DNA of 32,789 nucleotides. Source: Candidatus Woesearchaeota archaeon (GTDB lineage: Archaea; Nanobdellota; Nanobdellia; Pacearchaeales; GW2011-AR1). The translations under genes were made by a program, and so were the position numbers. Numbering within the stretch: position 1 is the stretch's first letter; each line of letters opens with the position of its first letter. The notes under the pieces were generated by a model. The model was not told the DNA's origin and made no database searches. It saw nothing but the letters and a program-made list of their open reading frames with translations. The stretch is from NCBI GenBank assembly GCA_964622565.1, contig CAZUQL010000002.1:1-32789 (forward strand). Direction: 5' to 3'. Positions 1-32,789 of the stretch are shown here, in pieces.

Positions 1-332
1 TCAATTATTTGTAAATTTGAAGGTTGGATTTTTACATTTACTTTTGAACCATCTTGTTTTTTCGCCTGCACTGAATCAATATAAACTTTTGAAAGTTTAG
101 TGAATACCCGAATTATTTTTCCTTCTTGTTTTTTGAACTTTCCAACTTGAATTTTAACTTTATCTCCCTTTCTTACAACCACATTCCGTTTCCCATATTT
201 TTTTCTAAGTTCTTTTGAAAGATTAACTGAAAGGAATTTTTTCCTAATATGTAACGGAGCATTAGCTCTAAATTTCCTCTGCTTTCGAGGCTGTTTACTT
301 GCTTCCCATTTTTTTGAAAATTTTGATTTCAT
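1..332 (-). CDS. rpl24: 50S ribosomal protein uL24 (L24), 3' end cut by window edge
   Basis: Absent from the ORF track because there is no stop inside the window. ATG at 332-330, one nt after the uL14 stop (TAAAATG junction). Hand translation [33 protein letters not shown]...[27 protein letters not shown] shows the KOW motif. Follows uL14 as in archaeal spc-type operons. Confidence 0.85.
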
Positions 333-333
333 T

Positions 334-735
334 TTAGTAAACACTCCCTGCAAGTTTTGCAACTGAAGGCCATCGTTCTTGAACCTCTCTTGCTACTGGA
401 CCCTTAATCTGAGTTCCTTTTGGATTTCCTTTTTCATCTTTTAAGATTACAACTGCATTATCTTCAAACATAACTCTTTCTCCTGTTTTTCTTTTGTAGG
501 GTTTTTTCTGTCTAATCACGACCGCGTCGAAAACCTTCCCCTTCATATCTGGAATTCCTTTTCTAATTGATACTTTAACCCAATCTGCAATTTTTGCAGC
601 TGTCTGCTTTCCTTTTTTTGCTTTTGATTTTTTAACTCCAACTATCTTAACCAGCTTTGCTCCACTATTATCCGCTGCAATCATCTTAGCTCCTAAATTT
701 AATCCTTCTGTTCCTCGTGCACTTATTGCTTTCAT
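334..735 (-). CDS. rpl14: 50S ribosomal protein uL14
   Basis: 133 aa. ...[47 protein letters not shown]... is typical uL14. Sits between uS17 and uL24. Confidence 0.95.
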
Positions 736-1103
736 TTTTTACTCTCCTTAATCTTACTTTTTTGAACTTTACCTAAAACCACAAAGTGAATTATCTTACT
801 TAACGGTCGACATTCTTGAATCCTTACTAAATCTCCAATTTGAATTTCCTCTTTCATACAATGCGGAAGCCGTGCATGAAGTTTTGTTTTAGACTTTGCA
901 TATCTTTCATATTTGTGAATATAAACAGTTCTTTCAAACTCAATTGTAATTCTTTTGTCAAACTTTCTAATTACTTTTCCCTCGAAGATTCTTCCTCGAG
1001 CTTTTAATCTTCCGTGGATAAAGCAATCTCTGTCTTTACATTCTTGAGCTTTCACTATAGTTTTTTCTTTTTCCATCTTTGTTTTTTGTTCTATTTTTTT
1101 CAT
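732..1103 (-). CDS. rps17: 30S ribosomal protein uS17
   Basis: 123 aa. ...GRLKARGRIFEGKVIRKFDKRITIEFERTVYIHKYERYAKSKTKLHARLP...GDLVRIQECRPLSK is the uS17 OB fold. 4-nt overlap with uL14. Confidence 0.9.
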   Translation of the reverse strand: MKKIEQKTKMEKEKTIVKAQECKDRDCFIHGRLKARGRIFEGKVIRKFDKRITIEFERTVYIHKYERYAKSKTKLHARLPHCMKEEIQIGDLVRIQECRPLSKIIHFVVLGKVQKSKIKESKK

Positions 1104-1117
1104 TTTGTTGTTGCGAT

Positions 1118-1417
1118 TTAATCTTCTATTGAAGATTCATCAAATCCAAGCTTAACCAAAATTGGTCTTACTTTTTTTTGATGGTCTCCCATCAGTTCTA
1201 TGGTGCCATTTTTCAATGTACCACCGCACGCAAGTTCGTTTTTTAGTGACTTTGAGATTGACTTGAGGTCAACGCCCTTATCCAATCCCTGAACTTGGGT
1301 TGTCAGTTTCCCATATCTTCTCTTCTCTGTTGTCACTTTTATTCTTTGCGCACTTTTAACAATCTGTTCGCACACACAGGCTTGCTCAGGCAAACCACAT
1401 TTTGGGCATATTTCCAT
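1118..1417 (-). CDS. translation initiation factor aIF1 / SUI1
   Basis: 99 aa. N-terminal CPKCG...CVC knuckle, then ...IKVTTEKRRYGKLTTQVQGL...LKNELACGGTLKNGTIELMGDH, the SUI1 fold signature. SUI1 sits after uL29 in many archaeal r-protein operons. Confidence 0.9.
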   Translation of the reverse strand: MEICPKCGLPEQACVCEQIVKSAQRIKVTTEKRRYGKLTTQVQGLDKGVDLKSISKSLKNELACGGTLKNGTIELMGDHQKKVRPILVKLGFDESSIED

Positions 1418-1419
1418 TG

Positions 1420-1641
1420 TTATTTGTGTTTCTCTCCCTTCTGTTTAGTCAGGTGAGCTTTTTCATTCATTGTCTTGAATGTATTTATTCTTGCGATTAT
1501 CTTCTTTATCTCTTTTGCCTTCGTTGTTCCCTTTGTAGGATTTCCTTTACTTTTTATTAATTCAATTTTAAGTTCTTTTTCTTTCTTTCCCAATTCCTTT
1601 ATATCCATTTTTTGAAGGTCTTTGAATTTTAATGTGCTCAT
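1420..1641 (-). CDS. rpl29: 50S ribosomal protein uL29
   Basis: 73 aa helical basic protein (LKFKDLQKMDIKELGKKEKELKIELIK...). Position between uS3 and SUI1. 4-nt overlap with uS3. Confidence 0.8.
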   Translation of the reverse strand: MSTLKFKDLQKMDIKELGKKEKELKIELIKSKGNPTKGTTKAKEIKKIIARINTFKTMNEKAHLTKQKGEKHK

Positions 1642-2366
1642 TTTTTCTCCTCCACAACACCCTCTCCAATTTCTTTCTTTTTAATCTTCTCTTTACTTAC
1701 TTTTTTCCCTTTTTTCTTTTCAACCTTTTCAATTGTAGAGTCTATTTTATTTTTATTTAATTTACTAATTAATTCGTCGTCGATTTTTATTTTATCATGG
1801 ATGTGTGCAGTTGGAACAAGTATACTTACTTTAATTCCCACACTTCCTGGTTTTGTTTGTGCTGTTGAATAAGCTTTATCTACCACCTTTGCACTATCTC
1901 CTGTTTTCTTTAAATATCCTTGTGCAAATCTCCAAGATTTTGCTCTTGAACTAGGAAGCTTCCCCCCTAATCTTATTTCTGTTCCCAACGCCCCGCCCTT
2001 CATAATTCTTTGAAGCGCCCGATACGCAATTACTTTAAACTTCAAAGGCCCCATTCTTTCCAAAGACATTGCAATATCGTCTGCCATCAACTGAGCATCA
2101 AATTCTGGTTTTAAAATTTCATCAATTTCAATATGTGGATTTTCCAATCCAAACCTTTTCTTTAAAACATAAGTCAACTCATTTATTCTTTCTCCTTTCT
2201 TTCCAATCACTAAACCTGGTTTATTTGTTGAAACAACAATTTTCTCTCCAACAGGAGTATACTCAATTCTAACTTTGCTGATTTTTCCTTTCCCAAGAGA
2301 ATTTTTTATGTACTCTCGAATAGAGTATTCTGCTTTCTTAAAATTTACAACATTTCTTTCTTCCAT
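1638..2366 (-). CDS. rps3: 30S ribosomal protein uS3
   Basis: 242 aa. KH-domain motif VIGKKGERINELT and ...GTEIRLGGKLPSSRAKSWRFAQGYLKKTG... Lys/Glu-rich C-terminal tail. Confidence 0.95.
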   Translation of the reverse strand: MEERNVVNFKKAEYSIREYIKNSLGKGKISKVRIEYTPVGEKIVVSTNKPGLVIGKKGERINELTYVLKKRFGLENPHIEIDEILKPEFDAQLMADDIAMSLERMGPLKFKVIAYRALQRIMKGGALGTEIRLGGKLPSSRAKSWRFAQGYLKKTGDSAKVVDKAYSTAQTKPGSVGIKVSILVPTAHIHDKIKIDDELISKLNKNKIDSTIEKVEKKKGKKVSKEKIKKKEIGEGVVEEKK

Positions 2367-2421
2367 TTAAATTAAATTCCCCCTAATTTGAATGTATGAA
2401 AATTTTGATTTTTCTTTCATT

Positions 2422-3057
2422 TTATTTTTTCTTCTCCTTATTTTCTTTTTTATCTTTAACTCTTTTAATTCCTGATTTTGCTTTCAAAGTTATATGTGTT
2501 CTTTTTCTTTGCCATCTTCCAAATCTTCCAAGGGGTTGTGAAGCTCGATTTGCAATTGCAGCACTAATCACTGGTTCGTCAATGTCATTGAAATTTGCAT
2601 TTCCTTTCAAACTTTTTAAAAGTGGAATAAATTCCCCTGCTGCTGCTTTTGGAAATTTACCTGACATCATTTTACCCTTTCTATGTGCATATTCTCCTCG
2701 CATTGGAACGGCTTTCCTTAATCTCTGTACTTGTTCTAAGTATTCCATCGCCTCGTCGATTTTTTTCCCTTTGATAAATCTACAAATCTCAATTGAATAT
2801 TTTGTTGAAACTCTTACACTTTTTGCATTTACAGAAACTTCTGCTTTTTTAATAACTGGACTTTTTTGAATTGGCTTTTTATTTTCTTTTTTCCCTTCGG
2901 TTTCATTTCTTTCTGTTTTCTCATTTGTTTCTTCAATTTTATTTTCCTTAATCTCTTTTTTCTGTTCTGCAACCTCGACTTTTTGTTTTGCGGCAGTTTT
3001 TTGGACCTTCATTGTCTTTGCTGTTTTCTGTTCGGGATTGTAATTTTTTTCAGTCAT
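2422..3057 (-). CDS. rpl22: 50S ribosomal protein uL22 with long Lys/Glu-rich N-terminal extension
   Basis: 211 aa. Core ...AKSVRVSTKYSIEICRFIKGKKIDEAMEYLEQV...RKAVPMRGEY...GRFGRWQRKRTHITL matches uL22. About 65 residues of low-complexity sequence precede it. Confidence 0.9.
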   Translation of the reverse strand: MTEKNYNPEQKTAKTMKVQKTAAKQKVEVAEQKKEIKENKIEETNEKTERNETEGKKENKKPIQKSPVIKKAEVSVNAKSVRVSTKYSIEICRFIKGKKIDEAMEYLEQVQRLRKAVPMRGEYAHRKGKMMSGKFPKAAAGEFIPLLKSLKGNANFNDIDEPVISAAIANRASQPLGRFGRWQRKRTHITLKAKSGIKRVKDKKENKEKKK

Positions 3058-3058
3058 T

Positions 3059-3466
3059 TTATTTTTTTGATTTCCCCTTTGAACCTTTTGTAGCCCCTAC
3101 TCCAGCGCTTCCATGTTTAATTCTTGCTCGTGTCGGAGAAAACTCACCTAATCTATGTCCTAACATTTCTCCTACCACTTCAAAAACAGTAAATCCTTTT
3201 CCACTATGAACTCCAATTTTCATTCCTACCATCTCAGGAACAATGATTAATTCTCTATCGTGTGTCTTTACTGCTTTATTTTTTCCGATTTTTTTATTTG
3301 CTCTCTTCAAGAAACTTTCAACCTCTTGGAAATGTCTCAATAAACTTCTCTTTCCTCTTGACGGAATAAGATTTGCAAATTCTCGCACTTCTAGTTTTTT
3401 GAGTTCCTCTACTGTTTTTCCTCGATAGGTGAATTCTTTCTTTTTGTGTATTTCTTGTTCAGTCAT
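3059..3466 (-). CDS. rps19: 30S ribosomal protein uS19
   Basis: 135 aa. ...VKTHDRELIIVPEMVGMKIGVHSGKGFTVFEVVGEMLGHRLGEFSPTR is typical uS19. TAAAATG junctions on both sides. Confidence 0.95.
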   Translation of the reverse strand: MTEQEIHKKKEFTYRGKTVEELKKLEVREFANLIPSRGKRSLLRHFQEVESFLKRANKKIGKNKAVKTHDRELIIVPEMVGMKIGVHSGKGFTVFEVVGEMLGHRLGEFSPTRARIKHGSAGVGATKGSKGKSKK

Positions 3467-3467
3467 T

Positions 3468-4175
3468 TTATTTTTTCTTTCCTGTTCGTTTAGGTCTAAT
3501 CAGTCCAACCTTTGCTCCGGGTGGCGCATTTCTCTTAGCGATTCTTGGTTTTGGAACTTTTCCACGTCCTGAACCAAATGGATGATCAATTGCATTCATC
3601 TTCACTGCTGAAGTTCTTGGCCATAATTTTCCCTTTGATTTTTTTAAATGATATTTTGTTCCTGCTTTTACAAATGGCTTTTCTAATCTTCCTGCTCCTG
3701 CGCAAACTCCTATTGTTGCTCTGCATTCTCCCCTAAACTTTTTCTCTTTTTTTGAAGGAAGAATCACAAAGACATCGTCATTAACAATTCTATTTATAAT
3801 TGCAGAACTTCCCCCCGCTTTAATAAGTTTACCCCCGTCCCCATTTCTTGTTTCAAGATTGTAAACTCTTGTTCCAATTGGAATTTCTTTTAACTTGATT
3901 ATGTTTCCCTCTTTAATTTCCTTTCCTCCGAGTTCTATCTCTTGTCCCTCTACCATTCCTTTAAATGCAGGCATGAAAAAACAAAACTTTTTCTTATCTA
4001 AACATTCAACTTTAGCTAACGGCGCAGTATGTGCAGTAGAATTAATTAATTTTATTACAATTCCTTTTCCATCAAATGATTGGGGATATTGAACAAGATA
4101 TTTATATCCTCTTCTCCGAACTTTGTAAGTATTTGATCCTCTTCCCCGCCGCTGTTGAATAATTCTCTTTCCCAT
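3468..4175 (-). CDS. rpl2: 50S ribosomal protein uL2
   Basis: 235 aa. ...GDGGKLIKAGGSSAII..., ...WPRTSAVKMNAIDHPFGSGRG... are uL2 hallmarks. Confidence 0.97.
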   Translation of the reverse strand: MGKRIIQQRRGRGSNTYKVRRRGYKYLVQYPQSFDGKGIVIKLINSTAHTAPLAKVECLDKKKFCFFMPAFKGMVEGQEIELGGKEIKEGNIIKLKEIPIGTRVYNLETRNGDGGKLIKAGGSSAIINRIVNDDVFVILPSKKEKKFRGECRATIGVCAGAGRLEKPFVKAGTKYHLKKSKGKLWPRTSAVKMNAIDHPFGSGRGKVPKPRIAKRNAPPGAKVGLIRPKRTGKKK

Positions 4176-4417
4176 TATATTACCCCCAATTTAGTTGCAA
4201 CATCCATTGCAGGATTTTGCCTTTTTAATTTTACATAAGCATATTTTTTATTATTTCGGATTTGTGTTCTAACTAATTCAACTTTAACATCAAACAGATC
4301 TTCAATTTCTTTTTTTATTTCTGTACGTGTTGAAATTCTTTCGGTAGTAAAACTTAGTGTGTTTTGCGTTTCAATGAGCATAACTGCCTTTTCTGTTACA
4401 AGCGGTTTTAAATTCAT
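4175..4417 (-). CDS. rpl23: 50S ribosomal protein uL23
   Basis: 80 aa. LKPLVTEKAVMLIETQNTLSFTT...KKEIEDLFDVKV...KKYAYVKL. Position between uL4 and uL2. Confidence 0.9.
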   Translation of the reverse strand: MNLKPLVTEKAVMLIETQNTLSFTTERISTRTEIKKEIEDLFDVKVELVRTQIRNNKKYAYVKLKRQNPAMDVATKLGVI

Positions 4418-5196
4418 TTTATTCTTTCTCCCATCTCTTTAATTGCGTTTTCAGTATAAACAACTAACCTTCCAACGCCTCCCTTAGCAAGATCAGTAAC
4501 TGAAACAAACTTAGCTTTATTTACTTCAATTCCATTTAATTTTGGATTTTCTTTTTGTCCTACAACTAGCAACATTCCTGCAGACTTTTTGTATTTCCTT
4601 CCTCGCATTTTACCTTTCCCTGCTCGTATTCTTTTCTTTGGAATAGCAATCTCAAAAACATCTTCTCCAAGTATTTTTTTCAGTCCATCTTTAAATTGTT
4701 TTGCTTTATCAAACTTAAAATCAATTACAAAAGGAGCTTGTTTAATTTCTGTCTTTAGACTTGTATATTTTTTACTTATCATCTTTGGATTTGCAGTTGC
4801 ACTTAATGCTGATTCTAATGCGATTCTTAATTCTTTTTTGTTTATCTTTAAATCTGAAATTTTATTCTTTGGGGGATGAGCTCTTCTACCTCCAACTGTT
4901 GAAGGAATCTCTGCCGCTTGCCAATTAAATCTTGTTCCTCTTCGAGAAAAAATCTTTCTTGGAACTCTAGACATCCCTGCACCATAACCACTTCTCCAAA
5001 CATGTCTTCGATGAACTACCTTTCCTTGAGCTTTTTGTTGTCGTCCCGCAATTGGAGAACATGAATAAGGCTGCATCTTTTTCTGAGTTTCTAATACTTT
5101 ACAAACAATATCTTCTCTAACCTTCTTAGAAAAACATTTAGGCAATTCAATTTCCTTTCCTGCCTTTCCGTCTATTGAATAAATTTTTGTTTTCAT
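4414..5196 (-). CDS. rpl4: 50S ribosomal protein uL4
   Basis: 260 aa. ...GRQQKAQGKVVHRRHVWRSGYGAGMSRVPRK...GGRRAHPPK... is archaeal uL4. Overlaps uL3 and uL23 by 4 nt. Confidence 0.93.
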   Translation of the reverse strand: MKTKIYSIDGKAGKEIELPKCFSKKVREDIVCKVLETQKKMQPYSCSPIAGRQQKAQGKVVHRRHVWRSGYGAGMSRVPRKIFSRRGTRFNWQAAEIPSTVGGRRAHPPKNKISDLKINKKELRIALESALSATANPKMISKKYTSLKTEIKQAPFVIDFKFDKAKQFKDGLKKILGEDVFEIAIPKKRIRAGKGKMRGRKYKKSAGMLLVVGQKENPKLNGIEVNKAKFVSVTDLAKGGVGRLVVYTENAIKEMGERIK

Positions 5197-6137
5197 TTCA
5201 AAACCCTCACAAATTCATAATCTTTCTTTTTTTGTTTTTTACTTTCCCTTAAAGGAAACGAAACAATTAATTGTCTTTTCGAAGCTCCTTGAACTGAACC
5301 ACGAACAAGAATGTAATCTGATTTAGTATTTCCATAATTTTTTATGTCTTTAATTGGATCTTCTTTTCCACCGATTTTTATAATCTTAAAATTATAATGT
5401 GCCCGAGTAAACATTCCTAATTGTCCTGCCATAGGAACTCGAAAAGTTACTCTCGCTGGATGCCACGGACCAATTGAACCTGGACGCCTTTGACCTTTCT
5501 CTGACTTATGATCTTTTAAATGAATTCCAAATCTTTTTACTGGTCCTTGTAACCCCTTTCCCCGTGTTAAACCACGAATATCTACAAGTTGTTTGTCTTC
5601 AAGAATTTCTGACGCTAAAATATCTTTCCCAATTTTATCTTTTACAAAATTAAACTTTTCTTCCTTTGTTCCAACTAATCCAAACTCAGCAATATCCGGA
5701 GTTTTCTTAATCCCTGTTTTCTTAACTTGAGAATATGCAACCACAGAAATGTCATCATAATCTTCAGATTTAACTTCCTCAATTTTTTTAGAATAATTTT
5801 TTGGTAATTTTAATTTTGATTTAAGTTCTTTATCAAGAGAATTAGAAAGAATATCTTGAGCCACCACCCCATTTTTATAAAATCGAACACCCAAAATCTT
5901 TAGTCCAGGTATTTCAATAATTGTTGAAGGAACTATAATTTGTTTTCCTTTTGTCATAGAATCCGGTGTATTATCTTTAACTAAAACAGAAACCATTCCT
6001 GCTTTATATCCAATCATCCCCTTAAGATTTTTTCCAGAAGAAATAGCATTCCAGTTTACTCTAGGCAGAATTTTCCTAGCCCTTTTTCGAGGCCAAAACT
6101 GCAAGCTTCCTTTTCTCGGTGATTTTCTTGTTGGCAT
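5193..6137 (-). CDS. rpl3: 50S ribosomal protein uL3
   Basis: 314 aa. PRKGSLQFWPRKRA..., ...TRGKGLQGPVKRFGIHLKDHKSEKGQRRPGSIGPWHPARV... is archaeal uL3. First r-protein gene of the operon. Confidence 0.95.
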   Translation of the reverse strand: MPTRKSPRKGSLQFWPRKRARKILPRVNWNAISSGKNLKGMIGYKAGMVSVLVKDNTPDSMTKGKQIIVPSTIIEIPGLKILGVRFYKNGVVAQDILSNSLDKELKSKLKLPKNYSKKIEEVKSEDYDDISVVAYSQVKKTGIKKTPDIAEFGLVGTKEEKFNFVKDKIGKDILASEILEDKQLVDIRGLTRGKGLQGPVKRFGIHLKDHKSEKGQRRPGSIGPWHPARVTFRVPMAGQLGMFTRAHYNFKIIKIGGKEDPIKDIKNYGNTKSDYILVRGSVQGASKRQLIVSFPLRESKKQKKKDYEFVRVLK

Positions 6138-6227
6138 CTTTTCTTATTATAATTTTCAATAAATGATACATTTTACACCCTGGAATAGAATACTTAGAAA
6201 AAGAGGGTTTTTAAATCTAATCCTTTC

Positions 6228-6935
6228 TCACGCACGAAACTCAAACTCTCTTTTTGTAGGAACTTCATCAATTATTCCTTCACGAAGAATTTTTCCAATT
6301 CTTATCGATCTTTCTCTTATTAATGCAAAATCTTCACTTTTTTTTAGACTCTCTGGAATCTCTATTTTTTCAATAAAAAAAGTGTGTTTTATTTCTGCTT
6401 TTTTGAAATCAGGTTTCTCAAACACAAAACTCCCCCCCAAATTCTTATCGGTTGTAATAAGTTTACAAAAATCTGCTTTAGGAGCTGCATCCCCCTTTCC
6501 AGGTTTTCCCGATTTCGGGGCCTTGGGTTTTATTTTTAACTTGTCTCCATTTGGCATTTCAAAACTTAATCCAAAAAAACTTTTTGGAAACTTATCGACT
6601 ATTTCAAGAATTTCCTTTCCACTCATTTCTTTGTCAATTAAATATCTCTTAACTCCTTGAAACTGTTTCTTTTCTTTGAAGTCAATTTCTCCAGTTAGAT
6701 CTGAAGTAGAAACAATTGCCCCCATCACCCTCGTTGTCTTTTCTTTAATTACCCTGCCAAATTCTTTTACTAATTCATTTGCAAACTCTGAACTTGTATT
6801 TATTGTGTATTTCTCTCCCACCCTCTTTGCATTTATTATTGCCCGATTCCGAAATTCTCCTTTACTAAATTTCATAAACTGCAAATGCAAATCCTCATCC
6901 TCTTTTTTATCAAACGCCTTTTTTATAAAATTCAT
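6228..6935 (-). CDS. hypothetical protein co-oriented with and immediately upstream of rpl3
   Basis: 235-aa ORF with protein-like composition. Two halves are joined by a Pro/Lys/Gly linker (KPKAPKSGKPGKGDAAPKAD). I recognise no family motif. Confidence 0.6.
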   Translation of the reverse strand: MNFIKKAFDKKEDEDLHLQFMKFSKGEFRNRAIINAKRVGEKYTINTSSEFANELVKEFGRVIKEKTTRVMGAIVSTSDLTGEIDFKEKKQFQGVKRYLIDKEMSGKEILEIVDKFPKSFFGLSFEMPNGDKLKIKPKAPKSGKPGKGDAAPKADFCKLITTDKNLGGSFVFEKPDFKKAEIKHTFFIEKIEIPESLKKSEDFALIRERSIRIGKILREGIIDEVPTKREFEFRA

Positions 6936-6980
6936 AACTTCAAAAAATCTATCTACTTTTTAAAAGTTTCCAAAGATAAC

Positions 6981-6987
6981 TTTATAA
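6981..6987. promoter_or_regulatory. candidate shared TATA element (TTTATAA) in divergent intergenic region
   Basis: Near-palindromic CTTTATAAG lies about 25 nt upstream of the + strand ATG at 7010 and about 48 nt upstream of the - strand ATG at 6935. A/T-rich box at archaeal promoter distance. Confidence 0.35.
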
Positions 6988-7009
6988 GTCAGCCACCCCT
7001 TAATATTTT

Positions 7010-8026
7010 ATGAAAGAAGAATATTCTAAACAAATAATGAGCACAGGCATAATTATTGTTTTGGTAATATTATCTTTCTTTTTACTTAAACCAATTTTAC
7101 TTTCCATTATAACCGGAACAATTTTAGCATTTCTATTTTTCCCAATACAAAAGAAGATTAACTCAAAAATAAAATCTGAAACAATCTCGGTTTCAATTAT
7201 TACTGTTTCGGTTATTCTTGTGCTAGGAATTCTTCTATGGATTTTAATTCCTCTCGCTGTTGAACAATCTTTCAAATTCTTTTTAGCAACCCAACAGCTT
7301 GATTTAGTTCACGCAATGCAGAATTTATTTCCCTTTTTGAAATCTGAAAATTTTTCAAACGAAATAGGAAATGTGCTTCAGGCATTTATCAATAAAGCGA
7401 TCAATTATGTTCTAAATTTTTTCTCCCAACTTCTCTTTGACCTTCCAGTTATCTTTTTACATCTAACTGTTGTATTTTTCACTTTCTTTTTTGTTTTAAG
7501 GGATAGAAGACAATTAGTGAATTATATTCGAAGCCTGATTCCATTTTCAAAAGAGATTCAAGAAAAATTATTTCAACAATCCAAAGACATAACTATCTCA
7601 GTAATCTATGGGCAGATTATTGTAGGAATTGTCCAAGGAATTATTGCAGGAATAGGATTTTTTATCTTTAAGGTTCCTAATGCATTTTTTATGACCCTTC
7701 TTGCAATTGCTGCAGGAGTTTTCCCAATTATTGGAACTACTCTTGTTTGGATTCCTGTTACAATTTATTTGTTATTAGCGGGGAATACCCTCGCTGCATT
7801 AGGAGTAATCATATTTGGTTCTATTTCCTCTTCAATTGAACAAGTACTTAGACCCATAATTGTTTCAAGAAGAGTATGCCTTCATTCCTCTGTTGTTTTA
7901 ATTGGGATGATTGGGGGACTTTTCTTATTCGGAATCCTTGGTTTTATTCTAGGTCCATTAATCTTAGCATACCTTTTAGTTTTACTTGATGTTTATCGAA
8001 ATAAAAAGAGCTGTTTTTTTATTTAA
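7010..8026 (+). CDS. AI-2E family transporter (PerM/UPF0118-like permease)
   Basis: 338 aa, polytopic. Central ...FFTFFFVLRDRRQLVNYIRSLIPFSKE... and C-terminal ...VWIPVTIYLL...RPIIVSRRV... resemble the AI-2E/PerM family. Confidence 0.8.
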   Translation: MKEEYSKQIMSTGIIIVLVILSFFLLKPILLSIITGTILAFLFFPIQKKINSKIKSETISVSIITVSVILVLGILLWILIPLAVEQSFKFFLATQQLDLVHAMQNLFPFLKSENFSNEIGNVLQAFINKAINYVLNFFSQLLFDLPVIFLHLTVVFFTFFFVLRDRRQLVNYIRSLIPFSKEIQEKLFQQSKDITISVIYGQIIVGIVQGIIAGIGFFIFKVPNAFFMTLLAIAAGVFPIIGTTLVWIPVTIYLLLAGNTLAALGVIIFGSISSSIEQVLRPIIVSRRVCLHSSVVLIGMIGGLFLFGILGFILGPLILAYLLVLLDVYRNKKSCFFI

Positions 8027-8029
8027 GCT

Positions 8030-9499
8030 ATGAAACTTAAACTAAAAACTTTGAAATGGTCTGCAGGAATTCCTGTTGTAATGTTATCTCCCCAAACTGC
8101 TTCTGAAATTGGAGTTCATGTTTTTGATAGAATAAATCTAAAATATAATAAAAAGAATATCTCTGCAATTGTAGACACCATTGGAAAAATTGTTTCAGAA
8201 AATGAGGTTGCTGTTTCTTTAGAAGTTCAACAACAATTAAATATTCCTGTTGGAACGAAAGTGGATATAACTCTTTTACCTCCAATAAAAAGTCTTGATT
8301 ACATCAAGAAGAAATTAAGCAGTAAAATACTTTCAGAAAAAGAAATCTTCGCGATTATCCAAGACATTGTGGATAATAGTTTATCTGAACCAGAAATTGC
8401 TCTTTTTATCTCTGCAATGTACAAACAAGGAATGAACATGAATGAAACAATCTCCTTAATTAAGGCGATTGTAGCAACAGGGCAGTCTTTAAAATTTAAA
8501 TCAAAATTTGTTGTAGATAAACATTCTATTGGAGGAATCCCTGGGAATAGGACAACCCCCATTGTCGTTTCAATTTGTGCTGCTGCAGGATTAATCATGC
8601 CCAAAACCTCGTCGCGAGCAATTACTACTTCTGCAGGTACTGCCGATGTGATTGAATCAATTGCAAAAGTAGATTTCAACTCAAAAGAAATTAAAAAAAT
8701 AATTTCAAAAACCAATGGATGCTTGGTTTGGGGAGGATCTCTCGGCCTTGTTCCTGCTGACTCAAAAATAATACAAATTGAAAAACAACTTAAAATTGAC
8801 CCCGAATCCCAATTACTTGCTTCAATCATGGCAAAAAAAATTGCCCTCGGAGCAAAGCACATTGTCATAGACATTCCCTTTGGAAAATATGCTAAAGTCT
8901 CAAAGCAAAAGGCACTTTTATTAAAACAGAAATTTGAATACCTTGGAAAACATTTCAGGAAAAACCTAAAAGTTGTTCTTACTGACGGAAGCAAACCAAT
9001 GGGTTCTGGAGTTGGGCCAGTTTTAGAACTTGAAGATGTTATTTTAGTTCTAGATCCAACTAAAAAAGGCCCTCAGGATTTAGAAGAAAAATCACTTATG
9101 CTTGCGGGGATTTTATTAGAGATGACTAAGAAATCAAAAAAAGGAGAGGGAATCTCTTTTGCAAGAGAAATTCTTAATTCCGGAAAAGCCTTTGAAAAAT
9201 TTAAACAAATTATTAATGCTCAAGGAGGAAAAGTAAAGATTGTTTCCCCTGGAAAATTTAAAAAAGATATCCTTGCAAAATCAAATCTAAGAGTCAAGGA
9301 GATTAATAATAAAATTATAAACTCTTTAGCAAGAGTTGCAGGATGTCCGACAGATAAAAGAGCAGGATTAAAAATTTACGTTTCAACAAAAAGCCTCTTA
9401 AAAAAAGGAGATAGAATTTTAACAATTTACGCTCAATCGAAATCCCGACTAAATCAGGCAATTCAGTTTTACTTAAAAGAAAAGCCAATAAAATTTTGA
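8030..9499 (+). CDS. deoA: AMP phosphorylase / thymidine phosphorylase family protein (archaeal long form)
   Basis: 489 aa. ...VDKHSIGGIPGNRTTPIVVSICAAAGLIMPKTSSRAITTSAGTADVIE... is the glycosyltransferase-family-3 nucleoside phosphorylase core. About 85 extra N-terminal residues, as in archaeal AMP phosphorylases. Start lies 3 nt after the permease stop. Confidence 0.85.
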   Translation: MKLKLKTLKWSAGIPVVMLSPQTASEIGVHVFDRINLKYNKKNISAIVDTIGKIVSENEVAVSLEVQQQLNIPVGTKVDITLLPPIKSLDYIKKKLSSKILSEKEIFAIIQDIVDNSLSEPEIALFISAMYKQGMNMNETISLIKAIVATGQSLKFKSKFVVDKHSIGGIPGNRTTPIVVSICAAAGLIMPKTSSRAITTSAGTADVIESIAKVDFNSKEIKKIISKTNGCLVWGGSLGLVPADSKIIQIEKQLKIDPESQLLASIMAKKIALGAKHIVIDIPFGKYAKVSKQKALLLKQKFEYLGKHFRKNLKVVLTDGSKPMGSGVGPVLELEDVILVLDPTKKGPQDLEEKSLMLAGILLEMTKKSKKGEGISFAREILNSGKAFEKFKQIINAQGGKVKIVSPGKFKKDILAKSNLRVKEINNKIINSLARVAGCPTDKRAGLKIYVSTKSLLKKGDRILTIYAQSKSRLNQAIQFYLKEKPIKF

Positions 9500-9545
9500 A
9501 AATCTTTTTGAATAATTTTTTAAACTCTGACTTCTATAAAAACCA

Positions 9546-9818
9546 ATGGAAAATACAAGACGAACATTAATTAGCTATCTTAAAAAAAATGTAAAAAAAG
9601 GATATACTTTAGAGTCTCTTACTTGGGCCCTGATTCACCAAGGATATAGTCGGACAAGCGTTAGAACTGCAATAGAAGACCTTCATAAGGAACTCGCTGA
9701 TGAAGCCCCAAAAATCAAAGAAAAACCCGTTATTGTTCATGAGATCATAGACGAGAATGATCATCCCATTCAACTTAAGAAACCTTTATGGAAAAAGATT
9801 TTAGATAAAATTTTATAA
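9546..9818 (+). CDS. hypothetical small protein
   Basis: 90-aa ORF with a plausible helical N-terminal module (LISYLKKNVKKGYTLESLTWALIHQGYSRTSVRTAIEDL). No family recognised. Confidence 0.5.
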   Translation: MENTRRTLISYLKKNVKKGYTLESLTWALIHQGYSRTSVRTAIEDLHKELADEAPKIKEKPVIVHEIIDENDHPIQLKKPLWKKILDKIL

Positions 9819-9824
9819 GAGAAA

Positions 9825-9833
9825 TATTTAAAA
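9825..9833 (+). promoter_or_regulatory. candidate TATA box for tRNA-Ser
   Basis: TATTTAAAA centred about 28 nt upstream of tRNA position 1 (9858). Confidence 0.4.
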
Positions 9834-9857
9834 CCCCATTTTCTTAATCTATTCTAA

Positions 9858-9938
9858 GCCGCCATCGCATAATGGTATTGCACCTGGCTTGAGACCAGGG
9901 CCCTTCGGGGCATCCCCGTTCGATTCGGGGTGGCGGCG
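9858..9938 (+). tRNA. tRNA-Ser (anticodon UGA), no encoded CCA
   Basis: Hand-folded. Acceptor GCCGCCA/TGGCGGC, 3-bp D stem GCA/TGC, anticodon stem CCTGG/CCAGG with loop CTTGAGA (anticodon TGA). Long variable arm G-CCC-TTCG-GGG-CAT. T arm CCCCG-TTCGATT-CGGGG. Discriminator G. Confidence 0.85.
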
Positions 9939-10084
9939 TATCAACGTTCGGCGTGGGCGTTTTACCCTTTTGGCATTTCACAGAGCTTTCACAAAAAAAA
10001 GTTCAGAGAGATGCCAAGAATATATTTGATACGGTGCGGGCGTATATAATCGGATAAGTTCACTAATCCACCAAATTTATTTTT

Positions 10085-12016
10085 TCAGTTAATTCCCCTC
10101 TCAAAAAAGTCCAACACTCTTAAATCTGGGCTTAAAACAAACACACTATCTTCCTTTGACCTCAATCCCCGATAAACTTTTTGAATCAATTCTCTTCGTG
10201 CTTTGTCCTTGTAAAACTCCCAATAGAACTGCGGTTTTGTTTTTGCCAAGATCCTCCAAAATAAATCTTTGACATCAGGATTAGGATATTTTGTAAAGAT
10301 AATGCTCTTACATTCTTCTCCAGGAAAATCAAGGCCCCTCGAAGCTTTTGTTGAAAAAAATAAATCTATCTGCCCCTCTTTAAACCTTTGGACCCTCTTT
10401 TCTTTTTTATCTTTCTGTTGCAAATCTCTCAATTCCTCTCGAGTTATTAATTCATTTAACTTCAAATCTTGTTTTTCTTCTTTTGAAGGTAAATCCCCAA
10501 AACTATTAACATGAACCAAACACGGTTTTTCACAATTTTCTAAACATTTATTTAAAGCAATCAGATACTCTTCTCGATTTGTGCTTCTGTTTGAAAAATT
10601 TGAATATCTAAAGTCCTTTTCCAGTCCTGTTCTTTTTACTTTAATCTCCCCTTGCTGTTCAACCTCTGCCTCGACCACTTGGAAATCTTTCAATCCAAAA
10701 ATATTCTTCAAAACATATTCCGAATGAAGCGTTCCAGACATCATTACCACAATTTTATTCTTCTCTAAAATCTGTTTTAATTTCTTCTCAAGATTGACTG
10801 TGATTACTTCTGCCAAAACTTGGTCCTCTTTTTTACTGAACAAAACAAAACTTTCATCTAAAAAACTTTCAAATTCTTTTGCAATCCTCTCAACATTAAA
10901 AAGATAGCTCTCTTCATCAACAAGATCCATAATCTCCGGATTTTTTATAAAAATTTTTAACAAGTCGTAAATTCCACTCCTCTTTAGCTCAACCACTTCT
11001 TCATTTATAATTTGGGATTTTACTTGTTCTGAGTTTTTAATCTGCTTTAAAATCTGTTTTATTTCTCTCCAAATTAACTCGTCGTTTTCGTTGAATGTAA
11101 AGTGATTTGTAATTGCCTTTTCTAATCTTTCTAAATTGATCAATCTCTTATTTGAAAAGCTATCTAAAAATTCATCGCATTCATCAATAACATCTAAATC
11201 TGTTTTCGGTTTTCTTCCAAGTAAATGTTCTAGCTGATATTTTAAAGAATTAAAAACAATCACATCTGAATCTACATACGAATGAAACTGTTCATAAAAC
11301 CCACACCCCCTTTTTCTTTGATAAAATATAAAATCCTCGCCATTTATCCCCCGGTACTTTTTCTTTTCAGCATCTAAAAAGCTTTTTCCTTTCAACTCAA
11401 ATCTTGAAGGTAAAGAAGGACTCCAGTAAGGGCAAGCCCCAGCAACAGAAACTCTCTTCACATCTTGAATTGTTGAAAAGTTTTTAATATCAATGTCGGG
11501 ATTTTCTTTTAAGTATTGTTTAATTTTCCAAAGATTTTTCTCTTTAATTTCTATTTTACATGGAAGTTCAGAATTATCTGCAGAATTATCTTCTTCTAAT
11601 TTTTCTTTTGGTTTATAAAAAATATCCTCTAAATTTGAGTCGATTTCTTTTTTTTCTTTTGGAATTTCAAAATTATTTTCTAAAAACACACACTGGTGGT
11701 TTTTCCTCCCTGTTATAACTTTAATTTTTAATTTTTTTCCGTCTGGTTTTTTAATATACTTTTTATTTTCATAATCTAATTGATACTGGTGTTGCAAATT
11801 TTTATTTGGCACAACAATCGCGGTTTTTCCTAATTTTCGCGCAAGATTTAGAGCAATAGCTGATTTTCCTGTTCCACAAACTCCGTGGATGAAAATTATC
11901 TTTTTCCCCTCTTTAATAAATTCTAAAATTTCATTGACAATATCTTGCTGTGTCTTCCCATTTGAAAAACAAAGAGGTTTCTGAAATTTATCTTCTGAAA
12001 AAAGAGACCATGTCAT
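10085..12016 (-). CDS. XPD/Rad3 (DinG-like) superfamily 2 helicase with putative Fe-S domain
   Basis: 643 aa. Walker A GVCGTGKS, motif II VIDECDEF, motif III MMSGTL. C-terminal ...KASRGLDFPGEECKSIIFTKYPNP... and ...QKVYRGLRSKEDSVFVLSPDLRV resemble XPD motifs V/VI. Four Cys lie between motifs Ia and II (HQCVF, LPCKIE, GACPYW, RGCGFY). Confidence 0.8.
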   Translation of the reverse strand: MTWSLFSEDKFQKPLCFSNGKTQQDIVNEILEFIKEGKKIIFIHGVCGTGKSAIALNLARKLGKTAIVVPNKNLQHQYQLDYENKKYIKKPDGKKLKIKVITGRKNHQCVFLENNFEIPKEKKEIDSNLEDIFYKPKEKLEEDNSADNSELPCKIEIKEKNLWKIKQYLKENPDIDIKNFSTIQDVKRVSVAGACPYWSPSLPSRFELKGKSFLDAEKKKYRGINGEDFIFYQRKRGCGFYEQFHSYVDSDVIVFNSLKYQLEHLLGRKPKTDLDVIDECDEFLDSFSNKRLINLERLEKAITNHFTFNENDELIWREIKQILKQIKNSEQVKSQIINEEVVELKRSGIYDLLKIFIKNPEIMDLVDEESYLFNVERIAKEFESFLDESFVLFSKKEDQVLAEVITVNLEKKLKQILEKNKIVVMMSGTLHSEYVLKNIFGLKDFQVVEAEVEQQGEIKVKRTGLEKDFRYSNFSNRSTNREEYLIALNKCLENCEKPCLVHVNSFGDLPSKEEKQDLKLNELITREELRDLQQKDKKEKRVQRFKEGQIDLFFSTKASRGLDFPGEECKSIIFTKYPNPDVKDLFWRILAKTKPQFYWEFYKDKARRELIQKVYRGLRSKEDSVFVLSPDLRVLDFFERGIN

Positions 12017-12047
12017 GGTTTAGAAAAATAAGAAAGCAGTTATAAAT

Positions 12048-12371
12048 TTATTGGGTTGAGGATTCTTCAGAATCTCCCTCAACTTGGTAATCAGATAATT
12101 GTGTGAAACTTTCCCATTCTTCAGTAGCCCTTCTTGAGGTTGCTAGTGCCTCTTCAAATTGTTTTACTCTCCTCCTACAATGGTCTGCATTAGTTTGCGC
12201 ACGTTGCCTAATCCTCTCGTTTAGAATACTTTCAACTTCCTCAACACTTTGGAGGTCTGGAGTTGCTTTTTCTCTATCAATTGTCCCCTAATATCCCTTT
12301 CCTTCTTTTACTATCGTGACATTTGCACAACCCATCGGTTCGGGAATTCTATATTCTCTTTCTAATCTCAT
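12048..12371 (-). pseudogene. 107-codon reading frame interrupted by one in-frame TAG (12290-12288)
   Basis: Hand translation: MRLEREYRIPEPMGCANVTIVKEGKGY-TAG-GTIDREKATPDLQSVEEVESILNERIRQRAQTNADHCRRRVKQFEEALATSRRATEEWESFTQLSDYQVEGDSEESSTQ-TAA. The 79-codon part after the TAG has no ATG/GTG/TTG, so it is not in the ORF track. Confidence 0.35.
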
Positions 12372-12587
12372 AGATATGTTCTTATTCCCCCCTTTTTAAA
12401 AACTATTGTGTTAAAAAGTATATTTTAGAAAATCTGGCGCGAGCCGATTTTTGAGACAAAGTAAATTTTGCGAACTTGTGAGTGAATTAATTTTATGCTT
12501 TAGAATTCTCTAAAAATTTCTCATCTTTTCAATCAGATTCCCCCTGCTTCTCTCCTCTAAAATACCTTTCCTTTCAGTATAAGTTTC

Positions 12588-12797
12588 CTACTTTTTTCTT
12601 GCAGATTTAAAATTAAATTCAGGATGGTGGGTTCCGAACATTTTTACCCCTCCAACCCCCTCTTTTGCATAAACAACAATGTTGGGAATTTCATGATGGA
12701 ATCTGAGTACAATCCTTTGTTCATTTTCTCCTAATGTTGATAAAATTCCTGTATGAAAAAACCTATCTTGGTATAATAATTCTAATTCCTCTACCAT
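12588..12797 (-). CDS. hypothetical small protein (possibly the 3' part of a frameshifted gene)
   Basis: 69-aa ORF. A 36-codon ORF (12873-12763, MNPQLDSKTQQRILRLYDKLERCKKNGRGIRIIIPR) overlaps its start in another frame, around an A-run. Confidence 0.35.
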   Translation of the reverse strand: MVEELELLYQDRFFHTGILSTLGENEQRIVLRFHHEIPNIVVYAKEGVGGVKMFGTHHPEFNFKSARKK

Positions 12798-12958
12798 TTT
12801 TCTTGCATCTCTCTAATTTATCATATAATCTAAGAATTCTTTGTTGGGTTTTGGAATCTAATTGGGGGTTCATTGTTGCATAGCCACCTCTAGCAATCTC
12901 CTGTTCTCACTATAAAAGTTTAGGCTGTCTGTTATTTGAATTAAAATAAAAAATAAAT

Positions 12959-13249
12959 TTATCCAAATAGAGCAGACAGTCCTTCTGCAGCAGGTGCTTT
13001 TTCTTCTTCTTTTGGTTTTTCTTCTGCCTTTGCTTCAGTTCCACTTGAACCTTGTGCAGGCGCAGCAGCAACCAAACTTGCACTTGCAAGTTCTTCGTCT
13101 ATGTTCACACCTTTCAAGCTAGCAACAAGAGATTTGATTTGGCTCTCTTCAACTTGCACACCAGCAGCCGCAACAACCTTTTTCAGGTTTTCTTCATTCA
13201 CTTCTTGTCCTGCTTTATGTAAAAGCAGTGCAGCGTATATGTTTTCCAT
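12959..13249 (-). CDS. rpl12: ribosomal stalk protein P1 (archaeal L12)
   Basis: 96 aa. [26 protein letters not shown]...AAAPA...[21 protein letters not shown] is the canonical archaeal P1 with the conserved C-terminal tail. GGAGG lies 8 nt upstream of the ATG. Confidence 0.95.
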
Positions 13250-13465
13250 TTAGTTTTCCTCCCCTTCAGTTTTATCTGTTGGAGTTTGAGTTACTAATGA
13301 TTCTATTCTCCCAAAATATGGACGAGTTTCCCAAGGGAGTTTTTCATTAAAATTTATCTCATTAGAAATGTAAAATAATGCACCAAATCCGATTGCAAAT
13401 AAACCTAAACCTACCAGGGGTTTCAAAATATCTCCTAATTTTGGCTCATGATAGTTTCTATTCAT
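13250..13465 (-). CDS. small putative membrane protein inserted between P0 and P1
   Basis: 71-aa ORF that exactly fills the P0-P1 gap. Its ATG overlaps the P0 stop (ATGAATAG), GGGAG lies 7 nt upstream, and its TAA abuts the P1 ATG. One hydrophobic segment: LKPLVGLGLFAIGFGALFYI. Confidence 0.55.
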   Translation of the reverse strand: MNRNYHEPKLGDILKPLVGLGLFAIGFGALFYISNEINFNEKLPWETRPYFGRIESLVTQTPTDKTEGEEN

Positions 13466-14369
13466 TTTTCTTCTCCCTTAATTTTTCTTCCGTTTCTTTT
13501 GCCTCAGCAGGTTCGTCTTCTTTTGTTTCTTCCACTTTATTCTCTTCTATAACTTCCTCACTTGGAGTTTCTTCAGCTTTTTCTTCTTTGATCACTGAAA
13601 ACTTTTCAAGTGCCTTTGCATTTCTTTCTGCTTTACCTAATAAAAATTTAATTGTATCTTTTGAAACATAACCAAGTGAAACTGCAAAAGGCAACGCTCT
13701 TCCAAAAGCGTCTTTAAGTTCTTCGACGGTTTTTTCTCTGTCAATTTTAATCTCTGAATAAAGAATCTTGTTTTCTACATCAAAACCAACCAAGGGTATA
13801 AATCCAACTGAAAAAGGTTTAATGTCTAATTTTTGCATTATTGAAGCTGCACCCTCGGATATTTTTGTCCCCTTCTTAACAATTACTCTTGGTTCTTTAA
13901 TCTCAATTTTCCCATCTTTAATTTGAACTTGAATTCCTAAACTTCCCAACTCTGAAATTGCTGGACCTGGAACTAAATCTGTTGGTCCTGCTTCAACTGA
14001 AATATCCTCAGGAGCTTCTTGACCAGCTTTACCTGAAGCAGGAGTTTTACTCCCCACTAATGTTCCTGCAAGGTCAAAACAATCTAAATTTGAGAATAAA
14101 ATCGCAACATCTGATTTGATTTCTTTTTCTATTTTTTTAATTTCTTCATTTTTTGTATCTTCAATCGCAAGTAAAATCAAATTTTTCTTTGGAACTTTTA
14201 CAATTGCCTTTCCTCGAAGCTTTTTACAAATCTTTTGAAAATGTGCCCCCGGAAGTCCTTTTATTGAAGCAATTAAAATAGTTTTATGACTTTTAATTAA
14301 ACCCTCTAATTCCTTAACTACCTTTTTCTTTCCCTCTGAAACATGTGCTTTGTGTTTTTTCTCTGTCAT
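13458..14369 (-). CDS. rplP0: ribosomal stalk protein P0 (uL10), short form without the conserved C-terminal tail
   Basis: 303 aa. N-terminal ...KKKVVKELEGLIKSHKTILIASIKGLPGAHFQKICKKLRGKAIVKVPKKNL... is the uL10 domain. Acidic C-terminus ends ...EAKETEEKLREKKNE. 1-nt overlap with uL1. Confidence 0.93.
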   Translation of the reverse strand: MTEKKHKAHVSEGKKKVVKELEGLIKSHKTILIASIKGLPGAHFQKICKKLRGKAIVKVPKKNLILLAIEDTKNEEIKKIEKEIKSDVAILFSNLDCFDLAGTLVGSKTPASGKAGQEAPEDISVEAGPTDLVPGPAISELGSLGIQVQIKDGKIEIKEPRVIVKKGTKISEGAASIMQKLDIKPFSVGFIPLVGFDVENKILYSEIKIDREKTVEELKDAFGRALPFAVSLGYVSKDTIKFLLGKAERNAKALEKFSVIKEEKAEETPSEEVIEENKVEETKEDEPAEAKETEEKLREKKNE

Positions 14370-15001
14370 TATCTTACTCCTATCTTTACAGGTTTAGTCA
14401 TAGTGAATTTCATTTCGATATTCTTAACATTTTCTTTTTCCCGAGGGAAATTTTTCAGTAAAGTATTATATATTACCGTAACATTTTCTATAATTTCCGA
14501 ATCGGTCATGTTTTCTTTTCCAACGGGAATTTTGATACTTGCTTCTTTTGCCCTAATCTTGACAGAATTATTTATTTTAGTTACTAAATCTTCAACAGCC
14601 CGATCATTTACATTCATTAGTAATCCTAATTGAGGAGACGGCATTTTTCCAACTGGTCCAAGAACCCTTCCAAATGTCAAAGCAACTTTTGGCATCACAC
14701 TTGCCTGTGCAATAAAGAAATCATATTTATTTACAAGACCTTTTAATTTACTTTTATCTTTTGCATAAGAAGGAAATTTATCTGGTTGAATTGTATCTAT
14801 TCGCTTATCCACTGTTTCTAAAAAACCACAAATCTTTTTATCTTTAACCTTGTGAGGCAGAGTAACAAACAAGTTTAATTGGGTTTTCTTTAAATCAAAT
14901 TTTTGTAAATTTACAATTAAGTCAACTGTTTGTTCAAACTTCCGTTTTTTTTCCTTACGTAAAGTTTCTAATGCGTTTTTTAATTCTTCTTTTAATTCCA
15001 T
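14369..15001 (-). CDS. rpl1: 50S ribosomal protein uL1
   Basis: 210 aa. ...RKFEQTVDLIVNLQKFDLKK...LPHKV...FFIAQASVMPKVALTFGRVLGPVGKMPSP... is typical uL1. Confidence 0.95.
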   Translation of the reverse strand: MELKEELKNALETLRKEKKRKFEQTVDLIVNLQKFDLKKTQLNLFVTLPHKVKDKKICGFLETVDKRIDTIQPDKFPSYAKDKSKLKGLVNKYDFFIAQASVMPKVALTFGRVLGPVGKMPSPQLGLLMNVNDRAVEDLVTKINNSVKIRAKEASIKIPVGKENMTDSEIIENVTVIYNTLLKNFPREKENVKNIEMKFTMTKPVKIGVR

Positions 15002-15003
15002 AT

Positions 15004-15034
15004 TTATTCCACAGAACTCATTAGTTATTCCTCC
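15004..15034 (-). promoter_or_regulatory. GGAGG Shine-Dalgarno plus 5-codon upstream mini-ORF ending 2 nt before the rpl1 ATG
   Basis: Minus strand reads AGGAGGAATAACTA-ATG AGT TCT GTG GAA TAA-AT-ATG(rpl1). GGAGG (15034-15030) is 8 nt from the mini-ORF ATG (15021) but 28 nt from the rpl1 ATG. Confidence 0.3.
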
Positions 15035-15202
15035 TACTAAAGTAGTTCAAGCGGATAGATTTTTTAGAAAATCTTACTTTATAATGCTTTCGGTATAAAT
15101 TTGGATAGATCTGTCTTTAATTTGATTTAATCTTCCAGGAGATCCTTGGATTGTAACTTTATCACAACAATTCTTAAAAAGAACAAATGAGTTAGTTTTT
15201 TG

Positions 15203-15442
15203 ATGATATACTACTGTATTTGTGAAAAAAATTTCCCTCAAGAAAAGATTTTTGTAGGTTATTGGGATAAACAGTTGTTCCCTTTCGGTTTTAGAAGAGA
15301 TCTTAAGAGAAGAGGGATAGCGGTGGATAGTCAAGGGAATCTAGTTTGTGATTTAGAAAGATATTCTATCTCCTCTGCTGAAAAGACTGAGGTAGAGGCA
15401 CAAGACTTAGCTTTTCGTAGGGGGTTAGGAGCATTAGCATAA
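15203..15442 (+). CDS. hypothetical small protein (first of a coupled four-ORF set)
   Basis: ATG at 15203 (the track starts it at TTG 15200). Its stop is joined to the next ATG by the recurrent TAAAATG junction. No family recognised. An antisense ORF overlaps it. Confidence 0.35.
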   Translation: MIYYCICEKNFPQEKIFVGYWDKQLFPFGFRRDLKRRGIAVDSQGNLVCDLERYSISSAEKTEVEAQDLAFRRGLGALA

Positions 15443-15443
15443 A

Positions 15444-15794
15444 ATGGAACTTATAGCTTTACTTTCATCAGGGCAAGGAACTTGGGCACAGGTATCTGGT
15501 TTAATGAAGTATGGAGAATGGGAAAAAATAATTCTTTTAGGAGATGACTTTGCAAAAGGATTCAAACACGAAAAACAATTTGAATTTATTAAAGTTGATT
15601 TAAATCAAAAAATTAAGGAACTTAAAGAAGACTTCTCAAAAAAGCTTCAAGGAAAATTCGAAGGAATGGAAGTCGCACTCTCTATTGCATCTGGCGACGG
15701 CAAAGAACACATGGCGCTAATTTCAGCTTTAATTAATCTTCCAATTGGAATTCGATTCGCAGCTTTAACAAAAGACGGAGTTATTGATTTGTAA
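15444..15794 (+). CDS. hypothetical protein, Rossmann-like alpha/beta pattern
   Basis: 116 aa. MELIALLSSGQGTW...KIILLGDDF...EVALSIASGDGKEHMALISALINLPIGIRFAALTKDG shows alternating strand/helix periodicity with Gly-rich loops. No confident family call. Confidence 0.6.
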   Translation: MELIALLSSGQGTWAQVSGLMKYGEWEKIILLGDDFAKGFKHEKQFEFIKVDLNQKIKELKEDFSKKLQGKFEGMEVALSIASGDGKEHMALISALINLPIGIRFAALTKDGVIDL

Positions 15795-15795
15795 A

Positions 15796-16107
15796 ATGTC
15801 TGAAGAATCACCCTCCCCTCTCGAATTAGCACGCAATTATTTTCAACGAGGTTTCAGGTGGCAAATTGATGAACATAGCGAGATGGGTTGGATTTCTCCT
15901 CCAAATTCAGATAGTTATTATTCAACCGAAAAACTTGAGGGATATAAAAAAGGAGGGGTCAGTTCAGAAGAGGGGGAATTGTCTGAGATAAGAGATGGAT
16001 TAGACCTTCTTGGAGTTATTAATTCTTTAGCTGATTTTCCTTATTCTTCAGAAGGGTTTGAAACTTTTCATGCTGTTCCTATTGATTTTGAAGTGCAAGG
16101 AGTGTAA
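15796..16107 (+). CDS. hypothetical acidic small protein
   Basis: ATG 15796 follows the upstream stop by 1 nt (TAAAATG); the track's TTG start at 15784 is less likely. 103 aa, rich in Ser/Glu/Gly/Trp. Confidence 0.5.
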   Translation: MSEESPSPLELARNYFQRGFRWQIDEHSEMGWISPPNSDSYYSTEKLEGYKKGGVSSEEGELSEIRDGLDLLGVINSLADFPYSSEGFETFHAVPIDFEVQGV

Positions 16108-16108
16108 A

Positions 16109-16387
16109 ATGAGAGTTAATCCTGAAGCATATCTCGGTTTATCAGAAGAACAACAAAGACAAGAGTTAGAGAGATTTCAAAGAAATGGTTATTCTGTTAT
16201 CAAAGACCCATTAAATGGAGGGACGATTATTTATACGCCATCTAGAAAAAGATTTGTTGGACACAAACTCCAGAGAGAATTAGGATCATTAAGTGTAATC
16301 AACCCAGATAATCCTACTCATTTAGAGATGTTAGGAACTTTTAATTATTATACCCTTATTTGTTCTATACTTTCTAAACTCCCTTAA
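16109..16387 (+). CDS. hypothetical small protein
   Basis: ATG 16109 lies 1 nt after the upstream stop (TAAAATG). 92 aa starting MRVNPEAYLGLSEEQQRQELERFQRNGY... The 3' end overlaps the convergent taw1 3' end by 14 nt. Confidence 0.5.
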   Translation: MRVNPEAYLGLSEEQQRQELERFQRNGYSVIKDPLNGGTIIYTPSRKRFVGHKLQRELGSLSVINPDNPTHLEMLGTFNYYTLICSILSKLP

Positions 16388-17372
16388 TCTTCAACATTTT
16401 TTTCTCGCTTTTTCGTCCAACAACAAACGCCCTCGATCGTTCATGAGAATCTAAAACTTCAAAATCCTTCCCTAAATTTTTTACAAGTTCTTTTACAAAC
16501 AATTCCATCTCTTTATCTGTAGGCATTCTTTCATAACCTAACCTCTGTCGAGCAAATCCTACACTCATAAAGCCCTTAATTTCAATAAACAACGGATTTG
16601 CTTTCTTAATTAATTGAACATATTTCGGAATCTGCTCAAAATTCATATTTAAATCTTTAACTAAATTCATTCGAAAAATAGTTCGAGTTTTCCCTCGAAG
16701 TTTAGACATAATCTCCAAACTTAAATTCAATTTTTTCCAAGCGTCTTTTTCAGAACTCCTATGAAACTTTTGATAAAGTTCTTCTTCAGGAGTATTTACT
16801 GAAATGTAAAGTTGCGTTGGAAGTTGGTTTTTCTTCTCAATTTTTTTTAACACTTTTGGATTTAATCCATTAGTAACTAAAAAAGAAGTCTTGCCCCTTT
16901 TTCTTAACTCTAAGATTAATTCTCCAATTTTTGGATATATAGTCGGTTCACCTGAAAGAGAGATTGCAAACTGCGAGGGCTCTTGCGCCTCTTCCCATTT
17001 TTTCATATTTGCTTTGCTTTTTGTTTTATGTTTTGTTTTAGGATTTATTTTAAATCCTTCTAGAAGTTTTCTTTGCTCCCTAATACATCCATCAATAATA
17101 TCCGACGGAGAATCAATCTTACCTTGAATTTTTTTACCAATTGTATGTTCAATTGCTCTCCAACAATGCACACACTTGTTTTGACACCACATAACAGATG
17201 GAGTCATTTGACAACATCGATGACTATTAATTCCATAGAATTTTTCTTTATAACAAACTTCTTCTCCTCGCAAAGAACGCTTTGTCCAACGACAAATTTG
17301 AACTGCAGAATGATTTCCTACAACTCGATAATGTTGCTTTCTTAAAAGCTCTTGAATTTTTTTTGAAATCAT
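16374..17372 (-). CDS. taw1: tRNA 4-demethylwyosine synthase (Taw1/Tyw1, radical SAM)
   Basis: 332 aa. Radical-SAM CQNKCVHC (CxxxCxxC), plus upstream Cys residues (ICRW, VCY, HRCCQ) and ...AISLSGEPTIYPKIGELILELRKRGKTSFLVTNG..., as in Tyw1/Taw1. Confidence 0.9.
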   Translation of the reverse strand: MISKKIQELLRKQHYRVVGNHSAVQICRWTKRSLRGEEVCYKEKFYGINSHRCCQMTPSVMWCQNKCVHCWRAIEHTIGKKIQGKIDSPSDIIDGCIREQRKLLEGFKINPKTKHKTKSKANMKKWEEAQEPSQFAISLSGEPTIYPKIGELILELRKRGKTSFLVTNGLNPKVLKKIEKKNQLPTQLYISVNTPEEELYQKFHRSSEKDAWKKLNLSLEIMSKLRGKTRTIFRMNLVKDLNMNFEQIPKYVQLIKKANPLFIEIKGFMSVGFARQRLGYERMPTDKEMELFVKELVKNLGKDFEVLDSHERSRAFVVGRKSEKKMLKIKGV

Positions 17373-17415
17373 AAAAATAAAAATAAAAAATATGTTTTAA
17401 ATCTATTGAATAACA

Positions 17416-17472
17416 TTACTTTTTTTTCTTTTTTGATTTTGCAGCAGGTTTTTTACCCTTTTTAGCAGCCAT
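17416..17472 (-). CDS. candidate 18-codon polybasic micro-ORF (MAAKKGKKPAAKSKKKKK)
   Basis: Hand-found. AAAGGGGTGGCTGACC-ATG gives a GGTG-type SD-like element 7 nt upstream. Lies between the M50 protease and taw1 on the same strand. Too short for compositional evidence. Confidence 0.25.
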   Translation of the reverse strand: MAAKKGKKPAAKSKKKKK

Positions 17473-17529
17473 GGTCAGCCACCCCTTTTCAATTCTTTAA
17501 ATTTACAAGTAATTAATGTTTAAATACTT

Positions 17530-18942
17530 TTAGAAAAAACTGAAAGCCCACTTCAGAATTAGGACTAAGAACAACCCAAAGATAAAATAATTCATTCCCC
17601 TAAAAACTCTCGTTGCAAATTTTTTTGATTGTGAAATACCCAAAATGGTTAAATAAAAAAATCTCCCTCCGTCGAGAATTCCAACAGGAAGCATATTAAA
17701 TAATGCTACTAAAATATTAATCAAAAATATCCACCAAAATAAATAATAAAAAAATTCTGAAATTCCAGGATATCTTGGGGAGTGCCAGACATTTCCTCGA
17801 AGATACAAATTTTTACTTTGAAAAGAAGAAAGAATATGAATTCCCTCTTCAACAAAGAAGTTCTGAGGTTTTGTTGAAACAATTCCTAGCCACGGTTCTT
17901 CTTCTGAATTTGGTTTAACACCCAAAACTAATTCTGTTTCATTATCCATTGTTTTTATTTTTATTTTCTCTCCAGGATTATACCTCTTTATTTCTTCACT
18001 TAACCCATTCAGATTTGTAATTTTTTGATTATTTACCTCCAGAATAATTCCTCCAAGATTAGATCTTATTGCAGGAGCATCATAATATAGGAGTAATTCA
18101 TCTTCATCTAAAATATTTCTTACTCCAACAAATGTTTCATTTGCAGTTTGTATGTCTGAAAAGTTTCCAGTATTTACTAAATCTAAAACTTGACTCACCG
18201 AGGGAGTTTCTAGTGAAATTCCATTAACTGAAACAATTTGAGAAGCAGGTACAATGGCAAAAGCATAATCATAAAATCCAACTCCTGACGCAGTAAACAT
18301 TGTTGAAAAATAAATACCCATAATGATAAAACAAAAAACTGCGACGAGAACATTTGCAAACACTCCTGCACTTAAAACACTCATTTGCTGAAACTTTGAT
18401 TTTGAATTCATTTGTTTTTCATCTTGTTCTACAAATGCCCCAAAAAGTGCGGGGAAATATTTGAAAAACGCAAAGCCTGTACTTTTAATTCTAATTCCCG
18501 AAGCCCTTGCAAATATACCGTGACTTAATTCATGCATCGTTGCTACAATTAAAATCGCAAAAATAAAATATACAAAATAAAACGCAGGAAACACATCTCC
18601 TAATCCAAACAACTGCGGAAAATATGGAATCAGAGGCATTACAGGAGGGGCCCTTATCTGTTCTGAAATTGGCGTTGTTAAATAAATATAAACACTCTTT
18701 ATAATTAAATAAATAATTCCTGCCATAAGCAAATATCCTACAAACACAGAAACATAACTCAAAAAATAAATTATCTTTTTGTATTTCTGTCCAATCTTAT
18801 CTATAAATTTTACTCCCCACTGGGTTTTATAAAGAATCAGCGAACCTTCTTGTGCAAGATTTTTTCTTTTAAAATAAAGAAATAGGGAAGTTCCTATAAA
18901 GAACACTACCAAAAACAAAATATCATAAAATACTAAACTCAT
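17530..18942 (-). CDS. site-2 protease family (M50) membrane zinc metalloprotease with inserted PDZ-like region
   Basis: 470 aa, polytopic. HExxH as MHELSHG. C-terminal NMLPVGILDGGRFF (NxxPxxxLDG motif). Soluble insert between TM blocks. Confidence 0.85.
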   Translation of the reverse strand: MSLVFYDILFLVVFFIGTSLFLYFKRKNLAQEGSLILYKTQWGVKFIDKIGQKYKKIIYFLSYVSVFVGYLLMAGIIYLIIKSVYIYLTTPISEQIRAPPVMPLIPYFPQLFGLGDVFPAFYFVYFIFAILIVATMHELSHGIFARASGIRIKSTGFAFFKYFPALFGAFVEQDEKQMNSKSKFQQMSVLSAGVFANVLVAVFCFIIMGIYFSTMFTASGVGFYDYAFAIVPASQIVSVNGISLETPSVSQVLDLVNTGNFSDIQTANETFVGVRNILDEDELLLYYDAPAIRSNLGGIILEVNNQKITNLNGLSEEIKRYNPGEKIKIKTMDNETELVLGVKPNSEEEPWLGIVSTKPQNFFVEEGIHILSSFQSKNLYLRGNVWHSPRYPGISEFFYYLFWWIFLINILVALFNMLPVGILDGGRFFYLTILGISQSKKFATRVFRGMNYFIFGLFLVLILKWAFSFF

Positions 18943-18950
18943 CTAACCCT

Positions 18951-19112
18951 CTATTTTTTCTTTAATGGTCTAAATGCTTTTTTCTGACACTTTCTACATT
19001 TAACTTTTCCATTAAGTATTTTTATCGGGGCTGCTCGAATTTTGCTTTTACAATTTTTACAAACAAATATGTTCTTGAATAATCGTGCTTGTGCCTCTGG
19101 AATTTTTGCCAT
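18951..19112 (-). CDS. rpl40e: 50S ribosomal protein eL40
   Basis: Hand-found 53-aa ORF, below the track cutoff: MAKIPEAQARLFKNIFVCKNCKSKIRAAPIKILNGKVKCRKCQKKAFRPLKKK. CxxC...CxxC zinc ribbon and N-terminus are typical of archaeal L40e. Confidence 0.85.
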   Translation of the reverse strand: MAKIPEAQARLFKNIFVCKNCKSKIRAAPIKILNGKVKCRKCQKKAFRPLKKK

Positions 19113-19153
19113 TTTATTTATTGTTATATACTAAGAATTAATTTGGTGTGTTT

Positions 19154-19546
19154 TTAAAGTTTCCTCTTAACAATCTTTTCGCCTTCAATATCCCAATATT
19201 CGCAATTTCCCCCTTCTTCTAGAGAATTGAAAACATCTTCTTCTGGACACGCAACATCAAGAGTTTCAAAATTTTCTAAATCCATTAAACTCACTGATTT
19301 ATCTGCTTTAGATAGAACCTGTGCTTTTCGTTTGTCCACATTCGGAACTTCTAATCTATCATGTCCAGGCACAACAAAAACTTTTTTATTCCCTGAAATA
19401 ATCCCAACTGCCTCTATTCGGCATTTTGCATGACCATGCTTCCCTGTTTTTGAAATATCAATCTTCCGTACAATACACGCATCGCCATCAACAATAATAT
19501 TTGTACCTACTTTCGCCTCTGTTGCATTAATAATCTTTAAAACCAT
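19154..19546 (-). CDS. eif5a: translation initiation factor 5A (aIF5A)
   Basis: 130 aa. Hypusine-site motif SKTGKHGHAKCRIEAVGI. SH3-like N domain plus OB C domain pattern. Confidence 0.95.
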   Translation of the reverse strand: MVLKIINATEAKVGTNIIVDGDACIVRKIDISKTGKHGHAKCRIEAVGIISGNKKVFVVPGHDRLEVPNVDKRKAQVLSKADKSVSLMDLENFETLDVACPEEDVFNSLEEGGNCEYWDIEGEKIVKRKL

Positions 19547-19567
19547 AACATCAAAAAAATAATTGAG

Positions 19568-19577
19568 TTTATAAATA
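19568..19577 (-). promoter_or_regulatory. candidate TATA box for aIF5A (leaderless-type spacing)
   Basis: TTTATAAATA centred about 26 nt upstream of the ATG at 19546. Confidence 0.35.
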
Positions 19578-19627
19578 TTTGCGAATTTCTAATTCCGTAA
19601 AAAGAGTTTTGTTTAAACTTCCCTAAA

Positions 19628-19636
19628 CTTTAAAAA
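19628..19636 (+). promoter_or_regulatory. candidate TATA box for the FKBP gene (leaderless-type spacing)
   Basis: CTTTAAAAA centred about 26 nt upstream of the ATG at 19658. Confidence 0.35.
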
Positions 19637-19657
19637 CACTTATTTTCTCATCAGTTC

Positions 19658-20320
19658 ATGACACTTCAAAAAAATGATTTTATTGAAATTGAATTTATTG
19701 CAAAAACCAAGGAAGGAAATTTATTTGATTCAAATATTCCCGAAGAATTAAAAAAAATAAATCCCCAAGCAAAAGCAAAACCATTCTTATTTCCTTTAAA
19801 CCAGGGAATGTTTATTCAAGGAGTAGATGATTTTTTAGTTGGAAAAGATTTAGGAAAATATACTATTGAACTTCAACCAGAAAACGCATTTGGAAAACGA
19901 GACTTAAAATTAATTCAGGTAGCCTCTTCAAACATGTTCAAAAACCAGAAAGTCCAACCTTATCCTGGAGCAGTTTTTAATTTCGATAACCGACTTGGAA
20001 AGGTTCTCTCTGTTTCAGGGGGAAGAGTTAGAATCGATTTCAATCATCCTTTAGCAGGAAAAGAAGTTATTTATGAAGTTGACGTAAAACGAAAAATTGA
20101 AACTCTTGAAGAAAAAGTTAAGGCATTGATTGATTTCTTTTTTAGAAAGGAGTGGGACTTTAAAATTCAAGATAATATTTTAAATCTTAACGTCGAGCCC
20201 AAGTTTAAACAATTTGTTGAACTTTTCAAAGATAAATTTAAGGAAATTTTAGACTTAGATTTAAATGTAAAAGAACTAGTTGAAAAACCCGCAGAACTAA
20301 AACAAGACGAAAAGAAGTAG
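19658..20320 (+). CDS. FKBP-type peptidyl-prolyl cis-trans isomerase (archaeal long/SlyD-like type)
   Basis: 220 aa. ...FIEIEFIAKTKEGNLFDSN..., ...MFIQGVDDFLVGKDLGKYTIELQPENAFGKRD..., ...DFNHPLAGKEVIYEVDVKRK are FKBP core and flap signatures. Confidence 0.85.
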   Translation: MTLQKNDFIEIEFIAKTKEGNLFDSNIPEELKKINPQAKAKPFLFPLNQGMFIQGVDDFLVGKDLGKYTIELQPENAFGKRDLKLIQVASSNMFKNQKVQPYPGAVFNFDNRLGKVLSVSGGRVRIDFNHPLAGKEVIYEVDVKRKIETLEEKVKALIDFFFRKEWDFKIQDNILNLNVEPKFKQFVELFKDKFKEILDLDLNVKELVEKPAELKQDEKK

Positions 20321-20374
20321 ATAATATCAAAAAATCACAATAATCCTTATAAACAATATTTAATCATTTAACTT

Positions 20375-21526
20375 ATGGAAGAAATTTACGAAAAAGAGGA
20401 AAATTCCCAAAGACAAGGAAATCCCATTAGTCCTCAGATTACTCCACACAAATTTCCAGGGGGAGTTAGCCCGGAAGTTGCAGAAATTGATAGAGAATTA
20501 GAAGAGTTATTAAGAAAACAATCAGCAAAAATAAAAGTAATTGGTGTTGGAGGGGGAGGAAATAATTCTTTAGGTCGAATGAGAGAGATTGGAATTAAAG
20601 GCGGAGAATTAATTGCAGTAAACACCGATGCACAAGATTTACTTTATGCAAATGCTGACCAAAAAATTTTAATTGGACGAGAATTAACCCAGGGTCTTGG
20701 TGCAGGAAGTAACCCTAAGATTGGTGAAGAAGCTGCAAAAGAATCAGCTGCAGAAATTAAAAAGAAAATTGCAGGAGCAGATATGATATTCATAACTTGC
20801 GGATTAGGAGGAGGAACAGGTACAGGAGCAGCACCTGTTATTGCGAATCTTGCTAAAAAACAAGGAGCATTAACAATTGGAATTGTAACATTACCTTTTA
20901 CAATAGAAGGCCAAAAAAGAGTTGAAAATGCAATGGAAGGTTTAGAAAGAATGGAATCTGTTGTAGATACTTTAATTGTTATTCCAAACGACAAACTTTT
21001 AGAGCTTGCACCCGAGCTTCCACTTCACACTGCTTTCAAAATCGCCGACGAGATTTTAACAAATTCAGTTAAAGGAACTACTGAATTAATAACAACATCT
21101 GGTTTAGTAAACCTTGACTTTGCTGACATTCGTGCAGTAATGTCTGACGGAGGAGTTTCTTTAATTGGAATGGGCGAATCAGAATCACAGCAAAGAGCAA
21201 TCGAGGCAGTCGAAAAAGCAATTAACAATCCTCTTTTAGATGTGGATATCTCAAATGCAACAGGAGCATTGGTAAATATTATCGGAGGGCCGGACATGAG
21301 TTTAGAAGAATGTAGGATAATCATGGATTCAATTGGAAAACGACTTGACCCTAACGCAAAAATAATTTGGGGAGCACAAATTTCAGAAGACATGGAAAAA
21401 ACAATCCGTGTTTTATTAATTGTAACTGGGGTAAAAAGTTCACAAATCCGAGGAGACTCAAAATCAATTGATGAATTAAAACACCAAGAAATCGAAGACG
21501 AACTGGGTATAGAATTTTTTGAATAA
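20375..21526 (+). CDS. ftsZ: cell division GTPase FtsZ
   Basis: 383 aa. GVGGGGNNSLGRM, NTDAQDL, GLGAGSNPKIGEEAA, tubulin signature GLGGGTGTGAAPVIA. C-terminal peptide ...DELGIEFFE. Confidence 0.97.
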   Translation: MEEIYEKEENSQRQGNPISPQITPHKFPGGVSPEVAEIDRELEELLRKQSAKIKVIGVGGGGNNSLGRMREIGIKGGELIAVNTDAQDLLYANADQKILIGRELTQGLGAGSNPKIGEEAAKESAAEIKKKIAGADMIFITCGLGGGTGTGAAPVIANLAKKQGALTIGIVTLPFTIEGQKRVENAMEGLERMESVVDTLIVIPNDKLLELAPELPLHTAFKIADEILTNSVKGTTELITTSGLVNLDFADIRAVMSDGGVSLIGMGESESQQRAIEAVEKAINNPLLDVDISNATGALVNIIGGPDMSLEECRIIMDSIGKRLDPNAKIIWGAQISEDMEKTIRVLLIVTGVKSSQIRGDSKSIDELKHQEIEDELGIEFFE

Positions 21527-21527
21527 A

Positions 21528-21809
21528 ATGGGGTTACTTAGACCGCGTCCAAAATTTAAGATTGGCGAAACTGTTCTTGTTGAATCCTTGCCTCATTCAC
21601 CTGAAATAACAATGAAAAGAGAATTGTTATTAATTGATGTGAGAAGGTATGGTACAGATTCTTCTAGTGGTGAGAAGTATTGGCATTATGGAGGAAGATT
21701 ATTTGCTCCAGATTCTGATACTCAAAGTAGATATCCCTTAAAATTTGTAAGGAGTACTCACTGGAATTTTGTTAGAGAGAGTAGACTGGTTTCCTTAAGA
21801 ATATTATAG
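21528..21809 (+). CDS. hypothetical small protein translationally coupled to ftsZ
   Basis: ATG 21528 lies 1 nt after the ftsZ TAA (TTTGAATAAAATG); the track's 21519 start is a TTG inside ftsZ. 93 aa, MGLLRPRPKFKIGETVLVESLPH... No family recognised. Confidence 0.5.
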   Translation: MGLLRPRPKFKIGETVLVESLPHSPEITMKRELLLIDVRRYGTDSSSGEKYWHYGGRLFAPDSDTQSRYPLKFVRSTHWNFVRESRLVSLRIL

Positions 21810-21849
21810 TCTCCCAAAAACTTTTAAACTACTTTCTCGAATCTAAAAC

Positions 21850-22029
21850 ATGAAAAAATATTTAATTTCATTAAAATCATTTTTTGTTCAGTGCTCGCGT
21901 GTTTGGAAAATTCTAAGAAAACCTTCAAAAAAGGAATTTGAACAAATCGCCAAAGTTTCTGCAATAGGAATTCTTCTCATTGGATTGTTTGGCTTTTTAA
22001 TTTCAATTTTACTTAAGTCATTTACTTAA
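21850..22029 (+). CDS. secE: preprotein translocase subunit SecE (Sec61 gamma)
   Basis: Hand-found 59-aa ORF, one residue below the track cutoff: MKKYLISLKSFFVQCSRVWKILRKPSKKEFEQIAKVSAIGILLIGLFGFLISILLKSFT. Single C-terminal TM. Canonical position just upstream of spt5/nusG. Confidence 0.75.
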   Translation: MKKYLISLKSFFVQCSRVWKILRKPSKKEFEQIAKVSAIGILLIGLFGFLISILLKSFT

Positions 22030-22101
22030 CGCAAATTTTATAAACCCCGATTTTCAATTAATTATACTGCTTCTTAAAAGTTCAGAAGTAGTGAAAACAA
22101 A

Positions 22102-22614
22102 ATGATATTTATTATTAAAGTTACAACAAACAAGGAAGAGAAAGTTGTTGAGATGATTGCAGATAGAGCAGCGAAGAAAAACATAGAAGTTTACTCTGTT
22201 TCAAGACCTCACGGTTTAAGAGGTTACATTCTTCTCGAGGCTGAAAATAGAGAATCTGCAGAAGAAGCAGCATTTAATCTTCAATATGTTAAAGGAATAA
22301 TTGGAAAAACAATTGAATACGAAGAAGTCCAAAATATGTTAGAACCTTCTGTGGAAGCAATTTCAATCGAAGAAGGAGATATTGTAGAATTGATTGCCGA
22401 ACCATTTAAAAAGGAAAAAGCTAAGGTTACAAGAGTAGACAAACAAAAAGAAGAAGTAACAGTAAGTTTGTTAGGAGCCGTAGTTCCATTACCTGTTACA
22501 GTTAAATTAGATAATGTTCGAGTTATCCGAAGAGAAGAAAATGAAAATGAAGAAGAACCTGAAGAAGATCACCAATTTGGACACGGAGATGGTCCTGCAA
22601 TCGGAGGAATATAA
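22102..22614 (+). CDS. spt5: transcription elongation factor Spt5 (NusG)
   Basis: 170 aa. NGN domain (IFIIKVTTNKEEKV...RGYILLEAENRESAEEA...) plus KOW (GDIVELIAEPFKKEKAKVTRVDKQKEEVTVSL). Acidic C-terminal tail. TAATG overlap with rpl11. Confidence 0.9.
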   Translation: MIFIIKVTTNKEEKVVEMIADRAAKKNIEVYSVSRPHGLRGYILLEAENRESAEEAAFNLQYVKGIIGKTIEYEEVQNMLEPSVEAISIEEGDIVELIAEPFKKEKAKVTRVDKQKEEVTVSLLGAVVPLPVTVKLDNVRVIRREENENEEEPEEDHQFGHGDGPAIGGI

Positions 22615-23276
22615 TGCAAATTAAACTTTTAGTCGAAGGTGGAAGCATGAGTCCTGGTCCTGCCTTGAGCCAAAAACTAGGCCCCGCAGGGATAAATATT
22701 GGACAAGTTATTTCTAAAGTTAATGAAGCCACAAGTAATTTTAAAGGATTAAAAGTTCCAGTTACCTTAGACGTAGATACAAAAACAAAAACATTTGAAA
22801 TTGAAATTTTTTCTCCACCTGTTTCAGAACTAATAAAAAAAGAATTAGGTTTAGAGCGAGGTTCTGGACTTCAGGAAAAAGAAAAAGTAGCAAACGCTTC
22901 AATAGAACAAATGATTTCGGTCGCAAAGACTAAACTTCCAAACATGTTATGTAAAGATTTAAAATCCGCAGTTAAAACTGTTGTAGGAACTTGCGTAAGT
23001 TTAGGGGTGCTTGTAGAAAGTAAAGTTGCTTCAGAATTTGAAAAAGATATTGAAAGCGGAAAATACGATAAAGAGATTCAATCTGAGAAAACAGAAACTT
23101 CCCCAGAGAAAAAGAAACAACTTCAAGAATATTTTAATTCAGTTAAATCAACTCAAGAGAAGATTAAGAAGGAAGAAGAAGCAAAACAAGCTGAGGCAGA
23201 AGCTGAAAAAGCAACTACAGAGTCAAAAGAACCTAAACCAGAAGCAAAAGCAGCTCCTGTTCCTGAAAAGAAATAA
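22614..23276 (+). CDS. rpl11: 50S ribosomal protein uL11 with about 70-residue Lys/Glu/Ala-rich C-terminal extension
   Basis: 220 aa. ...LLVEGGSMSPGPALSQKLGPAGINIGQVISKVNEAT...KVPVTLDVDTKTKTFEIEIFSPPVSELIKKE... is uL11. GGAGG lies 6 nt upstream of the ATG. Confidence 0.93.
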   Translation: MQIKLLVEGGSMSPGPALSQKLGPAGINIGQVISKVNEATSNFKGLKVPVTLDVDTKTKTFEIEIFSPPVSELIKKELGLERGSGLQEKEKVANASIEQMISVAKTKLPNMLCKDLKSAVKTVVGTCVSLGVLVESKVASEFEKDIESGKYDKEIQSEKTETSPEKKKQLQEYFNSVKSTQEKIKKEEEAKQAEAEAEKATTESKEPKPEAKAAPVPEKK

Positions 23277-23284
23277 TTTATAAA
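23277..23284 (+). promoter_or_regulatory. candidate TATA box for tRNA-Pro (and possibly the downstream eL43 operon)
   Basis: TTTATAAA centred about 27 nt upstream of tRNA position 1 (23308), directly after the rpl11 stop. Confidence 0.45.
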
Positions 23285-23307
23285 CAATTTATTTTTCATG
23301 ATTATAG

Positions 23308-23381
23308 GGGGTTGTAGTGTAGCCTGGTTAGCATTGCAGGTTTGGGACCTGCCGACCCCGGTTCAAATCCGGGCAACCCCA
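23308..23381 (+). tRNA. tRNA-Pro (anticodon UGG), no encoded CCA
   Basis: Hand-folded. Acceptor GGGGTTG/CAACCCC, D arm GTGT-AGCCTGGTTA-GCAT, anticodon stem GCAGG/CCTGC with loop TTTGGGA (anticodon TGG). T arm CCCGG-TTCAAAT-CCGGG. Discriminator A. Confidence 0.9.
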
Positions 23382-23389
23382 TTTTTACG

Positions 23390-23614
23390 ATGGCAACAAA
23401 AACAAAAAAAGTAAAATCATCTGGAAAATTCGGAGCAAGATACGGAAAAAAAGTTAGAGAAAACTTTACCAAAGTAGACTCTAAACAAAGACAAAAACAA
23501 ATTTGTCCTTTTTGCAAAAAACCAGGAGTTAAAAGAACTTCAAAAGGGATATGGAATTGTAAAAAGTGTAATAAGAGATTTGCTTCAGATACCTACTCAC
23601 TCAATATAAAATGA
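23390..23614 (+). CDS. rpl37ae: 50S ribosomal protein eL43 (L37Ae)
   Basis: MATKTKKVKSSGKFGARYGKKVRE...CPFCKK...WNCKKCNKRFA is a zinc-ribbon r-protein. Start moved to ATG 23390 because the track's N-terminal 16 codons lie inside tRNA-Pro. Confidence 0.9.
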   Translation: MATKTKKVKSSGKFGARYGKKVRENFTKVDSKQRQKQICPFCKKPGVKRTSKGIWNCKKCNKRFASDTYSLNIK

Positions 23615-23748
23615 CAGCTTACAAATGTTTCAAATGCGGGAAGAAGACAGCAGAAGAAAAACTTAGAAAAAGATTTGTTTGTCCAAGTTGTGGATGTAAA
23701 ATCTTCAACAAACCTAGGGTAAACTCAAGGAAATTAAAGGCAATTTAA
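23611..23748 (+). CDS. rpoP: DNA-directed RNA polymerase subunit P (Rpo12/RpoP)
   Basis: Hand-found 45-aa ORF: MTAYKCFKCGKKTAEEKLRKRFVCPSCGCKIFNKPRVNSRKLKAI. CxxC...CxxC ribbon. ATGA overlap with the eL43 stop. The eL43-RpoP-prefoldin order is typical of archaea. Confidence 0.8.
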   Translation: MTAYKCFKCGKKTAEEKLRKRFVCPSCGCKIFNKPRVNSRKLKAI

Positions 23749-23749
23749 A

Positions 23750-24067
23750 ATGACTAAGGATTCTCAAATTCAAGAAATGCAATTACTAGAGCAAAATTTG
23801 CAAAACATACTGATGCAAAAACAAGCATTCAACATGGAACTTGCAGAGTCAAATTCTGCACTTCAAGAACTTCAAAAAGCAGGAGAAGAAGTTTACAAAA
23901 TAGTTGGAGGATTAATGTTGAAATCAGATAAATCAAAAGTTTTAGAAGATCTTGAAAACAAGAAAAAGCTTTTTGAATTAAGACTTAAAAATTTAGAAAA
24001 GCAAGAAATTACTTTATCTGAAAAAGTGGACTTAATTAGGCAAGAAATTCTTAAAGAAAGAAAGTAA
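23750..24067 (+). CDS. pfdB: prefoldin beta subunit
   Basis: 105 aa. Two coiled-coil arms around a central beta hairpin (...EEVYKIVGGLMLKSDKSKVLEDLE...). TAAAATG coupling to rpoP. Confidence 0.85.
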   Translation: MTKDSQIQEMQLLEQNLQNILMQKQAFNMELAESNSALQELQKAGEEVYKIVGGLMLKSDKSKVLEDLENKKKLFELRLKNLEKQEITLSEKVDLIRQEILKERK

Positions 24068-24119
24068 ATATATTCAAAACATTAGAAATCTTTATAAATT
24101 CTTTATAATTCGTTTAACC

Positions 24120-24512
24120 ATGGTTTTTGATAAAATAAAAAAAGCACTGTCGCAAAATTCAGATGGATTTCCAGATAATGAATATCTTGAAATTGATTTT
24201 AGCGAGGAAGAAAAAGATAAAAAAGTTTCTGTAAAGTTATTTGTACTTCATGATTATGAAGATGTTCACAAAATTTTAGAGGCAATTCGAGGAGGTTATA
24301 CTATTGTCGTAATTGATATTAAAACACTAAGACAAAAAGACCCTATTGAGTTAAAAAGAGTTATTTCTAAAGTTAAAAAAACAATTGATGCAATTGACGG
24401 AAGCATTGCGGGATTTGGAGAAAATCTTGTAATCGCAACACCTGCATTTGCAGTAATCTCAAAAGATTCTTCTTTAAGAAAAGAACATTCAGACGCAGAG
24501 AGATTTGAATAA
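24120..24512 (+). CDS. sepF: cell division protein SepF (archaeal FtsZ anchor)
   Basis: 130 aa. N-terminal short amphipathic segment MVFDKIKKAL, then a core ...VSVKLFVLHDYEDVHKILEAIRGGYTIVVIDIKTL...IDAIDGSIAGFGENLVIATP matching the SepF/DUF552 fold pattern. Confidence 0.8.
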   Translation: MVFDKIKKALSQNSDGFPDNEYLEIDFSEEEKDKKVSVKLFVLHDYEDVHKILEAIRGGYTIVVIDIKTLRQKDPIELKRVISKVKKTIDAIDGSIAGFGENLVIATPAFAVISKDSSLRKEHSDAERFE

Positions 24513-24513
24513 A

Positions 24514-24750
24514 ATGTTAATAAATGCTTTAGGTTATCCCTTAAAAAGAGGAATCCATGTTGGCCCAGACGTAATAAATAGGCAATCAATGATTTATTCT
24601 ATCGAAGTTGATGGAGATACTTTTTCTGCAAGAGGTTATGATGGTTTTGTGCACATAACTAATTTTGAAGATGCTGCAAAAAATTTTACTCCTCTTTCTG
24701 TTCCATTAAATCAAGTAAGGTTTCTCAATGAATTGGTAGAGATTGAATAA
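24514..24750 (+). CDS. hypothetical small protein translationally coupled to sepF
   Basis: ATG 24514 lies 1 nt after the sepF TAA (TTTGAATAAAATG); the track's 24505 start is a TTG inside sepF. 78 aa, MLINALGYPLKRGIHVGPDV... No family recognised. Confidence 0.5.
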   Translation: MLINALGYPLKRGIHVGPDVINRQSMIYSIEVDGDTFSARGYDGFVHITNFEDAAKNFTPLSVPLNQVRFLNELVEIE

Positions 24751-24780
24751 TCTTAAAAACTCTTTTACCCTTTCTGTTTT

Positions 24781-25395
24781 ATGAAAACTCTTTTCATTCC
24801 AGTTTATTCAACTCAAAAACTCCAGAACCTTAAAATTCTCTCTAAGAAACTTCCAAAAAACATCGCGATTTTTTATTCTGTCCAGTTTAAAACTCAGGCA
24901 GAAGAAATTAAAAATTATTTAAAAAAATCAAAAAGCATCTCTCAATTTTCTCAAATTCTTGGTTGTTCTTCTCCTAAAATTTCCCCGTCGACTAAAGCAG
25001 TTCTCCTAGTCGGATCCGGAAAATTCCACGCATTAGCTTTAAACTTAGAAACCCCCATATTCCTTTTTTCAGATAACAGACTTTCCAAAATTGATAAAAA
25101 AGAATTTGAACACTTGAATAAAAAGAAGAAGGCAGCATATCTAAACTTTTTAAATTCTGAAAAGACTGGAATTCTCATTTCAACAAAACCAGGTCAGCAA
25201 AATTTACAAAAAGCAGTTTATTTCAAAAAATCCTCCCCTAAAAAACAGTTTTATCTTTTTTTGGGAAACAACTTAACTCCCTCAGAATTTGAAAATTTTC
25301 CTGAGATAAAATCGTGGGTAAACACTGCATGCCCAAGGTTATCGGAAGATAATGCGAGAATTGTTAATCTCGGAGATTTGTCAGAATATTTTTAA
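24781..25395 (+). CDS. dph2: Dph2-like diphthamide biosynthesis radical-SAM enzyme, short two-domain form
   Basis: 204 aa. ...QILGCSSP...AVLLVGSGKFHALAL... and ...GILISTKPGQQ...WVNTACPRL... resemble domains 2 and 3 of archaeal Dph2 (LGC... / GSGxFH / ...ACPR). No equivalent of domain 1 is present. Confidence 0.7.
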   Translation: MKTLFIPVYSTQKLQNLKILSKKLPKNIAIFYSVQFKTQAEEIKNYLKKSKSISQFSQILGCSSPKISPSTKAVLLVGSGKFHALALNLETPIFLFSDNRLSKIDKKEFEHLNKKKKAAYLNFLNSEKTGILISTKPGQQNLQKAVYFKKSSPKKQFYLFLGNNLTPSEFENFPEIKSWVNTACPRLSEDNARIVNLGDLSEYF

Positions 25396-25417
25396 AGTAT
25401 TTTATTTCTTCTGATTT

Positions 25418-25775
25418 ATGCTTTTTATTCCTCTTCAAAGCCTGAGAATCTTATTCCCCCCTTTAGATATAAACGGAATAGAAGAATTATTAAAACACCT
25501 CTCTACTTTCCTTCCAATAAACATTCATTATCTTTACAAAACTCATTGTGATTTAAGGCATCGCCCCGAAGATTTATCTGAAATCGCTCCTTAACACATC
25601 TTATTCTCAATTTAGGGGCGCGATTAGATACTTAGAAAATTTAGGGGATTCTTTTCCTTTTGAAACAGAGAGATTGAATGAATGGTTTAATCAATTAATT
25701 TTTATCCCCCTTCCCTCTGAAAAGGTGGCTTGCATTAAAGAATCAATAAGAGATTATTTTGAATCTAAACATTAG
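25418..25775 (+). pseudogene. two consecutive open frames that look like one frame-shifted gene
   Basis: Frame A, 25418-25594: MLFIPLQSLRILFPPLDINGIEELLKHLSTFLPINIHYLYKTHCDLRHRPEDLSEIAP*. Frame B is open 25557-25775 without an early start codon: ...NTSYSQFRGAIRYLENLGDSFPFETERLNEWFNQLIFIPLPSEKVACIKESIRDYFESKH*. Confidence 0.3.
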
Positions 25776-26148
25776 CAATACTGAATACTGTTTTCAAGGC
25801 TACAATTATTGTTGCAGGAACAAATAAAGTAAGCAATGCCCCAAAAACAGAAGTTACAATATCCCCCAGCCCGATTCCAATCAGAGAACCTTTTACACTT
25901 TCCATTCCAAATTTACTAACAATAACTAAAATCGCTCCAGCAACCATAAATGTTTGAGAATCTTTACTTGTAACATTCAAGAAACCTACTGCTAATCCAA
26001 ATATAACCAAAATCGCATAAATCTGTGGACTATGTTGAGTCAAAGCAGGAATTGGAAGCAAAGTTGTCGAAAGCCCTATTAATATAGCTAGTACAACCCC
26101 CACCAAAAATGTCCACGCTCCAACAGAGTTCTCTTTTGATTTAATCAT
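25765..26148 (-). CDS. small polytopic membrane protein (about 4 TM helices)
   Basis: 127 aa, almost entirely hydrophobic helices (WTFLVGVVLAILIGL..., IYAILVIFGLAVGFL..., FMVAGAILVIV..., VFGALLTLFVPATIIVAL). Divergent from the surface-protein gene. Confidence 0.6.
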   Translation of the reverse strand: MIKSKENSVGAWTFLVGVVLAILIGLSTTLLPIPALTQHSPQIYAILVIFGLAVGFLNVTSKDSQTFMVAGAILVIVSKFGMESVKGSLIGIGLGDIVTSVFGALLTLFVPATIIVALKTVFSIANV

Positions 26149-26256
26149 CTTATTAATCGATCTTTATTCTATATAAATGTTTTTACTTCTTCCTTTATTT
26201 ATATTCTTCACAATACAAATATTTATAAACCTGCGTAACTGCGAAATTACAACAAA

Positions 26257-28152
26257 ATGAAAACAAAACATTTCGCATCGTTGATTGCATGTTTATTCTC
26301 AATAATTTTAATTGCAGGATTAGCAAATGCAGCAGTTTTTGAAATGGACTTAATCTCTGTCCCTCAAAACATTTCTCATGATTCTACTTCATTTTCAGTT
26401 TTATTTAATCTAACTTACACCGGAACTTCAAGTTCTATCTCTATTGATTTATCTGATTCCGCTATTAGTGCAGGTCAAGCAACAATTACTTTTGATTCTG
26501 ACCAGGTGAATTTATCTCAGAATGAAGTTAAGGTTTTGAGTGCTACTATTAATTTTAATGCTTATCAAGTAGGAAACATCGCAGGATCTATTAAAGCAGT
26601 TCCTTCTTCAGGAACAGAAATTATCAAAACATTCTCAGTTCCAATCTTATCTTCAAAAGAATTAACTGTAGCAAATGTTGCAGTTTCTTCAGGTTCAACT
26701 GTTGCAAATGTTGCAATAAAAAATTCAGGAAATCAACCTTTATCCAATATTCAATTAACAAAATCCGGAGATTTCTCTGCCTCTTTATCTACCTCCACTA
26801 TCGCTTCTTTAGCCGCTGGAGCATCTCAAACAATTACAGTTACTATTCTTGAGGATTTAGAAGACTTAGAGATAGGAGCAAACACATTGACAATCACTGC
26901 AACAGCTTCAGACGGAACAGCTGATTCAGGTGTTGTATCTGTTAATGGAAAATACTGTAATTATGAAAACAACGGAAATTTAAAGTTAAGTAATTTAGAA
27001 GTAGATGTTAATTCTGGTTACGGAAACAATGAAGAATGGTTTGCATTTGATGAGATTGAAGTTTCATTAGATATTGATAATAAAGGAAACGACGATATTA
27101 AGAATATTGAAATTGAATGGGGACTTTATAATACTGTAACAGGGAACTGGATTGTTGATGACAAAGAAAGTGACTTTGACTTAAAAGATGGAAAAGATAA
27201 ATCTGTAACTTTCACTTTTATTTTAGATAAAGACATTGATGAATTTGAAGATGGAGATTTTGTCTTCTATGTTAAAGCAACTGGAGATGATAAAGAATTT
27301 GGAGGAAACGAAACTTGCGTAAGTGATTCTATTGCAATTGATGTACAAGTAGAAAGCGATTTTGTAATCGCGAGTGATGTTCAGATTGATAACAGCGATT
27401 CTGTTCAATGTGGTTCAACAATTCAAATTTCAGGAGAGGTTTGGAACATTGGTTCAGATGACCAAGATGAAGTATCTGTCGATATTTTCAATAGTGAATT
27501 AGGAATTGACGAACGATTTGATATTGGAGACATCGATGCTTTGGATAGTGAAAAAATGGATATCTCATTAAAAATCCCTTCAAATGCAGAATCAAAAACT
27601 TATTACTTAAGATTACAAGTTGTAGATGAAGACGGCGATGTTTATGAAAATGACTACGATGATGATTTATCTGAATCTTTTTTAGAAATAAAAGTAACTG
27701 GATGTTCTTCAAGTGCTTCAATTGCTTCTATCTCAGCAGTTTTAGAATCCGGCGGAAACCCTGGTGAAGAGTTAGTAGTAAAAGCAACTGTAACAAATAC
27801 AGAGTCATCAACTCAAACTTACACTTTAAATGCAGCAGGTTATTCAAACTGGGCAACATTAGGCCAGGTTTCACCTCAAACATTCACTCTAAGCTCAGGT
27901 CAATCTCAAACAGCTTATGTAACATTAAATGTAAATGACAACGCTGAAGGAGATAAATTATTCTCTTTAGAGTTAACATCTTCAAAAGGAACAATGACCC
28001 AACCAGTTTCAGTTTCAATTAGTTCTGGAAGTTCTGGAATCACAGGAGCATTTATCGGAGCAAATAACTGGTACTTATGGGGAATTGGATTACTTAATGT
28101 AGTTCTTGTAGTAATAATTGTAATTGTAGCAATCAGAGTTGCTAGAAGTTAA
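26257..28152 (+). CDS. secreted cell-surface protein with C-terminal sorting-signal-like anchor
   Basis: 631 aa. N-terminal signal peptide (MKTKHFASLIACLFSIILIAGLANA). Ser/Thr/Asn/Asp-rich beta-type modules of the V.N.G.. kind (VAIKNSGNQPLSNIQL, VWNIGSDDQDEVSVDIFN, VTNTESSTQTYTL). C-terminus ...SSGSSGITGAFIGANNWYLWGIGLLNVVLVVIIVIVAIRVARS. Confidence 0.8.
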   Translation: MKTKHFASLIACLFSIILIAGLANAAVFEMDLISVPQNISHDSTSFSVLFNLTYTGTSSSISIDLSDSAISAGQATITFDSDQVNLSQNEVKVLSATINFNAYQVGNIAGSIKAVPSSGTEIIKTFSVPILSSKELTVANVAVSSGSTVANVAIKNSGNQPLSNIQLTKSGDFSASLSTSTIASLAAGASQTITVTILEDLEDLEIGANTLTITATASDGTADSGVVSVNGKYCNYENNGNLKLSNLEVDVNSGYGNNEEWFAFDEIEVSLDIDNKGNDDIKNIEIEWGLYNTVTGNWIVDDKESDFDLKDGKDKSVTFTFILDKDIDEFEDGDFVFYVKATGDDKEFGGNETCVSDSIAIDVQVESDFVIASDVQIDNSDSVQCGSTIQISGEVWNIGSDDQDEVSVDIFNSELGIDERFDIGDIDALDSEKMDISLKIPSNAESKTYYLRLQVVDEDGDVYENDYDDDLSESFLEIKVTGCSSSASIASISAVLESGGNPGEELVVKATVTNTESSTQTYTLNAAGYSNWATLGQVSPQTFTLSSGQSQTAYVTLNVNDNAEGDKLFSLELTSSKGTMTQPVSVSISSGSSGITGAFIGANNWYLWGIGLLNVVLVVIIVIVAIRVARS

Positions 28153-28153
28153 A

Positions 28154-28369
28154 ATGGTAAGTAGAATAATCACCTATGCTTGCCCTCATTTAAATTCTAT
28201 TAATTCAGCAGAAGGTTTTACCCCCCAAACCACAAGGGGCGAAGTTCTTTTAAGATTGAGCGTTAACTCTATAGGAGATGAAGATGTATTTATTGAGTAC
28301 TGTCCTAAATATAAGAAGGACAACCCTCCTCGTTGTGATCTTCTTAGAAAAGATTGCCCCCTTGTATAA
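28154..28369 (+). CDS. hypothetical 71-aa four-cysteine protein coupled to the surface-protein gene
   Basis: ATG 28154 lies 1 nt after the TAA of the 631-aa gene (TAAAATG). MVSRIITYACPHL...EYCPKYKKDNPPRCDLLRKDCPLV. Three of the four Cys occur as CP dipeptides. Confidence 0.45.
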   Translation: MVSRIITYACPHLNSINSAEGFTPQTTRGEVLLRLSVNSIGDEDVFIEYCPKYKKDNPPRCDLLRKDCPLV

Positions 28370-28431
28370 TTAATCAATCTTATCACCCCAAATTTCCAAA
28401 TCTTTTTAATCTCCAAATTCTTATTTATCTT

Positions 28432-28950
28432 ATGAAACAAACTAATAATATTTTATTTCTCTGTCTTAGATACCTCTTACTTCTTTTAATCGCAGTTCCA
28501 AATTTTTATCTATTTTACAAAATCCTAACTCCGCTAACCTTACAGGTTTCGTATTTTTTACTTAGTTTATTTTTTCAAGTAGAATTAATTAACAACACCT
28601 TAATTATCTCAGAATATTTCATAGATATCATCCCTGCGTGCGTAGCAGCCTCAGCATACTATCTTTTACTGATTCTGAATCTAACAATTCCTATGCAAAC
28701 AAAACAAAGAATTAAATTAATCCCCCTTTCTTTACTCATTTTATTTTCTTTCAACATTGTAAGAATCTTTATTTTCTCAATTCTATTTGTAAATGATTTC
28801 GTCTTCTTTGAAGTGCTTCACTATTTTTTTTGGTATTTCTTAAGCATATTTATCGTCGTTGGCATTTGGTTTTTTGAAACAAAGATATTTAAAATAAAAG
28901 CCATTCCATTTTATACAGATATAAAATTTTTAATTAAACAACTCCGATGA
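28432..28950 (+). CDS. minimal exosortase/archaeosortase-family membrane protein (putative transpeptidase)
   Basis: 172 aa from ATG 28432, polytopic. Ordered Cys (DIIPACVAASAYY), Arg (FSFNIVRIFIF) and His (FFEVLHYFFWYF) embedded in TM helices, as in the exosortase/archaeosortase catalytic-triad layout. Adjacent to a protein with a motif-TM-basic C-terminus. Confidence 0.6.
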   Translation: MKQTNNILFLCLRYLLLLLIAVPNFYLFYKILTPLTLQVSYFLLSLFFQVELINNTLIISEYFIDIIPACVAASAYYLLLILNLTIPMQTKQRIKLIPLSLLILFSFNIVRIFIFSILFVNDFVFFEVLHYFFWYFLSIFIVVGIWFFETKIFKIKAIPFYTDIKFLIKQLR

Positions 28951-29567
28951 TAGCTCTCCTATTTGATTCCTTAACTGAATTTTTTCTTTCTTTAATTGGA
29001 CAAATTGGCTATTTTGGAATATTCTTATTAATGACTATTGAAAGTTCATTCATCCCTTTCCCAAGCGAAGTCGTTTTAATTCCTGCAGGAGCACTTATCT
29101 CCTTGGGAAAAATGAATTTTTTCTTTGTTTTCTTAATGGCGTTGTTGGGTAGTTTAACTGGGGCATTAATTAATTATTTTCTAGCTTTAATCCTTGGGAG
29201 ACCGCTAATTGAATTACTTATATCTAACTACGGAAAATTTTTAGGGCTCTCCTTAAAATCTCTTCATAGATCTGATTTATTTTTTAGAAAAAACGGAGAG
29301 ATAACTACATTCATAGGGAGATTAATTCCAGTAATTCGTCAATTGATCTCTCTTCCAGCAGGGTTTTCTAAAATGAATTTATTCAAGTTCTCTTTATTTA
29401 CTTCATTAGGCGCAGGAATCTGGTCGTTTATTTTAATTTTCTTAGGTTATTTATTTGGGAATAATATCGATTTAATAAAACAAGAATTAAATTTAATAAC
29501 CTGGAGCACCCTCGGAATTTCTTTAATTGTCTTATTGATTTACTTTAAACTTCACAATCGAGAATAA
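28947..29567 (+). CDS. DedA family (VTT domain) membrane protein
   Basis: 206 aa. GYFGIFLLMTIESSFIPFPSEVVLIPAGAL... and ...TFIGRLIPVIRQLISLPAG... are DedA signatures. 4-nt overlap with the upstream gene. Confidence 0.85.
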   Translation: MIALLFDSLTEFFLSLIGQIGYFGIFLLMTIESSFIPFPSEVVLIPAGALISLGKMNFFFVFLMALLGSLTGALINYFLALILGRPLIELLISNYGKFLGLSLKSLHRSDLFFRKNGEITTFIGRLIPVIRQLISLPAGFSKMNLFKFSLFTSLGAGIWSFILIFLGYLFGNNIDLIKQELNLITWSTLGISLIVLLIYFKLHNRE

Positions 29568-30145
29568 ATCTCCTTTAAAACTTCTAAGTCAAATCTTTCT
29601 GTAACCTTTAAAATTTCACAATCGTTTATTCTTAATTCATAACAAAAAGGACTTATTTCTTTAACCTCATTTTCTTCCCCTTCTGTTAGATAAAGATACA
29701 TATAATCTGAATTTTCACTGCACCCTAAACTTTGATTTACTTGTAATGTTGTTCCACGAATCTCTAAAACTTTTTGTAAGTTTCCTACTGAAATAGATCC
29801 GTCTCCATTGCAGTTAAACTCACTTGAACTATTAATAATTGCAACTGGAAGGAAATTTAAATTCCCACTTATCTCCAATTTCACCTCTTTCGCTGTTTTT
29901 TTTGGGTTGCCCCTTAAATAATAACTATATTCTACTGGTTCACCATAATATAAAATCGGGAAAGTCGCTTCATAAAAAACTAAGCTCCCCATACTAACTG
30001 TTTTAAAGTCAATTCCTTCATAGTTAAAGTTTAATCTAGATTGACTAAAATAATAACCTCCAAAAACAAGTAGCACAAGAATAGAAATTCCAATTAATAT
30101 GTATTGTAATTGTTTATTTTGTTCGTCTAATTGTTTCTTGTTCAT
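29552..30145 (-). CDS. N-terminally membrane-anchored extracytoplasmic protein, 4 Cys (paralog A)
   Basis: 197 aa. Basic N-terminus, one TM (YILIGISILVLLVFGGYYF), then a roughly 155-aa Tyr/Asn-rich ectodomain with four Cys. Same architecture as the adjacent upstream gene. Confidence 0.65.
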   Translation of the reverse strand: MNKKQLDEQNKQLQYILIGISILVLLVFGGYYFSQSRLNFNYEGIDFKTVSMGSLVFYEATFPILYYGEPVEYSYYLRGNPKKTAKEVKLEISGNLNFLPVAIINSSSEFNCNGDGSISVGNLQKVLEIRGTTLQVNQSLGCSENSDYMYLYLTEGEENEVKEISPFCYELRINDCEILKVTERFDLEVLKEIYSRL

Positions 30146-30708
30146 TTTAAATTAAAAATTTTATATAAGACTTCATCAGTTAATCTACTTAAATCTTCCT
30201 CTTTTCCTTGGATGAAAATACAATGGTTCTGTTGTTTTATTCCAGAACTTTCTGCCTCTTCTATGATTATCAAGTTATCTTCACAACTTTTTATTGGAAA
30301 TTCTTCTGAACAGGAAAAACCCTCGGGACAAGCATACTGAACTCGGGTTATAAAATATTGTAAATTTCTATAAATTTCTACTTCAGCGTCGCTGTTTTCC
30401 GAATAAATATATAATGGTTTATTTAAATAATCATTGACCCTTAAAGATAAATCTGCTGTTGAATTTGTTTCTAAAGGATTATATAAAAATATTAATGAGT
30501 TGTCTTGAAAGTTAGTTCTCCAATACCCTGAATTATAAACAAATTCATTTCCATTAAATTCTACTTTTTTTTGAGAAGTTTTTTCACTTGTTTGAAAAGA
30601 ATATCCTACAATACTCAAAAGAACCATGGAGACAAGAACAATCCCAATTATGATTTGATTTCGTTTTTGTTTGTTCTGTTTTTCTTTAATAGAATTAATT
30701 CTTCTCAT
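30142..30708 (-). CDS. N-terminally membrane-anchored extracytoplasmic protein, 4 Cys (paralog B)
   Basis: 188 aa. Basic N-terminus, one TM (IIIGIVLVSMVLLSIVGY), ectodomain with four Cys. C-terminal ...LSRLTDEVLYKIF compares with ...VTERFDLEVLKEIY in paralog A. 4-nt overlap with paralog A. Confidence 0.65.
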   Translation of the reverse strand: MRRINSIKEKQNKQKRNQIIIGIVLVSMVLLSIVGYSFQTSEKTSQKKVEFNGNEFVYNSGYWRTNFQDNSLIFLYNPLETNSTADLSLRVNDYLNKPLYIYSENSDAEVEIYRNLQYFITRVQYACPEGFSCSEEFPIKSCEDNLIIIEEAESSGIKQQNHCIFIQGKEEDLSRLTDEVLYKIFNLK

Positions 30709-30781
30709 CTATTAAAAAAATAAAATGACTATAAAAATGTTTTTCTTATAGTTCTCACACTCAAGAAAAAATAAAATAAAT

Positions 30782-30816
30782 AAAAAAAAGAAAAAAAGGA
30801 AAAATAAATTTCCTTT
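30782..30816 (-). terminator. hairpin plus oligo-T terminator candidate after the S-layer gene
   Basis: The minus strand directly after the TAA reads ATAAAGGAAA-TTTATT-TTTCCTTT-TTTTCTTTTTTTT. That is an 8-bp stem (AAAGGAAA/TTTCCTTT) followed by a long T-run. Confidence 0.45.
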
Positions 30817-30818
30817 AT

Positions 30819-32789
30819 TTAAGCTGTTGTTGTAACCAATTCAGCGCTAGTTGAAGATGTACCTACATACTTCTTTCCTGCAGTTGTATCTACAGTTTGA
30901 GTAGTCACGTAAGTAGCAGCATTTTGTGTGTCTGCAACATCATAACCTGCAACAAGCAAAGCAACCTTACCAGTTGTGTAAGCATCGCTAAAGCTCTGTA
31001 TCAAAAATTGACCAGAACCAACACTTGTAGCATCTGTGAAACTTGCTCCACAATATGCACCACCTAACAATTTAGCAGCAACTGAGTTAATACATGATCC
31101 ACCTACAACAATTAAGTTTTTGTTTGAAACAGAATTAACTTCTGAATCTTTAACCAAAACCTCACCTAAGCTTGTAGCTGAAGTAGTTGTTGAGCCGGTT
31201 GATATAGAAGCATCTGGAGCAGATACATAAATCTCTCCATATGACTCATCACCGTGGTACACCACATCTAAATTATACTGGTCTTGACTCTTGTCCCATA
31301 GAAGTTCAGTAGCTAAATCAGAATAGATAAAGCTTCTATAAACATCTGTGTTTTCAACTTCAAGGAATGTTGTTGACTCTCCTAAAACATCACTTACATG
31401 AGGTTCAGCAGTTGTAGCTGAATTCCATCCAAGAACAGCAGTAACATCAGTTCCACTTCCGATGTTTCCACTTTTGTCTTCTTCATCGAAAACAAGGTAG
31501 AATGAAGTAGCGTTGTGTCCTGTTTCTCCTGCTAATGAGAAGTTTATAGCTCCCCAACTTAAAGTGTTATTTGCCTCTTCATGAGGTAAGTAAACCATCA
31601 TTCCTTCTGCTGAGAACAAAGTTGTAAAGTTAACATAAGCGTTTCCACGAGTAATATTAACTGTCTTTAAGTCTTTGTTAATTGCATTAATATTTAATTC
31701 AACACTTCCAATAGTTACACTATCTGCAGTTCCATCCCATTGAACTTCTTCACCAGAAGTCCAACTATCAGATTCTGCATATTGAATTTTTGTTTTATTA
31801 ATTGCACCACTACTTGCTTCTGAGAAACTTGTAGCTTTAACCAAATAAGACTCTGCATTACTTCCATCATTGTATGAAGCAACAAAATACGAATCTGTGT
31901 CTCCATCAAAGATTAACTCAGTAGAACTTGTAGTTACTAACCTGTGTGTAGCATCTTTACCTGTTCCGTTGAATTGTCCAGCGACAGTTCGATATAATAT
32001 GTTTATATCTGCTGTAGCACCTTTCATTGGGAAATTGTCAAGATAAACATACTCACTTGCTCCTTTAACAGAAATTGTTTCTTCCTCAGGATAGTACATT
32101 CCAGCCATAGATAATTTAACTGCTCCAAAACCAGGCATTAAAACCTCACTATCTGGAGTTATAAATAAGTCATCTTGTGCTTTCCACTCAATAACTACCT
32201 TATCTAATTTTCCTGCTGCTGTGTTTGTAAAGAAAGCTTGTAGATCAGATACTGAATCATCATTTAACTCAATATCGTTTCCGTGTTGAAGAACAAGTTT
32301 TCCTGTTCCAATACTAAACTCTACTCTACTTACAGAACCTGTTTTTGAGTCATACATAATATCTTTGATTCCAACATAAGCTCCACCACTCAATTTTTGA
32401 GTTTGTGCTTCTGCTAGAGTATTTGTAGTTTCTCCATTAATGTTAAGTTTTGCTTCACCAGAACCAATGAAAGCCACTGATACTTCGTAAGTTTTTCCAT
32501 TAACATCAACACTTACAGATTCTCCTTCTGTTACAGTTGCAGTGTTAGCTGAATCTAATAGATTAAGAGTAGTTCGGTTTGTTATACTTAAAACATAATA
32601 CTCCTTACCCATTATAACTATATCACTGTTTGTTAAGTCTGCCCATTCAGGATTATCAGTCATATCAAGAGTATAATTCATTACATATGCACCGCTTGAT
32701 ATACTAATTCCTACTGTAGGAACATCATCTTTATAGTCTCCATCTTCCCACATAGTCAAAGATAAATTTGCTAACTCAATTTTTTGAGT
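30819..32789 (-). CDS. S-layer protein (S_layer_C-type C-terminal domain), 5' end outside window
   Basis: Frame stays open upstream of the track's TTG start to the window edge (...TQKIELANLSLTMWEDG...). At least 656 aa, Thr/Ser/Asn/Val-rich beta protein. C-terminal ...KNLIVVGGSCINSVAAKLLGG...GKVALLVAGYDVADTQNAATYV... resembles the C-terminal domain of euryarchaeal S-layer proteins. No C-terminal TM. Confidence 0.8.
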   Translation of the reverse strand, partial: TQKIELANLSLTMWEDGDYKDDVPTVGISISSGAYVMNYTLDMTDNPEWADLTNSDIVIMGKEYYVLSITNRTTLNLLDSANTATVTEGESVSVDVNGKTYEVSVAFIGSGEAKLNINGETTNTLAEAQTQKLSGGAYVGIKDIMYDSKTGSVSRVEFSIGTGKLVLQHGNDIELNDDSVSDLQAFFTNTAAGKLDKVVIEWKAQDDLFITPDSEVLMPGFGAVKLSMAGMYYPEEETISVKGASEYVYLDNFPMKGATADINILYRTVAGQFNGTGKDATHRLVTTSSTELIFDGDTDSYFVASYNDGSNAESYLVKATSFSEASSGAINKTKIQYAESDSWTSGEEVQWDGTADSVTIGSVELNINAINKDLKTVNITRGNAYVNFTTLFSAEGMMVYLPHEEANNTLSWGAINFSLAGETGHNATSFYLVFDEEDKSGNIGSGTDVTAVLGWNSATTAEPHVSDVLGESTTFLEVENTDVYRSFIYSDLATELLWDKSQDQYNLDVVYHGDESYGEIYVSAPDASISTGSTTTSATSLGEVLVKDSEVNSVSNKNLIVVGGSCINSVAAKLLGGAYCGASFTDATSVGSGQFLIQSFSDAYTTGKVALLVAGYDVADTQNAATYVTTQTVDTTAGKKYVGTSSTSAELVTTTA

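Follow-up and report, generated by a model that had tools for sequence, protein, structure and literature searches.

A compact one-enzyme, one-target archaeosortase system predicted in the envelope gene cluster of a Pacearchaeota-type DPANN archaeon

Main

How is a large surface protein held at the cell surface of a DPANN archaeon when the gene next to it encodes a small membrane protein that resembles a protein-sorting enzyme? The question is raised by a stretch of 32,789 nucleotides (hereafter the window; contig CAZUQL010000002.1 of assembly GCA_964622565.1, Candidatus Woesearchaeota archaeon), for which a first-pass annotation, made from the letters alone, had proposed a minimal archaeosortase next to a substrate whose C-terminal tail would combine a short motif, a transmembrane (TM) helix and a basic cluster. 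Here, we bring together profile searches, predicted structures and the comparison of related loci to evaluate this proposal. We conclude, with a probability of roughly 85%, that the pair forms a dedicated archaeosortase system with one enzyme and one target, encoded by a DPANN archaeon of the Pacearchaeota type, in which the enzyme would cleave the tail of its neighbour and anchor it to a lipid. The features of the locus are collected in Table 1.

Table 1. Features of the sorting locus and its surroundings, in window coordinates.
Feature	Position	Strand	Description
127-aa polytopic membrane protein	25765..26148	-	divergent from substrate gene
PACE-CTERM putative S-layer/surface protein, 631 aa	26257..28152	+	signal peptide, about five beta-sandwich domains, linker, C-terminal sorting signal
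Predicted Sec signal peptide, residues 1-25	26257..26331	+	MKTKHFASLIACLFSIILIAGLANA/A; by inspection: basic n-region, hydrophobic core, A-N-A motif
G-I-T-G motif, residues 594-597	28036..28047	+	in disordered linker ahead of helix
Helix-entry signature N-W-Y-L-W-G-I-G-L-L-N, residues 604-614	28066..28098	+	near-invariant Trp608 and Asn614
Hydrophobic helix (615-626) and basic cluster R-V-A-R-S (627-631)	28099..28149	+
Orphan ORF, 71 aa (ATG)	28154..28369	+	four Cys; 76 aa from TTG at 28139; fills substrate-sortase gap
Pacearchaeosortase, 172 aa	28432..28950	+	polytopic membrane protein; predicted cysteine protease/transpeptidase
Cys70 in IIPACVAASAY	28639-28641	+	candidate catalytic residue
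Arg111 in FNIVRIF	28762-28764	+	candidate catalytic residue
His130 in EVLHYFFWY	28819-28821	+	candidate catalytic residue
DedA/VTT-family membrane protein, 206 aa	28947..29567	+	start overlaps sortase stop by 4 nt; putative lipid flippase/scramblase
197-aa protein	29552..30145	-	N-terminal TM anchor, four conserved Cys; conserved envelope cluster member
188-aa paralog	30142..30708	-	N-terminal TM anchor, four conserved Cys; overlaps 197-aa gene start by 4 nt
Second surface protein, Methanococcus-type S_layer_C	30819..32789	-	frame open to nt 32789, the window end

A small archaeosortase of a curated family

The 172-residue protein is recognised from end to end by the NCBIfam model NF033505, 'pacearchaeosortase' (positions 4-166 of 167; 179.9 bits, cutoff 80), and its residues 65-148 align to positions 2-91 of the 97 in the exosortase/archaeosortase signature TIGR04178 (32.4 bits, cutoff 23), which bears out the view of it as archaeosortase-like. 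Among the other archaeosortases ArtE comes closest, with 20.1 bits where 95 is required; as a group, the small models ArtD, ArtE, XrtH, XrtM, XrtX and heimdallarchaeosortase score 9.7-20 bits against cutoffs of 86-170, and no ArtA model appears among the NCBIfam matches at E ≤ 1. The enzyme is, as the first-pass annotation remarked, far shorter than ArtA (about 300 residues; artA genes of 912 bp and 834 bp), a length that is not unusual given that the profiles of ArtD, ArtE, XrtH and XrtX span 150, 153, 158 and 168 positions. Among solved structures, neither sequence nor fold searches returned a match to the sortase.

Homologues number 477 in the protein database, and a scan with the sortase alignment as query located relatives in 301 species genomes, of which the best 80 matches provided the species-level loci that we compared. 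The labels of 79 of these best 80 read Pacearchaeota, Woesearchaeota, Nanoarchaeota or simply 'archaeon'; the odd one out, L080, bears the name of a bacterial genus ('uncultured Vicingus sp.') and is probably a mis-binned contig, since its locus encodes a substrate ortholog and a PAP2 gene. Identity to the nearest database relatives is only about 55% for the sortase and about 49% for the substrate, and the organism of the window is thus a distinct species.

Cys70, Arg111 and His130 follow the order of the Cys/Arg/His set that is suspected to be the family-wide catalytic triad of exosortases and archaeosortases (Haft preprint), as had been noticed by eye, and all three are invariant in an alignment of 49 sortase homologues at 45-55% (about 50%) identity, which indicates that the enzyme is under selection. 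Cys70 and Arg111 lie 41 residues apart, exactly as do Cys173 and Arg214 of ArtA, whose critical role has been shown by mutagenesis. The third critical residue of ArtA is Arg253 and not a His; as the pacearchaeosortase has an invariant His130 instead and no invariant Arg beyond Arg111 in the same alignment, the identity of its third catalytic residue is uncertain. The AlphaFold2 (AF2) model of the enzyme (pLDDT 90.2, pTM 0.81) comprises five long helices and a small beta-sheet and has the three residues at helix ends beside acidic loops devoid of Lys and Arg, which the positive-inside rule would make outer loops. The basic N-terminal extensions of homologues clash with a simple five-TM arrangement in the region of helices 1 and 2.

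A surface protein with a fixed-register sorting signal

Directly upstream, the 631-residue protein reaches 524.7 bits, where 110 would suffice, with NF033506, 'PACE-CTERM-PROT putative S-layer protein', and covers positions 2-626 of the 627 in that profile; the putative S-layer role in the name is the curator's prediction. Its AF2 model (pLDDT 89.6) is all-beta from residue 28 to residue 588, with Ig-like domains of the Pfam families CARDB, FixG_C and NPCBM_assoc, and Foldseek returns generic arrays of Ig and MG domains only. The model also has a helix at residues 4-22, within the predicted signal peptide, whose S24 and A25 hardly vary across the substrate alignment.

Curated NCBIfam models thus exist for both halves of the pair, whose homologues already go by the names 'pacearchaeosortase' and 'putative S-layer protein' at NCBI: the sortase-substrate pair is known in databases, where the idea of an uncharacterised module does not stand. 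The window shares with the NF033505/NF033506 pair both families, their adjacency and the DPANN lineage, with no difference at the family level. Literature searches with the pacearchaeosortase and PACE-CTERM family names returned nothing; the families are known as in silico curation.

The substrate ends in ...SSGSSGITGAFIGANNWYLWGIGLLNVVLVVIIVIVAIRVARS, that is, in the anticipated succession of motif, helix and basic cluster, and 165 distinct tails of orthologs keep this signal in the same register. Its core is a Trp and an Asn separated by five residues (W-x5-N), found in 146 of the 165; in an alignment of 69 tails, the Trp occupies its column in 65 and the Asn in 64. From the Trp to the first Lys or Arg there are 19 residues in 142 of the 146 tails, and two to four Lys or Arg come after. 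In the AF2 model, the terminal helix begins at residue 605, so the signature forms the first turn of a single C-terminal helix that follows a disordered linker, and the most conserved positions, Trp608 and Asn614, lie within the very helix that had been taken as separate from the motif. The motif had also been called different from PGF-CTERM and PEP-CTERM signals, which is correct in that the tail contains no PGF, but the G-[AS]-F-like motif then suggested is not what is conserved: that is G-[IL]-T-G together with NWYLWGIGxLN.

Which of the two conserved elements would the enzyme read? Where the sorting enzyme is membrane-embedded, the target signature sits right against the TM helix (Haft preprint), and the helix-entry signature at residues 604-614 is the likely region of recognition and cleavage. 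The opposite assignment, with G-[IL]-T-G as an LPXTG-like recognition and cleavage site set off by a spacer and the NWYLW...N segment merely docking the helix, draws on the placement of the motif in an accessible, disordered linker (it falls inside the segment 591-604, with pLDDT below 50) and on its conservation (G in 39, I in 39 or L in 17, T in 50 and G in 52 of the 69 tails). Its distance to the invariant Trp, however, can be anything between 4 and 15 residues, and it is missing from about 28% of the tails that bear the W-x5-N core, which together with the membrane-proximal rule makes this assignment doubtful.

One enzyme, one predicted target

Is the tail used by any other protein? A tail HMM run over about 800 kb of neighbourhood DNA matched orthologs of the 631-residue protein only, and neither this search nor a generic scan of the window for C-terminal anchors turned up another candidate substrate in the neighbourhoods. 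In metagenomes, 31 of 32 tail loci have an identifiable ortholog, the 32nd being an ORF of 49 residues at a contig end, and a sortase follows wherever the downstream DNA suffices, with the exception of one locus (L112). As these tail-first searches recover only orthologs of the 631-residue protein, the system is a dedicated one-to-one pair, a statement that covers the neighbourhoods and a metagenome scan whose narrow alignment favours NWYLWGI-type tails. The first-pass annotation had reasoned that a tail shared with no other protein would be a plain TM anchor; no other family in the DNA searched indeed has it, but its conservation throughout the substrate family does not uphold that reading, and the reasoning does not apply to dedicated one-to-one systems, a category recognised by adjacent genes (Haft preprint).

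Adjacency is conserved as well. The sortase gene does begin about 280 nt downstream of the substrate gene as first described (the gap is 279 nt), and in 73 of the 80 loci (best 80 of 301) the gene just upstream of the sortase is likewise a substrate ortholog, most of the remainder being contig truncations. Across loci the gap ranges from 24 to about 1,400 nt; at three (L039, L065 and L112), one partner is missing within the available DNA. Adjacency alone is weak evidence in this lineage, since a neighbourhood of nine genes, including the apparently unrelated SepF, a prefoldin subunit and a Dph2-like gene, is syntenic as a whole.

Lipid-handling genes beside the sortase

Downstream of the sortase, the DedA product matches the Pfam VTT domain PF09335 (75.5 bits, threshold 33.9). 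Its nearest NCBIfam model is that of UptA, the DedA-family transporter of undecaprenyl phosphate, whose equivalog cutoff of 250 it misses with 119.8 bits; a second score, of 109.3 bits, is likewise short of its cutoff of 300. In sequence comparisons UptA groups with PetA, which transports phosphatidylethanolamine. Among 33 loci, the junction of sortase and DedA measures -4 or +1 nt in 23. The slot directly downstream of the sortase, assessed in 72 loci, holds DedA in 30, a member of PF06695, from the same superfamily, in 28, and is empty in 14, and the two families never occur there together. The DedA gene had been placed in the same co-directional block as the pair, rightly so in the window, but it is no constant component: with DedA at about 40% of loci and its superfamily relative at about another 40%, it is an accessory, variable neighbour of the sortase cluster. 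A PAP2 phosphatase gene is often found upstream of the sortase, between it and the substrate gene.

Tentatively, DedA, as a gene translationally coupled to the sortase, or PF06695 in its stead could be a partner of the sortase that moves lipid, either in the supply of an ethanolamine-type acceptor, for which PetA in the pssA-petA-psd operon offers a model, or in the recycling of a polyprenyl-phosphate carrier together with PAP2; we regard such a partnership as possible and short of probable. N-glycosylation as the reason for lipid-carrier genes was considered and set aside, as the substrate shows no enrichment of sequons, with 4 where 9 are expected. Literature searches did not turn up an alternation of DedA and PF06695 beside a sortase, and this side observation is possibly new.

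A proposed route to a lipid anchor

The mechanism that we favour would begin with export of the 631-residue protein via its N-terminal signal peptide, after which the C-terminal helix and basic tail would at first hold it in the membrane. The pacearchaeosortase, predicted to be membrane-embedded with Cys70, Arg111 and His130 at the outer face, would recognise the fixed-register NWYLW-GIG-x-L-N at the helix entry, with the first Arg 19 residues past the Trp, and cut off the helix through a thioester intermediate on Cys70. The new C-terminus would most likely be passed to an amine-bearing membrane lipid, by analogy with ArtA of Haloferax, for which ArtA-dependent cleavage, attachment to lipid and a dependence on archaetidylethanolamine synthesis have been documented; both cleavage and anchoring are extrapolated here from that work. 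A lipid would thus keep the string of beta-sandwich domains attached to the cell surface, within an envelope that would also contain the neighbouring anchorless S_layer_C protein.

The tail could also be cleaved and the intermediate resolved by water, in which case the substrate would be released, to be shed or held in place by protein-protein contacts. DPANN archaea generally lack lipid synthesis, and no pssA- or pssD-like gene is visible in the cluster by NCBIfam, Pfam and comparison of loci, both of which speak for such a release. So does the explicit statement that it is unresolved whether archaeosortases are one-step transpeptidases (Haft preprint). We nevertheless consider release unlikely, because ArtA, the only characterised relative, couples cleavage to lipid attachment and because most loci have lipid-handling genes (DedA, PF06695, PAP2) on the flanks of the sortase. 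That the C-terminal helix is instead a permanent TM anchor, beside a sortase-like protein that is inactive or acts elsewhere, with adjacency as frozen gene order in small, related genomes, of the kind that the syntenic, apparently unrelated genes could suggest, is highly improbable: a helix that served only as an anchor would have no use for a near-invariant Trp and a polar Asn held in register with a basic cluster, the triad is invariant, no other tail-bearing substrate occurs in the neighbourhoods, the two genes are still side by side after rearrangements such as the inversion at L047, and the NCBIfam curators made the same pairing.

The rest of the cluster

The pair belongs to a larger conserved cluster of envelope genes. 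The 197-residue gene is at a fixed position in 72 of the 80 loci (best 80 of 301), and its product, which has no Pfam or NCBIfam match, conserves C112, C142, C168 and C176 at 96% or more; the 188-residue protein, a distant paralog of it (hhalign probability 96.6%), is present in 69. The S_layer_C protein (PF05124, 29.4 bits) is encoded in 62 loci, and its full-length homologues of about 800-900 residues have a signal peptide and no C-terminal anchor; sequence searches found no homology between it and the 631-residue protein. Immediately upstream of the substrate gene, 52 loci have the 127-residue membrane protein, which lacks a significant match in Pfam and NCBIfam.

The four-Cys mini-ORF in the gap, in contrast to the place in the module first given to it, has no homologue in the same 80 loci and no Pfam or NCBIfam match. 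A phmmer search of 1.84 billion representative proteins returned the ORF itself and four heterogeneous matches to unrelated repetitive proteins, with E values summed from repeats, and we rejected a conserved four-Cys module protein, as the ORF is without a credible homologue anywhere searched. Its in-frame codon usage is weakly gene-like, within the lowest 10% of real genes, and same-species contigs, being identical across the gap, are uninformative about selection; it may be an orphan gene. Neither of two other contents of the 279-nt gap found support: for a structured RNA or riboswitch, Rfam gave nothing at the gathering threshold (a lax search yielded only Atu_C7, at 19 bits against a threshold of 45) and fold z-scores were -1.1 and -1.4, and for a remnant of a PAP2 gene, tblastn, blastx and blastn found nothing.

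Discussion

The closest characterised parallel is ArtA of Haloferax volcanii with its PGF-CTERM substrates such as the S-layer glycoprotein, which shares with the window pair the TIGR04178 signature, the Cys-Arg spacing, a tripartite signal, an Ig-like surface protein and, by analogy, the proposed thioester chemistry with transpeptidation to lipid. Whereas ArtA serves many substrates that carry the target signature PGF, the enzyme described here has one, marked by NWYLWGIGxLN and the upstream GITG. ArtD, ArtE, XrtH, XrtM, XrtX and heimdallarchaeosortase are similarly small (profiles of 150-199 positions) and differ in their targets and signals, and the one-to-one logic of an enzyme and its target encoded by neighbouring genes has been described before (Haft preprint). 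Bacterial sortase A with its LPXTG substrates has a comparable Cys/Arg/His set and the same succession of motif, helix and basic tail (Haft preprint), but its fold is unrelated, a tethered soluble domain rather than a polytopic protein, and its acceptor is lipid II/peptidoglycan. The SlaA lattice and SlaB stalk of Sulfolobales likewise combine two unrelated secreted proteins in one cluster, one with a C-terminal helix and one anchorless; SlaB, however, keeps its TM helix, whereas that of the window substrate is predicted to be removed by the sortase, and a single lattice formed by the 631-residue and S_layer_C proteins would be speculation.

The pair adds nothing new in kind, and its value is that of a very compact example with a sharply defined signal. 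One 172-residue enzyme and one substrate, with confident models for both, make a convenient minimal archaeosortase system, suited to the open questions of where archaeosortases cut and whether they transfer their targets onto lipid in one step. The alternation of DedA and PF06695 is a testable lead on the supply of the lipid acceptor and, should the partnership with the sortase hold, would for the first time connect an archaeosortase to a lipid flippase at the genomic level, and this in organisms thought to obtain their lipids by scavenging. For the envelope of Pacearchaeota and of DPANN archaea, which is almost unknown, the conserved cluster provides a concrete parts list: an anchored Ig-array protein with its sortase, a gene for lipid handling, two Cys-rich anchored paralogs and an S_layer_C protein.

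Family assignment and layout

The 172-aa protein matches the NCBIfam model NF033505 'pacearchaeosortase' over positions 4–166 of its 167 (E = 4e-53, 179.9 bits, curated cutoff 80) and also scores above cutoff with TIGR04178, the signature model of exosortases and archaeosortases (32.4 bits, cutoff 23); in the NCBIfam search it fell far under the cutoffs of the ArtE, ArtD, XrtH, XrtM, XrtX and heimdallarchaeosortase models. The 631-aa protein encoded upstream matches NF033506 'PACE-CTERM-PROT, putative S-layer protein' at positions 2–626 of 627 (E = 4e-157, 524.7 bits, cutoff 110), and its Pfam matches are Ig-like domains only (CARDB, FixG_C and NPCBM_assoc). The 206-aa gene product that follows belongs to the DedA/VTT-domain proteins (75.5 bits in Pfam), and for it the closest NCBIfam model is UptA at 119.8 bits, well under the cutoff of 250.

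All the features described in the first-pass annotation are present where it had placed them, and its reading of a sortase and its substrate is supported. What needs correcting is the claim of novelty: both partners are already curated NCBIfam families, and homologs in the database carry the NCBI names 'pacearchaeosortase' and 'putative S-layer protein', so that the module is a curated, named pair. A full-text literature search for the two family names found no paper, and knowledge of the pair thus appears confined to database curation. In the window, which has a GC content of roughly 32%, substrate and sortase are 279 nt apart, with a short four-cysteine ORF in between; the same organism's locus is present in several public samples at 99.8–100% identity. 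Samples that contain the organism are ENA ERZ27248920, ERZ27248922 and ERZ27248965, JGI 3300028193 and SRR8437287.

Features of the window and of the substrate model
Feature	Position	Strand	Remarks
tRNA-Ser(TGA), 81 nt	9858–9938	+	called by ARAGORN; not reported by the Rfam tRNA model at gathering threshold
tRNA-Pro	23308–23381		sole tRNA called by both ARAGORN and Rfam
Prefoldin subunit	23750–24067	+	housekeeping, upstream of envelope cluster
SepF-like protein	24120–24512	+	housekeeping, upstream of envelope cluster
Dph2-like protein, short, 204 aa	24781–25395	+	matches only positions 64–274 of the 302-position diphthamide-synthase profile
Polytopic membrane protein, 127 aa	25765–26148	-	divergent from substrate gene; same position in 52/80 loci
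Substrate, 631 aa	26257–28152	+	C-terminus ...SSGSSGITGAFIGANNWYLWGIGLLNVVLVVIIVIVAIRVARS
Signal helix	substrate residues 4–22		AlphaFold2 model
About five beta-sandwich domains	substrate residues 28–588		AlphaFold2 model
Disordered linker with GITGAF	substrate residues 591–604		AlphaFold2 model
Single helix starting at NWYLW	substrate residues 605–630		AlphaFold2 model
Orphan ORF, 71 aa	28154–28369	+	within substrate–sortase gap
Sortase, 172 aa	28432–28950	+	contains IIPACVAASAY, FNIVRIF, EVLHYFFWY
DedA/VTT protein, 206 aa	28947–29567	+	4-nt overlap with sortase stop codon
197-aa protein	29552–30145	-	N-terminal membrane anchor, four conserved Cys
188-aa protein	30142–30708	-	N-terminal membrane anchor, four conserved Cys
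Second large surface protein	30819–32789, incomplete at window end	-	Methanococcus-type S_layer_C domain

A minimal enzyme with invariant Cys, Arg and His

The Cys, Arg and His that had been proposed as catalytic (C70, R111 and H130) proved invariant in an alignment of 49 homologs sharing 45–55% identity, as are R13, Y14, N83, R93, N108 and W134. Cys/Arg/His is the suspected catalytic triad across the exosortase/archaeosortase family (Haft preprint), and in Haloferax ArtA Cys173, Arg214 and Arg253 are critical by mutagenesis. The Cys-to-Arg spacing is 41 residues in both enzymes, but the third critical residue is an arginine in ArtA, whereas the candidate here is H130; because no Arg past R111 is invariant among the 49 homologs, the third catalytic residue is named as a candidate only.

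The AlphaFold2 model of the sortase is confident (pLDDT 90.2, pTM 0.81), with helices at residues 2–21, 25–45, 68–85, 90–120, 126–152 and 159–171 and a small beta-sheet at 50–65; no solved structure matches it by sequence or by fold. With the K/R-rich segments (90–95 and 150–172) cytoplasmic and the acidic, K/R-free loops (46–67 and 121–125) outside, C70, R111 and H130 are predicted to lie at the outer membrane boundary. The enzyme is, as had been remarked, much shorter than ArtA, whose genes measure 912 and 834 bp. Several curated minimal subfamilies have profiles of 150–170 positions, and among them this size is normal.

The proposed sorting signal of the substrate

We aligned the C-terminal tails of 69 orthologs from related loci, which together with database proteins gave 165 distinct tails. 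The 'G-[AS]-F' motif that the first-pass annotation had singled out is not conserved; the conserved elements are an upstream G-[IL]-T-G, with T in 50 and G in 52 of the 69 tails by column counts, and a helix-entry signature, N-W-Y-L-W-G-I-G-x-L-N, whose Trp (65/69) and Asn (64/69) are near-invariant and beyond which a uniformly aliphatic stretch leads to [RK]-x-x-[RK]-[KRS]. W-x5-N occurs in 146 of the 165 distinct tails, and in 142 of these 146 exactly 19 residues separate its Trp from the first K/R. The spacing between [ILF]TG and Trp ranges from 4 to 15 residues, and roughly 28% of tails lack [ILF]TG.

Searched with Foldseek, the AlphaFold2 model of the substrate (pLDDT 89.6) retrieves only generic Ig/MG-domain arrays, with TM-scores of 0.15–0.26. 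As the signature adjoins the helix in systems with membrane-embedded processing enzymes (Haft preprint), we take NWYLWGIGxLN as the likely recognition element of the tail; cleavage might alternatively fall at GITG.

One enzyme, probably one substrate

Scanning species-representative genomes with a profile recovered 301 relatives of the sortase. Among the best 80 of these loci, 79 are labelled as DPANN or generic 'archaeon' and one, L080, as bacterial; this locus (contig CAYRAD010000265.1, bin label 'uncultured Vicingus sp.', a bacterial genus) has a typical substrate tail and a PAP2 neighbour and is probably a mis-binned archaeal contig. A substrate ortholog lies directly upstream of the sortase and co-directional with it in 73 of the 80. 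The loci without one are mostly contigs that end near the sortase, the true exceptions being rearrangements of local extent, namely an inversion (L047), an inserted gene (L065) and a locus with no recognisable upstream gene (L039).

Searched against all ORFs of at least 45 aa in the 80 loci and the window, a tail HMM found orthologs only (next E-value 0.87), and a generic scan of the window gave no further ORF with a tail of this kind. When metagenome contigs were scanned tail-first, 32 loci were returned. In 31 of them the protein bearing the tail is an identifiable ortholog, and in the remaining one the ORF is cut to 49 aa where the contig ends; wherever there was enough downstream DNA, a sortase followed the tail gene, with the exception of one locus (L112). 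Judged from sequence, this pattern is that of a dedicated one-to-one system, a category drawn from the Haft preprint, and a tail restricted to one protein, which the first-pass annotation had equated with a plain membrane anchor, does not therefore count against sorting here.

A conserved envelope neighbourhood

In most loci the gene order is SepF-like (+), Dph2-like (+), 127-aa membrane protein (-), substrate (+), sortase (+), a lipid-handling gene where present, 197-aa protein (-), 188-aa protein (-) and S_layer_C protein (-). In many loci the upstream housekeeping genes keep their synteny with the envelope cluster, which indicates a general conservation of gene order in the lineage. The 127-aa protein has no family assignment. 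The 197-aa and 188-aa proteins, neither of which matches a known family, are distant paralogs (hhalign probability 96.6%) encoded by translationally coupled genes; the pair keeps its place, with the sortase block on one side and the S-layer gene on the other, in roughly 70 of the 80 loci, with the four Cys nearly invariant in each. Full-length homologs of the S_layer_C protein have about 800–900 aa and a conserved signal peptide (MKFNFKKISAI...AAAANYPAPF), are without a C-terminal anchor and show no sequence relationship to the substrate. A two-protein envelope, formed by the S_layer_C protein and a substrate anchored via the sortase, is a reasonable guess and should be read as nothing more.

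The four-cysteine mini-ORF, previously counted as a component, falls outside the conserved module. It has no homolog in the 80 related loci and no family match in NCBIfam or Pfam, and an exhaustive comparison with 1.84 billion representative proteins returned only itself and four unrelated repetitive proteins, which scored through summed repeats and provide no credible homolog. Its in-frame codon usage is gene-like, yet in the lowest tenth among real genes, and automatic gene callers predict it on same-species contigs; it could be an orphan gene specific to this species. The gap around it, which spans from 24 to about 1400 nt across loci, has no Rfam match, no unusual fold energy and no DNA or protein remnant, PAP2 included, in common with other loci.

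A lipid-handling slot beside the sortase

We surveyed the position directly 3' of the sortase in the 72 loci with enough downstream DNA. It holds a canonical, co-directional DedA/VTT gene, usually overlapping the sortase stop codon, in 30 loci, a PF06695 gene (about 159 aa, in most cases encoded on the opposite strand) in 28 (Pfam scores 110–135 bits), neither in 14 and both in none (Fisher p = 7e-10 for exclusivity, in a naive test that ignores phylogeny). PF06695 is itself a member of the DedA superfamily (Okawa et al.). The window has DedA only. In 23 of 33 cases sortase and DedA meet at a junction of -4 or +1 nt. The state of the slot requires 21 Fitch steps on a rough NJ tree, compared to a shuffled mean of 32, with nearest-neighbour concordance in 47 of 72; it is phylogenetically structured, yet has undergone many switches along the tree.

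Independently of this state, a PAP2 phosphatase gene (about 205 aa, minus strand) lies between substrate and sortase in roughly 45% of informative loci, including L003, L004, L010 and L011; the window gap (28153–28431) contains neither the gene nor a remnant. The closest NCBIfam models of the phosphatase are undecaprenyl-diphosphatases, far under their cutoffs.

Among DedA proteins, UptA moves undecaprenyl phosphate, and PetA, whose gene belongs to a pssA-petA-psd operon, moves phosphatidylethanolamine; the two activities are not separable by sequence. Lipid anchoring via ArtA requires PssA and PssD, which in Methanosarcina are encoded in synteny with artA. The substrate shows no enrichment of N-glycosylation sequons (4 observed, 9 expected), which lends no support to a glycosylation-centred reading of the lipid-handling genes. 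No publication linking DedA to archaeosortases turned up in the literature searched; we regard such a link as a lead based on synteny, within a lineage that generally conserves its gene order. Two readings are open to it: the slot gene might supply an amine-lipid acceptor to the sortase, or it might recycle a polyprenyl-phosphate carrier.
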